Origin: an uncultured Actinomycetota bacterium
Lineage (GTDB): Bacteria > Actinomycetota > Acidimicrobiia > Spongiisociales > UBA4744
Length of the DNA stretch: 64,000 bases
Assembly (NCBI GenBank): GCA_963718995.1
Contig: CAVRAP010000008.1
Location: forward strand, 1,236 to 65,235
Direction of reading: 5' to 3'
Part shown: positions 1 to 64,000 of the stretch, piece by piece
Position numbering within the stretch: position 1 is the first letter of the stretch
Layout: each line of letters begins with the position of its first letter
The notes under the pieces: model-generated
Seen by the model: the letters and a program-made list of their open reading frames with translations, nothing else
What the model was told of the DNA's origin: nothing
Databases searched by the model: none
Translations under genes and position numbers: made by a program

Positions 1-2
1 CC

Positions 3-1316
3 CCGGAGATCCACGTGCCCCCACCGCTTCCAGACCGCTTCAGCCTAGAAGTCCGGCTGGGCCGCGATCACGACGTTGAGGAATGGCTTGCCACGGATAC
101 GGCCCTTGACCGACCGGTACTCATCCGGGTGCTCGGCCCGGAAACCTCAATCGATCGAAGGCAGGCCTTCGTCGACGATACGCGCTCCGGGGCAGCCCCA
201 ACGCACGTGCACCTCGTCTCCGTCTACGCAGCCGGTCTGATCGAAGAAGGCGCCTATTCGGTCACCGAGTGGGCAGGTGGTGTCTCCATGGCCGACCGCC
301 TCGCCGCCGGAGAGACGATCCCCGCAGCAGAATTCCTCCCCAACGCCGCCGGGCTGGCCGACGGACTCGCGGCTTTCCATCAGGCCGGTGGGATTCACGG
401 GGCGATAAGTGCGCGAGCGATCTACTACTCCGGGTCACACCCGGCCAAACTCGGTTCGTTTGGCCGCCCTCACTCCGGAGCGTCCGTTGCCGAAGACACA
501 CGCGCCCTGGCAGAGACCCTCGAGACCTGCATAACCGGTCGCCCGGTTGGAACGGCGACACCTTCCCAGGTGGTCGATGGGATTCCGGCGACGGTCGACG
601 AGGCCCTGCAGGCTGCCCGCGTGGGGAACCTCGATGCCGCCGGTCTCGCTCAGGTACTCCACGCCACGACGCAGAATCCACCGACGAAGCCGCCCGAGCC
701 AAAGTGGTCGTGGCGGTGGTTGGCCCCGGCCACCCTCCTCTCCTTCCTAGCCGTCGGGATCGTGGCCATTGGCCTGGTCCTTCCCTCCGGGCCCGGCTCG
801 CCGATTCTGTTCCCGGATACGCCTGCTGCCAGCACAACCACCCTCACGCTGGCCACGACCTCGACCTCCGTCTCCGTCGTTGACGGCAGCCCGGCCCTGA
901 CCGTACGGGCCTTCTCCTACGACCCGGAAGGCGACGGTAGCGAGCACGACGAGAACGTTCCGCTGGTGATCGACGGTGATCCCGCCACCAGCTGGCGAAC
1001 CGAGCGGTACTTCGACCCCCTTCCCCGCCTCAAGAGGGGGGTCGGCATCGTGTTCGAACTGACCGGTCGACCAAACCAGTTCCTGGCGACCGGCGTCAGC
1101 AACGCAACCGCCTACACCCTGATGTGGGCCGCCGAGTTACCGGCCAACGGTATCGAAGGATGGGAACGTCTGGCCAGCGGCACCGTGTCGGGAGAGCGTC
1201 TGAGTGCACAGATCCCGGAGCGGGAGAACGGTTATTGGCTGCTCTGGTTCACCGATCTCCCCACCCAGGAGGACGGCTTCTACGCATCGGTTGCGGAAGT
1301 ACGCTTCCTTCCATGA
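3..1316 (+). CDS. MviN/MurJ-associated pseudokinase domain, TM segment and extracytoplasmic C-terminal domain; frame is open to the window edge, so the 5' end is probably outside
   Basis: Kinase-like fold but catalytic motifs are degenerate: no VAIK lysine (VLIRVL), HRD loop replaced by IHGAISARAIYY, DFG replaced by KLGSFGR. One TM helix (WSWRWLAPATLLSFLAVGIVAIGLV) then a ~170-aa domain. No stop upstream in frame. Synteny with mycobacterial mviN-sigM-antisigM-trxB-trxC-cwlM. Confidence 0.6.
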   Translation, partial: PEIHVPPPLPDRFSLEVRLGRDHDVEEWLATDTALDRPVLIRVLGPETSIDRRQAFVDDTRSGAAPTHVHLVSVYAAGLIEEGAYSVTEWAGGVSMADRLAAGETIPAAEFLPNAAGLADGLAAFHQAGGIHGAISARAIYYSGSHPAKLGSFGRPHSGASVAEDTRALAETLETCITGRPVGTATPSQVVDGIPATVDEALQAARVGNLDAAGLAQVLHATTQNPPTKPPEPKWSWRWLAPATLLSFLAVGIVAIGLVLPSGPGSPILFPDTPAASTTTLTLATTSTSVSVVDGSPALTVRAFSYDPEGDGSEHDENVPLVIDGDPATSWRTERYFDPLPRLKRGVGIVFELTGRPNQFLATGVSNATAYTLMWAAELPANGIEGWERLASGTVSGERLSAQIPERENGYWLLWFTDLPTQEDGFYASVAEVRFLP

Positions 1317-1894
1317 GTTTTCGGGCCGTCGAAGATGCAGAACTGGTTGCGGCGTTCCTCGCGGGCGATCAACGAGCTTTCGATTCGCTCATGCGGGCCC
1401 ACGAAGACCGGGTCTTTGCCATCTGCCTCCGCATCCTCACCCATCGGGACGCCGCCCTGGATGCTGTTCAAGAGACCTTCATCACCGTGTACCGGAAGGC
1501 TCAGCAGTTTTCGGGTGCTTCGGCTTTCAGCACCTGGTTGTACCGGATTGCGGTCAACACGTGTTACGACCAACTTCGTCGCAGCAAACGCCACCAGGCC
1601 CAGCCTCTCCCGGAAACCAGCGATCCGGCCGATGCTCGTTCCCAGGACCTCCTCGGATCGGTCGAACTACGACCCGACCTCGAACATGCCCTCGCGACGC
1701 TGGCCCCAGAGTTTCGCGTGGCCGTGGTGTTGAGCGACCTCGAAGGCCTCCCTCTCCAGGCGATAGCGGAAGCACTCGATGTGCCCATCGGAACGGTGAA
1801 GTCGCGGGTCTTTCGCGGCAGGCGACTTCTCGCTGAACATCTCAGGAACTTTTCGGGTCCCTCGGTTCATCAAAGAGGTGAACATGATGCATGA
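1313..1894 (+). CDS. ECF (sigma-70 family) RNA polymerase sigma factor, SigM-like by synteny
   Basis: Regions 2 and 4 recognisable (FITVYRKAQQF...STWLYRIAVN; LSDLEGLPLQAIAEALDVPIGTVKSRVFRGRRLL). ATG at 1313 overlaps the upstream stop (ATGA). Confidence 0.85.
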   Translation: MSFRAVEDAELVAAFLAGDQRAFDSLMRAHEDRVFAICLRILTHRDAALDAVQETFITVYRKAQQFSGASAFSTWLYRIAVNTCYDQLRRSKRHQAQPLPETSDPADARSQDLLGSVELRPDLEHALATLAPEFRVAVVLSDLEGLPLQAIAEALDVPIGTVKSRVFRGRRLLAEHLRNFSGPSVHQRGEHDA

Positions 1895-2681
1895 GCACGA
1901 CTTCGATGTGATCGCCGCTATCGCCGAGGGCGACCTGGGACCCGCACAACAACAAGCCGCGGAGGCCCAACTCGAGTCTTGCCAGGATTGCCGCAAGGAT
2001 CTGCAACTCCAACGGGAGGCGCTCGTTCTCCTTCGGTCGGCCCCGACGGTGAACATGACCGATCTCGAGCGAGCTTCGGTACACAGAGCCGTTGCACAGC
2101 ACGTTGGCCCGGCCGCCCCAACGTCGCGCCTTCAGCCAAAAGCGCCGTGGTTCCAACGTTTGATGCCGGTGATGACCGCCGCTGCGGCCCTCCTGGTCGT
2201 CGTCGGGGTTGGTTCGGTTCTCGTCAGCGGCTCGAACGACGCCGGGTCTTCCTCCGAAACAACCTCCGCCGCGACCAGTGGTAGCGCAGAAAACAGCAAC
2301 ACCGAAGAGATGGCTGAGATCTCCGGGGCTCTCAGCGATGACGGTGCCGAGATGACGACCACAACCATGGCTTTGGCAGCACCAGGCGTTTCCACTATCC
2401 AAGAGTTTGGCTCTATTTCCCGAACCGATCTGGCAGATATCGCCACACAACTGAAGCAGTCGGAGCCAACCGCAACGGAGGATGACTACTCCGCTGACAA
2501 CCTCCGCTCGCTCAGCCTCGAACCGGCTCTCGTCTGCTCCGACGTAGCCATAGCCGATGGCAGTGTCACGGCCATTGGGCGAGCGATCGTCGACGGTGAC
2601 CCTGTTGAGATCTATCGAATCGCTGACCTCGTTGCGGTGTACTCCACTACGGATTGCAGCTTGATCGACCAATTCAAGTGA
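1884..2681 (+). CDS. anti-sigma factor, zinc-binding N-terminus plus single TM and extracytoplasmic domain
   Basis: HEHD...CQDCRKD H/C motif immediately downstream of and overlapping the ECF sigma; TM segment VMTAAAALLVVVGVGSVLV; SD AAGAGG 5 nt upstream of the ATG at 1884 (GTG at 1878 also possible). Confidence 0.7.
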   Translation: MMHEHDFDVIAAIAEGDLGPAQQQAAEAQLESCQDCRKDLQLQREALVLLRSAPTVNMTDLERASVHRAVAQHVGPAAPTSRLQPKAPWFQRLMPVMTAAAALLVVVGVGSVLVSGSNDAGSSSETTSAATSGSAENSNTEEMAEISGALSDDGAEMTTTTMALAAPGVSTIQEFGSISRTDLADIATQLKQSEPTATEDDYSADNLRSLSLEPALVCSDVAIADGSVTAIGRAIVDGDPVEIYRIADLVAVYSTTDCSLIDQFK

Positions 2682-2723
2682 TCGGCCGAAAATCCGTCCA
2701 GAGATCAAGCTAACCTGCAATCC

Positions 2724-3014
2724 ATGGACGAACTTGCCACGCGCTTTGCTGATTTGCTCGAAAACACCGCGCTCAAGGTGCGGTCACTGACAATCGATCG
2801 CCTCGATCGGGCCGTCAAGCTCACGGCCCTGGGGATCATCGCCGCCACGCTCGGCGCCATTGCCGTCGTATTTCTGATTCGCGCCGTATTTCAAGCCGTA
2901 GCGGTTCCGCTCGGCGTGCTCGGCGCCTACGCCCTGTTCGGGGGACTTTTTGTGGTCGGCGGTGCGTTCATGTGGGCGATACGCAAGCGCCAACCGAAAG
3001 AAGACAATGGCTGA
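2724..3014 (+). CDS. small hypothetical membrane protein (2 predicted TM helices)
   Basis: 96-aa ORF with two hydrophobic helices between the anti-sigma gene and trxB; 8-nt overlap with the trxB start. Confidence 0.45.
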   Translation: MDELATRFADLLENTALKVRSLTIDRLDRAVKLTALGIIAATLGAIAVVFLIRAVFQAVAVPLGVLGAYALFGGLFVVGGAFMWAIRKRQPKEDNG

Positions 3015-3927
3015 AAAAGTAATCATTATCGGCTCCGGGCCGGCCGGGTTGACCGCGGCCATCTACGCCGCCCGGGCCGACCTCGACCCCCTGCTGTTCG
3101 AAGGAAGCCAGGCCGGTGGACAGCTGATGCTGACGACCGAAGTCGAGAATTATCCGGGTTTCCCCGATGGGATCCTCGGACCCGATCTGATGGATCACAT
3201 GCGCAAACAGGCGCAACGGTTTGAAACCCGGATCCAAACCGCCGACGTCAGCAAGGTCGATTTCAGCTCGCGTCCGTTCAAGGTGTGGGTCGGCGGTGAT
3301 GAACACCTCGCAGAGTCGGTCATCATCTCAACGGGGGCGTCCGCCCGGTGGCTTGATGTTCCCGGAGAAGAACGGCTGCGTGGTCGCGGAGTTTCGGCCT
3401 GTGCAACGTGCGATGGTTTCTTCTTCCGCGACCGGCAGATCGCCGTCGTGGGTGGGGGCGACTCGGCCATGGAAGAGGCGATGTTTCTCACCAAGTTCGC
3501 TTCGAAGGTGACGATCATCCACCGCCGGGATGAATTTCGCGCCTCGGCCATCATGGCCAAGCGGGCTCTCGAACATCCCAAGATCGAAGTGATTTGGGAT
3601 ACCGTCGTCGAGGCGATGCTCGGAGATGATGAAATCTCCGGGCTCACCCTCCGCAACCTGAAGACCAACGAGATCACCGATTTCCCCACTGAGGGTGTCT
3701 TCGTTGCCATCGGCCACACCCCCAACACCGAGATCTTCCAGGGACAACTCGCCATGGACGCGGTGGGCTATCTGGCCCTGCGGGGCGACGGTTCCACGGC
3801 CACATCAGTCGAAGGGGTATTTGCGGCAGGCGACGTTGCAGATTCGATCTACCGACAAGCGGTTACGGCCGCCGGGACCGGATGCCAGGCGGCCATCGAC
3901 GTGGAACGCTGGCTCGACCAGGAATGA
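3007..3927 (+). CDS. trxB: thioredoxin-disulfide reductase
   Basis: GSGPAG FAD motif, CATC redox-active disulfide, GGGDSA NADPH motif; ATG at 3007 (internal to a longer track ORF). Confidence 0.9.
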   Translation: MAEKVIIIGSGPAGLTAAIYAARADLDPLLFEGSQAGGQLMLTTEVENYPGFPDGILGPDLMDHMRKQAQRFETRIQTADVSKVDFSSRPFKVWVGGDEHLAESVIISTGASARWLDVPGEERLRGRGVSACATCDGFFFRDRQIAVVGGGDSAMEEAMFLTKFASKVTIIHRRDEFRASAIMAKRALEHPKIEVIWDTVVEAMLGDDEISGLTLRNLKTNEITDFPTEGVFVAIGHTPNTEIFQGQLAMDAVGYLALRGDGSTATSVEGVFAAGDVADSIYRQAVTAAGTGCQAAIDVERWLDQE

Positions 3928-3957
3928 ACCCGCGTCGTTTGCTGTTTCTGGGTACTC

Positions 3958-4305
3958 ATGAGCAAAGGGAGAATTTTGATGGGTGAAAACGCTATGACGG
4001 TTACCGACGCGAACTTTGAGGAGTCCGTCGCCGGGGATAAGGCCGTACTGGTCGATTTCTGGGCTGAATGGTGCGGGCCGTGCAGGATGGTTGCCCCTGT
4101 CCTGGAAGAAATAGGCAAGGAATATCCGGATCAGATCACCATCGCCAAACTGAATGTCGACGAAAATCCTGCCGTTGCGGCCAATTACGACGTGATGTCG
4201 ATCCCAACCATGATCGTTTTCCAACAGGGCGTCGAAAAGAAACGCATCGTGGGAGCCCGACCCAAGCACATGATGGTGTCGGAACTCGCCCAGTTTCTGA
4301 ACTGA
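3958..4305 (+). CDS. trxA: thioredoxin
   Basis: WCGPC active site, ~108-aa thioredoxin fold; alternative starts at 3979 or 3994. Confidence 0.9.
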   Translation: MSKGRILMGENAMTVTDANFEESVAGDKAVLVDFWAEWCGPCRMVAPVLEEIGKEYPDQITIAKLNVDENPAVAANYDVMSIPTMIVFQQGVEKKRIVGARPKHMMVSELAQFLN

Positions 4306-4459
4306 GCCGTCGTATCTGCTCCGACGAGCGCTGGGACGTCGCCGCGCCCGTCGCGGCTTCTCGGGTCGCCTTTCCCTGGCCGGGTGCTGAACCGTCCTGA
4401 GCACCATCCGATCTTCGCCCATCTATCCGCGTATCAACCAAACCTGCGACGATAGAGAC

Positions 4460-5470
4460 ATGAGGCTCTACCGTTTGGGAGACGCGGGGACTGCGGTGCG
4501 GGATATCCAGGACCGGCTCAGCGCACTCGGCTACCCGTGCAGCGCGGACCCGCGCAGCGAGTACGGCCAAGCCACCCTTTCTGCGGTTGTTGGTTTCCAG
4601 CGCCGTCGCGGCCTTCCCGCTGATGGAATCGTCGGGTCGGAGACCTGGAGAGCGATCTACGAGGCCGGGTTTCGCCTGGGTGACCGTTTGCTCTACCTCC
4701 GCCGTCCGATGCTGCGCGGTGATGATGTCGCCGAACTTCAACGCAGGCTCAACTCACTCGGGTTTGATGCCGGCAAGATCGACGGGATACTCGGTTCCAA
4801 TACGTTGCGGGCCCTGGTCGACTTCCAGCAGAACCGGCGAATGGCAGAAGACGGCATCGCAGGACCCCGCACGCTCGCCGAGCTTCGCCTCGTGGCAAGA
4901 GCCACGCAGAAGACGGGTCGCGAGGCTATCCGCGAGCGCGAGTGGCTCCGCGAACTTCCCCACTCGGTAGTCGGGGCCCACATCTTCCTCGATCCAGCCT
5001 GCCGTGACACAGACGAGGCCGACCGGACCTGGTCGGCGGCCAGCGCAACCGCCTCGATTTTGCAGCAACTGGGAGCAATCCCGCTCCTGTCACGAAGCAG
5101 CGACACCACGCTCCCCGAGCGGATTCGAGCGCGTCGCGCGAACCGCCTCGGCGCGTCGCTCATTGTCTCGTTTCAGCTTCCCTATGCCGAACCGGCGTCC
5201 GTATTCTTCTTCGCCTCACCGATGAGCAGGAGTGAGGCGGGGGCCATGCTGGCTGCGGCCATCTCCGAACGGCTCGGTCTGCCCGTCGAAGGCCGCGCCC
5301 ACCCGATCCTCAAGGAGACGAGAGCGCCGGCCGTCGTGGTGGCGACCGACACAATGAACGAGGCAGCGGGCAAGGTCGTGGCTGAGGCGATCAGCGGGTT
5401 CTTCTCTTCCGCCCAGACCGACGTCGACAACCCTCCCCCCCACGGTTCTGGACTATCGGGCCTCCTCTAG
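4460..5470 (+). CDS. cwlM: N-acetylmuramoyl-L-alanine amidase (CwlM-like): two peptidoglycan-binding repeats plus an amidase_3 domain
   Basis: Two PG_binding_1-like repeats (ALGY...GxxT / LGFDAGKIDGILGSNT) followed by an amidase_3-like region; synteny with mycobacterial cwlM. Confidence 0.8.
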   Translation: MRLYRLGDAGTAVRDIQDRLSALGYPCSADPRSEYGQATLSAVVGFQRRRGLPADGIVGSETWRAIYEAGFRLGDRLLYLRRPMLRGDDVAELQRRLNSLGFDAGKIDGILGSNTLRALVDFQQNRRMAEDGIAGPRTLAELRLVARATQKTGREAIREREWLRELPHSVVGAHIFLDPACRDTDEADRTWSAASATASILQQLGAIPLLSRSSDTTLPERIRARRANRLGASLIVSFQLPYAEPASVFFFASPMSRSEAGAMLAAAISERLGLPVEGRAHPILKETRAPAVVVATDTMNEAAGKVVAEAISGFFSSAQTDVDNPPPHGSGLSGLL

Positions 5471-5480
5471 GCTTTCACTA

Positions 5481-5498
5481 TTACGTCACGTGACGTAA
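5481..5498. repeat. perfect 18-bp palindrome TTACGTCACGTGACGTAA between convergent cwlM and parB; candidate bidirectional terminator hairpin or protein-binding site
   Basis: Equals its own reverse complement; sits in the 42-bp gap between two convergent stop codons. Confidence 0.4.
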
Positions 5499-5512
5499 TG
5501 CTCCCTGAGCCA

Positions 5513-6373
5513 TTAGGCCGAAAAGAACTGCCGATAGATCCGCTCGAGATCGTCGAGGGAGCTGAAATCGATGACCAGCTTGCCGCGATCGTTGGCGTAC
5601 TTGATCTTCACCCTGGTCGACAACTGGTTGCGAAGTCGCTGCTCGAGCTCGACGATGGCGGCCGGCCGCGCCGGGGTCGCCCGCCGGCCGCTGTGATCCT
5701 CGGACACTGCCTGGTTGCGCGATCGGACCGCATCCTCTACTTGACGTACAGACCAACCTTCTTCGACTGCCCGATCGGCGATGTGCTCTGCAAATTTACG
5801 GTCCTCGAGACCAAGCAACGCCCGTGCATGTCCCGCCGACAGCTCACCCCGTTCCAGCTTCCCCTGGATGGCAGCCGGAAGTTGCAGGAGACGGAGAGAG
5901 TTGGTGATCGCCGACCGACTCTTCCCAACCCGGTTGCCCACCTCTTCGTGGGTAAGCCCGAAATCTTCTAACAACTCCTGGTAGGCAGTGGCTTCCTCGA
6001 GAGCGCTGAGATCCTCCCGCTGGAGGTTTTCCACCAGAGCCTCGGTAAGAAGCGACCGATCGTCGCTCTCCCTGATAATGGCAGGGATTTCCGTGAGACC
6101 GACCTTCCTGGCAGCTCTCCACCGTCGTTCGCCGGCAACCAGCGTGTATGAACCCTCTTCCGCTTCGCGAACGATGATGGGCTGCAAAACCCCGACCTCT
6201 ACGATCGACGCAGCCAATGAAGCGAGGGCCTCTTCGTCGAACATGGACCGGGGCTGATGGGGGTTTGCCGAGACACGGTCGATCGGAATAACCGCAAAGC
6301 CGAGGTGGTTCTCCTCGCCTTTCGGGATGAGCGCCTCGAGTCCTCGTCCAAGTCCACTCCTACGCGTTGCCAT
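5513..6373 (-). CDS. parB: chromosome partitioning protein ParB
   Basis: GLGRGLEALI N-terminus, ParB box II (GERRWRAA), HTH; SD GGAGG 9 nt upstream of the ATG. Confidence 0.9.
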   Translation of the reverse strand: MATRRSGLGRGLEALIPKGEENHLGFAVIPIDRVSANPHQPRSMFDEEALASLAASIVEVGVLQPIIVREAEEGSYTLVAGERRWRAARKVGLTEIPAIIRESDDRSLLTEALVENLQREDLSALEEATAYQELLEDFGLTHEEVGNRVGKSRSAITNSLRLLQLPAAIQGKLERGELSAGHARALLGLEDRKFAEHIADRAVEEGWSVRQVEDAVRSRNQAVSEDHSGRRATPARPAAIVELEQRLRNQLSTRVKIKYANDRGKLVIDFSSLDDLERIYRQFFSA

Positions 6374-6386
6374 GGGTAGATGCCTC

Positions 6387-7174
6387 CTAGTCGCGACCGT
6401 GTCGCCTGCGAAACTCTCGTCCCAGTTCCCGATACACGATCGCCGCCCCTACTCATTGGATCAAATGCCTCGATGGGTTCTCCATAGGATGGCGCCTCGG
6501 ACAAACGCACCGATCGGGGAATGACGGTCTTGAACGCCACATCGCCAAAGAAGTTCCTGACTTGCGCCACCACATCTCTCGAGAGGTTCGTGCGACCATC
6601 GAACATAGTCAGAACGACCCCGCCGATCTTGAGATCACGATTGAGGTTGCCGGAAACGAGTTCAATATTCTTCATCAATTGGCTGAGTCCCTCGAGGGCG
6701 TAGTACTCGCACTGAATCGGGATCAAAACTTCGCTCGAGGCGGCCAGGGCATTGATCGTCAAGAGGCCCAGGGATGGTGGGCAATCGATCAGAACGAAAT
6801 CGAAGTCCTTCTCAATATGGGAAAAGGCTTCCCGTAGGCGCAATTTCGCGGGAGAACATCGAAACCAGTTCGATTTCCGAGCCTGCCAGGTCGATCGTAG
6901 CCGGAACAACAAAGAGATCACGGACGCTCGTTGGTTCGATAACATCCACCAGGGGAGCGTTCCGAATGATGACGTCGTAAATTGAAGAGGTTATGGCAGA
7001 TCGGTCGATGCCGAGACCGGAGGTGCTGTTTCCCTGGGGATCGAGATCGACCACGAGGACCCGCTCGCCCTGATAGGACAGGGCGGCAGCCAGATTGATC
7101 GCGGTGGTTGACTTCCCCACGCCACCCTTCTGGTTGGTGATAGCGACAACGGTGAAGTCGTGTTCAGTGTTCAC
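6387..7174 (-). CDS. parA: chromosome partitioning ATPase ParA/Soj, interrupted in this sequence by two apparent +1 frameshifts (near 6844 and near 6445)
   Basis: N-terminal Walker A (KGGVGKST) and C-terminal part lie in different frames; removing one base from the aaa/ttt run at 6844-6846 restores SRELRLREAFSHIEKDFDFVLIDCPPSLG. A third frame gives the canonical C-terminus SRGAIVYRELGREF ending in a TAG that overlaps the parB SD. GTG start at 7174. Confidence 0.75.
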
Positions 7175-7817
7175 TGGGCTCCATGATAAGAAGTGAGACG
7201 GCGCCGTCAAGGACCGTTGCCGGAACCTCAACAATCCGCAGCGATCGTCCCGAGGCCGAAGGTCCGGCCACCGAGAGAACCGACCGCCGGCCGCGGATGC
7301 CCACCACGGCTCTGCCCTCCGGACGACACAACGCATCGGCAACGTCCCGCGCCCGGGCGGGTGGGAAAACAGCCCTGAATACGGCGCTTTCCCACCCCGA
7401 AGGCTCCTCGAGGGCGTCGCCCCGCTGCACATCGACATTCTCGAGGCCCAGTCGCCGTACGGCCCGCCGGGCCAGATCGAGTCGGCGGTCCGACCGATCC
7501 AAGAGGATGATCTGGGTCTGTGGCCAGAGAATCGCCAGGGGAATACCAGGGAGGCCAACGCCCGCACCAACGTCGAGCACCTGGCTAGGAGGACCATCCG
7601 GCCATCCGACGGCAAAACTGAGGGAGTCGGCGATATGGCGGGTCCAGATCCGCTCAGACTCGTGCGGTCCGATGCCCCCGGCTCGCACGGCCTCGTCGTT
7701 CAACCACGTCACGAATGATTCGAGTTGCGTCCACTGCGCTGAGGCCAGGGGTTCCGGCCATTTCAGCCAGCCGAGGATCCGCCCGACAGCCTCACGGCCC
7801 TCCTCAGCATGTTTCAC
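7164..7817 (-). CDS. rsmG: 16S rRNA (guanine527-N7)-methyltransferase RsmG (GidB)
   Basis: SAM-binding LDVGAGVGLPG motif; conserved position between jag and parA. Confidence 0.85.
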   Translation of the reverse strand: MKHAEEGREAVGRILGWLKWPEPLASAQWTQLESFVTWLNDEAVRAGGIGPHESERIWTRHIADSLSFAVGWPDGPPSQVLDVGAGVGLPGIPLAILWPQTQIILLDRSDRRLDLARRAVRRLGLENVDVQRGDALEEPSGWESAVFRAVFPPARARDVADALCRPEGRAVVGIRGRRSVLSVAGPSASGRSLRIVEVPATVLDGAVSLLIMEPSEH

Positions 7818-7825
7818 GTGAAACT
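7810..7825. promoter_or_regulatory. parS centromere-like site (TGTTTCACGTGAAACT)
   Basis: 15/16 match to the parS consensus TGTTNCACGTGAAACA; overlaps the rsmG start codon. Confidence 0.75.
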
Positions 7826-7841
7826 CGAGGGATGCCCCTAC

Positions 7842-8771
7842 TTACTCGTCGGCCGCAATGACGACCGAGCGCCGTGGCTCTTCGCCTTCCGAATAGGTCC
7901 GGAGGCCTTCCATCTCGCCAATGGTGTCGTGAATGACCTTGCGCTCCGCAGCATTCATGGGTTCGACCATGACTTCACCGCCCTCGTCTAGGACCTGTTG
8001 GCCCAAGCGCTGGGCATAGATCTTCAGCGCTTCGCGCCGACGCTCTGCATATCCGGCAATATCGAGTCTGATTCGGGCAGATTCCTGGGTCTTTCGCTGC
8101 ACAACCGTCTTGGCCAACTCGTGAATGGACTGCAGAATCACGCCTCGCGACCCCACCAGCGCCTCGGTTTCGCTCCCGAGCACATCCGCGTAGATGATAT
8201 CGTCGTCAACTCGTGTCTCAACGGTTCCCTCGAGGCCGAACGCTCCGAGCAGACCCTCGAGGAATTCGCCCACGACGCTGGCCTGCTCTTCTCGGCTCAC
8301 GCTTTTCTCCTTTGGTTGTGTATCAGATGTTTTGCCGTCGCCGGCCTTGGCGGAACTTGCTGGAGTTCGTTGCTTGCCCGACGGGTTCGACCGACGAGAG
8401 GACCCCGCTTGTTGGGCCTGGCCGGACTTCTTTTGTTGATCGCGCCCCTGCCCGGAACGGCCCACCCGGTCTCGACCTTGGCCAGAAGCTGATCGCTGAT
8501 CGCCTCTTTGCCTGGAGCTGCCTGCTTGGGAACGCTCTTCCCGGGTGCCGTCGCCCTTACCCTTGGCAGAACGGGTGCGGCGCCGCTTCTTCGGACGGGG
8601 TTTCACACGGACGACGGCGTCGGTACGGCCAATGCCCAGAAAGCCTTTTTCGGGCTCCTGGAGCACCTCGACGTCTACATCATCACGGGATTCGATGCCC
8701 AACTCAGCCAACGCGGCCTCAACGGCTACCTCAACGGAAGGTCCTTTGACTTCTACCCACTCCACGGTCAC
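7842..8771 (-). CDS. jag: Jag/KhpB-family RNA-binding protein (Jag_N, KH, R3H) with a long basic low-complexity linker
   Basis: Jag N-terminal domain, C-terminal KH-R3H (GSRGVILQSIHELA...RKVIHDTI); conserved yidC-jag-rsmG order. Confidence 0.8.
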   Translation of the reverse strand: MTVEWVEVKGPSVEVAVEAALAELGIESRDDVDVEVLQEPEKGFLGIGRTDAVVRVKPRPKKRRRTRSAKGKGDGTREERSQAGSSRQRGDQRSASGQGRDRVGRSGQGRDQQKKSGQAQQAGSSRRSNPSGKQRTPASSAKAGDGKTSDTQPKEKSVSREEQASVVGEFLEGLLGAFGLEGTVETRVDDDIIYADVLGSETEALVGSRGVILQSIHELAKTVVQRKTQESARIRLDIAGYAERRREALKIYAQRLGQQVLDEGGEVMVEPMNAAERKVIHDTIGEMEGLRTYSEGEEPRRSVVIAADE

Positions 8772-9619
8772 TTCCTCCTGCGCCGTTTGCGCTTCTTGGC
8801 TGACACCGGCTGCGAGACCGGCTTAGGCGGTGTTTCTACGGGATCGGGTTCCGGTTCCCGGGGGGCCGGTGTTGGACGGCCATCCATCTTGAAGATCAAC
8901 GCCTGTTGGCCGATCCGGAAGAAGTTGGCCGTGATGAAGTAGACGTTCAACCCTGCCGGGAAGGTGTACGCAAAGAAGCCGAACATCAGGGGCATGATCT
9001 TCGTGATCATTTGCATCTGCCGAGCCTGGTCGCTGTCCTGTTTCTGCCCGCGCGTCGTCTGCCATTGCTGGAAGTACGCGGTGCCCAGGACGACGAGCAC
9101 GGCCGCGAAATAGGGGAGGGCCGTGCCGAGGTCGAAGCCCGTGTCGGCACCGACGATCTCGCTTGGCGCCTTGCTGAGGTCCATGCCGAGGAACCTCTGC
9201 GGCGCCGTACTCAGTGCCTGGTAGAGAGCGGAATCCGCCGGAACGAAGGGAATCTGCTCAACACCGTCGGTGGACACATTGAGCGGGTTTCTGAGCAACC
9301 GGAATAGCCCGAACCAGATAGGCATTTGGATCAGCATCGGGAAGAGGCAGCCGGCCGGGTTGACGCCCTTTTCCTTGTAGAGCGCCATCATCTCTTTCTG
9401 GAGCGTCTCCTGCTCGTCCTTGTATTTCTTCTGGAGTTTCTTGACTTCCGGCTGGATTTCGGTCATGGCCCTCGTCGAACGCGTCTGTTTGAGGGTCAAG
9501 GGGAACATCAGCACATTGACCACGAGCGTCAGGAAAATTATGGAAAGCCCGTAGTTTGGGATGATTTCGTAGAAGAACGTCATCGGAACGGCGATGATCC
9601 TGGCCAGTGTGTCGAGCAT
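8768..9619 (-). CDS. yidC: membrane protein insertase YidC (short actinobacterial form)
   Basis: 60 kDa inner-membrane insertase core with five TM helices; 4-nt overlaps with neighbours. Confidence 0.9.
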   Translation of the reverse strand: MLDTLARIIAVPMTFFYEIIPNYGLSIIFLTLVVNVLMFPLTLKQTRSTRAMTEIQPEVKKLQKKYKDEQETLQKEMMALYKEKGVNPAGCLFPMLIQMPIWFGLFRLLRNPLNVSTDGVEQIPFVPADSALYQALSTAPQRFLGMDLSKAPSEIVGADTGFDLGTALPYFAAVLVVLGTAYFQQWQTTRGQKQDSDQARQMQMITKIMPLMFGFFAYTFPAGLNVYFITANFFRIGQQALIFKMDGRPTPAPREPEPDPVETPPKPVSQPVSAKKRKRRRRK

Positions 9620-9882
9620 TAGCGGTCTTTCCTAGAGGTGGCGGGTACCGGGTCGTATCCGCCCTCAGCGAGCGGATGGCACCGGCCGATTCGTTTCATT
9701 CCCATCCACGTTCCCCGCATCAGCCCGAAACGGCCAATGGCCTCGTAGGAATAGCTGGAACAGGTAGGGGAGTAACGGCAGTTCTTGCCCATGGAGGGCG
9801 AAAAGGCTTTCTGGTAGGTGCGAATAGCGGCGCGCCCCAACCAGGCCGCCGGCCCGGTTCTTCTTGCTTCGAGATCATCCAC
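9619..9882 (-). CDS. yidD: membrane protein insertion efficiency factor YidD
   Basis: [10 protein letters not shown]...[15 protein letters not shown] signature; GTG start at 9882 (alternatives 9897 or 9933) overlapping the rnpA 3' end. Confidence 0.75.
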
Positions 9883-10240
9883 CTGGTGTCTCCTCACCAA
9901 CCGCCCCTTGCAACCATCGCACAACTTCGCCAAACGGTGCGGTCAGCACCGTTTCTGAAGCAATGACCACATAGTCATGGCCGTCTCGCAGGGGTATCCC
10001 CACAAGCGCTTCCCTGAGGCGGCGTTTCGCACGGTTGCGTTGCACGGCGCCGCCTATTCTCTTCTTCCCGGCCACCACGCCAACGCGCGGAGGACCCGGA
10101 TCGCCCGATGCCACGATAACGACCACACCGCCCCTACGAAGACGTCTTCCTCTACGAAAGACCCGCTGGAAGGCGACACGACCACGAAGAGGAGCGTACG
10201 GCCGGCCGCTAGGCGGAGATACGCTGACGACCTTTGGCAC
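9875..10240 (-). CDS. rnpA: ribonuclease P protein component
   Basis: Basic RnpA motif ([11 protein letters not shown]...[19 protein letters not shown]); position between rpmH and yidD. Confidence 0.8.
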
Positions 10241-10343
10241 GCCTGCGCTTCAGGATCGCCCGTCCGGAACGTGTACGCATCCGGGAACGAAAGCCATGCT
10301 TTCTCTTGCGTCGCCGAACGTTGGGTTGGTAGGTACGTTTCAT
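10209..10343 (-). CDS. rpmH: 50S ribosomal protein L34
   Basis: [44 protein letters not shown], 44 aa from the internal ATG. Confidence 0.9.
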
Positions 10344-10765
10344 CGAGACCCCGGTTTCGAAAGAAGAGGCAAACGAAAAGGTTACTGCGGGCTGGTCACT
10401 TGTCAAAGGCGTGGACGCCGGGCGACCGGCCGGTCAGGGCTACGGGTCGTGACGGAACGACCACCCGGGGAGGACCCCGCGAAGACTTTTCCTAGTGCGC
10501 GAAAAGCAGTCTTGCCCTGATTCGTGGGGGTAAGGGGGGGTTCGAGGGTTGTTCCAATCCGGCGAAAAGGAGTCCCAAGCTGGGCAAACTTAATCCGTCA
10601 TAGCGTCGGAAAAGTCTGGGAAGAGCCGATTTCGCGTTTTTGTGGGTCACCCGGTCACGTCATATACTCGCTCACCGTTGGCACCCGTGGAGTGGCCCCA
10701 CTTCCCCCGGATGGAATACATCCGGCTGTGGCCGCTTCGCCTGAGGGACCGACGTGCAGGCTGGT

Positions 10766-10798
10766 TTCTCCACATATTGTGGACAGGTCTGTGGATAG
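10766..10798. promoter_or_regulatory. cluster of three DnaA boxes in the dnaA promoter region (TTCTCCACA, TTGTGGACA, TGTGGATAG)
   Basis: Matches to the actinobacterial DnaA-box consensus TTGTCCACA 40-70 bp upstream of the dnaA GTG; typical autoregulatory arrangement. Confidence 0.5.
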
Positions 10799-10837
10799 AG
10801 ATGTTGTAAGCAGACGTAGTGACTCGGGAGGGGACAC

Positions 10838-12208
10838 GTGGCGGAACCTCAGTCGCTGACGGGGGAAGTGGACTACTTCAGAAACGCGGTGCAATCCCGT
10901 GTGAGTCCCGTCAACTGGCAAACCTGGCTGGCTCCACTTGGAGTACGACCGAACGATGGTTCGGTCAGCATCACCGCACCAAGCGAATTCCATCTGCGGT
11001 GGGTCCGTGAGAAGCACTTGGCCGTTCTCGAGGAGGCCGCACTGGCAACGTTCGGGCCCGGGAGCGAACTGATCTTCGATATCGATCTCACCGACCTGGC
11101 GATGAGGGATACCAACTTCGAGGACGAGGAGGAAGGGCCGCCGGTCAGTGCCAACAGCCGCCCGCCCGAATTGGCGCCGGCAGAGCGGCGCCTCCAGGCC
11201 AAATACACCTTCGAAAATTTCGTCGTAGGACAATCAAACCGGTTCGCTCATGCAGCCGCGATGGCCGTCGCCGAACAACCCGGCGGGCATTACAACCCCC
11301 TCTTCATCTACGGCGGCGCCGGGCTGGGGAAGACCCATCTCCTCCACGCCGTCGGGCACCATGCTCTCGAGCTGCGGCCGGCCGCCGTTGTTCGCTACGT
11401 ATCTTCAGAGAACTTCTTCAATGAATTCATCGACGGGATCCGCAAGAAACGCATGGATGAGTTCAAAGCCCGATATCGCACGACCGATGTATTGCTCCTC
11501 GACGACGTGCAGTTCTTTGAGCGGAAGGAACAGATCCTCGAGGAGTTCTTCCACACCTTCAACGACCTGTACGAGGCCGGCAAGCAAATGGTCATCAGCT
11601 CCGACCGGCATCCCAAACACCTCGCGACCCTCGAAGACCGTCTGCGGAGCCGGTTCGAGTGGGGCCTCCTGACCGATATCCAACCACCCGACGTGGAGAC
11701 CCGTATTGCGATCCTTCGCAAGAACGCGGAGTTTGCTCCCAAGCCGGTTGGGGCCGACGTTCTTCATTTCATCGGTGAGCATGTCCAGGACAACATCCGG
11801 GAACTCGAAGGCGCTCTGACCCGCGTCACTGCTTATGCGGCCCTCACCAATCAGACCATTTCCCTCGAGATGGCCAAGGATGTACTGCAGGATCTGGTGC
11901 CGGCCGCATCACAACGACCCGTCACGGCCGAAGACATCATCAACGCCACTGCTGCTGCCTTCGGATTCTCTCCAGACGATCTCCGGAGCCCGAGCCGGCG
12001 TCAGCCCCTTGTCCTGTCTCGCCAGGTTGCGATGTACGTGTGTCGCGAACAAACCGATCTGTCTCTCCCGAAGATCGGGGCCCTGTTTGGCGGCCGGGAC
12101 CACACCACCGTCATGCACGCCATCGACAAAGTGAAGCGACTCTTGCTCACCGATCACCAGGTCTTTGAGCGAGTCACCGCTCTCTCCCAACAGCTGAGGA
12201 GAACGTGA
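10838..12208 (+). CDS. dnaA: chromosomal replication initiator protein DnaA
   Basis: AAA+ Walker A ([13 protein letters not shown]), Walker B (LLLDDVQF), DnaA signature, C-terminal DNA-binding domain (VAMYVCRE...[20 protein letters not shown]); GTG start with SD GGGAGGGG. Confidence 0.95.
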
Positions 12209-12397
12209 TCTTGTCCACACGAAGCTGCGGTCTTGTCGCGGGTGCGGTGGATAACGCCGACACCTGTCCCCATGGGGTGTGGACGGACCGCAGGTAAGGT
12301 GACCAGCCCTTTTGGTGAGTTCTCCCCAATCCACAGGGCCTACTACAACTACTACCGTTTAGTTACAAAAACATAGAAGCAGAAGGGATGGGACAAC
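12209..12397. other. oriC, chromosomal origin of replication in the dnaA-dnaN intergenic region
   Basis: At least five DnaA boxes (TTGTCCACA at 12211, GTGGATAAC at 12248, TGTCCCCA, TGTGGACGG at 12277, ATCCACAGG at 12329), then an AT-rich stretch (12341-12385) as a candidate DNA unwinding element. Confidence 0.7.
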
Positions 12398-13484
12398 TTG
12401 CGGATTCGAGCTGAAAGAGACGACCTGGCCGATGTGTTCTCGAGAGCCAATCGAGGAGTCGGGGTACGTCCTGCCCAGGCCATCCTGCAAGGCGTCTTGT
12501 GCGAGGTACAGGGCAACAACCTCAAAGTCACCGGGACCGACCTGGAGATGACCGTCAGGACCACCACAGAAGTGGAAGTCCTGGAGGAAGGTTCCATCGT
12601 GATCCCTGCCCGTTTGGCTACGGAGGCCATCAAGAAGATGCCGATCGGAGCAGTCACGCTTTCCTCGAGCGACGGCGAGGTCGAGATCATGGGAGCGGGA
12701 CCGCGCTTCAGCCTGCGGGAGCTGCCGGTGGACGAATTCCCCCATCTCGGTGAGGTGGACTTCACAGGAGCGGTTGACGCCGATGGCGACGAGTTGATTG
12801 CCGCCATTGCCCAGGCCACCGTGGGAGCTTCGATTGACTCAGCCCGACCCATCTTGACCGGGGTTCTCTTTGAGAAAGACGACGAGGGCGTCCGCCTGGT
12901 CGCGACCGACTCGTATCGGTCTGGCTGTTCGCAAGCTGCCCGGCGTTGCTTTGAAAGATTCGGGACTCGTGCCCGCTCGCGGGCTGCGGGAAATGAGCCG
13001 GACGGTCGGCGCCGCCAAGATGCAGTTCTCGATCCAGCAGCGAGAGGCCGTCTTCGGCTCCTCGCGCGGGTCGCTGACCTTGCGCCTCATCGAGGGAACC
13101 TTCCCCAACTACCGGCAGCTCCTTCCCGAGTCCTACCCCAATCGCGTGGTTGTTACCAAGGAAGGGTTGCTCGAAGCGCTCGGAAGGGCGTCCCTTGTGG
13201 CCGAGGATCACATTCCGGTGCGGCTCCGGTTGATGGAAGGTGGCGTCGAGGTCACGGTCACCCGCCAGGACGTTGGAGGCGAAACGGAACACATCCCCGG
13301 CGAGTATCAGGGCGAAGCTGAGGACGTGACCATTGCGTTCAACCCGCGTTACCTGACGGACGGGGTAGCGGCTATCGATTCGGACAAGGTGCAGATCGAG
13401 GTCACCGATGGACTCAAGCCAAGCGTGATCCGCGGCGTTGATGATGATCGGTTCACCTATCTGTTGATGCCCGTTCGCATCTGA
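12398..13484 (+). CDS. dnaN: DNA polymerase III beta sliding clamp; one apparent single-base insertion near 12920 splits it into two track ORFs
   Basis: N-terminal 175 aa in ORF 12398..13321 and C-terminal 190 aa in ORF 12870..13484 are colinear DnaN; deleting one T after cgg at ~12920 gives VATDSYRLAVRKLPG; TTG start with SD AAGGGA. Confidence 0.85.
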
Positions 13485-14579
13485 ATGGAGTTCTCCTGGC
13501 TCGAGCTCAGGGATTTCCGCTCGTACCGTGAACTTCGGATCGAACCCGATCCCTCCATCAACGTGCTGGTTGGGGCAAATGGTGCGGGGAAAACCAACCT
13601 CCTCGAGGGTGCTGCGTATCTCAGCGCCCTCCGTTCGTTCCGGGGGGCACCCGACGAAGCCTTGATCAACGACGAGTCTGAAGCAGCGGTAGTTCGGGGT
13701 GAGGTGCGACATGCGGAAAGCACCTCACTCATCGAACTCGAGCTCCCGCGCAGCGGCCGGCGGCGTGTCCGGGTGAACGGCCAGCGTCCGGCTCGTTCGA
13801 CAGATCTCCTGGGTCATGTGCGGGCGGTCATGTTCCTTCCCGATGACCTCGACATCGTCAAGAGGGGCCCGGCCTACAGACGGGACTTCCTCGATGCGGT
13901 CGCGGTGCAGCTCTGGCCGGGGGCCTACCTCGACCAGCAGGAATACGATCGGGCGTTGCGTCAGCGAAACTCACTGCTGCGGCAGTCGGGCTGGGACGTG
14001 GATCGGCCCACGCTGGCCGTCTGGGATCAACGGCTGTCACAGGCAGCCGGCAAAATGATGGTGCGTCGCGCCGGCGCAGCCGCTGCCCTGCGGGAACGTG
14101 TTGCGGAAACCTATGCCCGCCTTTCGGGGGCGGGGACGCCTGTTGAGATGCTCTATGCCTCGAAGTGGGGAGGCTCGTTGGAGGGACAACCAGCGGAGCA
14201 TACGGCGGTCCGGCTGGCCGAAGCCCTGGAAGGCAGCCGTCGGGCGGATACCGAACGGAGGGTGACGACCATGGGACCCCATCGAGACGAACCCTGGTTC
14301 ACGGTGGCGGGCCGCGACGCCAGGACCCGGGCCAGCCAAGGGGAGCAGCGAACGCTGGCCCTGAGCCTGCGCCTGGCTTCGCATGCGGCCATCAGTGAGG
14401 CCACCGGGGAAACGGCCTTGCTGCTCCTTGACGACGTTTTCTCCGAGTTGGATATGGAGCGAGCCAATGCATTGGCCGGCATGCTGCCACCGGCCCAGAC
14501 TTTCATAACGACGGCTCGGGAAGAGGAAGTGCCGGTGCACGGCCGCACCTTCGTGGTCGAGCCGGGGAGGATCCGATGA
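13485..14579 (+). CDS. recF: DNA replication and repair protein RecF
   Basis: Walker A (GANGAGKTNLLEG), SMC-like signature and Walker B (LLLDDVFSELD). Confidence 0.9.
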   Translation: MEFSWLELRDFRSYRELRIEPDPSINVLVGANGAGKTNLLEGAAYLSALRSFRGAPDEALINDESEAAVVRGEVRHAESTSLIELELPRSGRRRVRVNGQRPARSTDLLGHVRAVMFLPDDLDIVKRGPAYRRDFLDAVAVQLWPGAYLDQQEYDRALRQRNSLLRQSGWDVDRPTLAVWDQRLSQAAGKMMVRRAGAAAALRERVAETYARLSGAGTPVEMLYASKWGGSLEGQPAEHTAVRLAEALEGSRRADTERRVTTMGPHRDEPWFTVAGRDARTRASQGEQRTLALSLRLASHAAISEATGETALLLLDDVFSELDMERANALAGMLPPAQTFITTAREEEVPVHGRTFVVEPGRIR

Positions 14580-14887
14580 GCAAACTCGAACCGATGGGCG
14601 GCCTGGTAGCCCGGGCCCTGAAGAACCTCGGCGTCGAGCGACTCGATGTGACGCTCAGTCTGGTCGCCGAGTGGGACGAGCTCACGCCCGAACCGTGGCG
14701 GTCGCACGCTACGCCGCTGCTCCTCAAGGGAGGAGAGCTTCTCGTCGAAGCAGACTCTCCGCCGGCGGTCAGTCTCCTCCGGTACGCCGTCGGCGACCTC
14801 CTGCGGAGCCTCGATGAACGCTTTGGCGAGGGCGTCATCGGGTCGGTCCGCGTGCAGTCTCCGCCCCCGGCGGGTCGACGCGCCTAG
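14576..14887 (+). CDS. DUF721 (DciA-like) protein in the conserved recF-gyrB gap
   Basis: 103-aa ORF with 4-nt overlap to recF; same position as the mycobacterial DUF721 gene. Confidence 0.7.
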   Translation: MSKLEPMGGLVARALKNLGVERLDVTLSLVAEWDELTPEPWRSHATPLLLKGGELLVEADSPPAVSLLRYAVGDLLRSLDERFGEGVIGSVRVQSPPPAGRRA

Positions 14888-15054
14888 AGAGGGTCAAAGC
14901 ATTTGGAATGGTCCGTAGGTATTGGCGTTTTCGCCTCTTCAGAGCTTGGGGTAGTCGGCCCAAACGGGTATACTTACATGCGTGTAAACAAGGGCTCTGG
15001 CGAGACTCGTCGGGTGGTTTCGCTGTCGGCCCGTTTTCTTTTTGAAGGAGCGTT

Positions 15055-16978
15055 GTGAGTACTGCGAATCGCGCCTCTGAGAGGTACGAGGCCGCCGATA
15101 TCACCGTCCTCGAAGGCCTCGAGGCGGTCCGGCGCCGTCCGGGCATGTATATCGGATCGACCGGACCACGGGGCCTCCACCATCTCTTGTGGGAAGTGGT
15201 GGACAACTCGGTCGACGAGGCGATGGCCGGCTTCTGCACGCGTATTGATGTGACCATCCGCGAAGACGAAAGCGTGCAAGTACGGGACAACGGTCGCGGC
15301 ATCCCGGTCGACAGACACAAGAAGACCAAACAGTCGGCACTGACCACCGTTCTGACCACCCTGCACGCCGGGGGTAAGTTCGAAGCGGGCGCCTACCAGG
15401 TCTCCGGCGGCTTGCATGGCGTCGGCGTTTCGGTCGTCAACGCCTTGTCGGCTCGACTTGAAGCCGAGATTGTGCGCGACGGGTTCCAATGGACGCAGAT
15501 CTTCGAGGAAGGCTATCCCGATCGGTCCCGTCAAGAAGGGCAAACCCGCCAAACGGACCGGCACCCAGATCACCTATTGGCCGTCGCCGAAAACGTTCGT
15601 TGAAACCCGGTCCCTGGACCTGAGTATCGTGACGGCCCGGCTCCGCGAGATGGCATTCCTCAATCGGGGCCTGGAGATTCGACTCGTCGACGAACGAGAA
15701 GAAGAACCTGTCGAAGAGGTCTTTCACTACAAGGGTGGCCTGATCGACTACATCAAGCACCTCAACGCAACGAAGGATCCGCTGCACGCCCACATCATCT
15801 ACTTCGACGATCAGAGCGAAGATGCCGAAGTCGAGGTGGCGATGCAGTGGACGTCCTCATATACCGAGACGGTTCTGAGCTTCGCCAACAACATCAACAC
15901 CCATGAAGGCGGTACGCACGAGGAAGGGTTCAGAAAGGCACTGACGAGGGCGCTCAACGACTTCGCCAGATCCAAGGGGCTCCTCAAGGAGAAGGACGAA
16001 AACCTCACAGGCGAGGACGTGCGAGAAGGTTTGACGGCGGTGGTTTCGGTCAAGGTGCGCTCTCCGCAATTCGAGGGACAAACTAAGACCAAACTGGGGA
16101 ACACCGAGATCCGTGGCTATGTAGAGAAGACGCTCAATCGCCTCCTGCCCGAATGGCTGGAGAGGTACGGCGGCGAGGGACGCTCGATTGCGGACAAGAG
16201 CCTCATGGCTTCCCGGGCCAGGTTGGCAGCCCGCAAGGCAAGGGAGCTGACCCGGCGCAAGAGCATGCTCGAGTCGGCCAGCCTGCCCGGCAAGCTCGCC
16301 GATTGTTCATCGCGCGACGCATCGGTGAGTGAATTGTTCATCGTCGAGGGGGACAGCGCCGCCGGTCCCGCCAAGCAGGGACGAAACAGCGAAACTCAGG
16401 CAATCCTCCCCATTCGCGGCAAGATCATCAACGTTGAGAAGGCCCGTCTCGCGAAAGCCCTGCAAAACACGGAGATCCAGTCGCTGATAACCGCCATCGG
16501 GACGAGCATCGGCGAGGAATTCGATATCGCGAAGGCTCGCTACCACAAGGTGATTTTGCTGACCGACGCCGACGTAGACGGGGCTCATATCCGCACCCTG
16601 CTGCTGACGTTCTTCTTCCGTCATATGCGGCCCCTCATCGAGGCCGGGTACGTCTACTTCGCCCAACCCCCGCTCTATAGGGTCAAGGCCGGCAAAGAAG
16701 TTCACTACCTCGGGTCCGACGAGGAACTCGAGCAGCTCAGAGAAGAACTGAGCGGGAGAAAGCTCGACGTCAGCCGATTCAAAGGCCTTGGTGAAATGAA
16801 TGCCTCTGAGCTGCGAGACACCTCCATGGATCCCGCCCTGCGACATCTCGTCAGGGTCGAACTGGAGGACGCTGCGCTGTCGGAGGAGGTCTTCTCAACG
16901 CTGATGGGGGATGACGTCGCTTCCCGTAAACACTTTATCCAGCGCAATGCCAAGGACGTCCGGTTCCTCGACGTCTGA
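15055..16978 (+). CDS. gyrB: DNA gyrase subunit B; one apparent single-base insertion near 15520 splits it into two track ORFs
   Basis: N-terminal ATPase (ORF 15055..15603) and remainder (ORF 15416..16978) are colinear GyrB in frames offset by one; the junction reads ...QIFEEGYP / [26 protein letters not shown]; GTG start with SD GAAGGAG. Confidence 0.9.
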
Positions 16979-16993
16979 TAGGGAGAGACGAAC

Positions 16994-19447
16994 ATGGTCG
17001 ATGAAAGAACCTACGAAGAGAACAACCTCGTCGTCGACATCAACGATGAGGTCAAGAAGTCCTTTCTCGACTATGCCATGTCGGTCATCGTGTCGCGAGC
17101 CCTCCCCGACGTTCGGGACGGTTTGAAGCCGGTACAGCGTCGGATCGTGTATGCCATGTTCGAGGCCGGAATGCGGCCGGGGACCAGCTTTCGAAAGTGC
17201 GCGACCGTGGTCGGCAACGTCATGGGCAGCTATCACCCCCATGGCAACGATGCCATCTACGACGCCCTGGTTCGTCTCGGACAGGATTTCAGCTCTCGCT
17301 ATCCCTTGATCTCGCCCCAGGGCAACTTCGGGACCATCGACGACCCGCCGGCGGCCATGCGGTACACCGAGAGTCGCCTGTCGCCGATTGCCATGCACCT
17401 GCTGGAAGGAATTCGCGAGAACACGGTCGACTTTCAGGACAACTACAGCGGCGAATCATCGGAGCCGATCGTCTTGCCCGCCCGATACCCGAACCTTCTG
17501 GCCAACGGGGCCACCGGGATCGCCGTAGGCATGGCTACCAACATCCCACCCCACAACCTCGGCGAAGTGATTGATGCGGTCATTTTTGCGATCGATAACC
17601 CGGACGCACCGATCGAGGACTTCCTGAAGATCGTTAAGGGGCCGGACTTCCCGACGGGCGCCTACCTGGTCGGTACGAGCGGCATCCGCGATGCGCTGAC
17701 CACGGGACGAGGCTCGGTGAAGATGCGGGCCGTTACGGACGTTCAAGAGATCCGCAAGGGCCGCACGGCCATCATTGTCACCGAGCTGCCCTATCAGGTC
17801 TCTCAGGATCGGGTCCTGGCCAAGATCGCCGACCTCGTCCACGAGAAGAAGATCGCCGGAATATCCGATCTGCGCAACGAGAGTTCGGCCCGGCTCGGCA
17901 CCCGGTTGGTCATCGAACTCAAGCGGGACGCCGTCCCGCAGGTGGTGGTCAACCAGCTCTTCAAGATGACCCAGCTGCAGGAGACATTCGGGGTGAACGC
18001 GGTAGCGCTGGTCGACGGCGTCCCGCGCACCTTGAATATCGCCGAGATGGTCGGTTACTACATCGACCATCAGATGGAAGTAGTTGAACGGCGCACGCTC
18101 CATCGATTGGAGGACGCGAAGGCGAAAGCACATGTCCTCGAAGGGCTGATTATTGCCGTCGACAACATCGACGAAGTTGTGCAGATCATTCGTTCGTCCG
18201 AAGACACCCCGACGGCCAAAAGCCGCTTGATCGAGCGGTTCGGGCTCTCGGAGATCCAGGCGAACGCCATCCTGGAGATGCCCCTCCGTCGTCTGACTGC
18301 CCTGGAAACGGGGAAACTACGCGAGGACCTGCAGCAATTGAAGGACCTCGTCGCCGAGCTGGAGGCCATTTTGGCCGATCCCGCTCGCCGGCGGTCCATC
18401 ATCGTTGAGGAATTGACCGAAATCCGCCAGAAGTTCGCCGACAAGCGCCGGAGCAGGATCATTCCCGACGAAGGAGATCTCTCTCTGGAAGACCTCATTG
18501 CCGACGATGACCTCGTCGTGACGGTCTCCGCCAATGGATACCTCAAATCCGTGGAGGCCAGTATCTATCGAACCCAGGGCCGGGGGGGCCGGGGAGTCAA
18601 GGCGGCTTCGCTTCACGAGGACGACGTCGTCAACAAGCTCGTCCATACAACGGCGCATGCCTACCTGTTGTTCTTCACCAACCAGGGCAAGGTTCATCGG
18701 ATCAGGACGCACGAAATCCCCCGCAAAGACCGAACCGCGAAGGGTGTGTTGGCGCAATCGGTGCTTCCCCTCGAACCCGAAGAACGGATCGAGGCCGTGA
18801 TCGATACGCGCAACTATGAGACGTCGCGCTTTCTCGTGATGGTCACCAAGAAAGGCCTGGTCAAGAAGACGCCATTCAGCGACTACGACTCCCGGAATTC
18901 GACCCTGGTCGCCATCAACCTGGTTGAGGGAGATGAGCTGGTCGCCGTCCGTACCACCAATGGTGAGAACGACATGCTCCTATTCACCGAAATGGGCCAG
19001 GGGATCCGCTTCTCAGAGAAGGACCTGCGGCCGATGGGGCGGGCAACCCGTGGAGTGCGGGGCGTCAAGCTTCGTGAAGGAGACCGGGTCATCGGGGCCG
19101 CGTCGAGTTCCGATGGAGAGCAGGTCTTGCTCATCACCTCGGGCGGCTACGGAAAGCGCGTTGCGATGAGCGGGTTTCCCAATCAACGTCGCGGCGGTCT
19201 GGGAGTGAAGGCCATCAAGCTGACCAAGGTGCGCGGGACGCTCGTCGGTGCTCGAGCGATTCTCGACGGTACGCAGATCTTCGTTATCTCCTCGGACGGG
19301 GTGGTCATCCGGACCAAGGTGAATCAGATCAGCCGTCAGAAGCGGGAAGCCAGTGGTGTCAAGGTGATGAACATGCCTGCCGGTACGACCATCTCGGCAT
19401 TTGCACCTATCCCGAAGGAAGAAGAGGAAGAGGTTCCGGGGAACTAG
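16994..19447 (+). CDS. gyrA: DNA gyrase subunit A
   Basis: 817 aa with catalytic Tyr region, QRDR ([13 protein letters not shown]) and a GyrA-box-type C-terminal beta-pinwheel. Confidence 0.95.
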
Positions 19448-19538
19448 TCGACGGGCGACGTCGTTGCGTCGGGGGATGGATCACCGGGGTTACCGAGGTT
19501 GGGCGTTACACTCGCCCCCACACGAGGAGTTGGTGGAT

Positions 19539-20057
19539 ATGACATCCGTGCGGCGAGTACGCAGGGTCATACGAAAATTCGATCCGTGGACTGTTTTGAA
19601 GGTCTCGATCGTCTTCTACGCCGTGATGGCCGTTGCCATCGTTCTCGGCCTGGTCATCCTTTGGGCGGTGGTCAACAACGCCGGTATTCCCCAGGCCATC
19701 GAAGACTTCGGCAAGAAGATCACGCTGCTCGAGGCGGATGCGGAGTTGTTTGCCGACGGCGAGCGTTATCTGCGAGTCGCCGTCTTCCTCGGCGTCGTGT
19801 GGACCGTTCTCTTTACGGGGTTCACGACCCTGGCAGCCGTCATGTACAACCTCATCTCCGACATCGTCGGCGGGATTGAGATTGTCGTTCTGGAAGAGAC
19901 CCTCAACGCTCCGCAGGGCATGCAATCGGGCGTTCGCATTCCGCGTAGCTGGCAGACGACTACTCCTCCACCCCCCTCAGCCCTCCCGGCCGATCAGGTC
20001 GACCTGGCGACCGAAGAAGTGGTACTCAGCGAAGAACCTGCCGCGGTCTTCTTTTGA
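19539..20057 (+). CDS. DUF3566-family membrane protein conserved downstream of gyrA
   Basis: Internal ATG at 19539 with SD GAGGAG; two TM helices; position equals mycobacterial Rv0007. Confidence 0.65.
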   Translation: MTSVRRVRRVIRKFDPWTVLKVSIVFYAVMAVAIVLGLVILWAVVNNAGIPQAIEDFGKKITLLEADAELFADGERYLRVAVFLGVVWTVLFTGFTTLAAVMYNLISDIVGGIEIVVLEETLNAPQGMQSGVRIPRSWQTTTPPPPSALPADQVDLATEEVVLSEEPAAVFF

Positions 20058-20117
20058 GGTGCGCAGCTCGTAACGCACCCCGTCCTCCACGCGGCCGCAG
20101 TCGAGCGGCCGCTTTCG
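20058..20117 (+). terminator. GC-rich hairpins followed by TTTCG; candidate bidirectional terminator between convergent genes
   Basis: GGTGCG...CGCACC and GCGGCCGC-agtcgag-CGGCCGC stems followed by a T-tract, immediately after the stop at 20057. Confidence 0.5.
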
Positions 20118-20133
20118 AGGCTGACGGCCCCGG

Positions 20134-20892
20134 CTATCGGTGCTCGACGAACGTTGCGACTTCCAAACCGGCTCTCACAGCCCCGTCGACATACGCACGG
20201 AAGGCAGCCGTTGGATAGTTGATTCCTACCGGGTACGCCCCCGACCCGGCCGCCAGGACTGCTGCGGCGAAGGCAATTCCCGCCAGGAAGGCAGCGTCGT
20301 CCGCCACACCCAGGGTTCGTACTTCAACTCCCGCCGAGGTTGCCGCCGTAACCCTGACGGCTAGTCCCATCCAGGGCCCTTCGACCGGTGCAACCAGGAA
20401 CCGGGTAGCAGGAGGCGCTCCCGGCCACAGGTCTTGGCCCGGCTGAGCCCAGAGGTTTCCCACTGGTTGAGGAAATGCGAGCGGCTCGCCGCGCCGCAGG
20501 GGGCGACCCGGTTCCGTCCATCCGACGACGGTCTCCATGGTGGTGTCGTGGCGCGAGCACTCGTGAGCCGCCAGGCCGGCCGCCAGACCAAAGCTCGGGT
20601 TGGCACCCACAACGAATGGGATGTCGGGTGCAAACGAAAAGACCGCATCGCTGGTCGGGACAACGAGAGGAATGCCATGATCCGAAGCTTGCCGGTAACG
20701 ACGTTCGAGGTGCTGGAGGTCGTCGCTGGCGACCACGTCCCACCCGGCGAGGTTGGTGATGGTGCTCACGCGAGGATCGCCGGATGTTGCACGACGACCG
20801 ATGAGGCCGATCGCTTCCACCGATCGTTCGGCCAGAAGCACCCGGGCGGCTCGCGAACCGGTCTTGCCGGTGGCCTCCAGTGCAATCTTCAT
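20134..20892 (-). CDS. hypothetical protein, possible N-terminal NAD(P)-binding Rossmann-like fold
   Basis: 252-aa ORF; N-terminal MKIALEATGKTGSRAARVLL resembles a dinucleotide-binding beta-alpha-beta; no further recognisable motifs. Confidence 0.5.
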   Translation of the reverse strand: MKIALEATGKTGSRAARVLLAERSVEAIGLIGRRATSGDPRVSTITNLAGWDVVASDDLQHLERRYRQASDHGIPLVVPTSDAVFSFAPDIPFVVGANPSFGLAAGLAAHECSRHDTTMETVVGWTEPGRPLRRGEPLAFPQPVGNLWAQPGQDLWPGAPPATRFLVAPVEGPWMGLAVRVTAATSAGVEVRTLGVADDAAFLAGIAFAAAVLAAGSGAYPVGINYPTAAFRAYVDGAVRAGLEVATFVEHR

Positions 20893-20902
20893 GGGTGTTT
20901 GG

Positions 20903-21025
20903 TCACCGTTCGAGGTCGACCGGTTCCCAGGCCCCGGTTTTCCCGGGAGGGCTGACCTGTCGCTTCTTGAATGCCAGGATGGCGGCGACCAACGCAGCCA
21001 CGATCAAGATGGGTTTGCGGATCAT
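20903..21025 (-). CDS. possible small membrane protein (40 aa) translationally coupled to the downstream hypothetical gene
   Basis: MIRKPILIVAALVAAILAFKKRQVS...; its stop lies 10 nt upstream of the ATG at 20892; too short for the ORF track. Confidence 0.3.
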   Translation of the reverse strand: MIRKPILIVAALVAAILAFKKRQVSPPGKTGAWEPVDLER

Positions 21026-21099
21026 CGGGCCAGTGTAGGGAGATTCTCTTGCCGGTCGGCAGGCGGCTAATCTTTGGACTGTCCGGTTGAGCCGGACAC

Positions 21100-21230
21100 C
21101 GTGAAGGTCCCATCAGTGGCTAAGAGCGAAGTCCGGTGCAAATCCGGCGCTGTCCCGCAACTGTGATGCCCTCTCTGGAGGGATGAGCCAGGTCGCCTGC
21201 CGTCACGGTCACGAAAGTGCTCTCGTAGGA
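21100..21230 (+). promoter_or_regulatory. cobalamin (B12) riboswitch in the leader of the btuFCD-like operon
   Basis: GGTGCAAATCCGGCGCTGTCCCGCAACTGTGA core plus B12 box GAGCCAGGTCGCCTGCC; SD GGAGGA of the downstream gene 5 nt before the GTG at 21286. Confidence 0.7.
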
Positions 21231-21285
21231 AGGGCGCTCGTGCGACCGTGTCGGACGAAGCGTTCTCCGAAGGATTGGAGGACTA

Positions 21286-22155
21286 GTGAAACGTCCGATG
21301 GGTTGCCTTCTGGCATTGGGTCTCCTGCTCGCCGCATGTGCGTCTCCCATCACGGTCGATAGTGATGGCGGCCGGGTGACACTTGACGATAACCCCGGGC
21401 GGATTGTCTCTCTATCGGCAACGCATACGGAGATGCTCTATGCGATCGATGCCGCCGAGTTGATCGTTGCCACAGACCTCACCTCGAATTACCCGGCCGC
21501 GGCCCAAACGACCACCAAGGTGGACGCCTTCAATTTCAACGTCGAAGAGATCGCGGCCGTCGAACCCGATCTTGTCGTGACCGGATTCAACTTCCAGGGA
21601 GAACTCGAAGCGCTCGAGGCGATCGGGATTCCGGTTCTGCTGCTCGCCCCGGCGGCGAACCTGGAGGAGGCCTACGAGCAAATCGAGATACTGGGTTCAG
21701 TCACGGGCAGGGAGCGGGAAGCTGCCGGCTTGATCTCGTCCATGCAGGCCAGGATCGACGCCCTGACCGGGTCGACTCCGGGGGGGTCGCTGACGGTGTA
21801 TCACGAAGTCGATAACACCCTCTTCTCCGCTAGTTCAGCGACGTTCCTCGGGGACATCTACCGCCGGCTCGGAATGTCGAATATCGCCGACGCGGTCCCC
21901 GACGAATTCGGATCCGGGTATGTGCAGTTGTCGGAGGAGTACCTTTTCTCCGAAGATCCGGACCTGATCTTCCTCGGCGATGCTGGGTTCGGGGAGAGTT
22001 TGGAATCGGTCACCGCTCGCCCCGGTTGGGGCTCTCTCACTGCGGTCCAGAACGGTGCCGTGTTTGAACTGGACGGCGATATCGCAGGACGGTGGGGCCC
22101 GCGGACCGTTGATCTCGTCGAGGAGATCGTTGCGGCGATCAAGGCTGCTCCCTAG
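21286..22155 (+). CDS. ABC transporter substrate-binding lipoprotein, cobalamin/iron-siderophore (BtuF/FecB) family
   Basis: Lipoprotein signal with lipobox LLAAC; periplasmic binding protein type III fold; downstream of the B12 riboswitch. Confidence 0.85.
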   Translation: MKRPMGCLLALGLLLAACASPITVDSDGGRVTLDDNPGRIVSLSATHTEMLYAIDAAELIVATDLTSNYPAAAQTTTKVDAFNFNVEEIAAVEPDLVVTGFNFQGELEALEAIGIPVLLLAPAANLEEAYEQIEILGSVTGREREAAGLISSMQARIDALTGSTPGGSLTVYHEVDNTLFSASSATFLGDIYRRLGMSNIADAVPDEFGSGYVQLSEEYLFSEDPDLIFLGDAGFGESLESVTARPGWGSLTAVQNGAVFELDGDIAGRWGPRTVDLVEEIVAAIKAAP

Positions 22156-23186
22156 TGGCTACCCCGGCCGCAGTTCCGTCGAGCCGTCGGAAGCGCGCCT
22201 ATGTCCTGGCTGTCTTGTCTCTCGTGGCGATGGCCATCCTGGGAGTCACGATTGGTCCTGTGCGAATCGGAGCCGGCGCTGCCCTTATGGAAATCGCCGA
22301 CCGGGTGTTGCCACTGAACATCGATTCTGGTCTCAGCGATCAGGAGGCAGCGATCGTGTGGCAACTGCGCGCTCCTCGCGTTGTTTTGGGGAGCCTCGTC
22401 GGGGCGATGCTGGCGATTGCCGGGGGCGCTTACCAGGGAGTGTTCCGGAACCCGCTGGCGGATCCCTACCTGCTCGGTGTCGCCGCCGGAGCAGGTTTGG
22501 GAGCAACGGCCGCTCTAGCTTTCGGAGCAGGCGCCGTCGCCCTGCCGCCGGCGGCCTTTCTGGGTGCGGTCCTGGCCGTGGGGGCTACCTACTTCTTCGC
22601 CCGTGCGGCAGGCGGCCGCCGGACGGCCGCAACACTGATCCTGGCGGGAGTTGCTGTTGGGTCATTCCTGACGGCTATCCAGACCTTCGTGCAACAACAA
22701 TCGTCCGACCGGATCAGAGAGGTCTTCACCTGGCTCCTGGGCCGTCTCAGCGCCGCCACCTGGTCGCAGGTCCGTACGGTGCTGCCCTATGTGGTTGTTG
22801 CCCTGGTTGTCCTGCTCGCCTACCGCAGGGTCCTCGACGTTCTCTCGGTTGGCGAAGAGGAGGCAGCGACTCTCGGTGTACGTCCGGCCAAAGCCCGTCT
22901 GGTGATTATCGGAGCCGCCACCCTTGGTTCGGCAGCCGTTGTTTCCGTCACAGGGCTGATCGGATTTGTCGGGATCGTGGTTCCGCACGCCGTGCGGTTG
23001 GTGGCCGGGGTGAGTTACCGGGTGATCCTGCCCCTCTCGATGGTTATCGGAGCGGGGTTCTTGCTGGCTGCGGACCTCCTGGCCCGTACGGTGATCTCTC
23101 CCGGCGAGTTGCCAATCGGCGTGGTGACGGCCTTCGTGGGAGCACCGTTCTTTGCCATCATTCTGCGACGGCGGGAGCCTGTCTGA
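22155..23186 (+). CDS. ABC transporter permease, FecCD/BtuC family
   Basis: About 10 TM helices with the FecCD signature; overlapping stop/start with neighbours. Confidence 0.85.
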   Translation: MATPAAVPSSRRKRAYVLAVLSLVAMAILGVTIGPVRIGAGAALMEIADRVLPLNIDSGLSDQEAAIVWQLRAPRVVLGSLVGAMLAIAGGAYQGVFRNPLADPYLLGVAAGAGLGATAALAFGAGAVALPPAAFLGAVLAVGATYFFARAAGGRRTAATLILAGVAVGSFLTAIQTFVQQQSSDRIREVFTWLLGRLSAATWSQVRTVLPYVVVALVVLLAYRRVLDVLSVGEEEAATLGVRPAKARLVIIGAATLGSAAVVSVTGLIGFVGIVVPHAVRLVAGVSYRVILPLSMVIGAGFLLAADLLARTVISPGELPIGVVTAFVGAPFFAIILRRREPV

Positions 23187-23995
23187 TGTCTCGCCTCGAG
23201 TGCTTCGGGTTGCGGGCCGGGTACGGCCAGAAGGAGGTGCTGCACGGGGTCGACCTCGATGTCGCAGAGGGCGAGTTTGTGGTGGTTATCGGGCCGAACG
23301 GATCCGGGAAATCGACGTTGCTGCGAGTGGTGGCCGGAACGTTGCCCGCAACCGCCGGCGAAGTGCGGGTCGCCGGTGGCCCGGGTGAGGGAGCCGGCGG
23401 GAAGCGCCGATCTCGTCAGATAGCCATGGTTCCGCAGAACCCCGTGATTCCAGATGGCATGACCGTGCTGGATTACGTTCTGCTGGGTCGGACCCCATAC
23501 ATCCCCTTCTGGGGGACGGAATCCGGCAGCGATCTGCGGGTCGCCGGGCGAGTCCTTGCGGAGCTCGATCTTGGACCCATGACGGATCGGGTGCTGCAGT
23601 CGCTCAGCGGAGGTGAGTTGCAGCGGGTGATTTTAGCCCGGGCCCTTGCTCAGGAAGCCCCGGTCTTGTTGCTCGACGAGCCGACCACGGCCCTGGACAT
23701 TGGCCATCAGCAGCAGGTCCTCGAACTGGTCGACCAGTTGCGTGCGACCCGGTCAATCGCAGTCCTGGCTGCCATGCATGACCTCACCCTGGCCGCCCAG
23801 TACGCCGATCGTCTGGTGTTGCTCGTTGATGGACGCACCGCGGCTGCGGGGCCGGCAGAAGTGGTGCTCACCTCCGCCCTGCTCCGCCAGCATTACAGCG
23901 CCGAGGTGAACATCTTGAGAAGTCCGGATGGGAGCGTTGTGGTTGCGCCGAAACGAAAGACCGAATCAGCCCCGATCAGAGGTCGAACCCCCTAA
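23186..23995 (+). CDS. ABC transporter ATP-binding protein (BtuD/FecE-like)
   Basis: Walker A GPNGSGKST, signature LSGGELQRV, Walker B LLLDEPT; only the C-terminal 270 aa of the 671-aa track ORF is real. Confidence 0.85.
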   Translation: MSRLECFGLRAGYGQKEVLHGVDLDVAEGEFVVVIGPNGSGKSTLLRVVAGTLPATAGEVRVAGGPGEGAGGKRRSRQIAMVPQNPVIPDGMTVLDYVLLGRTPYIPFWGTESGSDLRVAGRVLAELDLGPMTDRVLQSLSGGELQRVILARALAQEAPVLLLDEPTTALDIGHQQQVLELVDQLRATRSIAVLAAMHDLTLAAQYADRLVLLVDGRTAAAGPAEVVLTSALLRQHYSAEVNILRSPDGSVVVAPKRKTESAPIRGRTP

Positions 23996-24018
23996 CCTGA
24001 GGGCTCGGGAGGGATGCA

Positions 24019-24918
24019 TTGGAAGCGCTAGCGGAGACCCTGGGTCTCTCGACCGGTCAATTGAAAGCGATTCAGTCGACCGTAGTGATTCTGGTCCTGG
24101 TCTTGCTTCGCTGGGTGGTGCTGCGCATCATCCACCGCCGGATTCAGGATCCTGAGGTTTGGTACCGGGCCCGCAAGATCGCCACCTATACGGTGACCTT
24201 CCTGGCGCTCTTCTTCCTTCTGCGAATCTGGTTGATCCAGTTCGAGAACTTCGCCACCTTTCTCGGCCTCCTCTCGGCAGGTGTCGCGATTGCCCTCTCC
24301 GACGTCCTGAAGAACATGGCCGGATGGGCCTATATCCTCACCCGTCGGCCGTTCCGGACCGGCGACCGGATTGAGATCGGCGACCATGCCGGGGATGTGA
24401 TCGACATTCGGGTCTTTCGCTTCAGCATTCTCGAGATCGGCAACTGGGTCCATGCCGATCAGTCGACGGGTCGGATCATCCATGTTCCGAACGGGCTCGT
24501 GTTCACGTCGCCGGTTGCCAACTTCACGGAGGGGTTCAGCTTCATCTGGCATGAAATCCCGTTCTTGATCACCTTCGAATCAGATTGGAAGCGGGCCGAA
24601 GTGGTCTTTGGCGCAGTTCTCGAAGAAGTTGCGCCGGGGATCACAGGAAAGGCCGCCGAGCGGATCAAGGCAACCGCCCGGGAGTATCGGATCAAGTACA
24701 CCCACCTGACCCCAACGGTGTATGTGACCGTTCGGGACAGCGGCGTGCTGCTCACCGGCCGGGTCCTCGTCTCCGCCCGGCAACGCCGCGGCGTCGATCA
24801 GGACGTCTGGAAGAGGCTTCTGAACGCGATCGCCGTCGAACCGAACATCGAGCTCGCCTACCCAACCGTCCGTACGGTCCTCCAGGATCCCATCAGGCTC
24901 CAAGAGCCAGAGGCTTGA
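24019..24918 (+). CDS. small-conductance mechanosensitive channel (MscS family)
   Basis: Three N-terminal TM helices then the MscS beta-domain (GDRIEIGDHAGDVIDIRVFRFSILEIGNWV); TTG start with SD GGGAGGGA. Confidence 0.8.
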   Translation: MEALAETLGLSTGQLKAIQSTVVILVLVLLRWVVLRIIHRRIQDPEVWYRARKIATYTVTFLALFFLLRIWLIQFENFATFLGLLSAGVAIALSDVLKNMAGWAYILTRRPFRTGDRIEIGDHAGDVIDIRVFRFSILEIGNWVHADQSTGRIIHVPNGLVFTSPVANFTEGFSFIWHEIPFLITFESDWKRAEVVFGAVLEEVAPGITGKAAERIKATAREYRIKYTHLTPTVYVTVRDSGVLLTGRVLVSARQRRGVDQDVWKRLLNAIAVEPNIELAYPTVRTVLQDPIRLQEPEA

Positions 24919-24982
24919 GGCAAGGGGAACCCTCCAGCAGGTTGCTGCTGTAACCATGCTCAGGCTCGTCTAGCCTGAAGGC

Positions 24983-25720
24983 ATGGACCTATATGCTCGT
25001 GTCAATATTCTCGACGGACGGGCCGTGCGTCTACCGCACGGCGACGTCCACGAAGCCGCCATTGCTCTCGATGCCGATCCCGTCGCCCGGGCCCAGGGAT
25101 GGGAGGCAAAGGGAGCCGATCACCTCCTGGTTGTGGACTTGAACGCCGCGGCCTACGGGGACTACTCAAACCGGCCGTTGATCGATCTGATTGTTTCCGA
25201 AGTCGAGATCCCGGTGCTCGTAGCCGGCGGAGTTCGGTCGCTTCAAGAAGTGGAGCGTCGCCTCGCGGCGGGTGCCTGGCGCATTGCGATGGGGACCACC
25301 GCGATCGAGGATCAGGTGGCTACCTGGGAGATCTGCCGGGCGTTCCCCGGCCAGGTCATGATCACCATGGATGTGAAACCCGACGAGGAGCTCATTGTGC
25401 GAGGTTGGACGGCGCATAGCGGCCGATATCTCGAAGAGGTGATCATCGAGCTGTCCTCGGCAGGGGCCGCCGGATTCATGGTCGCGGAAGCCAATCGCGA
25501 TGCGCTTGCAGAACCGCCCAACTTCTTCATTCTGCGTGAAGCGATGTCGTATGTGGAAGATCCGGTCATTGCCGCCGGTGGCGTGCGTCACCTGTCCGAC
25601 CTAAAAGGGTTGACCGAATTGGAGACGGACGGCAAGCACCTGGGCGGGGTGGTAGTTGGACGCGAAGTCACCGAAGGCCGATTCACGATGGAAGAGGCTG
25701 CCGGGCTCCTTTCCGGCTGA
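24983..25720 (+). CDS. HisA/PriA-family (beta/alpha)8-barrel protein; divergent paralog with altered catalytic residues
   Basis: Colinear with ProFAR isomerase HisA/PriA (VNILDGRAVRL...GGVRS...AGGVR), but the first catalytic Asp is Asn (RVNIL) and the conserved VTDI motif is VAEA. Confidence 0.65.
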   Translation: MDLYARVNILDGRAVRLPHGDVHEAAIALDADPVARAQGWEAKGADHLLVVDLNAAAYGDYSNRPLIDLIVSEVEIPVLVAGGVRSLQEVERRLAAGAWRIAMGTTAIEDQVATWEICRAFPGQVMITMDVKPDEELIVRGWTAHSGRYLEEVIIELSSAGAAGFMVAEANRDALAEPPNFFILREAMSYVEDPVIAAGGVRHLSDLKGLTELETDGKHLGGVVVGREVTEGRFTMEEAAGLLSG

Positions 25721-25800
25721 GGACGTCTGATTTCCGCACTCGAGCGGCGGTGACGAACTGAGGAGAGGAACCCCCTGCTTGCGAGGGCTATCCGTCTAGG

Positions 25801-25884
25801 CCGTTCTCGCCCGGAGGCGAGTAGGCAGCGACCGGATTCTGTTAGGTCGTTCTACTCGCCCGGAGGCGAGCAGGAAGCGACCGG
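25801..25884. repeat. two tandem imperfect 35-38-bp direct repeats, each containing the hairpin CTCGCC-cgga-GGCGAG, just 3' of tRNA-Ile
   Basis: ccgttctcgcccggaggcgagtaggcagcgaccgg versus tcgttctactcgcccggaggcgagcaggaagcgaccgg. Confidence 0.5.
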
Positions 25885-25886
25885 CG

Positions 25887-25961
25887 TGGGCCCACCTGGA
25901 CTTGAACCAGGGGCCTCATCCTTATCAGGGATGCGCTCTAACCAGGCTGAGCTATGGGCCC
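25887..25961 (-). tRNA. tRNA-Ile (anticodon GAT)
   Basis: Cloverleaf GGGCCCATAGCTCAGCCTGGTTAGAGCGCATCCCTGATAAGGATGAGG...GGTTCAAGTCCAGGTGGGCCCA; anticodon loop CTGATAA. Confidence 0.9.
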
Positions 25962-26015
25962 AAAACGGGAGCGTTATGGTAGCAAGCCAGGTGAACGACG
26001 AAAGCGGGTAACGCG

Positions 26016-26621
26016 ATGGACCACGAGAGTTGGAACAGCCGCTATCAGGGGCGTGAGTTGGTCTGGACCGCTTCACCAAACCAGTTCCTGGTAGCTGAAG
26101 TTGATTCGCTCGTCCCCGGGCGGGCCTTGGACCTCGGCTGCGGTGAGGGTCGAAACTCCGTGTGGCTGGCGGAACAAGGTTGGACCGTCACCGCCGTTGA
26201 CTTCTCCGATGTTGGTATCTCCAAAGGCCGGGAGATGGCGTCCAAGCGCGGGGTAGAGGTCACCTGGGTTGTTGAGGATCTCAATCGCTATGAACCGGCG
26301 GTGCAGGCCTTTGATCTGGTTATCGACTTCTACATACACATTCCCCCCGACCAGCGGAAGGCCCTGTTGCGCAAAGCCGCCGGGGCCGTCGCACCGGGGG
26401 GAACCCTGCTGGTAGTCGGTCACGATCTCACCAACCTGAAGGATGGATACGGCGGTCCCCAGGACCCGACCCTCTTGTTCACGCCGGACGAGGTCGGCGC
26501 AGCTCTGAGCGACCTGAAGGTGGTCACTTCCACCCGGGTCGGGCGGACCGTCGAGAACGAAGCAGGGCAGTTCGCGGCAGTCGATGCCCTCGTTCGAGCC
26601 GAACGGGTGCTCGTGCCCTAG
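26016..26621 (+). CDS. class I SAM-dependent methyltransferase (TehB/TPMT-like)
   Basis: Motif I LDLGCGEGRNSVWLAE, post-I acidic and motif II regions. Confidence 0.8.
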   Translation: MDHESWNSRYQGRELVWTASPNQFLVAEVDSLVPGRALDLGCGEGRNSVWLAEQGWTVTAVDFSDVGISKGREMASKRGVEVTWVVEDLNRYEPAVQAFDLVIDFYIHIPPDQRKALLRKAAGAVAPGGTLLVVGHDLTNLKDGYGGPQDPTLLFTPDEVGAALSDLKVVTSTRVGRTVENEAGQFAAVDALVRAERVLVP

Positions 26622-26939
26622 CCGATGGTTCACCGGGTGAGCTGTTCGGCAAACCAGAGATCGGCGTGGGAGTTCGTCTCGAATGTGCGTGGTGCCTGGT
26701 AGGGCCGACCGTCGGGTCCCTTGGAGCGGCTTGGTAGTGGCCGGAGGGCTGTTGGGGTGGTTGGTGCGCTGTCGTCGGCCCAGGCGCCTGCAGCGCTCTT
26801 GAAAGTCGACCGACAAATAATACCAGCGGCCTGTCGCGCTGGAGCCTAATCCTGGTTAGCTTTTCTTTCCGGTCTTGCCCTAAGAATGAGTTCATTGGAC
26901 TCTGATCGTCGGGCACGCAACGGACGAGAATCTGAATCG

Positions 26940-27443
26940 ATGCGAGTTCACCTTGGCGGACAAGGCCTACGTTGGGCGCTGGCGCTATTGATCGGGTTGT
27001 CGGGGTGTAGTACGACGACCACCACCACGGCATTGACGACGACGACCACGGCACCCACGACAACCACTGTGGACCTGGATTCCACCTCTTCAGACCCGGA
27101 CGGAACACTCCACGCTCGTCTGATAGGCGAATGGGAACTCGTACAGGCCGAATCCGAAGCGTTCAACCCAGATGTTGAGTGGGTGTCCATCACCGCAACG
27201 TTTACAGACACGGAGATGACCGGCTGGGAGTCCTGTGCGCCCTACTCCGCCCACTATCAACTGGACGGCAGCAGGTTGGAGATAATCGACTGGGAATCAA
27301 CCGGCGAGGATTGTGGGGATTGGACCGATGACGGCGTATTCGTCAGGTCCCCAACCGAATCACTAACGGTTTCATTCGAGGGCTCCAGCCTGGTGCTCAC
27401 CAACAGCAGGTGGGCCTTCTTTTTCGAACGGGTCGGTCCGTAA
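26940..27443 (+). CDS. secreted lipoprotein with Thr-rich linker and a META/HslJ-like domain
   Basis: Signal peptide with lipobox LSGC, poly-Thr linker, then a LIGEWEL-type META-domain motif. Confidence 0.55.
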   Translation: MRVHLGGQGLRWALALLIGLSGCSTTTTTTALTTTTTAPTTTTVDLDSTSSDPDGTLHARLIGEWELVQAESEAFNPDVEWVSITATFTDTEMTGWESCAPYSAHYQLDGSRLEIIDWESTGEDCGDWTDDGVFVRSPTESLTVSFEGSSLVLTNSRWAFFFERVGP

Positions 27444-27715
27444 AGAGCCCCCTGTCCATGTGCGGTGCACGGCACTACTGCTCCGGTTGAAACTCGCCTA
27501 CCGATTGTTTCCGTCTCTGGTATCCAGATCATCGGACCAGCTTCGATCTGGTTACGTTCTTGGACGGAAACGAGTGCGTCGGCTACCAAGGTGGCCCGCC
27601 GCCCGGCAGCCTCGCCCGGGCCGATCTCTGGTGTGAGAACCTGTGCAGCTGGGGGGAGTCGGGAAAGGCCCGATACATGCAAGAATGTTGACGAACAGCG
27701 AAGTTCATTGACAAC

Positions 27716-27788
27716 GGGGATGTAGCTCAGTTGGAAGAGCACCTGCTTTGCAAGCAGGGGGTCGTCGGTTCAAGTCCGATCATCTCCA
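27716..27788 (+). tRNA. tRNA-Ala (anticodon TGC)
   Basis: GGGGATGTAGCTCAGTTGGAAGAGCACCTGCTTTGCAAGCAGG...; G3:U70 alanine identity pair visible in the acceptor stem. Confidence 0.9.
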
Positions 27789-27860
27789 CCCACCTCGCCC
27801 TCCTGGCGGCCTGCTCCTCGTGTGGCCCCTAGCATTGCCCCGGACGTAAAAGGAGCAACC

Positions 27861-29033
27861 ATGCAAACCGCCGTCATCGTTGACGCCGTCCGGACACCAA
27901 CCGGCAAACGCAACGGCAAGCTGAAGGATTGGCACGCGACGGACCTGGCCGCCCATTCGCTCGAGGCCCTGGTCGAGAGGAACGGGCTAGATCCCGGCTT
28001 GATCGACGACGTGATCATGGGGTGCGTTTCCCAAACTGGAGAACAGGGCGTCAACATCGGGCGCAATGCTGCTCTGGCGGCCGGGTTTCCCGAAGAAGTC
28101 CCGGGCATGACGATCGATCGTCAGTGTGGCTCGAGTCAGCAGGCCGCCCATTTCGCAGCTCAAGGGGTGATGGCCGGCGTCTATGACATCGCCATCGCCG
28201 CTGGAGTCGAATCCATGACGAGGGTACCGATGCTGGTCACCGCCCAGCAGGGTCCGGGTGTGCCGTTCGGGCCGAAGATGCTGGAGCGCTACGACCACGC
28301 GCTCGTCCCACAAGGGGTGAGCGCCGAGATGGTTGCAGAGAAGTGGAACATCGGCCGTGAGGAACTCGACCTTCTATCGCTGGAGTCGCACCACCGGGCG
28401 GCCCGGGCCACCAAGGAGGGACGTTTCGAAGGCCAGATCATCCCCGTGCCCGTCACGGTTGACGGCACCGCCGAACGGATGACCGTCGATGAGGGGATCC
28501 GTTGGGAGACGTCACTGGAGAAGCTGGCCTCGCTCAAGCCTGCGTTCAAGATGGACGGCGTGATCACCGCCGGGAACTCGTCGCAGATCTCCGACGGGTC
28601 CGCCGCCGTCTTGATCATGAGCGAGCAGAAGGCGGAGGACCTCGGCCTCCGGCCCCGGGCGCGATTCGTGAGTTTTGCCCTGGCCGGGGTCGATCCCGTG
28701 ATGATGCTCACCGGCCCCATTCCGGCCACCCGGAAGGTGCTGGAACGGGCCGGACTCTCTATCGACGATATCGACCTCTTCGAGATCAACGAAGCCTTCT
28801 CGTCGGTTGTCGCTGCTTGGAAACGGGAGATGCCCGGCGACGCGACCGACCTCATGGAGCGCACGAATGTCAACGGCGGTGCCATTGCCCTTGGACATCC
28901 GCTCGGCTGTAGCGGCGCCAAGCTCTTGACCACGCTGGTCCACGAGCTCGAGCGGACCGGTGGCCGCTACGGGTTGCAGGCCATGTGCGAAGGGGGCGGC
29001 ATGGCCAACGCCCTGATCATCGAAAGGATCTGA
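27861..29033 (+). CDS. acetyl-CoA C-acyltransferase (thiolase)
   Basis: Thiolase active-site Cys region (DRQCGSSQQA), C-terminal NVNGGAIALGHPLGCSGA; SD AAAGGAG before the ATG at 27861. Confidence 0.9.
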   Translation: MQTAVIVDAVRTPTGKRNGKLKDWHATDLAAHSLEALVERNGLDPGLIDDVIMGCVSQTGEQGVNIGRNAALAAGFPEEVPGMTIDRQCGSSQQAAHFAAQGVMAGVYDIAIAAGVESMTRVPMLVTAQQGPGVPFGPKMLERYDHALVPQGVSAEMVAEKWNIGREELDLLSLESHHRAARATKEGRFEGQIIPVPVTVDGTAERMTVDEGIRWETSLEKLASLKPAFKMDGVITAGNSSQISDGSAAVLIMSEQKAEDLGLRPRARFVSFALAGVDPVMMLTGPIPATRKVLERAGLSIDDIDLFEINEAFSSVVAAWKREMPGDATDLMERTNVNGGAIALGHPLGCSGAKLLTTLVHELERTGGRYGLQAMCEGGGMANALIIERI

Positions 29034-29065
29034 GCAAGGCGCCGGTTCCGGGTACGCTGCGATCC

Positions 29066-29311
29066 GTGGGCGACATACTCATTGCGATTGCCATCGGGGT
29101 GATGATTCTCTGGGTGACCAGGAAGATCCTTGTCATGTTGGCGACCCCGCCGCCAGAAGTAGATCCTGACGAGATCATCGAGGTGGAGCGGCACTATCGC
29201 TGCTCGATCTGCGGGACGGAACTGATCGTCACAGCCGCCTCGACTACCGAGACTGAGCCCCCCAAGCATTGTCGCGACGAGATGACCCTGACCTGGCAGG
29301 CCGGGAGCTGA
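29066..29311 (+). CDS. small membrane protein with a C-terminal CxxC...HC zinc-ribbon-like motif
   Basis: TM helix ILIAIAIGVMILWV then YRCSICGTELIV...PKHCRDE; GTG start chosen to avoid overlapping the thiolase. Confidence 0.35.
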   Translation: MGDILIAIAIGVMILWVTRKILVMLATPPPEVDPDEIIEVERHYRCSICGTELIVTAASTTETEPPKHCRDEMTLTWQAGS

Positions 29312-29422
29312 TCCACAGGCTGTTGACAGTTTTGGGGAAAACTACACGCATGTAATTCCGTTCTTGCGTGAGAAACCGCGACATAGTGCAGGAAAGTCAC
29401 GCAAGAACGGAATGAGACGAGC

Positions 29423-29674
29423 CTATCGGTAGTTCGTCGTCATCAGGAACCCGGCGGCGATACCGAGCAGGCCCACCCACAGTCCCCATCCACCGAAGAC
29501 GTCGGTGATCACGTAGTTCAGAACCACCAGTATGACTCCGAGAGCCATCAATCCGAACATCGTCACGACGTACCACATGGGCGATTCGCCCTTGACTTTT
29601 GAGGCCGGCGTCGAGGGGGGAGTCGGTCGTCCCGGCTGGCCCTTCTTCTTCTTGCGAACCTTGGATTTCGGCAT
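29423..29674 (-). CDS. crgA: cell division protein CrgA
   Basis: MPKSKVRKKKKGQ... N-terminus and two TM helices typical of CrgA; synteny next to trpG and pknB. Confidence 0.8.
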   Translation of the reverse strand: MPKSKVRKKKKGQPGRPTPPSTPASKVKGESPMWYVVTMFGLMALGVILVVLNYVITDVFGGWGLWVGLLGIAAGFLMTTNYR

Positions 29675-29737
29675 GGCGGCAAGCGTAGTCCGCCATGATG
29701 GACCTGTCAGCCTCGGAGCAGGTAGGCTCACCGACCC

Positions 29738-30298
29738 ATGAGAGTCCTCGTTCTCGACAATTACGACTCCTTCACCTTCAACCTGGTCCAATACTTGGGC
29801 GAGCTGGGAGCCGAGCCGCTCGTGGTTCGGAACGACGCGCTGGCACCGGCTGAGGCGCAGCTACTCAAACCTGATCGTCTGGTGGTCTCTCCGGGACCTG
29901 GCCGGCCGGAAGATGCCGGTTATTCGATCGAGTACATCAAGGAGCTTGGGCCAACCGTCCCCACTCTGGGAGTGTGCCTCGGCCATCAGGCGATCGTCGT
30001 CGCCTACGGGGGAGCGGTCGACCGGGCCCCGGAAATCCGTCATGGCAAGACTTCGGAGATCACGCACGACGGGCTAGGTGTGTTTGCGGGGCTCAGCAAC
30101 CCATTCACGGCGACTCGCTATCACTCGTTGGCGACCACCCTCGTTCCCGATGAGCTGGAGGAGTGCGCATGGAGCGAGGAGGGGGTTGTACAAGGAGTCC
30201 GCCACCGGGAGCATCCGGTGGCAGGCGTCCAGTTCCACCCCGAGAGCATCCTCACTGTGGAGGGGAAAGCTCTGCTCGCGAACTTCCTCTCCGGATAG
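29738..30298 (+). CDS. trpG: anthranilate / aminodeoxychorismate synthase glutamine amidotransferase component
   Basis: Class I GATase triad context (GVCLGHQ...HPE); 186 aa; same position as mycobacterial Rv0013. Confidence 0.85.
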   Translation: MRVLVLDNYDSFTFNLVQYLGELGAEPLVVRNDALAPAEAQLLKPDRLVVSPGPGRPEDAGYSIEYIKELGPTVPTLGVCLGHQAIVVAYGGAVDRAPEIRHGKTSEITHDGLGVFAGLSNPFTATRYHSLATTLVPDELEECAWSEEGVVQGVRHREHPVAGVQFHPESILTVEGKALLANFLSG

Positions 30299-31138
30299 TC
30301 AGGAGCCGGGCAGCCGGAAGGATCCGGATTCAGTCTCCTCAATCATTCGGTCCTCCACAAGTGTTTTGAGAGCGGTATTCAGGCGTTGGCGATCCAGACC
30401 GGTTTCCCTGGATATCCGGGTCAGCGTTGCCGGGCCCCGCTGGACGAGGTGACGGATGATCGCTCCCCGGCTTTCCCGGTTGGAGCCCCGGAATCGGCCC
30501 TGGGGGGGCGGGGCCACGTAGGTTGTGGGTCCGGCACACCACCGCGCGACGGGACAATCGCCGCACAGGGGTTCGGTGGGTCGGCAGAGCCCGGCACCCA
30601 GATCCATAACGGCCTGATTCCAATCTGCTGCTCGACCCTCCGGCAGTTCGTTTCGGGCCGTCTCGGTCAACGAGCTTCCGCTCAAGGGCCGTCCATACCA
30701 GCGACTCACCACGCGCCGCACGTTGGTGTCTACAGCTGGTATCTGTTCCCCGAAGGCGAAACACGCCACGGCAGCCGCCGTATACGGGCCGATCCCCGGC
30801 AGCGCCTGCAAGCCGGCCGTGTCGGTTGACCATCCCCCGGCGGCGATGCGCCCGGCTGCTTCCTGCAGCCGCAGAGCGCGGCGGTTGTAGCCGAGGCCCG
30901 ACCACAGGGCGAGGATCTCGCCAACCGTTGCCTCGGTGAGGGCCACCGGTGTTGGAAACCGGGCTATGAAGCGCTCGAAATAAGGCACAACGCGTCCGGC
31001 CTGAGTTTGCTGCAGCATCACTTCGCTGACCAGCACGGGCCAGGGTTCGCGGTTCGCCCGCCAGGGAAGTTCCCGCCGGTGGTCTCGGTACCACTCAAGG
31101 AGCGCGAGAGCCCTTCGGTCGCGGTCCGGGACGTTCAA
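30299..31138 (-). CDS. HhH-GPD base-excision DNA glycosylase (MutY/Nth-like) with a 4Fe-4S cluster loop and a C-terminal winged-helix domain
   Basis: HhH motif (LQALPGIGPYTAAAV), CRPTEPLCGDCPVARWC cluster ligands, C-terminal wHTH. Confidence 0.7.
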   Translation of the reverse strand: MNVPDRDRRALALLEWYRDHRRELPWRANREPWPVLVSEVMLQQTQAGRVVPYFERFIARFPTPVALTEATVGEILALWSGLGYNRRALRLQEAAGRIAAGGWSTDTAGLQALPGIGPYTAAAVACFAFGEQIPAVDTNVRRVVSRWYGRPLSGSSLTETARNELPEGRAADWNQAVMDLGAGLCRPTEPLCGDCPVARWCAGPTTYVAPPPQGRFRGSNRESRGAIIRHLVQRGPATLTRISRETGLDRQRLNTALKTLVEDRMIEETESGSFRLPGS

Positions 31139-31142
31139 GTTC

Positions 31143-33056
31143 CTAAGGGGCGGCGGTCGTGGTGGTCGTTGCCTGGGTTGTTGTGGTCACGGGTGCCCTC
31201 CCGAGCGTGATCGAGATCGTGCTGCCCGGCTCTACCTTTGCTCCGGCTGCGGGCAGTTGCTCGGCGACCAATCCGTCCTTGTCGGGCGCCACCTCAATCT
31301 TGGTCGCGTTGACCCTCAGAACAAGGCCGAGTGCTTGCAGAGCGGACCGCGCCTGGTCTTCCGTTGATCCGATGAGGTTGGGCACATCGACCGGTTCCGG
31401 GCCTTTCGAGACGTATACCGTAATCCGGTCGGCCTTGTTGACCGTAGCCCCGGCCGCCGGATCGGTTCTGATCACAAAACCTTTGAGAACCTCTGATGAG
31501 AACTCGGTATCGAATACAACCGTGAGGCCCAGATTGCCGAGAATGAATCCGACATCGCCCTCCGACCGGCCGGTCAGATCGTTGGGAACCGGGAATTCTT
31601 CGAGACCCGTGGAGACGACCAGATCGATAGCAGTGCCGGGGGCGGCATCCTCCCCGGCGGGCGGGTTCTGGGAGATCACTTGCCCCGCGGGTATCGCATC
31701 GTCGGGAATCTGCTCCACGGTACCCAGGACGAACTCGGCCTTCTCGATGAGCTCGGTCGCCCGGATCAAGTCCTGTCCGACCACGGGAGGAACCGGGAAG
31801 GCTTCCGCTCCGAGCGAAACGTAGACGATGATGAACGATCCGTCCTCGGCCTCCTCGCCGGCGGCGGGTTTGGTACCGATGACCCGGCCTTCCTCGACGG
31901 TTTCGCTGGCGTTGGGTTCGGGGATCACATTGAAACCCAGTTGCTGCAACTCCAACAACGCTTCAGCCTGAGTCATACCGGCCACATCAGGAATCAAGAT
32001 GAGGGTTTGGTCGGGTGTCCCGGGCGCCAAAGCCCTGAGGAGCAGGAAGATGCCAACAGCCAACGCAATCACCAGGGCGAACGTGGTGATGATGAAGGGC
32101 AGTTGGCTGCTGTTGGGCTCGGTAGGGGCCACCTGGCGGTAGATCTCGTCGGGGGTGGCGGTGGCTGGCGGGATGGGCGCTGCTTGGATCAGGCGCGTTG
32201 GTGCCTCGGCTGATGGGACCGCAGCAGGGGTCTCGCCGCGTAGGAAGAGCAGGAGCGCCTGGCGCATATCGTCGGCCGTCTGATAGCGAGCGTCGGGGTT
32301 CTTGTCGATGGCCCGCATCACAATTGCGTCTAGCTCGGGGGGCACATCCGGGTTGTCTATGGACGGTTGAGCAGCCAGCGACGAAACGTGTTGATAGGCG
32401 ACGGCCACCGGACTATCGCCCGAGAAGGGGGGCCGTCCGGTGAGCATCTCATACATGACCACACCGAGGGCGTAGATATCCGAGCGTTCGTCGGCGGGGG
32501 TTCCCTGCGCCTGTTCCGGGCTGAAGTACGTGGCCGTTCCGATGACGGCGCCGGTCTTGGTCAGCTCGGAAGAGTCGTCCCAGGCCCGTGCGATTCCGAA
32601 GTCGGTTACCTTCACCGTCCCATCCGAAGTCAGGAGCATGTTTCCGGGCTTGATATCACGGTGGACGAGACCGGAGCGGTGGGCCACACTCAACGCAGCC
32701 GCCACTTCAGCACTGATTTCGACGGCGCGACGCGGGAGAAGCGGGCCTTCGGCCCGCAGCACATCTCGCAGAGATCTGCCCTCGATCAGTTCCATCACGA
32801 TGAAGTAGGTCGATCCTTCCTGTCCCCAGTCGTAGATGCCGACGATGTTGGGATGGCTGAGGTTGGCGGCGGCCTGGGCCTCCCGCCGGAATCGTTTGAC
32901 GAAGGCTTCGTCGGAACTGAATTGTGAGTGGAGTACTTTGACCGCAACCCGGCGGCCCAGCAACGTGTCACGGGCCTCATAGACGTCGGCCATACCACCG
33001 CGAGCGATATGCCCGAGCAGTTCGTAGCGGTCGGCGAGCGTGCGGGAAGGTTCCAT
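31143..33056 (-). CDS. pknB: serine/threonine protein kinase PknB with C-terminal PASTA repeats
   Basis: GGMADVYEA glycine loop, VAVK, HRDIKPGNMLL, DFG, APE motifs; TM; PASTA repeats; start could also be the upstream ATG at 33086. Confidence 0.9.
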   Translation of the reverse strand: MEPSRTLADRYELLGHIARGGMADVYEARDTLLGRRVAVKVLHSQFSSDEAFVKRFRREAQAAANLSHPNIVGIYDWGQEGSTYFIVMELIEGRSLRDVLRAEGPLLPRRAVEISAEVAAALSVAHRSGLVHRDIKPGNMLLTSDGTVKVTDFGIARAWDDSSELTKTGAVIGTATYFSPEQAQGTPADERSDIYALGVVMYEMLTGRPPFSGDSPVAVAYQHVSSLAAQPSIDNPDVPPELDAIVMRAIDKNPDARYQTADDMRQALLLFLRGETPAAVPSAEAPTRLIQAAPIPPATATPDEIYRQVAPTEPNSSQLPFIITTFALVIALAVGIFLLLRALAPGTPDQTLILIPDVAGMTQAEALLELQQLGFNVIPEPNASETVEEGRVIGTKPAAGEEAEDGSFIIVYVSLGAEAFPVPPVVGQDLIRATELIEKAEFVLGTVEQIPDDAIPAGQVISQNPPAGEDAAPGTAIDLVVSTGLEEFPVPNDLTGRSEGDVGFILGNLGLTVVFDTEFSSEVLKGFVIRTDPAAGATVNKADRITVYVSKGPEPVDVPNLIGSTEDQARSALQALGLVLRVNATKIEVAPDKDGLVAEQLPAAGAKVEPGSTISITLGRAPVTTTTQATTTTTAAP

Positions 33057-33078
33057 CGGCTGAGATTGTAGAGGGGGT

Positions 33079-34539
33079 TTATCCATTCGTTTGAACCCAG
33101 TAGGCAAGAATCTCTTGGGCGATGGGCGCTGCCACCGATCCACCCGTCGCGTTTTCACCCGCTTCGCCTCCCGATTCGACGAGGACGGCGAGCGCAATCG
33201 TTGGTTGTTCAACCGGGGCGAACCCGATGAACCACACGTGGGGAGGACCAATTCCGGTTTCAGCAGTACCGGTCTTTCCCGCTACTCGAACGCCGGGGAC
33301 GGTCGCCCGGGTTCCCGTTCCCGACGCGACGACTCGCTCCATCAAGTCCGAGATGATGGCGGCAGTAGATGGCGACACGGCTCGTTGCAGCAGGGCCGGT
33401 TGGTTCTCGGTGAGTACGGCGCCCTCAACATCGAAGATGCGGGAGACCAGTCTCGGTTCCATGATGATGCCGTCGTTGGCGATGGCCGATGCTACGAGGG
33501 CCATCTGGAGGGGTGTGGCCCGTACGTCCCGCTGCCCGATGGCGCTCTGCGCCAGGGCAGGCAGATCGTTGGAGAATGCCGACGGTTGCGGGAAAACGGA
33601 ATTGAGGACCGGAATCTCGAAGGGTGTGTCCTGATTGAATCCGAATGCTTCCGCTTCTGTGGTGAGCGCTTCAGCGCCCAGGAGCAATCCGAGTTCCCCG
33701 AAAACCGTGTTGCACGATCGGCGGAAAGCGGTCTGCAAGCTCACTTCGGGGCCATCGCTGCAAGTTTGTCGGTCGAAGTTTCGGATGACTTCTACGGTGC
33801 CAGGGAGTTCCAACTCGAGTGGATCGGGCAGCAGGGTTTCCGGCCCGGCCGTCCCGGACTCGATGGCGGCCGCCGCGACCACGACCTTGAAAGTCGAACC
33901 CGGTGGGTAGGTGCGATTGGTAGACCGGTTGGCGAGCGGTTCGAGTGGGTCGGCCAGCAGAAGGTCCCTGGCAGGAATGGCGTCCGGGCCTAGGAACACA
34001 TTGGGGTCGAAGGAGGGCCGAGAAACCATGGCCAGAATCTCGCCCGTGTCGGGTCTGATCGCGACCACAGAGCCCCGCTGGTTTCCGAGAGCCTCGTAGG
34101 CGATCCTTTGGAGGTTGTGGTCGATGGTCAACTGGATGCTCTTCGGCCTGAGGTCGCCTCCGAGGAGAGCGCTCAAGAGGTCGGACACCGTCAGGTCTCG
34201 TTTTGACCGAAGGTCGGAGGCGTACACGAGCTCGAGGCCGTCATCGCCGAAGTTCAGCGACGAGAAGCCGATCAGGTGCGCGTACAGCTCCGCTTCGGGG
34301 TAGATCCGGCTGAACCTTTGCGGGTCACCGGGATCGGCTACCGACTGCGCCAGGATCTGCTCATCAGCCGAGAGGATAAGACCGCGCTCCTTCCCGGTGC
34401 GGCTGGCGATGACGCGGGGATTCCGCTCATCATCTCGATAGCGGGGTCCGGCGACGACCTGCAGGTACGTCACGTCGAGGATGAGCACCGCAAAAGCAAC
34501 AAAGAGGACGGCGGCGAGGCGTCGCAACGGTTGGTTCAT
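33079..34539 (-). CDS. pbpA: penicillin-binding protein A (class B transpeptidase)
   Basis: N-terminal TM, STFK active-site motif (PPGSTFKVVVAAAA), SxN and KTGT motifs. Confidence 0.85.
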   Translation of the reverse strand: MNQPLRRLAAVLFVAFAVLILDVTYLQVVAGPRYRDDERNPRVIASRTGKERGLILSADEQILAQSVADPGDPQRFSRIYPEAELYAHLIGFSSLNFGDDGLELVYASDLRSKRDLTVSDLLSALLGGDLRPKSIQLTIDHNLQRIAYEALGNQRGSVVAIRPDTGEILAMVSRPSFDPNVFLGPDAIPARDLLLADPLEPLANRSTNRTYPPGSTFKVVVAAAAIESGTAGPETLLPDPLELELPGTVEVIRNFDRQTCSDGPEVSLQTAFRRSCNTVFGELGLLLGAEALTTEAEAFGFNQDTPFEIPVLNSVFPQPSAFSNDLPALAQSAIGQRDVRATPLQMALVASAIANDGIIMEPRLVSRIFDVEGAVLTENQPALLQRAVSPSTAAIISDLMERVVASGTGTRATVPGVRVAGKTGTAETGIGPPHVWFIGFAPVEQPTIALAVLVESGGEAGENATGGSVAAPIAQEILAYWVQTNG

Positions 34540-35831
34540 GCTCGTTCCTCATGAGAGACTCGGGCCAGGAGTGCCAGGAGGAGGAAATTTGCAACGAGCG
34601 AGGACCCGCCGTAGGACATGAAGGGCAGGGTGATGCCGGTGAGCGGCAACAGGCGCGTTACCCCGCCGATAATGAGGAAGGTTTGCAGACCGAGTACGAA
34701 CGCCAAGCCGCCGGCTAGAAGTTTGCGAAAGGTGTCCCGGGAACGGAGGGAGATCCCGAACCCGACCGCCACGAGCAACGCATAGGTAGCGATCACGGCC
34801 ACACTTCCGGCCAGGCCGAGCTCCTCCCCGACGGCGGCAAAGATGAAGTCCGTTGCCGCATTGGGGATCCGATCCGGGGCGCCCAGCCCCAATCCTGATC
34901 CAGACAGGCTTCCGCTTCCGAATGCAAACAGGCTCTGCGCGATCTGGTAGCCGGTGTCGGCGAAGTCGGCAAACGGGTCCAGCCAGGCACTGACTCGACG
35001 CTGGACGTGGGAGAACGAAAACCAAGCGGCGAAACCTCCTGCTGCGAAGAGGAGTCCGCCGCTGGTCAGATAGACAGCCCGCCCGGTTGATGCGTAGAGC
35101 ATGGCAATGAACAGCGCGAAGAGGAGCAGGGATGCCCCGAGATCCCGTTGGTAGATGAGCACAACAAAGCTGGCCGCCCAGGCGATCACGAGCGGGGTCA
35201 GCTGGCGCATTTCGGGGAGTCGGTAGCGGCGCAGGGGGCGGGTCTGAACGCCAAGCACGGCCTGGCGTTCGCTGAGGTAGGACGCCAGAAACGTGGCCAG
35301 AACCAACTTGGCGATCTCGCCCGGCTGGAACTGCAAACGAAGCGGTCCGGCTTCGAATCGAATCCACAAGCGGGAACCGTTCTGCTCGAAGCCTCGCAAC
35401 GGCAGGGACCAGTCGGTCGGGAGGAGCGGGAGGAGGAGCAACAGCAATCCCGAGAACAGAAATACGTATCGGTAGCGCCGAAGTGGAGCCAATCCGGTAT
35501 TCCGGATGGCCAGCAGAAGCGACACGGCCAGGACGGTTGCAATGAGCAGCCACCACCGTTGCAGGGAGGCAAGTCCCGGGTCGAGTCGGTACACCTCGAC
35601 GAATCCAATGGCGGTGAGGATGGCCGCCAGCGGCAGGAGATACGGGCTGGCTTCGGACGACCACTGTCGAATGGCCAGGTGGAAGCCACCAAACGAAGCG
35701 ATCATCACGATGAACGTGAGGGCAACCTGCGCGTCAAGTCCGGCACCCCTGGCGAGGTTCACGAGGGCAACACCAAAGGCAGCAACGGCTGCCGCGCCGA
35801 CCAGAAGCGCAGCTTCAGCGTTTCTGGTCAC
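34536..35831 (-). CDS. rodA: peptidoglycan glycosyltransferase RodA/FtsW (SEDS family)
   Basis: SEDS fold with about 10 TM helices; GTG at 35831 forms a GTGA overlap with the pstP stop. Confidence 0.85.
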   Translation of the reverse strand: MTRNAEAALLVGAAAVAAFGVALVNLARGAGLDAQVALTFIVMIASFGGFHLAIRQWSSEASPYLLPLAAILTAIGFVEVYRLDPGLASLQRWWLLIATVLAVSLLLAIRNTGLAPLRRYRYVFLFSGLLLLLLPLLPTDWSLPLRGFEQNGSRLWIRFEAGPLRLQFQPGEIAKLVLATFLASYLSERQAVLGVQTRPLRRYRLPEMRQLTPLVIAWAASFVVLIYQRDLGASLLLFALFIAMLYASTGRAVYLTSGGLLFAAGGFAAWFSFSHVQRRVSAWLDPFADFADTGYQIAQSLFAFGSGSLSGSGLGLGAPDRIPNAATDFIFAAVGEELGLAGSVAVIATYALLVAVGFGISLRSRDTFRKLLAGGLAFVLGLQTFLIIGGVTRLLPLTGITLPFMSYGGSSLVANFLLLALLARVSHEERA

Positions 35832-36538
35832 GGACCCACATCGACGATGGCCACCGTGATGTTGTCGTGGCCACCAGCTTGGTTGGCCGCCTCGATCAAC
35901 GTCCACACTGCCTCTTCGGGAGCGCCAAGCCCGAGGGCACCGGTGAGCCGCTGGTGGTCGATCATGTTGGTCAACCCGTCCGAGCAAATCATCAACCGGT
36001 CGCCCTGGCGGGTCCTCGTCTCGAGGAGATCGACCTCGATGTGAGGATAGAGACCGAGCGCCCGGGTGAGCATGCTTCGCTGGGGATGGGTGGCAACGTC
36101 TTCCGGTCGAATGCTGCCTGCTCGCAGGTACTCGGCGACCACCGTGTGGTCACTCGTGAGCTGTTCGAGGATTTCGCTGCGCAAGAGATAGGCCCGGCTG
36201 TCGCCGACATGCGCGACGATGAGTGATCCATCCGGCGAAAGCTCCGCCGCGGTCAGGGTCGTACCCATTCCCCGCAGCTCTGGATTGGCCTGCACCTCCG
36301 CCAGGACCAGGTCATTGGCGGCCGACACGCGGCGAGCGATTGGCTCCTCCTTCCCCGTGGCGATCGCCTCGATGGCAATGCGGCTTGCGACCTCACCCCC
36401 GACGTGGCCACCCATGCCGTCGGCGACGGCTACCACGAGCGGGCCGTCGGTCTTGCCCCCGTTCTTGGGGTAGACAGAGTCTTCGTTGTTATCCCGGATA
36501 CGGCCGCGGTGCGATCCGGTAGCCCATGTGAAGGTCAT
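35828..36538 (-). CDS. pstP: PP2C-family serine/threonine phosphatase (PstP-like, no membrane anchor)
   Basis: PP2C motifs (VAVADGMGGH, HVGDSRAYLL, CSDGL, GGHDNITVAIVDV); 236 aa with no TM segment. Confidence 0.85.
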   Translation of the reverse strand: MTFTWATGSHRGRIRDNNEDSVYPKNGGKTDGPLVVAVADGMGGHVGGEVASRIAIEAIATGKEEPIARRVSAANDLVLAEVQANPELRGMGTTLTAAELSPDGSLIVAHVGDSRAYLLRSEILEQLTSDHTVVAEYLRAGSIRPEDVATHPQRSMLTRALGLYPHIEVDLLETRTRQGDRLMICSDGLTNMIDHQRLTGALGLGAPEEAVWTLIEAANQAGGHDNITVAIVDVGP

Positions 36539-36948
36539 CGGACCTCCATGATGGTCTTGCCAACCTGGATGGCGTCTCCCTGGCTCAAAGCGACCGGCGG
36601 CCCGACCCGCCGCCCGTTGACGTAGGTTCCGTTCGTGCTTCCGAGGTCGTGCAGAACAATGCCGCCGTCCTGTCGTACCAGCCTCATATGGAACTCCGAC
36701 GCATAGGGGTCTTCGAGCACGATATCTGCTTCGGCGCTCCGCCCCAATACGACTGCGTCCCGGACCGCGATATCCAGGCCGGCCTGAGTTTCAGATTTGA
36801 TGATCACTACCTGTTTGCTGGGTCTGCGGCGCCGCGCCGTCTCACTGGTTCCCACGTGTGAGCCAACCGCTCTCGCGACCTGCCAAACGAAGAGGTAGAC
36901 GAAGGCAACAAAGATGAACTTGAGAAGGGTCAGGAGAAGAGCGGGCAT
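36535..36948 (-). CDS. fhaB: FHA-domain protein FhaB (FoxA-like): N-terminal TM helix plus C-terminal FHA
   Basis: TM ALLLTLLKFIFVAFVYLFVW then an FHA domain (VVLGRSAEADIVLEDPYASEFHMRLV...STNGTYVNGRRV). Confidence 0.7.
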   Translation of the reverse strand: MPALLLTLLKFIFVAFVYLFVWQVARAVGSHVGTSETARRRRPSKQVVIIKSETQAGLDIAVRDAVVLGRSAEADIVLEDPYASEFHMRLVRQDGGIVLHDLGSTNGTYVNGRRVGPPVALSQGDAIQVGKTIMEVR

Positions 36949-37006
36949 CAGAGGGTCACGAGGGTCTTGATGGAGAAGGCAGGGCCGACCGAAGCGTCGT
37001 GCATGA

Positions 37007-37666
37007 TCAGTTGTCTCCAAGACGGAAAGCGAAACCGACGGGACCGAACGTGATGATCGAGTCGTCCGAGAGGACGAGGGGAGCATGGGAGGACCGACCG
37101 TCCACCCGGGTGCCATTCGCTGAGTTGAGGTCAAGGGCCCAGGCTTCGCCGCCCTCTCTCCACAGCAAGGCGTGCGTGCGGCTCACCCCGGGATCCACGA
37201 TGGCGATGTCCGAGCTTTCGCCGCGCCCGACGATGCATCGGTTGTAGTGGAGCTCACGCCTCTCGCCGTCCGAAGATGTGAGGTCGGCCCACGATGGGCG
37301 CCGGCCTGGTGATCGATCGGTCCGGCAATCGACTGTGCCCGGCGAAACGGTCTCGGTGGGTTCCAGGGTTACTCGCACGGGTCCGTCCAGTCGCCACCCC
37401 CGGTCGGCCGCGGTTGACTCCAGCATCTTTTCCAGTTCGCTCACGAGCCCGGGAGGAACCGCGAAGTCGAGATCACGTGGATTGACCCGCAGGTTGTACA
37501 CGTTGGCAACCGTTGGCCCGGCGGCGCTGTCCTCGACCGAAAGGTCGGCCTCTCGCACGAGCCGGGTTGCCAGCTCGACAGGTTGCAGCTTTCCCCGGAA
37601 GACTTTGCCCGCCATGCCGTCAACGAGCCTTTCGAGGCGTCTCTCGAAGTCGCGTACGAGCTTCAT
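37007..37666 (-). CDS. fhaA: FHA-domain protein FhaA (N-terminal DUF3662 plus C-terminal FHA)
   Basis: MKLVRDFERRLERLVDG DUF3662 start; C-terminal FHA (IVGRGESSDIAIVDPGVSRTHALL...SANGTRVDG). Confidence 0.75.
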   Translation of the reverse strand: MKLVRDFERRLERLVDGMAGKVFRGKLQPVELATRLVREADLSVEDSAAGPTVANVYNLRVNPRDLDFAVPPGLVSELEKMLESTAADRGWRLDGPVRVTLEPTETVSPGTVDCRTDRSPGRRPSWADLTSSDGERRELHYNRCIVGRGESSDIAIVDPGVSRTHALLWREGGEAWALDLNSANGTRVDGRSSHAPLVLSDDSIITFGPVGFAFRLGDN

Positions 37667-37817
37667 AGGGGTCAGTCTACGGCACGTGCGTCGGCTGATC
37701 GTGGCCCGGTCCACTCGATTGTCGACCGTGGAGCCGCCCATTTTCGGGCGTGGTACGATGCTCCCCCTCACAGATTCTGTGTCTCGTAACGACCGTGTGC
37801 GTGGATCGCAGGATTAG

Positions 37818-37904
37818 GGGCGAGTGGCGGAATTGGCAGACGCGCAGGCTTCAGGTGCCTGTGAGCTCAGGCTCGTGGGGGTTCAAGTCCCCCCTCGCCC
37901 ACCA
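37818..37904 (+). tRNA. tRNA-Leu (anticodon CAG), type II with long variable arm, CCA encoded
   Basis: GGGCGAGTGGCGGAATTGGCAGACGCGCAGGCTTCAGGTGCCTG...GGTTCAAGTCCCCCCTCGCCCACCA; same position after fhaA as mycobacterial leuT. Confidence 0.9.
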
Positions 37905-37905
37905 C

Positions 37906-38916
37906 GTGTATCCCACGTATCCAAACCGTCGGCGCCGGCGCGGCGCGTTGTTAGTGCTGGTGCTCGTGTCGATCGTTGCGGTGGTGATCGTTGCGGCGGG
38001 CAGCCTGCGCTCCGACACGCGCGCCCTCGTTGCCTATCTCGAAGAAGCACGATCGTCGGCTCTCGATCACAGTGAGCGGTCGATCGACTTCACGAACCAG
38101 GTGATTTCGGGCCTGCAGAACCTCGACAGGGACCGGCTTGCTACCTTGATGACGCAGATGGTTGAGACGGCAACGGCAGTTACTGCCCGGCTGGATTCGA
38201 TCGAAGTCCCACCCGCGGCCGCCGGCTCCGCAGCTGCGCTGACTCTGGCTACTTCGTCCTGGGAGACGGGGTTGACTGAATTCGAGGGGGCCTTGCTGGA
38301 CGCAGTGGACGATCCCGAGAATGGCGTGGTGGTCGGGCGACTTGCGGAGGTGTTGGTCGATCTGGAGGTCGGCGACCGCGCCTATGCGCGCTTCGTAGCG
38401 GAAGCGGACAGGCTCCGCAGCGAGGCAGACGTTGAGATCGGCCAGTTCCCCGACGTCGGCTATGTGTCGGTGGCCCTTTCGTCATTGACCTATGCCGAAC
38501 GGTTGGCGGGAGTCGCGTCTCGCTCAGAGGGTTTGGTGCTGAGCCGGGATCTGGCGATAGCCACGGTCCGGTTGGATCCCGAGGAGACCGGTGGGGTAAC
38601 CGATGGAGCTCCCATTATCCCGAACACGGATACCTTGCTCATCCAGGTCGTCGTGGTGAATCAGGGCAATCGCGACGAGCAGGGCTTGACGGTCTCGCTG
38701 CTCATGCAGGACCAGGCAGGTGTCACGCTCGAGGACCGATCTGAGGAACTAGCCGAATTGAAGGCGGGGGGAAGCGTCACCATCGAGTTTGACCAATTGG
38801 CGGTGACGGCCGGCGAGAAGCTCACTGCGGTGATCAGCGTCACGCTCGTGAGCGGAGAATCGGACACAGACAACAACCGTCGCGAAGTCCCGTTCTTCGT
38901 TAATGAGCCGGCATGA
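37906..38916 (+). CDS. membrane-anchored hypothetical protein (basic N-terminus, one TM, ~300-aa extracytoplasmic domain)
   Basis: GTG just after the tRNA; NRRRRRGALLVLVLVSIVAVVIVAAG anchor; the track ORF start at 37750 overlaps tRNA-Leu and is rejected. Confidence 0.5.
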   Translation: MYPTYPNRRRRRGALLVLVLVSIVAVVIVAAGSLRSDTRALVAYLEEARSSALDHSERSIDFTNQVISGLQNLDRDRLATLMTQMVETATAVTARLDSIEVPPAAAGSAAALTLATSSWETGLTEFEGALLDAVDDPENGVVVGRLAEVLVDLEVGDRAYARFVAEADRLRSEADVEIGQFPDVGYVSVALSSLTYAERLAGVASRSEGLVLSRDLAIATVRLDPEETGGVTDGAPIIPNTDTLLIQVVVVNQGNRDEQGLTVSLLMQDQAGVTLEDRSEELAELKAGGSVTIEFDQLAVTAGEKLTAVISVTLVSGESDTDNNRREVPFFVNEPA

Positions 38917-39362
38917 ACACGGGCCTGTGGATTCTGGCGGGGGTGTTGACGATCGCCGTTGCCTGGTTGGCCTGGGAAGTCGTCAATCTGAAACAAGCTA
39001 TGTCCGGCGTGCCGATTGGCGACGATGAGCTGTACGACCTCATCCACCGGATCGATAACGAATTGGGGCTCCATTCCGCGGCGATTGCCGATCTGCAACA
39101 GCGATTGCTCTACGTCGAACAGCGATCCGTCACGTCCCTCCGACGGACCGGAGTGGTCAGCTACGACGCGTATGACAATGTCGGTGGGGCTCGTTCTCGT
39201 TCGATTGCCTTGTTGGACGACGAAGCCACTGGCCTGGTCGTGAGCGTTCTCGTCTCTCGAACCGAGACATCGTTCTACCTGAAGAGAATCGCGGCCGGGA
39301 CTCCCGAGGAGGCACTTTCGCCGGAGGAGCAGCAGGCAGTCAACAGGGCGTTGCAGCAGTAG
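38913..39362 (+). CDS. DUF4446-family protein
   Basis: N-terminal TM, VVSYDAYDNVGGARSRSIALLDDEATGLVVS core; ATGA overlap with the upstream stop. Confidence 0.6.
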   Translation: MNTGLWILAGVLTIAVAWLAWEVVNLKQAMSGVPIGDDELYDLIHRIDNELGLHSAAIADLQQRLLYVEQRSVTSLRRTGVVSYDAYDNVGGARSRSIALLDDEATGLVVSVLVSRTETSFYLKRIAAGTPEEALSPEEQQAVNRALQQ

Positions 39363-39375
39363 GATCCGAGGCGAC

Positions 39376-40632
39376 ATGATCGACCTGACCGTTTTGAGAG
39401 AAACTCCGACGGCTCTGCGCGAAGCCCTGCAACGCCGCCATTCCGATATTGACGTCGATCAGCTGATCGAGTTGGACGAGCGACGTCGGGAAGTGCGAAC
39501 CGAAGCAGAGCAGGTCCGGGCCGATCAGAAAGTGGCCGGAAAGGAGATCTCCGGCCTCGACGGTGAAGCCCGCCAGCAGGCCATTGTGAACGCCGGGCAG
39601 TTGGCCGAGTCCTACAAGCGACTCCTGACCGCTGCAGACGATCTCGACGACCAGTTCCAGAAGCTGTGGATCAACGTTCCCAATATGGCCCACCCGTCGT
39701 CACCCGACGGCACCACGGAAGAAGATGCGGTCGAGGTCCGGCGGTGGGGGAGTCCTGCCGATTTTGGGTTTCCCGTTCGGGATCATCAGGATCTGGGTGA
39801 ATCGCTCGGGATCATCGACATTGAGCGAGCCGTCCGGGTTTCCGGTTCGCGTTTTGCCTATCTGAAGGGGAGCGCCGCGGAACTGGAGCTCGGCTTGGTG
39901 CGGTTCGCCATGGACCGTCTCACCGCGAAGGGATTCACTCCTGTCATCCCTCCGGTGTTGGTGCGCGATGAGGCCCTGTTCGGTACCGGTTTCTTTCCCA
40001 CTGAGCGGGATCAGGTCTATGCGGTCGAACGCGATGAACTATTCCTTGTTGGCACTTCGGAGGTCTCGCTGGCCGCACTGCATCTCGATGAGATCCTCGA
40101 TGTCGACGAGCTCCCGATCCGGTACGCCGGGTATTCGAGCTGTTTTCGTCGGGAGGCGGGCACCTACGGCAAGGACACCCGGGGCATATTCCGGATGCAT
40201 CAGTTCAACAAGGTTGAGATGTTCTCGTTCTGTCATCCCGAATCATCGTGGGACGAACACGAGTACATGCTGTCGATTGAAGAGCAAGTTTTGCAGGACC
40301 TCGAGCTTCCGTATCGCGTCGTGAACGTTGCGGTCGGCGACCTCGGCGCTCCGGCTGCCAAGAAGTACGACATCGAGGTGTGGGTCCCCTCTCAGGAAGC
40401 TTTTCGGGAGATCACCTCTTGTTCGAATACGACCGACTATCAGGCCCGCCGTCTCCGGGCCAGGTTCCGCGACGAAGCGGGCAATCACCTGGTACACACC
40501 CTCAACGGGACGGTTGTGACCAGTTCCCGTACGATGCTGGCCATCATCGAGAACCACCAGCAGGAGGACGGTTCGGTGCGTATCCCTGCCGCGCTCCGGC
40601 CGTACGTTGGTTTCGACGCCATCAGACCGTGA
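39376..40632 (+). CDS. serS: serine--tRNA ligase
   Basis: N-terminal coiled-coil arm, class II motifs 1-3 (FRREAGTYGKDTRGIFRMHQF, GTVV...). Confidence 0.95.
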   Translation: MIDLTVLRETPTALREALQRRHSDIDVDQLIELDERRREVRTEAEQVRADQKVAGKEISGLDGEARQQAIVNAGQLAESYKRLLTAADDLDDQFQKLWINVPNMAHPSSPDGTTEEDAVEVRRWGSPADFGFPVRDHQDLGESLGIIDIERAVRVSGSRFAYLKGSAAELELGLVRFAMDRLTAKGFTPVIPPVLVRDEALFGTGFFPTERDQVYAVERDELFLVGTSEVSLAALHLDEILDVDELPIRYAGYSSCFRREAGTYGKDTRGIFRMHQFNKVEMFSFCHPESSWDEHEYMLSIEEQVLQDLELPYRVVNVAVGDLGAPAAKKYDIEVWVPSQEAFREITSCSNTTDYQARRLRARFRDEAGNHLVHTLNGTVVTSSRTMLAIIENHQQEDGSVRIPAALRPYVGFDAIRP

Positions 40633-41267
40633 ACGAGCGGGCCCAGGGCCAGGAGGTCTTCTCGGGGATCGCGGCTCGTTACGACACCCTGAACCGGATC
40701 CTCTCACTGGGGAGGGAGCAATCCTGGCGCCGGAGAGGTGCCGATCGGCTACCGCCCGGCCGGTTGCTCGATCTCGGCGCCGGGACGGGAGCAGCCCTGC
40801 CGGCTTTTGGCGATCGACACGTGGTCGCACTCGATCCGGTTTCCGAGATGCTGGCGCTCAACCCCGCCTCCGCGCGCGTTGTTGCCGTCGGCGAGGCGCT
40901 GCCCTTTGCCGACGGGTCGTTTGACGGTGTCTTCTCCGCGTTTGTATTCCGTAACCTGACGTCGATCCCTGCGACATTGCAGGAGATCGAGCGAGTGTTG
41001 CGTCCCGGCGGCAAGGTGGCTGTGATCGGATTGGGGCGACCGCAGGGTGCGGTAGCCGCAACGGTCCATCGTGCCGGTACCGCCGTGGTGCTGCCGCTGG
41101 CCGGGTCCCTCGTTGGGGCACGCCGGGAATACGCCTATCTCCACCAGTCCTTGGACAAGTTGCCACCACCGGAGGAGTTGTTCGGGTGCGGCCCCTTGCA
41201 GGTCGAGGACATATGGCGGATGGGTCCGCTCGGGTTTGTCTACGGCGCTCTCCTGGTCAAGCGCTAA
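40629..41267 (+). CDS. class I SAM-dependent methyltransferase, UbiE/MenG (demethylmenaquinone methyltransferase)-like
   Basis: VFSGIAARYDTLNRILSLGREQSWRR N-terminal signature and LLDLGAGTG motif I; GTG start overlapping the serS stop. Confidence 0.75.
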   Translation: MNERAQGQEVFSGIAARYDTLNRILSLGREQSWRRRGADRLPPGRLLDLGAGTGAALPAFGDRHVVALDPVSEMLALNPASARVVAVGEALPFADGSFDGVFSAFVFRNLTSIPATLQEIERVLRPGGKVAVIGLGRPQGAVAATVHRAGTAVVLPLAGSLVGARREYAYLHQSLDKLPPPEELFGCGPLQVEDIWRMGPLGFVYGALLVKR

Positions 41268-41409
41268 GGACCACACCGCTCCGGCAGGCTCGGACAACCC
41301 AGGTTTCCGAAACACGAGAACACGTACGGCTCATCAAAGGTGAGCGCATGTACGACCGTGCACCTGCCGTCGAATGCCACCACCCGGCGCTTTCCGAGTC
41401 GCCGGCTCC

Positions 41410-41510
41410 AGCCAGGCACTCCTGCAACACCCGGGACCGAGCGCTTAGGGCTGCTTCCTTCCGGACCTGACCCATTTCACGAAGTCCCGCCGCGCAGGAC
41501 CCGGCCTTCA
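41410..41510 (-). ncRNA. ffs: signal recognition particle RNA (4.5S / ffs), small bacterial type
   Basis: Minus-strand sequence has the invariant domain IV motif GGUCAGGUCCGGAAGGAAGCAGCC flanked by complementary arms (CCUGCGCGG...GCAGG; GGGAC...GUCCC); lies in an otherwise non-coding 380-bp gap. Confidence 0.6.
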
Positions 41511-41663
41511 ACGCTGCGTGCTCGGTGCTGACCCGAATGGCGGACACCCTCGGGCAGGGATTCGGCCCCGCTTGTAGAGGTTTTCGGGTACAGGGCACCC
41601 CTAGCGCCCCGCCTAGCACGATCGGAGAGAAGGGTACTACGTGCCTTGAAGTCATCGGTCGTT

Positions 41664-41686
41664 AGTTCTCAGTTCTCAGTTCTCAG
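41664..41686. repeat. heptamer tandem array (AGTTCTC)x3, equal to (CTGAGAA)x3 on the tRNA strand, 3' of tRNA-Ser(CGA)
   Basis: Three perfect 7-nt units; part of a ~120-nt element paralogous to the one after tRNA-Ser(GGA). Confidence 0.6.
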
Positions 41687-41788
41687 TCTGATTACTGAAA
41701 GTGAGGGGCTATCAGGCCCCGAGCGACTGACGGCTGAAAGCGGCCCGTCGGAGCGGGCCGCGAACTGAGGTCGGCCGAAGGCCGGCGT

Positions 41789-41882
41789 TGGCGGAGGGAG
41801 AGGGATTCGAACCCTCGAGGGCGGGTAAACGCCCTACGGCATTTCGAGTGCCGCGCACTAGGCCGGACTATGCGATCCCTCC
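41789..41882 (-). tRNA. tRNA-Ser (anticodon CGA), type II, CCA encoded
   Basis: GGAGGGATCGCATAGTCCGGCCTAGTGCGCGGCACTCGAAATGCCG...GGTTCGAATCCCTCTCCCTCCGCCA. Confidence 0.9.
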
Positions 41883-41967
41883 GGTGGCGAGGATTGTACC
41901 GTGGGTTCGCCTGGCCTAAGAAGCCGACGGCGTGACACAATGGCCGTAACCAGGTGAGGAGCAGCAA

Positions 41968-43179
41968 ATGGGTGGCGAGATTCGTTCCGAAGTGGGGCCG
42001 TTGCAGTCGGTCATCGTTCATCGTCCTGATCTGGAACTGCACCGTTTGACTCCGGGCAACAAGGATGAGTTGCTCTTCGATGAGCTGGTATGGGTCGAAA
42101 AAGCTCGCGAAGAGCACGATGTCTTCAGCGCAACGATTGCTCGGGCGGGGGCCGAGGTCCTCTATTTGTCGAAGCTCCTCGAAGATGTTCTGACCGACGC
42201 GGAGTTGGCGCTCGAATTTGTCGAAACTCATGTCAGTGAAGATCTGTGCGGGCGGCGTCTCGCTAATCGGGTTCGGCGCTTCCTGATCGAGTTACCCGTC
42301 CCGGAATTGGTACGCCACCTCATTGGGGGAGTAACCCTCGAGGAGGTGGGGGAGGCGCAGGGCTTGGTAGCCGCGCTCCACGGTCCCGACGATTTCATCC
42401 TGACCCCTCTCCCGAATGCGGTTTTCATGAGGGATTCGTCGGTTTGGGTGGGTGACGGCGTCATTCTGAGCCCCATGAACCGGCCGGTTCGTCAGAGGGA
42501 GACGGATCTCCTTCGCCTGGTCTATGGCCTGCATCCGTTGTTCGCAGGCACTCCCATCTGGTTCGGCGATCAGCCGGGCGAGCATTACCCCGCGTCTGTG
42601 GAGGGTGGCGACATCCTGGTGGTGGGCGAGCGGGGGCTCGCCATTGGGATCTCGGAGCGAACGACTCCATCGGGAGCGGCCGCGCTGGCAGCCCGTTTGT
42701 TCGATCAGAATGTGGTCGATCGGATTCTGGCGGTTGAGTTGCCGAAAGCCCGCAGCACCATGCACCTCGACACCGTGGTGACCATGGTCGACATCGACTC
42801 CGTTGTGCTCTATCCCAGGATCAGGCAGCAGGTGCGGTCGTTGGAGGTCACCCCCGGCGCCGAGGGGCATTTGAACGTATCGGAAGCACCCGATCTCCTA
42901 GCCGGGTTGAGGTGGGCGACGGGTCGCGGCGAGATTCACTCCATCGAGCCGCCGCTGCAGAGCGTTCAAGCCGAACGCGAGCAATGGAACGACGCCAATA
43001 ACACCTTTGCCCTGGCGCCGGGAGAGGTGGTTGCGTACGAGCGAAATGTGGCTACCAATGAAGTTCTCGAAGACGCGGGCATCACGGTGCATCGGATCCC
43101 GTCCTACGAGTTATCACGAGGCCGGGGAGGCCCCCGCTGCATGACCTGTCCGGTACGGAGGGAACCGCTGCCGCTTTAG
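41968..43179 (+). CDS. arcA: arginine deiminase
   Basis: ADI signature N-terminus (EVGPLQSVIVHRPDLEL...) and catalytic Cys (GGPRCMTCP) near the C-terminus. Confidence 0.9.
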   Translation: MGGEIRSEVGPLQSVIVHRPDLELHRLTPGNKDELLFDELVWVEKAREEHDVFSATIARAGAEVLYLSKLLEDVLTDAELALEFVETHVSEDLCGRRLANRVRRFLIELPVPELVRHLIGGVTLEEVGEAQGLVAALHGPDDFILTPLPNAVFMRDSSVWVGDGVILSPMNRPVRQRETDLLRLVYGLHPLFAGTPIWFGDQPGEHYPASVEGGDILVVGERGLAIGISERTTPSGAAALAARLFDQNVVDRILAVELPKARSTMHLDTVVTMVDIDSVVLYPRIRQQVRSLEVTPGAEGHLNVSEAPDLLAGLRWATGRGEIHSIEPPLQSVQAEREQWNDANNTFALAPGEVVAYERNVATNEVLEDAGITVHRIPSYELSRGRGGPRCMTCPVRREPLPL

Positions 43180-43637
43180 GCTCTGCGCGTTTCGAAGAAC
43201 TCCTGCAACTGGTGGGCGCATTCGCTTTCGAGGAGCCCGCCCACCAGATCGATGTGGTGGTTGAGCCTCCGGTCTTGCGGGATGTTGTACAGGCTCCAGG
43301 CGGCACCGGCTTTCAGGTCCGGGGCACCAAACACGATCCGTTCGAGACGCGCCAAGACGGCCGCCCCGGCACACATGGCGCACGGTTCGAGGGTGACGAC
43401 CAGGGTATGCCCGGTCATCCTCCAGTCGTCGCGGTTCCGGGCGGCTGCCGAGAGGACCAATATTTCCGCATGAGCGGTCGGGTCCTGCAGCTGTTCCCGA
43501 CGATTGTGATCGGAGGCAACGACGGTGCCTTGCGGATCGAGCAAGACGGCGCCGACCGGCACGTCACCGTGTTCGGTGGCCCGGCCGGCCTCTGTCAGGG
43601 CAGCTCGCATCGCGGTTTCGAGTTGGGCTTGGTCCAT
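43176..43637 (-). CDS. tadA: tRNA-specific adenosine deaminase TadA
   Basis: CDA-fold zinc ligands HAE and PCAMCAGA; 153 aa. Confidence 0.85.
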   Translation of the reverse strand: MDQAQLETAMRAALTEAGRATEHGDVPVGAVLLDPQGTVVASDHNRREQLQDPTAHAEILVLSAAARNRDDWRMTGHTLVVTLEPCAMCAGAAVLARLERIVFGAPDLKAGAAWSLYNIPQDRRLNHHIDLVGGLLESECAHQLQEFFETRRA

Positions 43638-43661
43638 GTCGCTTTACACTATGTCGCTGTT

Positions 43662-43752
43662 GGAGGGATCGCATAGTCTGGCCTAGTGCGCACGCCTGGA
43701 AAGCGTGTAGGGGGTTCACGCTCCCTCGAGGGTTCAAATCCCTCTCCCTCCG
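43662..43752 (+). tRNA. tRNA-Ser (anticodon GGA), type II
   Basis: GGAGGGATCGCATAGTCTGGCCTAGTGCGCACGCCTGGAAAGCGTG...GGTTCAAATCCCTCTCCCTCCG. Confidence 0.9.
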
Positions 43753-43858
43753 CGACGGGTCGGCCGTTGGCCGGCCCGAGTGCGCAGAGCGGCTAAGCCG
43801 ATCTGCTGTCAGTTGTCAGTCCGCTCGGGGCCGAGTGCCCCTCGCTTCAGTCGTCAGA

Positions 43859-43882
43859 CTGATAACTGATAACTGATAACTG
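43859..43882. repeat. heptamer tandem array (CTGATAA)x3 between tRNA-Ser(GGA) and tRNA-Ser(TGA)
   Basis: Three perfect 7-nt units, preceded by hairpins (GGCCG-ttgg-CCGGCC, GGGGCCgagtGCCCC); paralog of the element at 41664. Confidence 0.6.
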
Positions 43883-43903
43883 CGGTGGCGTGGCCACCGT
43901 TAT

Positions 43904-43992
43904 GGAGGGATGACCGAGCGGACGAAGGTGGCAGTCTTGAAAACTGCTGTGGGGTTCACGCCCTACCGTGGGTTCGAATCCCACTCCCTCCG
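43904..43992 (+). tRNA. tRNA-Ser (anticodon TGA), type II
   Basis: GGAGGGATGACCGAGCGGACGAAGGTGGCAGTCTTGAAAACTGC...GGTTCGAATCCCACTCCCTCCG. Confidence 0.9.
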
Positions 43993-44538
43993 CCGACCGC
44001 CTAGCTTCACGTAGCCGGATCCGAAGCGAAACGAGCACAACATCCGCTCGCACGGGATGGGGACTTCGGCGTTCGTTACCTGGGCTACTCGGGTCGCCGG
44101 GCTGGGGTACTGGGGATTGCCGGTCCTGGGAGGTGTTCAGTTGACTCGCGGCTCATCACCATCGGCCTGTTGGGCATTGCCGGTGTCGCCCTGGGCGGCC
44201 TCACCGCGGCCGTGCTGGGTGTTGTGGTGTGTCTGGTCGTTGTGACGGCCCTCAGCGTTGAGACGGTCCCACATCGGGATGCTCTCCGCCAGCTTCGGTG
44301 AGGGCGCTGCAAGACTGACGACGCACGATGACTAGAGCCAAAGGGGGCACCAAGGTTCTGTGAATCTGGGGTGTGACGGCGGCACCAAATACCTTCCCGG
44401 CGATAGCTACCACTGATCAGTGCCGACAAAGCGGATAGGTCACACCGGCGACCGGACCGTGATCAACTACCGTCTCTGTCGAGTGCTTTGAGAATTTCAG
44501 CACAGATTTGGGCAGACCGCCCGAGAGGAGATCCAGCC

Positions 44539-45348
44539 ATGCCGCTCTTTATGGACCGTCACGACACGCCGGGGGCGACGGCGGCGGAGATTGCGCAGGC
44601 CCACGCCAGTGATATCGAAGTGTCGGCGAAACATGACGTCCAATTCATGTCGTATTGGTTCGATGAGGAAAACGGTGGTGTGTATTGCTTCGCTAGGGCT
44701 CCCGGCAAAGAGAACCTGACCGCCGTCCATCGAGAATCGCACGGAATGCTGCCCAACGAGATAATCAGCGTTTCAGAAGATGACGTCTTTCGATTCCTCG
44801 GAGGGATTCATGACCCCGTGGACGATTCGGAACTCAAAAGCCCCTTCCGAACCGTTCTGTTCACCGATCTGGAAGGCTCGACGTCGCTCCTCCAGGAGGT
44901 CGGAGAAGCCGCATTCATGGTCTTGCTCACTGAACACGATCTGATCATTCGTCGTGCGCTAGTGGCTTCTCGGGGACGTGAGGTGAAGCACACCGGGGAC
45001 GGGATTATGGCCTCGTTCGAGGATGTGGGAGATGCCTTGACATGCTCCGTCGCCATTCAGGAAGGTTTTGAGGCGAGGGGGAACCAAGGAGGGACTCCGG
45101 AACTTCGAGTCCGTATCGGGCTGGCTGCGGGCGAGCCGGTCAGGCACAACGATGACATCTTTGGTTCGTCCGTGAACCTGGCGAGTCGGATCTGCGACGC
45201 TGCTAGTACCGGCGGCATTCTTGTGTCCGCTGTTGTCCACGACCTCGGGGTGGAGCAGGGGTTCTCCTTCGCAGTACCCGAAGAGCGAGTCCTGAAGGGC
45301 TTTGCCGGCCCCACCCAGGTCTTCGAGTTGGTGCCGAACCGGGGCTGA
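44539..45348 (+). CDS. class III adenylate/guanylate cyclase domain protein with an N-terminal DUF4242-like domain
   Basis: C-terminal cyclase motifs (RTVLFTDLEGSTSL, HTGDGIMASF, GLAAGEPV, GSSVNLASRI); N-terminal ~100 aa MPLFMDRHD... DUF4242-like; SD GAGAGGAG. Confidence 0.75.
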   Translation: MPLFMDRHDTPGATAAEIAQAHASDIEVSAKHDVQFMSYWFDEENGGVYCFARAPGKENLTAVHRESHGMLPNEIISVSEDDVFRFLGGIHDPVDDSELKSPFRTVLFTDLEGSTSLLQEVGEAAFMVLLTEHDLIIRRALVASRGREVKHTGDGIMASFEDVGDALTCSVAIQEGFEARGNQGGTPELRVRIGLAAGEPVRHNDDIFGSSVNLASRICDAASTGGILVSAVVHDLGVEQGFSFAVPEERVLKGFAGPTQVFELVPNRG

Positions 45349-45537
45349 GTATCGAGCATGTAGCCGATCGACACGCAGATGGGGTGTTCGTTGGCCATGT
45401 CACTGGGACAGGGGTATTGACCAGCGGTCTCATTGCTTGATCCAGGTTGACCTTGGCGGCCCGGCGGGCTGCCGGCATGCATGTCTGCCGGGCTGCGACA
45501 ATCGGGTGCAAGAAGAACCTCGGGGACCGCAACAACT

Positions 45538-46290
45538 ATGAAACGTCGACGAGCGAAGGCCTTGGAGGCTCCGTTTTCTGATTCGTGGCGCGCCCTGCTG
45601 GGCGAGAGGTTGACTTGGTGGCCGGCTCTCGACGCTACGGATCGCCTCAACATGGAGGATCTGATTCGTACCTTCCTGGCCGAGAAGCTTTTCGAAGGCA
45701 CCCGCGGATTTGAACCGACGGAAGACATGAAAGTCCTGGTCGCCGCCCAGGCATGTCTCCTGATCCTGGGTCTTGATTACGGCCTCTATCGCGACGTGAC
45801 TTCCGTGATCATTTCGCCAACGATTGTGCATCAGGCCGGGCCGCGCCATCTCGACGGCGGGATCGTCAGCGGCGACCCTACCGCTCTGGCGGGTCAGGCC
45901 ATGCTCCACGGCCCCGTCCTCATCGTCTGGGATCAGCTGTCCCGCCAATTTCGCCACCCCGGTCGAGGTCATAACGTGGTCTTTCACGAGTTTGCCCACA
46001 AGCTCGACATGCGAAATGGGGCCAGCGATGGGGTGCCACCTATGTCGGCAGAGCTGAAACGCCGCTGGGAACCGGCGCTGCGCTCGACCCTGCAACGGCT
46101 GCGGGACGGCGCACAGGTCGAGCTCGATGCGTATGCGGGCACGAATCCGGCCGAGTTGCTGGCAGTCGCCACCGAAGCATTCTTCGACACCCCCTCCCGC
46201 CTGTCGCAGGAGGAACCCGAGCTGTACGACCTGCTCAAGGCTTTCTACCGCCAGGATCCCGCCTCACGACGGGGAGACGACCGGTCCTGA
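45538..46290 (+). CDS. MtfA-family (M90) zinc-dependent peptidase
   Basis: HEFAH zinc-binding motif and MtfA-like core; internal ATG at 45538. Confidence 0.7.
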   Translation: MKRRRAKALEAPFSDSWRALLGERLTWWPALDATDRLNMEDLIRTFLAEKLFEGTRGFEPTEDMKVLVAAQACLLILGLDYGLYRDVTSVIISPTIVHQAGPRHLDGGIVSGDPTALAGQAMLHGPVLIVWDQLSRQFRHPGRGHNVVFHEFAHKLDMRNGASDGVPPMSAELKRRWEPALRSTLQRLRDGAQVELDAYAGTNPAELLAVATEAFFDTPSRLSQEEPELYDLLKAFYRQDPASRRGDDRS

Positions 46291-46520
46291 AGGCTTCGGG
46301 CGGGTCGGTCTACAACGGGAGCGAGGGCGGCCGGGCTGATCATGATGGTGAGCCGTCCCGGTTCGTGGATCACCCGTCAACCAGAGGTCAGTCCGGTCGT
46401 CGCGTCACGCTCCCGTTCTCTCTGTATGACGGAGTGCTGCCGGTTAGCCGGGGTCGAGGGTTGGAGCTTGGAGCGAGGAACTTGTAACTTGGTCAGGCCA
46501 CCGGTGAAAACCGGTGACCT

Positions 46521-46613
<93 letters not shown>

Positions 46614-46682
46614 GGTGCATGCCGTTGGCCTTGCTGGGCCGAAATCGGGGATACGGGCCTTTGGAAGGCGGTTGCCCTCCTC

Positions 46683-46850
46683 TCACCTCAGCAGCGGGCG
46701 GCCGTGGCGTTCTTCTATCTCGAGGATCGTCCGGTCCGCGAGATCGCTGGTCTGCTCGGCTGTTCCGAAGCCACGGCGAAAGTCCATCTTCACAAAGGGC
46801 GGTTGGCGCTCGCCACTGCCCTCGACCACAACCTCGCGAAGGAGCGGTGA
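46683..46850 (+). pseudogene. remnant of an ECF sigma factor (region 4 only), immediately 3' of tRNA-Ser(GCT)
   Basis: Translates as SPQQRAAVAFFYLEDRPVREIAGLLGCSEATAKVHLHKGRLALATAL, a region-4.2 HTH; no region 2 anywhere upstream; the frame runs into the tRNA. Confidence 0.5.
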
Positions 46851-47165
46851 TGAGCACCGACGACCGGAACCCGGATCCTCTCGACCGCAAGGTACAGCGA
46901 GGCGTTCCAAAGACAATCCAACCGTATCGCAGCTCACGTCGACGCCCGGGCCGGGCTCGAACACATAAAGGAGCCATCCACCATGGTCCGTCGTAATCTG
47001 ACAGCCGCTTTGGCCGGTGCCGCAGTCAGTCGTTCTGGTCACGGGCGCGGTGGTCCTGTTCAACCCGTTCGACGGGGGCGTCGACCCCGCCGGGCAGTCT
47101 TCGACAACCACAACCAGCGAGGCGACGGCATCTACCACTGAAATGAGCCGTCCGTTCCGGTAGCA
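46847..47165 (+). pseudogene. possible degraded anti-sigma factor (cytoplasmic N-terminus and a TM helix in different frames)
   Basis: MSTDDRNPDPL... starts with TGATG overlap on the sigma remnant stop; a TM-like segment (SVVLVTGAVVLFNPF) is found only after a frame change. Confidence 0.3.
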
Positions 47166-47196
47166 ACCTTTTCTGCGGAAGGTCAGTGTGTGTTCC

Positions 47197-48950
47197 TCAT
47201 CCCTGGCCGGCAACCCATTCATCGACCAGCCATTCGAGAGTCGACATGGTGACCGGGCCGGAGGTGAGGACGGTGTCGTGGAACCCTTTGATGTCGAATC
47301 GGTCCCCGAGGGCCGTGCGAGCCTTTTCGCGTAGGCGGAAGATCTCCCGCTGCCCGAGTCGGTAGGCGAGAGCCTGGCCGGGCCAGCCAACGTACCGGTC
47401 GACCTCCACTTCCGCTTCCGATCGGGCCACTGCGGTGTTCTCGACCAGGAAGTCGACCGCCTGATCGCGACCCCAGCCTTTGGCGTGCATCCCGGTGTCC
47501 ACAACCAGACGCCCGGCCCGCCACGAGTCGGCGGACAGCATGCCGAGTCGCTGCAGGTCGCTCGAGTACAAACCCATCTCGTCGGCCAGCCGCTCGGCGT
47601 ACAAACCCCAGCCCTCCATGAAGGAGGTGGCGCCCATGTACCGTTGGAAGGTGGGGATCTCCTCGAGTTCTCCTGCAATCGCCAGTTGGAGGTGGTGGCC
47701 CGGGATGGCCTCGTGGTATCCGATCGCCTCAGCCTGGAACTTCATCCGTTCGTGAGGGTCAACCAGATTCACGAAGTAGGTGCCGGGGCGTGATCCGTCC
47801 GGGGCCGGCGGCATGTAGTGCGCGGCCGGCAGATCCTTGGCCATGAACTCCGGGATGGCCGCAATCAGGCAGTCGGCTTGAGGGAGTACGCCGAACCAGT
47901 CCCCGATCGCTGCCTTGGCACGAGTCAGGATATTGCGGGCGGATTCCATGATTTCGTCGGCGGACGCGAAGCGGAGATCGAGGTCATCGCGAAGATGATC
48001 GAAGATCGCCGGCACCGAGCGGGTGCCGAAGACCTTTTCCCCAATCTCGGAGTATTCGGCTGCCAACCTGACCTCGATGTCGTCCATTCCGATCTCATGG
48101 ATCTCGTCGGGGGTCAGCTCGAGACCGGTGTGCTGGGTGACCGCGGAAGCGTAGATTTCGTCGCCGCCCTCGACCCAGGTGAGTCCGCACCGATCATCCG
48201 GTCGTGCCACAGGTAGCAATTCGCTCTCAAAGGCGTCGCGGTAACGCTGAAAGGCCGGACGGAGGGTGCCGGCGACGATGGCGCCCAGCTCGTTCCGCCA
48301 GGCCGTTTCGCCGTCCCATTCCTGCGGTCCGCCGACCGTGGCAAACATGTCCGCGTCCGGAGGGGACGCAAGGTAGCCGTCCAGCATGCTGAGGCTACGG
48401 ACGACCGTGATCCGGGCGGGTGGTCGCCCTTTCCGTATCGCTGTGCGAAAGCGATCGAACGCCTGGTCCAGGGATGCCGGAATGGCCCGGAGACGCTCGA
48501 GATAGGCCCCGGCGTGCTCAGGCTCGGGGAACATCCACTGTGATACGACATGCATCAGCGAAGCGTGGGGTGAAACCAGCTGATCGCTCTGCATCTCGGC
48601 GATCTCACTGTCAATCGCGGCTACGTTCTTCCGGCACTCTCCGATCATCACTTCCCGAGTGACTTGCTCCGCATGACTGAGGGTGGTGGGATCGATGGCT
48701 GCGGCCCGGTTGGCGAAATCGCTGAGCTGCTCGCGCTGAATCCCTTCCTGCTCCTCGGAGTAGTCCTCGATCAGGTGGTCGAACCGGTGATCTCCGAGCA
48801 TCGTTGCCGAAGACGGTGAGTTCTCCAGACCGAAATTCCACAACTCGGTGGCGAGGCGGTCGAGTTCAGGATGCATCAGGTTCTCCCCGGGGTCGCGACG
48901 GGCGAAGTCTGGCACAGTCGCAGGCAGGTCGTTCTCCCAAGACCGCCGGA

Positions 48951-48954
<4 letters not shown>
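47197..48954 (-). CDS. DUF885-family protein (putative metallopeptidase-like), co-transcribed downstream of metH
   Basis: 585-aa ORF with the DUF885 core including the AIPGHHLQ motif; 4-nt overlap with the metH stop. Confidence 0.8.
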
Positions 48955-52412
<3,458 letters not shown>

Positions 52413-52530
52413 GCCGCTCCTTCGGATAGATCGAAGAGGAGCGAAAGCGCCACCTCATCGATCAGGCCTTGGCACCGTGATCCCGGGGATCGGTTGCCGC
52501 GGTTTCGTCGGGCCTGTCCCTCCACCGCTC
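52413..52530 (-). promoter_or_regulatory. SAM-I (S-box) riboswitch in the metH leader, with an SD-sequestering expression platform
   Basis: Minus strand: CUCAUCUUGAGCGGUGGAGGGACAGGCCCGACGAAACCGCGGCAACC...ACGGUGCCAAGGCCUGAUCGAUGAGG matches S-box P1-P4 conserved positions; downstream GCUCCU...GGAGCG hairpin occludes the SD before the ATG at 52412. Confidence 0.7.
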
Positions 52531-52640
52531 AAGATGAGTTCGCAGAAGCATACCCTCGGTCGATCGATGGTCAACATGCGGGGTTTTCGTTTACTCCGGG
52601 GTCGACTACCTTTAGCGAGCAAACCCCTCGTGGGGATTGT

Positions 52641-52715
52641 GCGCCCGTAGCTCAATTTGGATAGAGCGTCTGACTACGGATCAGGAGGTTGGGGGTTCGA
52701 GTCCCTCCGGGCGTG
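52641..52715 (+). tRNA. tRNA-Arg (anticodon ACG)
   Basis: GCGCCCGTAGCTCAATTTGGATAGAGCGTCTGACTACGGATCAGGAGGTTGGGGGTTCGAGTCCCTCCGGGCGTG; anticodon loop CTACGGA. Confidence 0.9.
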
Positions 52716-52912
52716 CGCCGTTCGCTGCGCTCACGAACCGAGTTCGGCTTCGCCGAACATCGCCTTGCGTGGGCTTTGCGTTGTCAATCTCCGATGGCGC
52801 TGCGGGGTTTCGGTCATCTCCCGCCGAGTTCCAGGCTGCCTGGCCGGCGACCCGGGCAGGTGGCTGGTCATCTCGCACAGGACGTACCCATCCCCGGTCC
52901 TACACTCCTGTG

Positions 52913-54160
52913 ATGCCCAATTCGTCCGCTGTTCCTGCGCGCTCCTTTGTGGGGTGGCGGATTCTTGCCTTGGCTGTTCTGACCGCCGCGTTGACCGGTC
53001 CGGGTCAGACCATCGGGGTCTCCGTCTTCGTTGACTCCTTCATCCAGGATCTCGACTTGCAGAGATCAGCGGTGGCCGCTGCCTATCTCATCGGAACACT
53101 GGCCGCTGCGCTTGCCTTGCCGACAGTGGGGCGCCGCATCGACTCGCTCGGCGTGCGCCGGGGCATGACGATCATTGGATCTGCCTTTGTATTGGCTCTC
53201 ATCCTGATGTCACGGGTGTCAGGGTTCGTAACCCTGACGGCCGGATTTGTGCTGATCCGCATGCTGGGTCAGGGTTCGTTGTCGTTGGTCTCGACCGTGG
53301 CGGTGACCCTGTGGTTCGAGAGGCACCGCGGTCTAGTACTCGGAGTCCTGGCCACCGGATCAGGCATGCTCATGACCTTGGTCCCGATCGGTTCGAACGC
53401 TCTCATCGACTCCATCGGTTGGCGATCCGCCTGGTTGGTGCTTGCCGGTGTCGTGGCGCTGACCGTGGTTCCCATCGGATGGTTCGGCATGATCGACAGG
53501 CCCTCCGACCGAGGCCTCGCTCCCTACGGCGTGAAATCGTCGGACTCGACCGAAAGGCGCAGCGTTCGCCGGTCGTTCACTCGGCCCGAAGCCGTGCGGA
53601 CTGCCCGATTCTGGATCCTCGTTGCGGGTTCTACGTCGGCTGGCATGCTCATCACCGCCCTGAACTTCCACCAGATCTCGCTGCTCGGGGACGCCGGCCT
53701 CACGACCGCCGAGGCGGCCGCTATGTTTCTCCCCCAGTTCGTCGGTACGGCCATGGCCGGGATCGCCTTCGGGTGGATCAGCGACAGGCTGACCGGTCGC
53801 ACGCTCATTCCGTTAGTCATGGCGGTTCTCGCGATCACCTTGCTCCTGGCGGGGACACTGACCGATGGCCCAATCGTCCTGGTCTATGCCCTCTTGCTCG
53901 GCGCCACGGGCGGAGCCTCCCGGAGTGTTGGGAGCACATTGATGCCCCGCTGGTTCGGCGTCGACCACATCGGGTCGATCACGGGATTGGCAACGCTGGT
54001 CTCGGTGGCCGGCACGGCGGTCGGCCCTGTCGCGTACTCGCTGGCCCGGGACGTGACCGGTACCTACACCACGGTTTCTCTGGTCATGGTTTCTGTGCCG
54101 CTGCTGGTCGCCTTGGCAGCCATCGCCGCCGGGCAAAGGATGACGGCCGGAGCCGGGTAG
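52913..54160 (+). CDS. MFS transporter (12 TM)
   Basis: Twelve predicted helices, MFS motif A-like GRRIDSLGVRRG; ATG at 52913; the longer track ORF overlaps the tRNA and is rejected. Confidence 0.8.
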   Translation: MPNSSAVPARSFVGWRILALAVLTAALTGPGQTIGVSVFVDSFIQDLDLQRSAVAAAYLIGTLAAALALPTVGRRIDSLGVRRGMTIIGSAFVLALILMSRVSGFVTLTAGFVLIRMLGQGSLSLVSTVAVTLWFERHRGLVLGVLATGSGMLMTLVPIGSNALIDSIGWRSAWLVLAGVVALTVVPIGWFGMIDRPSDRGLAPYGVKSSDSTERRSVRRSFTRPEAVRTARFWILVAGSTSAGMLITALNFHQISLLGDAGLTTAEAAAMFLPQFVGTAMAGIAFGWISDRLTGRTLIPLVMAVLAITLLLAGTLTDGPIVLVYALLLGATGGASRSVGSTLMPRWFGVDHIGSITGLATLVSVAGTAVGPVAYSLARDVTGTYTTVSLVMVSVPLLVALAAIAAGQRMTAGAG

Positions 54161-54327
54161 CGAGTCTGTTACCCATGCTGCACCAGTGGTTGGTGGAGCG
54201 GGTGGTCACGTGGGTGGCCCGCTGGTCAGGGGTCGACAGGCCGTTTGAGTGAGGAACTCGGTCGAAACGGAATCCCCCTCGCTGGTGTGCCCGCCGCAGC
54301 CGTCAAGGTCCGTGTACGGATGTTTCC

Positions 54328-55735
54328 TTAGGGTTGCCGGAAAGGGACGGAGTCGGCGATCGGCAAAGAGATCCGGACTGTTGCGCCCCCGCCGGGCGTG
54401 CCGGTGATGGCGACGTCACCCTGGTGCGATGAGACAACCTCGCGGACGATGGCCAGTCCGAGGCCGGCGCCTCCCTTGGTTCGGTCCCGGCCCCGATCCG
54501 GTCGTGCGAATCGGTCGAACACCAACTCGCGTTCGGATTCGGCTATCCCCGGTCCATGGTCGGCGACGGTGATGTGAGCGTGGGCATCGGTGCGATGCGC
54601 CTCCAGCTCAATCGGGGTAGACGCTCCGCCGTAGGCGACGGCGTTGGTGATGAGGTTTTCGATGGCCTGCCGCAACCAGACGGGATCGGCGTCGACCATG
54701 ATTGATCCGTCGGTGTCGACACGGATGTCGCAACCGGTGGAGATACGCATATCCTCGGCGATGTCCTTCACGAGGGCGCCGACATCCAGGCGCTCACGGC
54801 CGGAGCCGATCTCTCGATCGAGGCGGGCGAGCGCCAGCAGATCTTCAATCAACCGCCCGGCGCGATGGCTGGCTTCATTGATACGTTCCATCGCCCGATC
54901 GAGCTTCGGGCCCGGCTCCACCCCGCCTTCGGCGTAGAGCTCGGCGTATCCGGTGATGGCTGCAATCGGCGTCCGCAGCTCGTGGGAGGCATCGTCGGCA
55001 AAGCGGCGGAGGCGCTCGGCCTCGCGCAGGCGGTCCCGGTCGGCGCTCTCGATACGGGCGAGCATGTGGTCGAGTGCCGTCGCCAGTCTTCCGAGCTCGG
55101 TACTTGACTGGACCAGGTCGGCCCTTTTCGTGAGGTCACCCTCGGCGATGGCGCCGGCGGTGTCGATCATGTCGTCGACCGGTCGGAATCCTCTTCTGAG
55201 CAGCAACCACGCGACCGTGATTCCCGCCAGCGCCGCCATCAAGCTGACGGCCAGCGAGATCAAGACCGTTTGGCGGGCCGCCAAGTCCACTGAGTCCAGG
55301 GACCGGGCGAGCAGCTCATATCCATCGGGGCTCTCCCGGACCAAGGCGCGCACCGATCCCGAACCATCGATTGTCGCCCAGCGTGACGAAGGTTCCGGCG
55401 CTTCCACCCAGGTCTGCCTCGGTCAGATTGCTCACGTCCGGCAGGGGTTCAGGCTCGTCGGCGTACCCGGCGGGCTGTTCGAAGACGACCTCGCCATTCT
55501 GGTTGAAGCGAATCAGAGCGAAAGGTTGGAAGGGCTCGTCGCCGGGGGCGGGCACGGCCGGACTGGGACCGGGACCGGGTCGGGTGGAGAAGGCCAGCAG
55601 GTCTTCGTCCACCCGATCGATGAGAACCCGTCTGGTCGTCAGCGAAACGGCGGCGGCGATAGAGGCGCTGACAATGAGGATGATGAGCCCGACCACGATG
55701 GTCAGGCGACGCCGCAGCGTCCACGGCCGGCTCAT
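54328..55735 (-). CDS. two-component sensor histidine kinase (TM sensor, HAMP, HisKA, HATPase); one apparent frameshift between 55316 and 55407
   Basis: N-terminal TM plus sensor in ORF 55316..55756, remainder in ORF 54328..55407 (H-box DDASHELRTPIAAITGYAEL; N, G1, G2 boxes); ATGA overlap with the response regulator stop. Confidence 0.8.
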
Positions 55736-56424
55736 GGACCGGAGGAGCGCAGGCAATAGCCGAACCCGCGCACGGTGTGGATGAGCTTGGGACGGCCTTC
55801 GTCGACCTTCTTGCGGAGCTGTGACACCGCGGTCTCGATCACCGAGTCGCTGTACTCGTACCCCCAGACGGCTTCCAGGATCTGCGCCCGGGACAGGACT
55901 TGTTCGGCGTTCGCCAGGAGGTAGCGGAGCAAACGGTATTCGACCGGCGAAAGGCTGATTTCGTCGTCTCCCCGCGACACGCGATGCTGCGCATCGTTCA
56001 GGACCAGATCGGCACAGATCAGCTCGATCGTTGGCCGCCGGATTCCGCCGCTACGCCGCAGGAGGGCCTCCACCCGCAACCGCAGTTCCTCCAGCCTGAA
56101 CGGCTTCGTGAGGTAGTCATCGCCGCCGGCCTCAAACCCGGCTCGCAGGTCCTCGATGTTGGATCGGGCGGTGAGGAACAGCACCGGCAGGTCCGGGTCG
56201 GTGCTGCGCAAGCTCCTGGCCACCTGAAAGCCGTCGGGTTCTGGCATGTTGACGTCCAGAATCACCAGGTCCGGCCGCTGAGTTCGCACGGTGTTGAGGG
56301 CTGCGAGGCCGTCGGTCGCTACCACGATGTCGTACCCGGCGAAGCTCAGCGCGTCGCTGACCATGTCGAGCAGCATCTGCTCGTCGTCCACAACGAGGAT
56401 CTGTGCCTTGGCAGCATCGGTCAT
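55732..56424 (-). CDS. OmpR/PhoB-family response regulator
   Basis: Receiver domain (ILVVDDE, phospho-acceptor D in LVILDVNMP, K in YLTKPF) plus winged-helix trans_reg_C. Confidence 0.85.
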   Translation of the reverse strand: MTDAAKAQILVVDDEQMLLDMVSDALSFAGYDIVVATDGLAALNTVRTQRPDLVILDVNMPEPDGFQVARSLRSTDPDLPVLFLTARSNIEDLRAGFEAGGDDYLTKPFRLEELRLRVEALLRRSGGIRRPTIELICADLVLNDAQHRVSRGDDEISLSPVEYRLLRYLLANAEQVLSRAQILEAVWGYEYSDSVIETAVSQLRKKVDEGRPKLIHTVRGFGYCLRSSGP

Positions 56425-56499
56425 CGCCACAACTCTAGGGTCGCCGGCTGCGTCCCCTTCATCGTTCGGTAGCGATCGCGATCGGCCAAACATCCCGGC

Positions 56500-57945
56500 C
56501 TACCTCTCGACCACGGTCTCGAGGAACGCCATCCGATCAGCGACCCATTGACGTTTCGCCGCTGCGGCTCTTTCGAGCTCGGTATCGGTCACGAACTGCC
56601 GGTCGGCATTGCTTGTAACCAGTAGCCCCGAGTACTCGTCGATGAGATCGGCGACGCCATCACCCGCAAACAGGATCTCGTAGAGCTCGGCGTAGCGCTG
56701 CTCGTAGGCAGCCAGGAACGAGTCGGTGGCCAGGAACCGATCGACCAGGGGGTTGTTGTAGTCGAAGGTCACGTCACCACCACCGACTCCGGGCTCATTG
56801 GCGATCCCGTCGAGGGGTGGGCCACCTCCTCCCGGCCCTGCCGGCCTCTCGCCGCCCGCACCATCTGCACCGCCGGCGCCGGATCCGGTGAGGTTGCTCC
56901 AATCTGGCAGCAACACGGTGCTGGGTTCGGTCGAGGCCATCCAGAAGCCGCCGAAGCTCTCGTTGAGGTCCCAGGCCAACACCGTGGACCGGTCATCACC
57001 GGCGTCGTACCACAGGTAGTAGTTGTTGCCGTTCCCGGGCATCGAATCGACGCTGACCAGCAGGTTGTTGACGGCGACGTAGTTCACGAACGATTCGATG
57101 TCGAGCCAGTCCTCCAGCTCGGCCTCGAACTCCTCGTCGGTGGAGGTGTCGACGAACTCGAGGAAGTCGATCAACGGCTCCAGATCCGCCTCATTCGTGG
57201 CGGTCTCCTGGGTGAAGGCGCCTTCATAGGCGGTCGGGTCGTGGCCGAGATAGGTGAACGAGTCCCCCGATTGGGCCTTGTAGAGCACTCCGTCATCGTC
57301 GAAGAGCCGTTCGACGTAGCCGTTGTCGAGGAGTTCGACCACCACCCGCAGGGTCTCGGCTTCACCGTTGATGGAGAGCCCGGTGTAGCTCGTCCCGGGG
57401 AACGGCAGTCCGGCGATCTCGAGGACCTCGGCGGTCACCATCTCCTCGAGAATCAGTTCATCTCCCCGGGGTCCCTCGGTGCGGAGGGCCAGTTCCGAGA
57501 ACCCCTGATAGGTGACGCCCGAGGTGTACTCGTCCAGCTTCACCAGAAACGGAATGTCGTCGGGGTCGGCACCGCCCTGCAGCGCCGTGCGGAGCGTCGA
57601 GTTTCCCTTGATGCGCACTCCGACGTCTTCGATGGTGACGCCGTCGATGGTGATGTCGGCGAGGAAATACTCCTTCTCACCGGTCTGTGTGTAGATGGTG
57701 ATGGCGGCCTCTAGATCGGACTGATCGAAGTCGAGCGCGATCGTGTGCACCACGGAGTCGTCGAATAGGTCAACAACATTGGTGTAGTCGACGCCAACGC
57801 TGGTGGATGACCCCGCCTCGTTGTCGCCTCCTGTACCTACATAGGCAATGATGCGCGTCTGGCCGCCCACCAGTGCCAGGGTCACCGCCAGCGCCACCAT
57901 GCCCAGCGGGATCTTCCAATGTCTGCGCCACCTTGTGCTCATCAT
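56500..57945 (-). CDS. CotH-family protein (atypical secreted kinase fold) with signal peptide and Gly-rich low-complexity insert
   Basis: Signal peptide MMSTRWRRHWKIPLGMVALAVTLALVGG; CotH motifs NNYYLWYD and WDLNESFGG. Confidence 0.75.
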   Translation of the reverse strand: MMSTRWRRHWKIPLGMVALAVTLALVGGQTRIIAYVGTGGDNEAGSSTSVGVDYTNVVDLFDDSVVHTIALDFDQSDLEAAITIYTQTGEKEYFLADITIDGVTIEDVGVRIKGNSTLRTALQGGADPDDIPFLVKLDEYTSGVTYQGFSELALRTEGPRGDELILEEMVTAEVLEIAGLPFPGTSYTGLSINGEAETLRVVVELLDNGYVERLFDDDGVLYKAQSGDSFTYLGHDPTAYEGAFTQETATNEADLEPLIDFLEFVDTSTDEEFEAELEDWLDIESFVNYVAVNNLLVSVDSMPGNGNNYYLWYDAGDDRSTVLAWDLNESFGGFWMASTEPSTVLLPDWSNLTGSGAGGADGAGGERPAGPGGGGPPLDGIANEPGVGGGDVTFDYNNPLVDRFLATDSFLAAYEQRYAELYEILFAGDGVADLIDEYSGLLVTSNADRQFVTDTELERAAAAKRQWVADRMAFLETVVER

Positions 57946-57951
57946 GTTCTC

Positions 57952-58635
57952 CTACAGATCAGAGCTGCCGTATCCCGTGAGCAGCGTCACCTTCTGGTTC
58001 TCGTTGAGGCGCTTGATCTCAGCCAGGAAGGCTTGCCGGTTGGTCGATGGTTTCAGGGCGATGGCGTACACCACCTCGGTCAACATCCCGCCGCGGACCG
58101 AATCGACGCTCACCAATTCGGCCCGTTCGGTGTTCCTGGTCAGGAGGTCGTCGAGCACCGTCTCGAAGGGGATGTCATTGGTGACCTGCACCTTCAGCAT
58201 CTGGGAGACGCTGGTGCGGTCATACCAGTTGAACCTGCTCATCAGCATCACAACCATCGAGATGACGGCGGTGGCGATGATGGCCAGCAGGTAGAAGCGG
58301 GTGCCGGCGGCCATGCCGATGGCCATGGCAAAGAACACGAATCCGACATCGCGGGTCTCTTTGATCGCATTGCGGAACCGGATGATGGAAAGCGCACCGA
58401 CCAGCGAAAAGGCCCGGGCGATGTTCGAGCCAACTACCAGCATGATGACACTGACGATCATTCCCATCAGTACCAGGGTCTGCACGTAGCTCTTCGTGTA
58501 CGACGCTCCCTCGTGGGTGCGCATGTACACCCACCCGACGATGGCCGTGAGCACAAAGCTCAGGACCATGCTGATCACTACATCCGCCACCGTGAAGGTG
58601 CTGGTCAGGTCCTCGAACAGAAATAGCTCATCCAT
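57952..58635 (-). CDS. DUF4956-family integral membrane protein
   Basis: Three or four TM helices and the conserved LVGALSIIRFRNAIKETRDVGFVFFAMAIGMAAG segment. Confidence 0.75.
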   Translation of the reverse strand: MDELFLFEDLTSTFTVADVVISMVLSFVLTAIVGWVYMRTHEGASYTKSYVQTLVLMGMIVSVIMLVVGSNIARAFSLVGALSIIRFRNAIKETRDVGFVFFAMAIGMAAGTRFYLLAIIATAVISMVVMLMSRFNWYDRTSVSQMLKVQVTNDIPFETVLDDLLTRNTERAELVSVDSVRGGMLTEVVYAIALKPSTNRQAFLAEIKRLNENQKVTLLTGYGSSDL

Positions 58636-59433
58636 GGGTTCTTACCTTTCGTAGGTTCAGTCGTTGGTCGTCAAAGAAGAAAATCGAGCGGGGGGTCAGT
58701 TCGGCCGCTTCGAGGCTCTGGCAATACTTCGAGATCCGGATCAGCTCGCAGTCGTGGCGGGCAACCAGCTCGGTCAGCCAGAAGGGGATGCGTTCATTGA
58801 CCTTGACCTCCATGACCTCCCACGAAGGGTTGATGGCCGGCAGGCCCGGCCCGGGAGAGGTCAGGTCGAGGTCCCGGGAGCGGTACCGGATGTCTTTGTC
58901 GAAGGTGACCCGGAGGCCTGGATCGGGCTCCCGGCCCACGTACGCCTCTCTCTCGTAGAGCGTGATCACCGCCCGCCGTAAGTCGTAGTACAGGGTCATG
59001 GAGGCAATCTCGTCATAGGTGGCCGTGTCCCTCGGGTCATGTGGGGGGACGATCCCGGAACCACACAGCGCCAGCGCCTCGGCGAGTGGCGCGACGATGC
59101 GCCGTTTCTGGGTCACCCGATTGACCCGCTGCTTGATCTCGGCGAACACCATGGTCGATGGCTCCGGAGCCGGGTCGTAGGAGCGGATTCTGAGCTTCCG
59201 ACGGAACTTGATCCCGTCGAGTTTTTCCCAATAGAACCGGTGGTCTTCGGTGTCGTAGTACAACGATGCCAACGGATACGAACCGGTCGGTCCTGCGTGC
59301 GGGTCGAGGTCGACGTAGTGCACCAAGTCATCCCGAAAGGCGTTCGCCTGGTCCGACGTCAACAGATATTTGAGCTCGAACCGGTTGAACGACCGCACCG
59401 CGCTCGTCGGGTTGGGGTTGATGCTCAGGTGCG
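58590..59433. repeat. copy A of a >=844-bp near-identical direct repeat (partner at 63157..64000)
   Basis: Covers the first 15 codons of the DUF4956 gene plus most of the VTC gene; one nucleotide difference seen (58682 A versus 63249 G, synonymous). Confidence 0.85.
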
Positions 59434-59476
59434 GTTGGGGTTTCTGGCGCGTCGTCATGCCACCACTGTCCACCAC
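58628..59476 (-). CDS. VTC-domain (CYTH-like triphosphate tunnel, polyphosphate-polymerase-domain) protein
   Basis: Hallmark FNRFELKYLL start, YYDT, FAEIKQR, EVKVNE motifs of PF09359; start could be ATG 59476, ATG 59458 or GTG 59431. Confidence 0.8.
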   Translation of the reverse strand: MVDSGGMTTRQKPQPHLSINPNPTSAVRSFNRFELKYLLTSDQANAFRDDLVHYVDLDPHAGPTGSYPLASLYYDTEDHRFYWEKLDGIKFRRKLRIRSYDPAPEPSTMVFAEIKQRVNRVTQKRRIVAPLAEALALCGSGIVPPHDPRDTATYDEIASMTLYYDLRRAVITLYEREAYVGREPDPGLRVTFDKDIRYRSRDLDLTSPGPGLPAINPSWEVMEVKVNERIPFWLTELVARHDCELIRISKYCQSLEAAELTPRSIFFFDDQRLNLRKVRTHG

Positions 59477-59611
59477 GCAACTGGTGGCCCCCCAAGCGCA
59501 AGCTCAGCGTTCCCTCACGATCGTGAATCGAGCGCGGTATCCAAAAGGAACGCCACGGTCGGTTCAACCTGGGAAGCGCCCCCGCCGGGAGCCAAGTTGG
59601 GAGCCATTCGC

Positions 59612-59700
59612 AGTGGACCTGTGTGGACGGCTGTGGACGCCGGTGAAATCGAAAGCCTTTCATTTCGGGCTGTGTGGACGTCTGTGGACGTCTGTGGACG
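59612..59700. promoter_or_regulatory. two clusters of three 10-bp-phased direct repeats (TGTGGACG; CGTCCACAGA on the operon strand) upstream of the VTC operon
   Basis: Units at 59612 (variant AGTGGACC), 59622, 59632 and at 59673, 59683, 59693; phasing typical of OmpR/PhoB-family tandem half-sites; also resembles the DnaA box (CGTCCACA versus TTGTCCACA). Confidence 0.5.
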
Positions 59701-59715
59701 CTGCTTGGAGATCTG

Positions 59716-59755
59716 CGGATCAGGAGGTTGGGGGTTCGAGTCCCTCCGGGCGTGC
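59716..59755 (+). repeat. 40-bp exact copy of the tRNA-Arg 3' half (anticodon loop to acceptor stem); attR-like
   Basis: cggatcaggaggttgggggttcgagtccctccgggcgtgc identical to 52677-52716. Confidence 0.8.
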
Positions 59756-60059
59756 TAGTGAAACCCCTGCGAGAGCGGGGGTTTCGTCGCGAGCAGGGGT
59801 TGGCTCCCGGAAGCAGGTGGACCTTGGGAGCCTTTCTCCATCTGAGGCGGCTTTCGCTTCGAGGTTGCGGCTTGGTGAAGCGTGATATATGCGGATGCGT
59901 GAAGACGCTATTCCCGCCCGGGATCGGCCGTTTCGCCGAGCGACCGGACAATCTTGCGAGCCTCCTCGCCCCGAAGGGATTGAGACACGATCTTGGGCGT
60001 AATGTTGTTCGTGTTCAGGTTTTGGCCGCATTCGCTCCCTGTATAAGTGGAGGATCAGA

Positions 60060-60557
60060 GTGGTCGAGGCGCTCAACCGGGAGATCAACGTTTCGAGAGG
60101 GTCGGAACTCGATGGTTTCGACCGGCTGTATAGAGAACAGGCATCTCGCTTGTGGCGGGCGCTTACCGCGTACACGGGCAGTCGCGACGTGGCACAGGAT
60201 GCGGTCGCTGAGGCTTTCGCGCAAGCGATTGCGCGCGGCGGAGAGATTCATTCACCGCTGCAGTGGGTGTGGAAGTCCGCATATCGAATCGCAGCTGGTG
60301 AGCTGAAGCGACGTGGAGCATTCACCGAGTTGGTGACCGATCATCCGACGACGGCAGACGAACCAGCGTCGGAGGTTCGAGCGGCGTTGATGAAGCTGTC
60401 GCCGATGCAGCGCTCGGCGGTGGTGTTGCACTACTACGCGGGTTATCCGGCTGCCGAGATCGCCCGAATCACCGGCTCGACCGCCGCTGCAGTGTGGGTG
60501 CACTTGAGTCGGGGACGGCGCCACATGGCCCAGTTGCTGGAGGTAGACGATGACTGA
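60060..60557 (+). CDS. ECF sigma factor
   Basis: Region 2 (DVAQDAVAEAFAQA) and region 4 (LSPMQRSAVVLHYYAGYPAAEIARITGSTAAAVWVHLSRGRRHM); GTG start with SD GGAGGA. Confidence 0.8.
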   Translation: MVEALNREINVSRGSELDGFDRLYREQASRLWRALTAYTGSRDVAQDAVAEAFAQAIARGGEIHSPLQWVWKSAYRIAAGELKRRGAFTELVTDHPTTADEPASEVRAALMKLSPMQRSAVVLHYYAGYPAAEIARITGSTAAAVWVHLSRGRRHMAQLLEVDDD

Positions 60558-62061
60558 CTTGCGGGAACGCCTCAGCGAATTGGATCGGCTCGATGCACCT
60601 GATATGCGGGTGAGCATCGATCGGCGTGTCGGCGAACTCCAATCTGCCACCCGTGTGTCACTTGTCCATTCAGCAAGTCCGGTGTGGCGGGGTCCGCTGA
60701 TCGCATTGGCGACGGCTGTTGCGGCCATCCTGGTGGTTGCCGCGTCGATGCTGGTGTTGCGGACGGAACAGCCGGACATGGTCGACGAACCGGCTCCCAC
60801 CTCTCCGACAACGATCGAGGCGCCCGAGACGAGCTCTCCGTCGGCGAATCAGGCTCCTCCGAGATCCCCGGCTTATTACGGTGCAGCCCTCATCGAGTGG
60901 ATGTATGGCGTATGTGACGTTGCGGTTGCGCCGGATGGTCTGGTGTACGCGGCGGCCCCGGCGGGGATCGGCTCAATGGACGCAGCGGGCGAGTGGACCC
61001 TGATCGACATTGCCGGACTCCCGCAGGGCAGACCTCTGGACAACGGGTGGCCGGCTCCGAGGATCGGAAACGTCGCCATCGGCCCCGACGGCGCTCTGTG
61101 GGCGGGCGGCACCTCCTGGTCCACCGTCGACGATGAGGAGTTCGGGGGAGTTATCGCCGAGCCGTTGGGCTCCATGGCGCCGGCGGCCCGGTTCAAGACG
61201 TGGGCGGCACGCTACGACTGCGGTCGGGAACCATGCTCGTGGACGGTGTTCACTACGGACGTGGCTCCCGGAACGGACTTCGACATCGGCGATATGGCGG
61301 TGTCGAGCGACGGAACCGTCTACCTCACCACCGGTGACAACCTGTTGCTCATTCTCGACGGGACCGAATGGGAATCCCACACCGTCCCGGGGCTCCCGAC
61401 CGGCTTCGGTAGCGGCGTGTCGCCGTGGTCGAGTTCGCTGGCGATCGATGCCGATGGTGTCGTGTGGGTGGGCACCAACGCCAATGACGATCCGGGGTGG
61501 GGGATCCCCAGCAGCGACTTTCGCGAAGGGCGCGGTCTGTTCGCTTTCGACGGTACCGATTTCACTCGATACACCACCGAGGACGGGCTTCCCAGCGATC
61601 GCGCCTTCCAGGTGTCGGTCGATGCAGATGGAACTATCTGGGTCGCCACCGACGGCCCTGATCACGTGAATCGGATCGTCGGGGAATATGGGTTTGTATG
61701 GTACGAGGGCCCTAACACGAGCCTGCCGCCGGAAGCAGCAGCCGGGATCGCCGGCTTCGACGGCACCACCTGGACCCCTTACACGGCCGCCGACGGACTG
61801 CTGTCGAACAACGCCGTACTGGCTGCAAGCCCTGACGGGACCATGTGGGCTCTTCACTCTGCGACAACCCCCTACGGGTACTCCCACTTCGACGGCACCG
61901 CATGGACCGCCTATCCGGCCGAACTCCCGGCTGGTGCGTTCCGGACCTTCCGGGCAGAAGTTGCTCCCGACGGGACCCTGTGGACGATCTCAGATCAGGG
62001 TGTGGGTAGCTTCGACGGCATCACCCCAACGATCCACACATCACTGTTTCCCCGCCCGTGA
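60550..62061 (+). CDS. anti-sigma-like membrane protein fused to a two-component-regulator-propeller (Reg_prop) beta-propeller domain
   Basis: 8-nt overlap with the ECF sigma; cytoplasmic N-terminus, one TM (LIALATAVAAILVVAASMLVL), Pro/Ser linker, then ~8 repeats of the DG(T/A)(L/V)W...FDG..WT.Y propeller type. Confidence 0.7.
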   Translation: MTDLRERLSELDRLDAPDMRVSIDRRVGELQSATRVSLVHSASPVWRGPLIALATAVAAILVVAASMLVLRTEQPDMVDEPAPTSPTTIEAPETSSPSANQAPPRSPAYYGAALIEWMYGVCDVAVAPDGLVYAAAPAGIGSMDAAGEWTLIDIAGLPQGRPLDNGWPAPRIGNVAIGPDGALWAGGTSWSTVDDEEFGGVIAEPLGSMAPAARFKTWAARYDCGREPCSWTVFTTDVAPGTDFDIGDMAVSSDGTVYLTTGDNLLLILDGTEWESHTVPGLPTGFGSGVSPWSSSLAIDADGVVWVGTNANDDPGWGIPSSDFREGRGLFAFDGTDFTRYTTEDGLPSDRAFQVSVDADGTIWVATDGPDHVNRIVGEYGFVWYEGPNTSLPPEAAAGIAGFDGTTWTPYTAADGLLSNNAVLAASPDGTMWALHSATTPYGYSHFDGTAWTAYPAELPAGAFRTFRAEVAPDGTLWTISDQGVGSFDGITPTIHTSLFPRP

Positions 62062-62086
62062 CAACAAACAGCTAGGAGGTGTGAAC

Positions 62087-62668
62087 GTGCCGGGCCAACT
62101 CCGCACCCCGACCAGGAGATGGATGTCATGGAGGCACTTTGTGAGACATCGTGCGGTTCTTCTACTGCCTGTTCTTACCCTGATTCTTGGAGCGTGTGGC
62201 GCCAGTTCCATCACAGGAGATCGGACCTTCGTCTACGGGACTGGCAACTGCGACTGCAACTTCGCTTCGGCGACCGCCGAGGGTGATACACAGATCCTCA
62301 ATGGAACGTGTGTCTGCATAACTCACCTATCCGACCCGAGAGTCAATGGGTACGAAGAAATCCCTATGACCCTGACCATGTTTCCGGACCAGACCCCGGA
62401 AGTGCACTGGTTCGAGTACAACGACGCAACCCTCACCAGCGAAGAAGCCACATGGGGCAAAGGCGAGGGCTTCGGCAGTGAGTTCTTCGACAAGAGTGGC
62501 GGCTTGCTGACTAGTGGATACGCCAGATACCTCGGTGAAGGTACGTTTGACGGTCTCGTGTACGAGTACTTCTACTCGCAGGCTCCCGCCTTCGCTTCGG
62601 AGGACGACCCCCACGAGGGCTATCGGATCTCTGGATGGATCATGCAGGTCCCGGACGAAAAAAACTGA
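62087..62668 (+). CDS. secreted lipoprotein, Cys-rich N-terminal region (function unknown)
   Basis: Signal peptide with lipobox LILGAC; CDC/C.C motifs; start GTG 62087 or ATG 62123. Confidence 0.55.
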   Translation: MPGQLRTPTRRWMSWRHFVRHRAVLLLPVLTLILGACGASSITGDRTFVYGTGNCDCNFASATAEGDTQILNGTCVCITHLSDPRVNGYEEIPMTLTMFPDQTPEVHWFEYNDATLTSEEATWGKGEGFGSEFFDKSGGLLTSGYARYLGEGTFDGLVYEYFYSQAPAFASEDDPHEGYRISGWIMQVPDEKN

Positions 62669-62804
62669 ACCGCCCCATATCACGGGAATCTCGCACCAAA
62701 AAGAGCATGTCGCCGAGTGTCCCCGAGCGGCACGTCGGCGTGTGCTCGTCTGGGGCCTCATCCGCTCCCGGACATTCGTCACAGCATTACCGAGATGTGG
62801 AATC

Positions 62805-63134
62805 ATGCGCAACGTGATGCAACCTACGCTTCGCGCTACCACGGAGTCCGGGGCCGTCTGGGACGATCCTTCGGAGGATCTGCTCTTCGAACTGCTCTCC
62901 GATGTGGAACAAGGAAGAGAGTTGTTTCTCGTTATTCACCGACTCGGCGCTACCGACATGTACATCCAGGTCTTATTGCAAGACGAATGGACTTACCTCG
63001 TCGAGCACCGTGATGGGGGACCGTCATCGCATTTCGCTGCGACGTCCCACGACAAGCGGACCGTGCACGAGGTCCTCACGACATGGGCCTACCAGCTTCC
63101 CGGTGGACGAGCCTGCTCGGTTGGACGTCCGTGA
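62805..63134 (+). CDS. hypothetical small cytoplasmic protein (109 aa)
   Basis: ORF from an internal ATG; no recognisable domain. Confidence 0.45.
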   Translation: MRNVMQPTLRATTESGAVWDDPSEDLLFELLSDVEQGRELFLVIHRLGATDMYIQVLLQDEWTYLVEHRDGGPSSHFAATSHDKRTVHEVLTTWAYQLPGGRACSVGRP

Positions 63135-63156
63135 GTTTCTAGCTAGAGCCGTCACG

Positions 63157-63204
63157 CCGTGAAGGTGCTGGTCAGGTCCTCGAACAGAAATAGCTCATCC
63201 ATGG
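63157..63204 (-). pseudogene. 15-codon remnant of a DUF4956 gene N-terminus (MDELFLFEDLTSTFT-A-stop) at the boundary of the duplicated segment
   Basis: Identical to codons 1-15 of the gene at 58635, then diverges into a stop. Confidence 0.5.
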
Positions 63205-64000
63205 GTTCTTACCTTTCGTAGGTTCAGTCGTTGGTCGTCAAAGAAGAAGATCGAGCGGGGGGTCAGTTCGGCCGCTTCGAGGCTCTGGCAATACTTCGAG
63301 ATCCGGATCAGCTCGCAGTCGTGGCGGGCAACCAGCTCGGTCAGCCAGAAGGGGATGCGTTCATTGACCTTGACCTCCATGACCTCCCACGAAGGGTTGA
63401 TGGCCGGCAGGCCCGGCCCGGGAGAGGTCAGGTCGAGGTCCCGGGAGCGGTACCGGATGTCTTTGTCGAAGGTGACCCGGAGGCCTGGATCGGGCTCCCG
63501 GCCCACGTACGCCTCTCTCTCGTAGAGCGTGATCACCGCCCGCCGTAAGTCGTAGTACAGGGTCATGGAGGCAATCTCGTCATAGGTGGCCGTGTCCCTC
63601 GGGTCATGTGGGGGGACGATCCCGGAACCACACAGCGCCAGCGCCTCGGCGAGTGGCGCGACGATGCGCCGTTTCTGGGTCACCCGATTGACCCGCTGCT
63701 TGATCTCGGCGAACACCATGGTCGATGGCTCCGGAGCCGGGTCGTAGGAGCGGATTCTGAGCTTCCGACGGAACTTGATCCCGTCGAGTTTTTCCCAATA
63801 GAACCGGTGGTCTTCGGTGTCGTAGTACAACGATGCCAACGGATACGAACCGGTCGGTCCTGCGTGCGGGTCGAGGTCGACGTAGTGCACCAAGTCATCC
63901 CGAAAGGCGTTCGCCTGGTCCGACGTCAACAGATATTTGAGCTCGAACCGGTTGAACGACCGCACCGCGCTCGTCGGGTTGGGGTTGATGCTCAGGTGCG
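63195..64000 (-). CDS. second copy of the VTC-domain protein gene (5' end may run off the window)
   Basis: Protein identical to copy A over 256 aa; GTG at 63965 corresponds to internal Val of copy A; the upstream ATG of copy A would lie at ~64010. Confidence 0.75.
   Translation of the reverse strand, partial: HLSINPNPTSAVRSFNRFELKYLLTSDQANAFRDDLVHYVDLDPHAGPTGSYPLASLYYDTEDHRFYWEKLDGIKFRRKLRIRSYDPAPEPSTMVFAEIKQRVNRVTQKRRIVAPLAEALALCGSGIVPPHDPRDTATYDEIASMTLYYDLRRAVITLYEREAYVGREPDPGLRVTFDKDIRYRSRDLDLTSPGPGLPAINPSWEVMEVKVNERIPFWLTELVARHDCELIRISKYCQSLEAAELTPRSIFFFDDQRLNLRKVRTHG

What the first reader, a model, noticed from the sequence alone, without database searches (positions are those of the whole stretch)
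59612..59700. Two triplets of 10-bp-phased TGTGGACG direct repeats between the att repeat and the VTC operon
On the operon strand the sequence reads CGTCCACAGA CGTCCACAGA CGTCCACACA, then a 33-bp spacer, then GCGTCCACAG CCGTCCACAC AGGTCCACTG. That is six helically phased units in two clusters, 140-260 bp upstream of the VTC start. Phasing of 10-11 bp is the binding grammar of OmpR/PhoB winged-helix regulators, and one is encoded in this same operon, so an autoregulatory operator is the simplest reading. The unit also resembles the actinobacterial DnaA box (TTGTCCACA, with the TCCACA core conserved). The array abuts the tRNA-derived att repeat. Iterons, integrase arm-type sites or a DnaA-titrating locus are therefore alternatives.
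Basis: partly seen in the sequence, partly recalled or inferred. Interest (0 to 1): 0.65.

Follow-up and report, generated by a model that had tools for sequence, protein, structure and literature searches.

The report
Integrase attachment-site arm repeats, not operator
The phased TGTGGACG repeats are real, but they are the conserved "arm" of a mobile-element attachment site next to a tRNA-Arg fragment, found in many related bacteria beside unrelated genes, and are not a control site for the neighbouring polyphosphate (VTC) operon.

Summary
Five exact TGTGGACG plus one degenerate unit lie at 10-bp phase in 59612-59700, 12 nt from a 43-nt copy of the tRNA-Arg(ACG) 3' end.

The interpretation as an autoregulatory OmpR/PhoB operator is not supported. 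Three of five related VTC operons lack the array, and all five share a different conserved leader (59459-59524).

The array belongs to a conserved module: tRNA-Arg fragment, 3 units, spacer, 4 units, then a TGGCTCCCAACTTGGCTCCC pair. I found 67 distinct copies in Acidimicrobiia MAGs and soil metagenomes. In 43 of them the distance from the tRNA junction to the outer pair is exactly 141 nt. Only a GTCC core is conserved at 10-bp phase.

Neighbouring genes vary (Fic, antitoxins, GNAT, APH, regulators). Modules often sit in tandem, bounding 0.8-5.6 kb integrase-less islands. The outer pair recurs on the other arm next to tyrosine integrases (L137, L156, L252) and in a pSAM2-like AICE (L251).

Best reading: the integrase-distal arm of a lambda/AICE-type attachment site. 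The array would be phased binding sites for a recombination accessory protein, or for the integrase itself. The window holds no integrase, so its copy is a relic or acts in trans. DnaA-box and iteron readings are unlikely.

The parts
52641..52716 (+). Complete tRNA-Arg(ACG) gene. Its 3' 43 nt (52674-52716, from the anticodon loop onward) form the left copy of the att direct repeat (attL core).
   Evidence: ARAGORN, Rfam 62 bits, repeat family D8.
52717..59586 (.). Island 1 cargo: MFS transporter (+), then on the minus strand histidine kinase, OmpR-type regulator, CotH, DUF4956 and VTC. No integrase. No P'-type arm site after the tRNA.
   Evidence: Pfam; integrase HMM and phmmer found nothing in the whole window at E<=1; sequence downstream of the tRNA.
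59459..59524 (-). Conserved VTC-operon leader (gaTCgTGAGggAACGCTGAGcTT....TTGG...). It contains an 11-bp-phased TGAG/CTGAG direct repeat (+ strand CTCAG 59503-59507, CTCAC 59514-59518). It is the candidate promoter/operator of the operon and is independent of the array.
   Evidence: Alignment of five VTC leaders, including three loci without the array.
59587..59606 (-). Outer arm pair ('type-2' sites): TGGCTCCCAAC TTGGCTCCC on the minus strand, 11-bp period. Proposed integrase arm-type sites. It marks the inner boundary of the conserved module.
   Evidence: Present in all modules. At least 120 metagenome stretches carry it, mostly at a fixed distance from tRNA 3' fragments. The same motif lies on the other arm next to integrases.
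59612..59648 (-). Array B, four 10-bp-phased units. On the minus strand: TTTCACC (degenerate, 59642-59648), CGTCCACA (59632-59639), CGTCCACA (59622-59629), GGTCCACT (59612-59619).
   Evidence: Family alignment columns 80-83, 90-93, 100-103 and 110-113 conserve (G)TCC.
59649..59672 (.). Central spacer with an imperfect palindrome (GAAATGAAAGGCTTTCGATTTC). Its length is conserved but its pairing is not.
   Evidence: No covariation: 57.6% of cells paired against 57.1% in shuffles.
59673..59700 (-). Array A, three exact CGTCCACA(ga/ca) units at a 10-bp period, next to the core.
   Evidence: Family columns 29-32, 39-42 and 49-52 conserve GTCC.
59701..59712 (-). Junction GATCTCCAAGCAG (minus strand), conserved in most modules. 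It probably holds the element-side core-type integrase half-site. It also contains a further (G/C)TCC unit in approximate phase.
   Evidence: Alignment A1 columns 15-24.
59713..59755 (+). Displaced 3' part of tRNA-Arg (attR core). Identity to the gene begins in the anticodon loop; A>G at the first anticodon base.
   Evidence: Repeat D8, 98% over 43 nt; weak Rfam tRNA hit; independent assembly L001 starts inside it.
59760..59785 (+). GC-rich hairpin (GAAACCCC-N9-GGGGGTTTC) following the tRNA fragment. It resembles a tRNA terminator, and equivalents follow tRNA copies in related loci.
   Evidence: Sequence; homologous hairpins in L005, L026, L067, L120.
59811..59839 (+). P'-type arm site of the next (tandem) island: AGCAGGTGGACCTTGGGAGCCTTTCTCC. 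It matches AGCAGGGCGACCTTTGGGAGCCATTCGCC found about 60-75 nt after tRNA-Arg copies elsewhere.
63157..64000 (-). Second copy of the first 46 nt of DUF4956 plus VTC, 843/844 identical to 58590-59433. It is predicted, but not shown, to be followed by a second array and tRNA fragment beyond the window.
   Evidence: Tandem modules are common in relatives.

Best explanation
The array is the central part of the integrase-distal arm (P arm, now attR) of a lambda/AICE-type attachment site. The site belongs to a family of elements that integrate into the anticodon loop of tRNA-Arg(ACG).

On the strand where the tRNA is reverse-complemented, the order is: tRNA 3' part (crossover core); GATCTCCAAG; three GTCC-core units; a ~30-nt spacer; four GTCC-core units; two TGGCTCCCA sites. 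All of this sits in a fixed 141-nt frame.

Proposed mechanism (inferred by analogy, not shown). The outer TGGCTCCCA pair, which also occurs on the other arm beside the integrase gene, binds the arm-binding domain of a tyrosine integrase. The seven to eight 10-bp-phased GTCC units between it and the core bind several copies of a recombination accessory protein head to tail on one face of the helix. An excisionase/RDF-type winged-helix protein is the leading candidate; further integrase protomers are less likely. This would wrap the arm so that arm-bound integrase reaches the core.

In this window no integrase is present. The copy is therefore either a relic left by past integration or a site usable only in trans. 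The VTC operon is cargo of the island, not the target of the array.
For: Shown:
1. The array is 12 nt from a 43-nt direct repeat of the tRNA-Arg 3' end, which starts in the anticodon loop.
2. The same module abuts tRNA-Arg fragments in Acidimicrobiia MAGs (L016, L026 twice, L048, L052, L067, L120), in L005 and in dozens of metagenome contigs. There are 67 distinct copies, and 43 are exactly 141 nt from junction to outer pair.
3. In 27 modules ascertained only by the outer pair, the 28 GTCC columns carry 1.77 bits against 0.82 for the other 68 columns. Pairwise identity is 0.90 against 0.52, and the information autocorrelation peaks at lag 10.
4. Neighbouring genes differ between copies: VTC, Fic, HigA-like, RHH, Rrf2, MarR, hydrolase, APH, GNAT.
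5. Modules occur in tandem at one tRNA-Arg, as expected from repeated site-specific integration.
6. The same geometry (T-loop to outer pair 133-134 nt in 40 cases) holds for fragments of other tRNAs, with different array cores.
7. The TGGCTCCCA pair or single site lies on the other arm, 40-110 nt from complete tRNAs, directly beside tyrosine integrase genes. L137 and L156. L252, a 2.4-kb element on tRNA-Arg(ACG) with integrase, both arm pairs and a GTCC array in the 141-nt frame. L251, where a pair adjoins the tRNA-Arg flanking a RepSA/FtsK/GntR AICE.

Established knowledge used:
- In lambda, core- and arm-type sites are separated by sites for bending proteins, including three phased Xis sites (PMC4880445).
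- Winged-helix RDFs and BldC oligomerise head to tail about one DNA turn apart (PMC11963761).
- AICEs carry attP directly downstream of int and can integrate in tandem into an Arg-tRNA gene, leaving a 44-bp att between them (PMC2440964).
Against: - No binding or recombination was tested.
- No integrase lies in the window, and no P'-type site follows the intact tRNA gene, so island 1 cannot excise by itself.
- Most related islands also lack an integrase, and several linked integrase genes are truncated or frameshifted (L240, L183, most homologues). Much of the family may be decayed.
- Which protein binds the GTCC units is unknown, and no excisionase gene was tied to a GTCC-type element. The HTH_17 genes seen in L249 and L252 belong to neighbouring elements of other families.
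- The first integrase I linked to the module (L162) turned out to belong to a different tandem element with its own arm repeats.
- Metagenome modules were found through the outer pair, so the conservation of that pair is by ascertainment.
Confidence: 0.75

Rival explanations
1. The GTCC units are themselves the integrase arm-type sites, bound by the N-terminal arm-binding domain (as with lambda P'1-P'3 or the L5 arm sites). The TGGCTCCCA pair would then serve another protein.
For: Arrays of adjacent direct arm-type sites are known. ICEMlSymR7A attP has five arm-type motifs (PMC11963761), and lambda has three adjacent P' sites (PMC4880445). The array core changes with the tRNA targeted, that is, with the integrase subfamily. 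Common units (GTCCGTAG, GTCCATAG) resemble the core ATCCGTAG.
Against: The GTCC array is found on one arm only, whereas TGGCTCCCA is on both arms beside int. L137 and L156 target different tRNAs, both carry the TGGCTCCCA pair, and their N-termini look similar on inspection (sequence). Other integrase families on the same tRNA each carry their own 11-bp-phased pair in the equivalent position.
Confidence: 0.2
2. Autoregulatory operator: the OmpR/PhoB-type regulator encoded at 55732-56493 binds the phased units and controls the VTC operon.
For: Direct repeats at a 10-bp period fit winged-helix response regulators. The regulator is encoded in the adjacent operon. The array lies upstream of the operon.
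Against: Three of five related operons with orthologous regulators lack the array. The module occurs with unrelated cargo and no regulator. The conserved leader with its own 11-bp direct repeat is the shared cis element. The array is 136-242 nt from the start codon and is continuous with the att core.
Confidence: 0.04
3. DnaA-box cluster: host DnaA binds the units (GTCCACA is the core of the actinobacterial TTGTCCACA box), either titrating DnaA or acting as an architectural factor or origin for the excised element.
For: Five units in the window read GTCCACA. A 10-bp-phased GTCCACA triple occurs in a genuine dnaA-dnaN oriC (L015), so such spacing is compatible with DnaA.
Against: Across the family only 18% of units are GTCCACA and 37% GTCCAC, while TCC is kept in 90%. 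Sister subfamilies have GTCGC/GTGGC-type arrays in the same frame. There is no AT-rich unwinding element and there are no replication genes nearby.
Confidence: 0.05
4. Iterons of a plasmid-like replicon carried by the island.
For: Clustered direct repeats in two blocks resemble iterons. AICEs do replicate after excision (PMC2440964).
Against: No rep gene lies in the island or in most related islands. The array has a fixed position relative to the tRNA core rather than to any gene. There is no AT-rich region.
Confidence: 0.02

Closest known systems
Bacteriophage lambda attP/attR P arm (P1, P2 arm-type sites; X1, X1.5, X2 Xis sites; IHF and Fis sites)
   Same: A core at the crossover, distal integrase arm-type sites, and phased sites for accessory bending proteins in between. 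Arm-type sites occur on both arms. The function depends on fixed geometry (PMC4880445).
   Different: Here there are seven to eight 10-bp-phased units with only a 4-6-nt conserved core, spanning about 95 bp. No IHF-type site was recognised. The core is the tRNA-Arg anticodon arm. The binding proteins are unknown.
Actinomycete integrative and conjugative elements (pSAM2-type AICEs) and their remnants in tRNA genes, including the tandem AICESav3728/3708 in an Arg-tRNA gene
   Same: Tyrosine integrase with attP directly downstream of int. Integration into the 3' part of a tRNA, tandem integration leaving a ~44-bp att copy, and frequent remnants (PMC2440964). L251 shows a family integrase inside a RepSA/FtsK/GntR element.
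   Different: The window's island has no integration, replication or transfer genes. The host is an Acidimicrobiia-like MAG rather than an actinomycete. The arm repeats of this family have not, to my knowledge, been described.
Mycobacteriophage L5 attP/attR (arm-type sites P1-P7, Xis sites X1-X4) - from my own knowledge, not checked here
   Same: An actinobacterial tRNA-integrating system in which several tandem Xis sites lie between the core and a pair of arm-type sites in attR.
   Different: Different sequences and a different tRNA (Gly). There are four Xis sites rather than seven to eight units. The phage encodes its own Int and Xis.
Cis-mobilisable elements (CIMEs) and site-specific tandem accretion - concept from my own knowledge; a review (PMC5704250) appeared among the results but was not read
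   Same: Islands bounded by att sites that encode no integrase and sit in tandem with integrase-bearing elements at the same site.
   Different: Trans-mobilisation is not shown here. The islands are often single-gene sized (0.8-1.7 kb).
OmpR/PhoB-family operators (for example pho boxes or the OmpR F1-F3 sites)
   Same: Direct repeats with a 10-11-bp period.
   Different: The array is not conserved with the regulator or the operon. It is conserved with a tRNA fragment instead.
DnaA-box clusters (oriC, datA-like loci)
   Same: The GTCCACA core in this copy. A similar phased triple exists in the oriC of L015.
   Different: The box positions are not conserved across the family, and there is no replication context.

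Membership tests
Complex (heterobivalent tyrosine-integrase) attachment site arm | Lies directly next to a recombination core that is a direct repeat of the target (tRNA 3' part) bounding an island | tested here: met
   43-nt repeat at 52674-52716 and 59713-59755; the array ends 12 nt from it.
Complex (heterobivalent tyrosine-integrase) attachment site arm | The arm sequence travels with the att core, not with particular cargo genes | tested here: met
   67 distinct modules with varied neighbours. Three VTC operons lack the module.
Complex (heterobivalent tyrosine-integrase) attachment site arm | Conserved spacing or phasing between the core and the arm sites | tested here: met
   Exactly 141 nt in 43 of 67 modules; T-loop to outer pair 133-134 nt in 40 cases across other tRNAs; 10-nt periodicity of conservation.
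Complex (heterobivalent tyrosine-integrase) attachment site arm | Repeated arm-type motif present on both arms | tested here: met
   TGGCTCCCA is on the P arm and 40-110 nt from complete tRNAs in L120, L137, L156, L166, L174, L200, L241, L242, L251 and L252. In the window it occurs only at the start of the next island (~59824-59832), not after the intact tRNA.
Complex (heterobivalent tyrosine-integrase) attachment site arm | Cognate tyrosine integrase encoded beside the att site | tested here: not met
   None in the 64-kb window. Met only in relatives: L137 and L156 (other tRNAs), L252 (same tRNA, GTCC array) and L251.
Complex (heterobivalent tyrosine-integrase) attachment site arm | Integrase or excisionase binds the repeats; excision yields attB and attP | not testable with these tools
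   Needs EMSA or footprinting, and junction reads or PCR.
OmpR/PhoB-type operator of the VTC operon | Direct repeats at a 10-11-bp period | tested here: met
OmpR/PhoB-type operator of the VTC operon | Conserved upstream of orthologous operons that encode the regulator | tested here: not met
   Absent in L002/L003, L004 and L006; present only where the tRNA fragment is present (window, L005).
OmpR/PhoB-type operator of the VTC operon | Regulator binds the sites | not testable with these tools
   Needs EMSA or DAP-seq.
DnaA-box cluster | Units match the TTGTCCACA box, and the box positions are conserved among homologous copies | tested here: not met
   7 of 9 positions match in the window's units, but family-wide GTCCACA is 18% and TCC 90%.
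DnaA-box cluster | Association with an origin or replication genes | tested here: not met
   Neighbours are the VTC operon and a sigma/anti-sigma pair. Contrast the true oriC in L015.
Iteron-type replication origin | Adjacent rep gene and AT-rich unwinding region | tested here: not met
   Pfam of island genes and cassette cargo; no AT-rich stretch.
Integron attC-type cassette site | Imperfect inverted repeats that fold into a hairpin recombination site | tested here: not met
   The units are direct repeats, and the central palindrome shows no covariation.

The most novel reading that the evidence does not exclude
tRNA-Arg(ACG) in Acidimicrobiia and related Actinomycetota may anchor an integron-like cassette array built from lambda-type sites. 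Many integrase-less islands, often a single gene of 0.8-1.7 kb (Fic/Doc, antitoxins, GNAT, APH, small regulators), each keep a complete, geometry-conserved att site: a P' site, the tRNA core, an eight-unit phased array and an arm pair. They stack in tandem. The proposal is that they are captured, excised and reshuffled in trans by a family integrase encoded elsewhere. On this reading the window's VTC island(s) would be such cassettes, and the phased array would be the element that keeps them recombination-competent.
Probability: 0.3. Interest if true: 0.65.

Novelty: new member of a known kind. Interest (0 to 1): 0.4.

Why it matters
For annotation, this corrects a tempting misreading. A striking phased repeat upstream of a two-component-regulated polyphosphate operon is not that operon's operator. 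It marks the operon as cargo of an island at a tRNA-Arg hot spot.

It also defines a sequence signature: tRNA 3' fragment, seven to eight GTCC-core units at a 10-bp phase, and a TGGCTCCCA pair at a fixed 141 nt. This signature can be used to delimit islands and tandem cassettes in Acidimicrobiia and other soil Actinomycetota, where mobile elements are poorly charted.

The rigid geometry and the subfamily-specific array cores give a defined substrate for working out how AICE-type integrases assemble their complexes without IHF. If the integrase-less mini-islands prove to be mobilised in trans, the locus would be a gene-cassette system distinct from integrons.

Tried and rejected
1. Sequence beyond 64 kb. 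Exact-protein look-ups for the VTC protein (two starts) and for P0001 found nothing on record. The neighbouring 503-aa protein gave only a 3.1-kb unitig. The second array could therefore not be checked.
2. Central hairpin. It looked compensatory in a two-sequence comparison, but 32 sequences show no covariation, so it was rejected.
3. The genome-wide pattern GTCCAC-N4-GTCCAC-N4-GTCCAC is not specific. Only hits that share the whole module were used.
4. A viral-contig scan with the outer pair gave only an unrelated AT-rich phage tandem repeat.
5. blastn against phages and plasmids matched the tRNA-Arg part only (corynephage beta attP, many Mycobacterium and Rhodococcus phages) and never the array.
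6. I first took the L162 integrase as the module's integrase. This was withdrawn. It belongs to a separate tandem element bounded by its own GATGTATGTCGAATGTATG arm pairs and an internal tRNA fragment at 6313-6357. L249 and L250 (same integrase family) did not reach their far ends.
7. The L240 integrase is a truncated, frameshifted remnant, and most of its homologues are 150-270 aa fragments.
8. A Nonomuraea homologue of the L137 integrase sits near tRNA-Ile without the motif pair, which was uninformative.
9. Promoter and terminator scans of 59300-60200 found nothing. Rfam found only tRNA and a SAM riboswitch.
Full report
**1. The observation**

The + strand of 59612-59700 reads AGTGGACC TG TGTGGACG GC TGTGGACG, then 33 nt, then three exact TGTGGACG(TC) units. 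Exact TGTGGACG occurs 9 times in the 64-kb window against 3.05 +/- 1.75 expected, and no shuffle reached 9. Five of the nine lie within 79 nt, and the other four are scattered at about chance level. TRF reports 59673-59700 as 2.8 perfect copies of a 10-nt unit.

The minus strand carries VTC (58628-59458/59476), DUF4956, CotH, an OmpR-type response regulator (55732-56493) and a histidine kinase. An MFS gene lies on the + strand. A complete tRNA-Arg(ACG) is at 52641-52716. Its last 43 nt, starting in the anticodon loop, recur at 59713-59755 with one mismatch, 12 nt from the array.

**2. The array is not conserved with the VTC operon**

Close homologues of the VTC protein led to four further VTC loci, each with at least the start of the same operon (L006 is a short contig).

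- L002/L003 (an Acidimicrobiia MAG), L004 and L006 have no array and no tRNA fragment upstream. L006 has the closest VTC, at 88% identity.
- L005 (83% identity) has the array, and there it again abuts a tRNA-Arg fragment.

All five operons share a ~70-nt leader immediately upstream of the start codon (window 59459-59524). It contains a TGAG...CTGAG direct repeat with an 11-bp period. That leader is the natural candidate for the operon's own promoter and operator. The operator reading of the array therefore fails its most direct comparative test.

**3. The array is part of a conserved module tied to a tRNA-Arg fragment**

A genome-collection scan for three phased GTCCAC units was unspecific as a pattern. 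Even so, it recovered homologous modules in Acidimicrobiia and Microthrixaceae MAGs: L016, L026 (two copies), L048, L052, L067 and L120.

On the strand where the tRNA is reverse-complemented, each module reads:
- a hairpin;
- the tRNA-Arg 3' part;
- GATCTCCAAG;
- three units;
- a spacer;
- two to four units;
- GAA-TGGCTCCCAAC-TTGGCTCCC.

A metagenome scan with that outer pair alone returned at least 120 stretches. About 40% of these carry the tRNA-Arg(ACG) fragment with GTCC-type arrays. Pooling everything gave 67 distinct modules. In 43 of them the distance from CCTCCTGATCCGTAG to the end of the outer pair is exactly 141 nt.

An ungapped alignment of 32 modules (A1) shows GTCC at columns 29-32, 39-42 and 49-52. 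It shows (G)TCC at columns 80-83, 90-93, 100-103 and 110-113. I then took the 27 modules ascertained only through the outer pair:
- the 28 core columns carry 1.77 bits, against 0.82 for the other 68 columns;
- pairwise identity is 0.90 at core columns, against 0.52 elsewhere;
- the autocorrelation of information content peaks at lag 10.

After GTCC only a purine and then a pyrimidine are preferred. GTCCACA makes up 18% of units, whereas TCC is kept in 90%. The window's six visible units are units 1-3 and 5-7. Unit 4 is degenerate here (TTTCACC, 59642-59648). A further (G/C)TCC sits in the conserved junction next to the crossover. The palindrome in the spacer is not a conserved structure (57.6% of cells paired, against 57.1% in shuffles).

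**4. Neighbours and arrangement**

Genes next to the module differ from copy to copy. They include VTC (window, L005), Fic (L120, L067), a dehydrogenase, TetR plus a glycosyltransferase (L026) and DUF1326 (L048, L162).

Where a contig holds the intact tRNA-Arg and one or more modules, successive att copies are 0.83-5.6 kb apart. L155 carries three modules, L226 at least two and several other contigs two. The best ORFs in these intervals are Fic/Doc, HTH_3, RHH, Rrf2, MarR, an alpha/beta-hydrolase, APH and GNAT. None is an integrase.

Downstream of complete tRNA-Arg genes or fragments, many loci carry a hairpin. About 60-75 nt further on comes AGCAGGGCGACC-TTTGGGAGCCATTCGCC, which is one or two copies of the outer-pair motif in the same orientation. 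The window has the matching AGCAGGTGGACCTTGGGAGCCTTTCTCC just after its tRNA fragment and hairpin (59811-59839). It has nothing of the kind after the intact tRNA.

The window therefore reads as follows:
- tRNA-Arg;
- island 1 (MFS, two-component system, CotH, DUF4956, VTC), ending in a P arm;
- a tRNA fragment;
- island 2, which starts with a P'-type site, carries a sigma/anti-sigma pair, and ends in a near-identical copy of VTC (63157-64000; one mismatch).

That copy presumably leads into a second P arm beyond the window. An independent assembly (L001) matches 59733-62885 exactly and breaks inside the tRNA fragment, as expected for a true repeat.

**5. Link to integrases**

The same outer pair lies at a fixed distance (T-loop to pair 133-134 nt in 40 cases) from 3' fragments of other tRNAs, which I read by eye as Ala-GGC, Pro-TGG, Arg-CCT and Val-CAC. 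The arrays in between have different cores there, such as GTCGC, GTTGC and GTGGC. The architecture is thus shared by a superfamily that has diversified its targets.

- In L156 (tRNA-Arg-CCT) and L137 (tRNA-Ala-GGC), the pair lies between the complete tRNA and the start of a tyrosine integrase gene (Pfam).
- In L242 the pair follows tRNA-Ala-TGC.
- In L183 and L240 the motif lies within the 3' end of remnant integrase genes that converge on the tRNA.
- L252 is the clearest case. It is a 2.4-kb element on tRNA-Arg(ACG) bounded by a ~62-nt direct repeat. It has a P arm in the 141-nt frame (GTCCGCG, GTCCAGG, GTCCGTG ... GTCCACA, GTCCGGG), a GNAT gene, and a Phage_integrase gene. A second TGGCTCCC pair lies 11 nt after the integrase stop codon.
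- In L251 a homologous integrase is the last gene of a GntR-FtsK/SpoIIIE-RepSA element, which is a pSAM2-type AICE layout. A TGGCTCCC pair adjoins the flanking tRNA-Arg.

Other integrase families that use the same tRNA carry their own 11-bp-phased pairs in the equivalent position:
- GATGTATGTCGAATGTATG on both arms of the L162 element, the same in L249, and ATGTATCAG twice in L250, a concerted change;
- TTGCTAAC twice in L193.

These parallels support reading the outer pair as an integrase arm-type site. No integrase-like ORF exists anywhere in the window.

**6. Mechanism**

What is shown is the anatomy and its conservation. What follows is inference from lambda-type systems.

- In lambda, core and arm-type sites are separated by sites for bending proteins. 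Three phased Xis protomers bend the P arm so that arm-bound Int reaches the core (PMC4880445).
- Winged-helix RDFs and BldC oligomerise head to tail about one DNA turn apart (PMC11963761).
- Mycobacteriophage L5 has tandem Xis sites between the core and an arm-site pair (my own knowledge, not checked here).

By position (between the core and the outer pair), restriction to one arm, 10-bp phasing and a short conserved core, the GTCC array is best read as a filament-type binding array for an accessory recombination protein. An excisionase/RDF is the leading candidate. Integrase protomers are the main alternative, because common units (GTCCGTAG) resemble the core ATCCGTAG.

AICEs have attP directly downstream of int. 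They are known to integrate in tandem into an Arg-tRNA gene, leaving a 44-bp att between the two elements (PMC2440964). That matches the 43-nt repeat and the tandem layout seen here.

**7. Rivals**

- Regulator operator: disfavoured by sections 2-4.
- DnaA boxes: the window's units do contain the GTCCACA core. A 10-bp-phased GTCCACA triple sits in a genuine dnaA-dnaN oriC (L015), so binding is physically conceivable. But the box positions are not conserved in the family, and sister subfamilies use other cores in the same frame.
- Iterons: there is no rep gene and no AT-rich region.
- Known phages and plasmids share only the tRNA-Arg part (for example corynephage beta attP), never the array.

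**8. Status in this genome, and novelty**

Island 1 has no integrase and no P' site. At best the array can act in trans, perhaps together with island 2. It may equally be a fossil.

The class of feature, a complex att-site arm of an AICE or phage-type element and its remnants at a tRNA hot spot, is well known. This particular family, with its rigid 141-nt frame and seven to eight phased units, appears not to have been described. I rate it a new member of a known kind, of moderate interest.

The less ordinary aspect is the abundance of tiny integrase-less islands that keep complete, well-conserved att sites and stack in tandem. That suggests, but does not show, a trans-mobilised cassette system.

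Noticed in passing
window 59459-59524 (minus strand): A ~70-nt leader directly upstream of the VTC start is conserved in all five VTC operons examined, with an 11-bp-phased TGAG...CTGAG direct repeat and, in some loci, a GCTGAGC/GCTCAGC inverted repeat. It is a likely promoter/operator, or a 5'-UTR element, of the polyphosphate operon.
   Followed up: partly
window 58590-59433 and 63157-64000: A near-identical duplication (one mismatch, at 58682) covers the first 46 nt of DUF4956 plus the whole VTC gene and runs off the window. The left boundary lies inside a gene, so it is not a site-specific end. It could be recombination between tandem islands, a 4567-bp tandem duplication or an assembly artefact.
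   Followed up: partly
window 52452-52540 (minus strand): A SAM riboswitch (77 bits, above the Rfam gathering score) lies just upstream of the tRNA-Arg gene.
   Followed up: no
window 41664-41687 and 43858-43882: Perfect 7-nt tandem repeats (AGTTCTC x3.4 and ACTGATA x3.6) lie beside tRNA-Ser genes in the tRNA cluster. The cluster order (Leu-CAG, four Ser, Arg-ACG) is shared with L184, L200, L249 and L250.
   Followed up: no
L162 746-770 and 6176-6200; L249 ~9990; L250 ~9965; L193 ~2620: Other integrase families that use the same tRNA-Arg(ACG) carry their own 11-bp-phased arm pairs. GATGTATGTCGAATGTATG is on both arms in L162, and both copies change in concert to ATGTATCAG in L250. L193 has TTGCTAAC twice. 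The L249 element also carries a TrwC relaxase and an HTH_17 excisionase-like gene.
   Followed up: partly
L015 ~3900 (Actinoallomurus sp., dnaA-dnaN intergenic region): A genuine oriC contains GTCCACAGCG GTCCACAGAC GTCCACAGGA at a 10-bp phase, among seven TCCACA/TGTGGA boxes within 400 nt.
   Followed up: partly
L007, L008, L040, L092, L100, L107, L114, L119 and other Lentisphaerae MAG contigs: A dispersed ~150-nt repeat is packed with GTCCAC(T)AA-type units, in several copies per contig. It is unrelated to the module studied here.
   Followed up: no
L139, L182, L231 (junction spacing 156 nt); L155, L241 (259 nt): These are 'empty' att-att units: a tRNA-Arg junction followed by a P arm and another tRNA fragment with no cargo between. 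They could be deletion or excision scars.
   Followed up: no
proteins P0241-P0360: Most database homologues of the integrase type linked to the TGGCTCCCA pair are only 150-270 aa (catalytic-domain fragments). They include entries from Actinoallomurus, Micromonospora and Nonomuraea, which suggests that truncated remnants are widespread. Whether they lie next to tRNA genes was not checked.
   Followed up: no
window 59039-59758 (+ strand ORF): A 239-aa ORF reads through the array and the tRNA fragment on the strand opposite VTC. It is most likely spurious. In L240 and L183, however, real integrase 3' ends do encode the TGGCTCCCA motif.
   Followed up: partly

What the first reader, a model, noticed from the sequence alone, without database searches (positions are those of the whole stretch)
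59756..63156. Second accessory module between the att repeat and VTC copy B: ECF sigma, anti-sigma-beta-propeller fusion and lipoprotein
Immediately after the att repeat lie an ECF sigma gene, an overlapping gene whose product has an anti-sigma-like cytoplasmic N-terminus and one TM helix fused to an extracytoplasmic Reg_prop-type beta-propeller of about 8 blades, a Cys-rich lipoprotein and a small orphan ORF. A propeller sensor fused directly to an anti-sigma anchor is an uncommon way to couple an extracellular ligand-binding domain to sigma release. Its position between two copies of the VTC module suggests it belongs to a second integrated element.
Basis: partly seen in the sequence, partly recalled or inferred. 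Interest (0 to 1): 0.5.

Follow-up and report, generated by a model that had tools for sequence, protein, structure and literature searches.

The report
ECF sigma with propeller anti-sigma cassette
This is a three-gene signalling cassette from an uncultured Acidimicrobiia-type actinobacterium: an alternative sigma factor, a membrane protein that probably holds it in check and carries an outward-facing seven-bladed propeller sensor, and an exported barrel lipoprotein; it is an unusual but not surprising variant of a very common bacterial signalling scheme.

Summary
After a 43-nt copy of the tRNA-Arg 3' end (59713-59755) lie an ECF sigma gene (60060-60557), an 8-nt-overlapping 503-aa gene (60550-62061), a lipoprotein gene (62087-62668) and a small gene (62805-63134).

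Corrections:
- The propeller has 7 blades, not 8.
- The small ORF is not an orphan. It belongs to a conserved ~112-aa actinobacterial family and carries a 1-nt frameshift.
- Only two of the lipoprotein's cysteines are family-invariant.

The 503-aa protein is modelled as two short cytoplasmic helices, one TM helix, a Pro/Thr linker and a Reg_prop-type propeller. The propeller is closest to Bacteroides hybrid two-component sensor domains.

The N-terminus matches no known anti-sigma domain, so the anti-sigma role rests on context. All 10 distinct propeller-family relatives examined that have this N-terminus plus TM helix have an overlapping upstream ECF sigma. All four that have a lipoprotein or other leader lack one.

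The sigma/sensor/lipoprotein trio recurs as a sharply bounded cassette in unrelated contexts: between IS transposases, and between secY and adk. It is therefore accessory and relocatable. No integrase or second att site supports a "second integrated element". VTC copy B fits a 4567-bp tandem duplication equally well.

Verdict: new variant of a known kind, modest interest.

The parts
59713..59755 (+). 43-nt direct repeat of the 3' part of tRNA-Arg(ACG) (52674-52716), 42/43 identical. It is the left boundary of the finding, and is an att-type remnant or decayed tRNA.
   Evidence: Weak Rfam tRNA match at 59688-59754, 22.7 bits, E=0.19.
59760..59787 (+). Strong GC-rich hairpin (GAAACCCCUGCG-AGAG-CGGGGGUUUC) directly after the repeat. 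Probably a terminator-like element of the tRNA flank.
   Evidence: (MFE and centroid fold), sequence
59991..60059 (+). Conserved upstream block (putative promoter, leader and RBS). Homology to L003 begins here. The core GTGTTCAGGTTTTGG...TTCGCTCCCT.TAT..GTGGAGG (from ~60009) is identical in 4 orthologous loci whose further flanks are unrelated.
   Evidence: No second copy in the window. No sigma-70 or GGAAC-type consensus.
60060..60557 (+). ECF sigma factor, 165 aa, with sigma2 and sigma4 regions.
60550..62061 (+). Putative anti-sigma and sensor, 503 aa. Layout: cytoplasmic two-helix segment aa 1-32 (60550-60645); TM helix aa 48-69 (60691-60756); Pro/Thr/Ser linker aa 70-108; 7-bladed Reg_prop-type propeller aa 121-500 (60910-62049) with a conserved Cys224/Cys229 pair.
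   Evidence: Context rule.
62087..62668 (+). Lipoprotein, 193 aa, lipobox Cys37. The mature domain is a predicted 8-stranded beta-barrel of a small uncharacterised family. It lies 25 nt after the sensor gene's stop codon, so it is probably co-transcribed.
62805..63142 (+). Small conserved gene of the ~112-aa actinobacterial family of unknown function. A 1-nt deletion near 63103 makes the listed ORF stop at 63134. The corrected frame ends at TAG 63140-63142. It is a separate unit, not part of the sigma cassette.
63157..64000 (-). VTC copy B. It duplicates 58590-59433 (the VTC gene plus the first 46 nt of the DUF4956 gene), 843/844 identical, and is cut by the window end. It is the right boundary of the finding.

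Best explanation
The region encodes a self-contained extracytoplasmic-function (ECF) signalling cassette.

Proposed mechanism:
1. The sigma factor and the 503-aa protein are made from overlapping, translationally coupled genes.
2. The 503-aa protein is a single-pass, N-in membrane protein.
3. Its short cytoplasmic N-terminus (two helices within 32 residues) sequesters the sigma at the membrane.
4. Its extracytoplasmic 7-bladed Reg_prop-type propeller acts as the sensor. The cue is probably a cell-envelope or environmental glycan-like ligand or a partner protein.
5. The stimulus inactivates the anchor, by regulated proteolysis or conformational change.
6. The freed sigma transcribes its own operon from the conserved upstream block.
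7. That raises production of the downstream exported beta-barrel lipoprotein, which is the likely output or an accessory ligand-binding partner.

Shown here: gene order and overlaps, domain architecture, fold, the family-wide link between the N-terminal segment and an upstream sigma, and cassette conservation.

Inferred: sigma binding by the N-terminus, the nature of the signal, the release mechanism, autoregulation, and the role of the lipoprotein.

In this genome the cassette sits just outside a 7-kb segment bounded by tRNA-Arg and its 43-nt repeat, and is followed by a recent partial duplicate of the VTC gene.
For: Sigma identity.

Coupling: 8-nt overlap with good Shine-Dalgarno sequences.

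Architecture and fold:
- AF2 model, pLDDT 81.8.
- Foldseek top hits are the periplasmic Reg_prop sensor domains of BT4663, BT4673 and BT3049, plus the 7-bladed Vgb lyase.
- Pfam Reg_prop E=3e-10.

Extracytoplasmic location of the propeller:
- Arg-rich N-terminal side and an acidic Pro/Thr linker after the TM helix.
- An invariant or near-invariant Cys224/Cys229 pair.
- Paralogues that carry lipoprotein signal peptides instead.

Context rule. Ten distinct Reg_prop-family proteins with the N-terminal helical segment plus TM helix all have an ECF sigma gene overlapping or abutting their start: window, L003, L002, L083 (second pair), L084, L085, L086, L090, L092/93/94, L096-98. In L083 a further sigma is paired with a Kelch-like 439-aa protein that has a similar N-terminus. 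Four family members with a lipoprotein or other leader (L005, L087, L088, L089) have none.

Shared N-terminal pattern: helix, Pro turn, helix.

Cassette conservation:
- The trio recurs with the same barrel lipoprotein in L003, L092-94 and L090.
- The upstream block is conserved in 4 orthologous loci.

Literature: Casas-Pastor et al. 2021 (PMC7826278) state that most ECF groups have a +1, usually single-TM, putative anti-sigma that matches no known anti-sigma Pfam domain.
Against: - The N-terminal segment has no sequence or profile similarity to any known or solved anti-sigma domain.
- At about 47 cytoplasmic residues it is much shorter than class I (four-helix) or class III (RsbN, 1-91) domains.
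- No sigma/anti-sigma contact prediction or experiment was possible.
- No recognisable ECF-type promoter consensus was found.
- The ligand is unknown.
- The +2 gene varies between relatives (barrel, GDSL-like, alpha/beta-hydrolase-like, DM13). The lipoprotein is therefore not an obligatory part of the mechanism.
Confidence: 0.65

Rival explanations
1. The 503-aa protein is not an anti-sigma. It is a signal-anchored, exported propeller protein (enzyme or binding protein) that is merely co-transcribed with, or a target of, the ECF sigma. The sigma is controlled some other way, for example transcriptionally.
For: - No similarity to any anti-sigma domain.
- Close paralogues of the propeller work without any sigma, as lipoproteins.
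- Structural neighbours include enzymes such as Vgb lyase and SGL-like propellers.
- The closest sigma subfamily by NCBIfam is SigE-type. For ECF39, Casas-Pastor et al. say a two-component system directly regulates transcription.
Against: - A conserved cytoplasmic two-helix segment appears only in the sigma-linked members, and always together with start/stop overlap.
- A plain signal anchor would not need a conserved 30-residue helical cytoplasmic module.
Confidence: 0.15
2. Context reading A. The finding's region together with VTC copy A forms one 4567-bp unit (58590-63156) that has been tandemly duplicated. Copy B is the start of the second unit. The ECF cassette is the original chromosomal neighbour of tRNA-Arg rather than cargo of a second integrated element.
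For: - Copy B starts 46 nt inside the DUF4956 gene, leaving a truncated stub, while copy A is contiguous with an intact operon. This is exactly what a head-to-tail duplication junction gives.
- 843/844 identity implies a recent event.
- The 43-nt repeat lies downstream of, and in the same orientation as, the intact tRNA. The integrated segment is therefore 52717-59712, and 59756 onward lies outside it.
- No integrase is present in 52717-64000.
Against: - The window ends 844 nt into copy B, so a second copy of the att repeat and cassette cannot be seen.
- The cassette is not syntenic in any relative.
Confidence: 0.4
3. Context reading B. The cassette is cargo of a second integrative element inserted in tandem at the tRNA-Arg att site, with its far end and integrase beyond the window.
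For: - It lies immediately after an att-type repeat.
- The trio and the small gene each have sharp homology boundaries and different neighbours in relatives.
- In L003 the cassette is flanked by rve transposase genes.
- GC content drops to 0.57 in 62001-63000.
Against: - No integrase, excisionase, transfer or replication gene and no third att copy lie within the window.
- The GC content of the sigma and sensor genes equals the genome average.
- VTC copy B is a truncated copy of the neighbouring operon, not an independent module.
Confidence: 0.15
4. The VTC duplication that bounds the finding on the right is an assembly artefact of a metagenome-assembled genome, for example a collapsed or mis-joined repeat or strain mixture.
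For: - Relatives come from metagenome bins.
- A 1-nt deletion in a G run in the adjacent small gene looks like a sequencing or assembly error.
- An independent short-read contig (L001) is 100% identical over 59733-62885 but stops before the junction.
Against: - The junction is clean and the two copies differ at one base.
- Nothing else in the region looks chimeric.
Confidence: 0.15

Closest known systems
Sigma-BldN / RsbN of Streptomyces venezuelae (class III anti-sigma domain; PDB 6DXO; PMC6101532)
   Same: - BldN is the closest solved sigma to this one.
- The anti-sigma is encoded next to the sigma.
- It is a single-pass membrane protein with a cytoplasmic N-terminus and a large extracytoplasmic C-terminal domain.
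[quoted passage not shown]
   Different: - RsbN has a 117-residue cytoplasmic region, with three helices in residues 1-91. Here there are about 47 residues with two predicted helices.
- There is no sequence similarity.
- RsbN's outer domain is not a propeller.
- RsbN homologues appear limited to Streptomyces (PMC6101532).
Class II anti-sigma domains (CnrY, NepR): the 'small two-helix clamp' described in PMC6101532
   Same: A minimal two-helix cytoplasmic sigma-binding element. This is the same size class as the predicted helices 2-13 and 16-32.
   Different: - No detectable sequence similarity.
- From my own knowledge: CnrY relies on a separate periplasmic sensor (CnrX), and NepR is soluble and works by partner switching.
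- Here the sensor domain is fused to the anchor.
- The structural match was not testable with these tools.
Periplasmic Reg_prop sensor domains of Bacteroides hybrid two-component and one-component systems (BT4663, BT4673, BT3049; PDB 4A2L/4A2M, 3OTT/3VA6, 3V9F)
   Same: - Best structural matches to the propeller.
- Same Pfam repeat, PF07494.
- Extracytoplasmic location, N-terminal membrane anchor, ligand-sensing role.
   Different: - Those sensors have two tandem propellers plus a Y_Y_Y domain, and signal through a fused kinase, receiver or AraC output.
- Here a single 7-bladed propeller is joined to a putative anti-sigma anchor.
- Sequence identity is only 10-16%.
Receptor-type anti-sigma factors such as B. 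subtilis RsiV/SigV (own knowledge, not tested here)
   Same: The concept that the extracytoplasmic domain of a single-pass anti-sigma is itself the ligand receptor.
   Different: An unrelated fold and an unrelated sigma group. No ligand is known here.
DUF3224 and allene-oxide-cyclase/dirigent-type 8-stranded beta-barrels (PDB 2Q03, 2OOJ and others), for the lipoprotein
   Different: - About 11% identity and no Pfam or NCBIfam hit.
- It is lipid-anchored and exported.
- It has its own conserved motifs (C55...C77, SDPRVSG, GFGSEF, GEGAYxGL, GWIEP).

Membership tests
ECF (group 4) sigma-70 family | Sigma4 (region 4.2, HTH) domain | tested here: met
   PF08281 E=5.2e-14, 52.1 bits against a cutoff of 25.7
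ECF (group 4) sigma-70 family | Sigma2 domain, with no regions 1.1 or 3, and a length of about 160-200 aa | tested here: met
   - 165 aa.
- PF04542 is weak (E=0.012, below cutoff).
- The TIGR02983 alignment spans residues 17-161, and TIGR02937 residues 20-159 at E=5e-10, 39.2 bits against a cutoff of 42.9.
- The protein aligns to BldN over residues 12-162.
SigE-family ECF subfamily (TIGR02983) | Score above the curated cutoff | tested here: not met
   81.6 bits against a cutoff of 141.55. It is the nearest subfamily, but this protein is not a member by NCBI's criterion.
Class I anti-sigma domain (zf-HC2/ZAS, RsdA, RskA, RseA-type) | A four-helix ASD of about 80-90 residues detectable by Pfam profiles, often with an HxxxCxxC motif | tested here: not met
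   - No PF13490, PF16751 or PF10099 hit at E<=0.1.
- No PDB hit.
- Only two helices before the TM helix, and no Cys or His motif.
Class II (CnrY/NepR) or class III (RsbN) anti-sigma domain | A two-helix clamp, or a three-helix element, docking on sigma2/sigma4 | not testable with these tools
   - There is no sequence similarity to solved members.
- The helix count (two) resembles class II.
Functional anti-sigma factor (operational definition of Casas-Pastor et al. 2021, PMC7826278) | Encoded at +1 of the ECF gene, with a transmembrane helix, conserved across the group | tested here: met
   - 8-nt overlap and one TM helix.
- Conserved pairing in 10 distinct relatives, against 0 of 4 family members lacking the N-terminal segment.
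Functional anti-sigma factor | Physical binding to, and inhibition of, the cognate sigma | not testable with these tools
   Needs AF-Multimer or an experiment.
Reg_prop (PF07494) two-component-regulator propeller | Repeats scoring above the Pfam gathering threshold, and a beta-propeller fold | tested here: met
   - 39.4 bits against 20.4.
- The AF2 model has 7 four-stranded blades.
- Top Foldseek hits are BT4663, BT4673 and BT3049 at E down to 2.7e-11.
Bacteroides-type hybrid two-component sensor (HTCS) | Tandem propellers plus a Y_Y_Y domain plus a cytoplasmic HisKA/HATPase/receiver/AraC output | tested here: not met
   There is only one propeller, no PF07495, and no kinase, receiver or AraC domains.
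Bacterial lipoprotein | Signal peptide followed by a lipobox [LVI][ASTG][GA]C | tested here: met
   The sequence ...LLLPVLTLILGAC37 is visible directly. Homologues have LAGC or LAAC at the same place.
tRNA-targeting integrative element (genomic island, AICE or prophage) | A direct repeat of the tRNA 3' end, plus a tyrosine or serine integrase inside the bounded segment | tested here: not met
   - The repeat is present.
- No integrase-like ORF lies in 52717-59712 or 59756-63156. The genes there are MFS, HK/RR, CotH, DUF4956, VTC, sigma, sensor, lipoprotein and the small gene.
- A distal integrase beyond 64000 cannot be excluded.

The most novel reading that the evidence does not exclude
The conserved ~32-residue helix-Pro-helix N-terminus is a previously undescribed minimal anti-sigma domain. 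In Acidimicrobiia it has been combined repeatedly with Reg_prop- or Kelch-type extracytoplasmic propellers. The sigma + propeller-sensor + barrel-lipoprotein trio would then be a portable, self-contained sensory cassette that relocates as a unit: next to a tRNA att remnant here, between IS elements in L003, and between secY and adk in L092. The barrel lipoprotein would act as a ligand-presenting co-receptor for the propeller.
Probability: 0.2. Interest if true: 0.5.

Novelty: new variant of a known kind. Interest (0 to 1): 0.3.

Why it matters
ECF sigma/anti-sigma pairs are the third major bacterial signalling scheme, but for most groups the sensed signal and the sigma-binding element are unknown.

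This cassette joins a well-studied ligand-binding fold, the Reg_prop propeller of gut Bacteroides glycan sensors, to a minimal, unclassified anti-sigma anchor in an uncultured actinobacterial class. If the binding and the ligand were established, it would add:
- a compact new anti-sigma module;
- an example of a direct receptor-type anti-sigma;
- a small, portable three-gene sensor of possible use as an orthogonal switch.

As it stands it is a plausible but unremarkable variant. It does not bear on the VTC/CotH module next to it.

Tried and rejected
Runs that failed or found nothing:
- The genome scan with the 39-sequence alignment failed for lack of a conserved stretch. It was repeated with 12 sequences.
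- The source 103-kb contig could not be read past the window. Only a 3.15-kb Logan contig came back.
- An exact search for the 63157 junction in metagenome contigs found nothing.
- The afdb50 fold library was unavailable.
- The ECF classification paper mentions no propeller, WD40 or Kelch anti-sigma, and its supplements are not held.

Ideas tested and rejected:
- A GGAAC/GAAC/GTAAC-N15-18-CGT promoter upstream of the sigma, lipoprotein or small gene: none.
- A sigma-70 promoter or intrinsic terminator: none useful.
- Pfam, NCBIfam and PADLOC identity for the lipoprotein and small gene: none.
- A defence-system reading: no PADLOC hit.
- A barrel domain fused to propellers as a Rosetta-stone link: the hits were only to signal-peptide or linker regions.
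- The L002 +2 gene as a lipoprotein homologue: unrelated.
- An integron-cassette reading of the mosaic: no attC-like repeats or integrase were seen, and this was not pursued.


Full report
**What is there**

The window comes from a high-GC (about 62%) organism. The closest protein and DNA relatives are all from uncultured Acidimicrobiia/Actinomycetota metagenome bins.

Gene order around the finding:
- metH(-)
- tRNA-Arg(ACG) 52641-52716(+)
- MFS transporter(+)
- histidine kinase and response regulator(-)
- CotH(-), DUF4956(-), VTC(-, 58628-59476)
- a 43-nt copy of the tRNA-Arg 3' part at 59713-59755, 42/43 identical
- a strong hairpin at 59760-59787
- the four + strand genes of the finding
- from 63157 to the window end, a second copy of 58590-59433 with 1 mismatch in 844. 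This covers the VTC gene plus the first 46 nt of the DUF4956 gene.

**The sigma factor**

The gene at 60060-60557 has a GTG start with GGAGGA 6 nt upstream and encodes 165 aa.
- Sigma4: clear match, PF08281 E=5e-14.
- Sigma2: weak match, PF04542 E=0.012.
- NCBIfam: aligns end to end with ECF models. The best is the SigE-family TIGR02983, E=5.5e-23, but below its curated cutoff.
- Closest solved structure: sigma-BldN of Streptomyces venezuelae, 6DXO, E=4.7e-8 over residues 12-162.

It is a divergent but complete ECF sigma.

**The 503-aa protein**

Its ATG at 60550 overlaps the sigma stop codon by 8 nt and has GGAGG 6 nt upstream. An AlphaFold2 model built on 75 homologues reached mean pLDDT 81.8. 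It shows:
- helices at 2-13 and 16-32;
- a low-confidence stretch;
- a hydrophobic helix at 48-69;
- a disordered Pro/Thr/Ser-rich linker at 70-108;
- a confidently modelled all-beta domain at 121-500.

The strands group into seven four-stranded sheets. The sequence carries seven 'DGxxW/Y' repeats at residues 128, 179, 253, 302, 360, 429 and 474. The propeller therefore has 7 blades, not about 8.

Evidence for the propeller assignment:
- Pfam Reg_prop scores 39.4 bits against a gathering score of 20.4.
- Foldseek against the PDB puts the periplasmic sensor domains of the Bacteroides hybrid two-component or one-component systems BT4663, BT4673 and BT3049 first (E down to 2.7e-11). The 7-bladed virginiamycin B lyase and PorZ follow.

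Evidence for N-in, propeller-out topology:
- an Arg-rich N-terminal side;
- an acidic linker after the TM helix;
- a conserved Cys224/Cys229 pair;
- paralogues that replace the whole N-terminus with a lipoprotein signal peptide.

**Is it an anti-sigma?**

By similarity, no.
- No Pfam anti-sigma family (zf-HC2, RsdA, RskA) is hit at E<=0.1.
- Neither the N-terminal 80 residues nor a 15-sequence profile of such N-termini finds any solved anti-sigma.
- The cytoplasmic part is only about 47 residues with two helices. That is too small for a class I four-helix domain or for the class III RsbN domain (residues 1-91, three helices). In size it resembles the class II 'two-helix clamp' of CnrY/NepR (classification as given in PMC6101532).

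By context, the case is good. The propeller domain (residues ~105-503) defines a family confined to Acidimicrobiia-type bins, and that family occurs with three kinds of N-terminus.

| N-terminus | Loci examined | Sigma gene at the start |
|---|---|---|
| Short helical cytoplasmic segment + TM helix | window; L003 (88% identity); L002/L004 (52%); L083, second pair; L084 (sigma ORF 1100-1606, not called by the depositor); L085; L086; L090 (835 aa, Reg_prop-like plus Kelch-like propellers); L092/L093/L094 (65%); L096-L098 | present in all 10 distinct proteins, overlapping or abutting |
| Lipoprotein signal peptide or other leader | L005, L087, L088, L089 | none in all 4 |

In L083 a further sigma is paired with a Kelch-like 439-aa protein that has a similar N-terminus.

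The N-termini are diverged but share a helix, Pro-turn, helix pattern.

Among the roughly 145 more distant Reg_prop relatives from other phyla fetched with flanks, none has a sigma gene immediately upstream.

This arrangement meets the operational definition used in the ECF re-classification: a +1 gene with a TM helix, conserved across the group. That paper notes such proteins usually match no known anti-sigma Pfam domain (PMC7826278).

I therefore take the anti-sigma role as the best explanation (about 0.65). Sigma binding remains inferred.

**The lipoprotein**

The gene runs from GTG 62087 (AGGAGG 7 nt upstream), 25 nt after the sensor gene's stop codon, to 62668. The lipobox is L-G-A-C37. 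It has no Pfam, NCBIfam or PADLOC match.

The family is small. An exhaustive HMMER scan of 1.84 billion representatives gave 65 proteins at E<=0.001.

Conserved features: C55, C77, SDPRVSG, GFGSEF, GEGAYxGL and GWIEP. The extra CxC cysteines (57, 75) are specific to this subfamily, so 'Cys-rich' overstates it.

A member of this family follows the sensor gene in the window, L003, L092-94 and L090. In L090 the lipoprotein is 65% identical although the sensor is only 29% identical.

In other sigma/sensor loci the +2 gene is a different exported lipoprotein:
- GDSL-like in L002;
- alpha/beta-hydrolase-like in L097;
- DM13 in L083.

The +2 position thus looks like a variable exported output. The barrel is the commonest partner.

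**Promoter**

No sigma-70 consensus is present either.

Instead, the ~55-65 nt upstream of the start codon are almost invariant in four orthologous loci whose further flanks are unrelated. This block contains GTGTTCAGGTTTTGG...TTCGCTCCCT.TAT..GTGGAGG. It occurs only once in the window.

More distant sigma/sensor pairs (L084, L086, L090) carry a classical ECF-like GAATC-N16-CGTCTA upstream.

The conserved block is the best candidate for the autoregulated promoter plus leader. Its -35 and -10 elements cannot be assigned.

**The small gene**

The ORF at 62805-63134 has 44 homologous clusters of about 110 aa, for example in Kribbella.

The alignment shows that the window copy departs from the family after '...YQLPG'. 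Reading one base later restores 'WTSLLGWTSVSF*', ending at TAG 63140-63142. There is thus a 1-nt deletion in a G run. It is plausibly an assembly error.

A relative (L091, 86% nt identity) shares only 62797-63143 with the window. This gene is therefore a separate unit and not part of the sigma cassette.

**Context and mobility**

L003 (92% nt identity) shares only window 59991-62661, that is, from the upstream block to the end of the lipoprotein gene. There the cassette is flanked by rve-type transposase genes.

Other contexts:
- In L092 the trio lies between secY and adk.
- In L002 the sigma/sensor pair, with an unrelated +2 lipoprotein, lies between a peptidase M28 gene and an SRPBCC gene.

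The cassette is thus accessory and relocates as a unit.

That is not evidence for a second integrase-type element here:
- No integrase or further att copy is present.
- The orientation of the repeat places 59756 onward outside the tRNA-bounded 7-kb segment.
- Copy B begins 46 nt inside the DUF4956 gene. This is what a head-to-tail duplication of a 4567-bp unit (58590-63156) would give.

The window ends too early to decide between a tandem duplication, a second element and a mis-assembly. An independent short-read contig (L001) is identical over 59733-62885 but stops before the junction.

**Comparison with known systems and verdict**

It works like a canonical membrane-anchored ECF sigma/anti-sigma pair.
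- Nearest solved relative of the sigma: BldN, whose partner RsbN was likewise unrecognisable by sequence.
- The sensor fold is that of Bacteroides Reg_prop glycan sensors, but with one propeller and a different output.
- The literature held here describes WD40-like repeats only as C-terminal extensions of ECF57 sigmas (PMC8999054). I found no paper describing a Reg_prop anti-sigma.

I rate it a new variant of a known kind, with modest interest (0.3). The combination is real, conserved and uncommon outside this class. However, it is the kind of domain shuffling expected in ECF signalling, and the key functional step is untested.

Noticed in passing
window 52717-59712: The 7-kb segment bounded by tRNA-Arg and its 43-nt repeat carries an MFS transporter, a histidine kinase/response regulator pair and a CotH-DUF4956-VTC operon, but no integrase. 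It looks like an integrase-less island remnant.
   Followed up: partly
window 59631-59700: The motif CTGTGGACG occurs three times (59631, 59682, 59692) just left of the att repeat, and only once elsewhere in 64 kb. Looser TGTGGAC copies lie nearby. These could be recombinase arm-type sites or the decayed 5' half of a tRNA, given the weak Rfam tRNA hit at 59688-59754 (E=0.19).
   Followed up: partly
window 63100-63142: A 1-nt deletion in a G run frameshifts the last 12 codons of the small conserved gene. The corrected reading matches the family consensus (PGW.SLLGW.SV.F). It is probably a sequencing or assembly error.
   Followed up: yes
L092 1-3892: In a 65%-identical relative, the sigma/sensor/lipoprotein trio is inserted between secY and adk. 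These two genes are normally adjacent in the conserved ribosomal-protein (spc) operon (adjacency from my own knowledge).
   Followed up: partly
L003 6390-7612 and 11022-12062: Two different rve-family transposase genes flank the 92%-identical copy of the cassette. Homology to the window starts at L003 7482, close to the probable end of the upstream IS.
   Followed up: partly
L083 951-4801: Two sigma/propeller-sensor pairs lie in tandem: first a Kelch-like 439-aa sensor, then a Reg_prop-like 455-aa sensor. This suggests local duplication and divergence of such pairs.
   Followed up: no
L090 2447-4954: An 835-aa relative combines the same kind of N-terminus and TM helix with a Reg_prop-like propeller followed by a second, Kelch-like propeller. 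A 65%-identical barrel lipoprotein and an ankyrin-repeat protein follow it.
   Followed up: partly
window 980-1891 and 46560-46847: Two further ORFs in the window match the ECF-sigma profile built from the sensor-linked sigmas (E=7e-18 and 2e-12).
   Followed up: no
P0204 (977 aa) and P0232 (1902 aa), hits: The barrel-lipoprotein query matched 8 and 10 separate stretches in two long proteins. The domain may therefore also exist as tandem arrays.
   Followed up: no
window 62001-63000: GC content falls to 0.57, against about 0.62 elsewhere, over the lipoprotein gene, the 135-nt spacer and the small gene.
   Followed up: no
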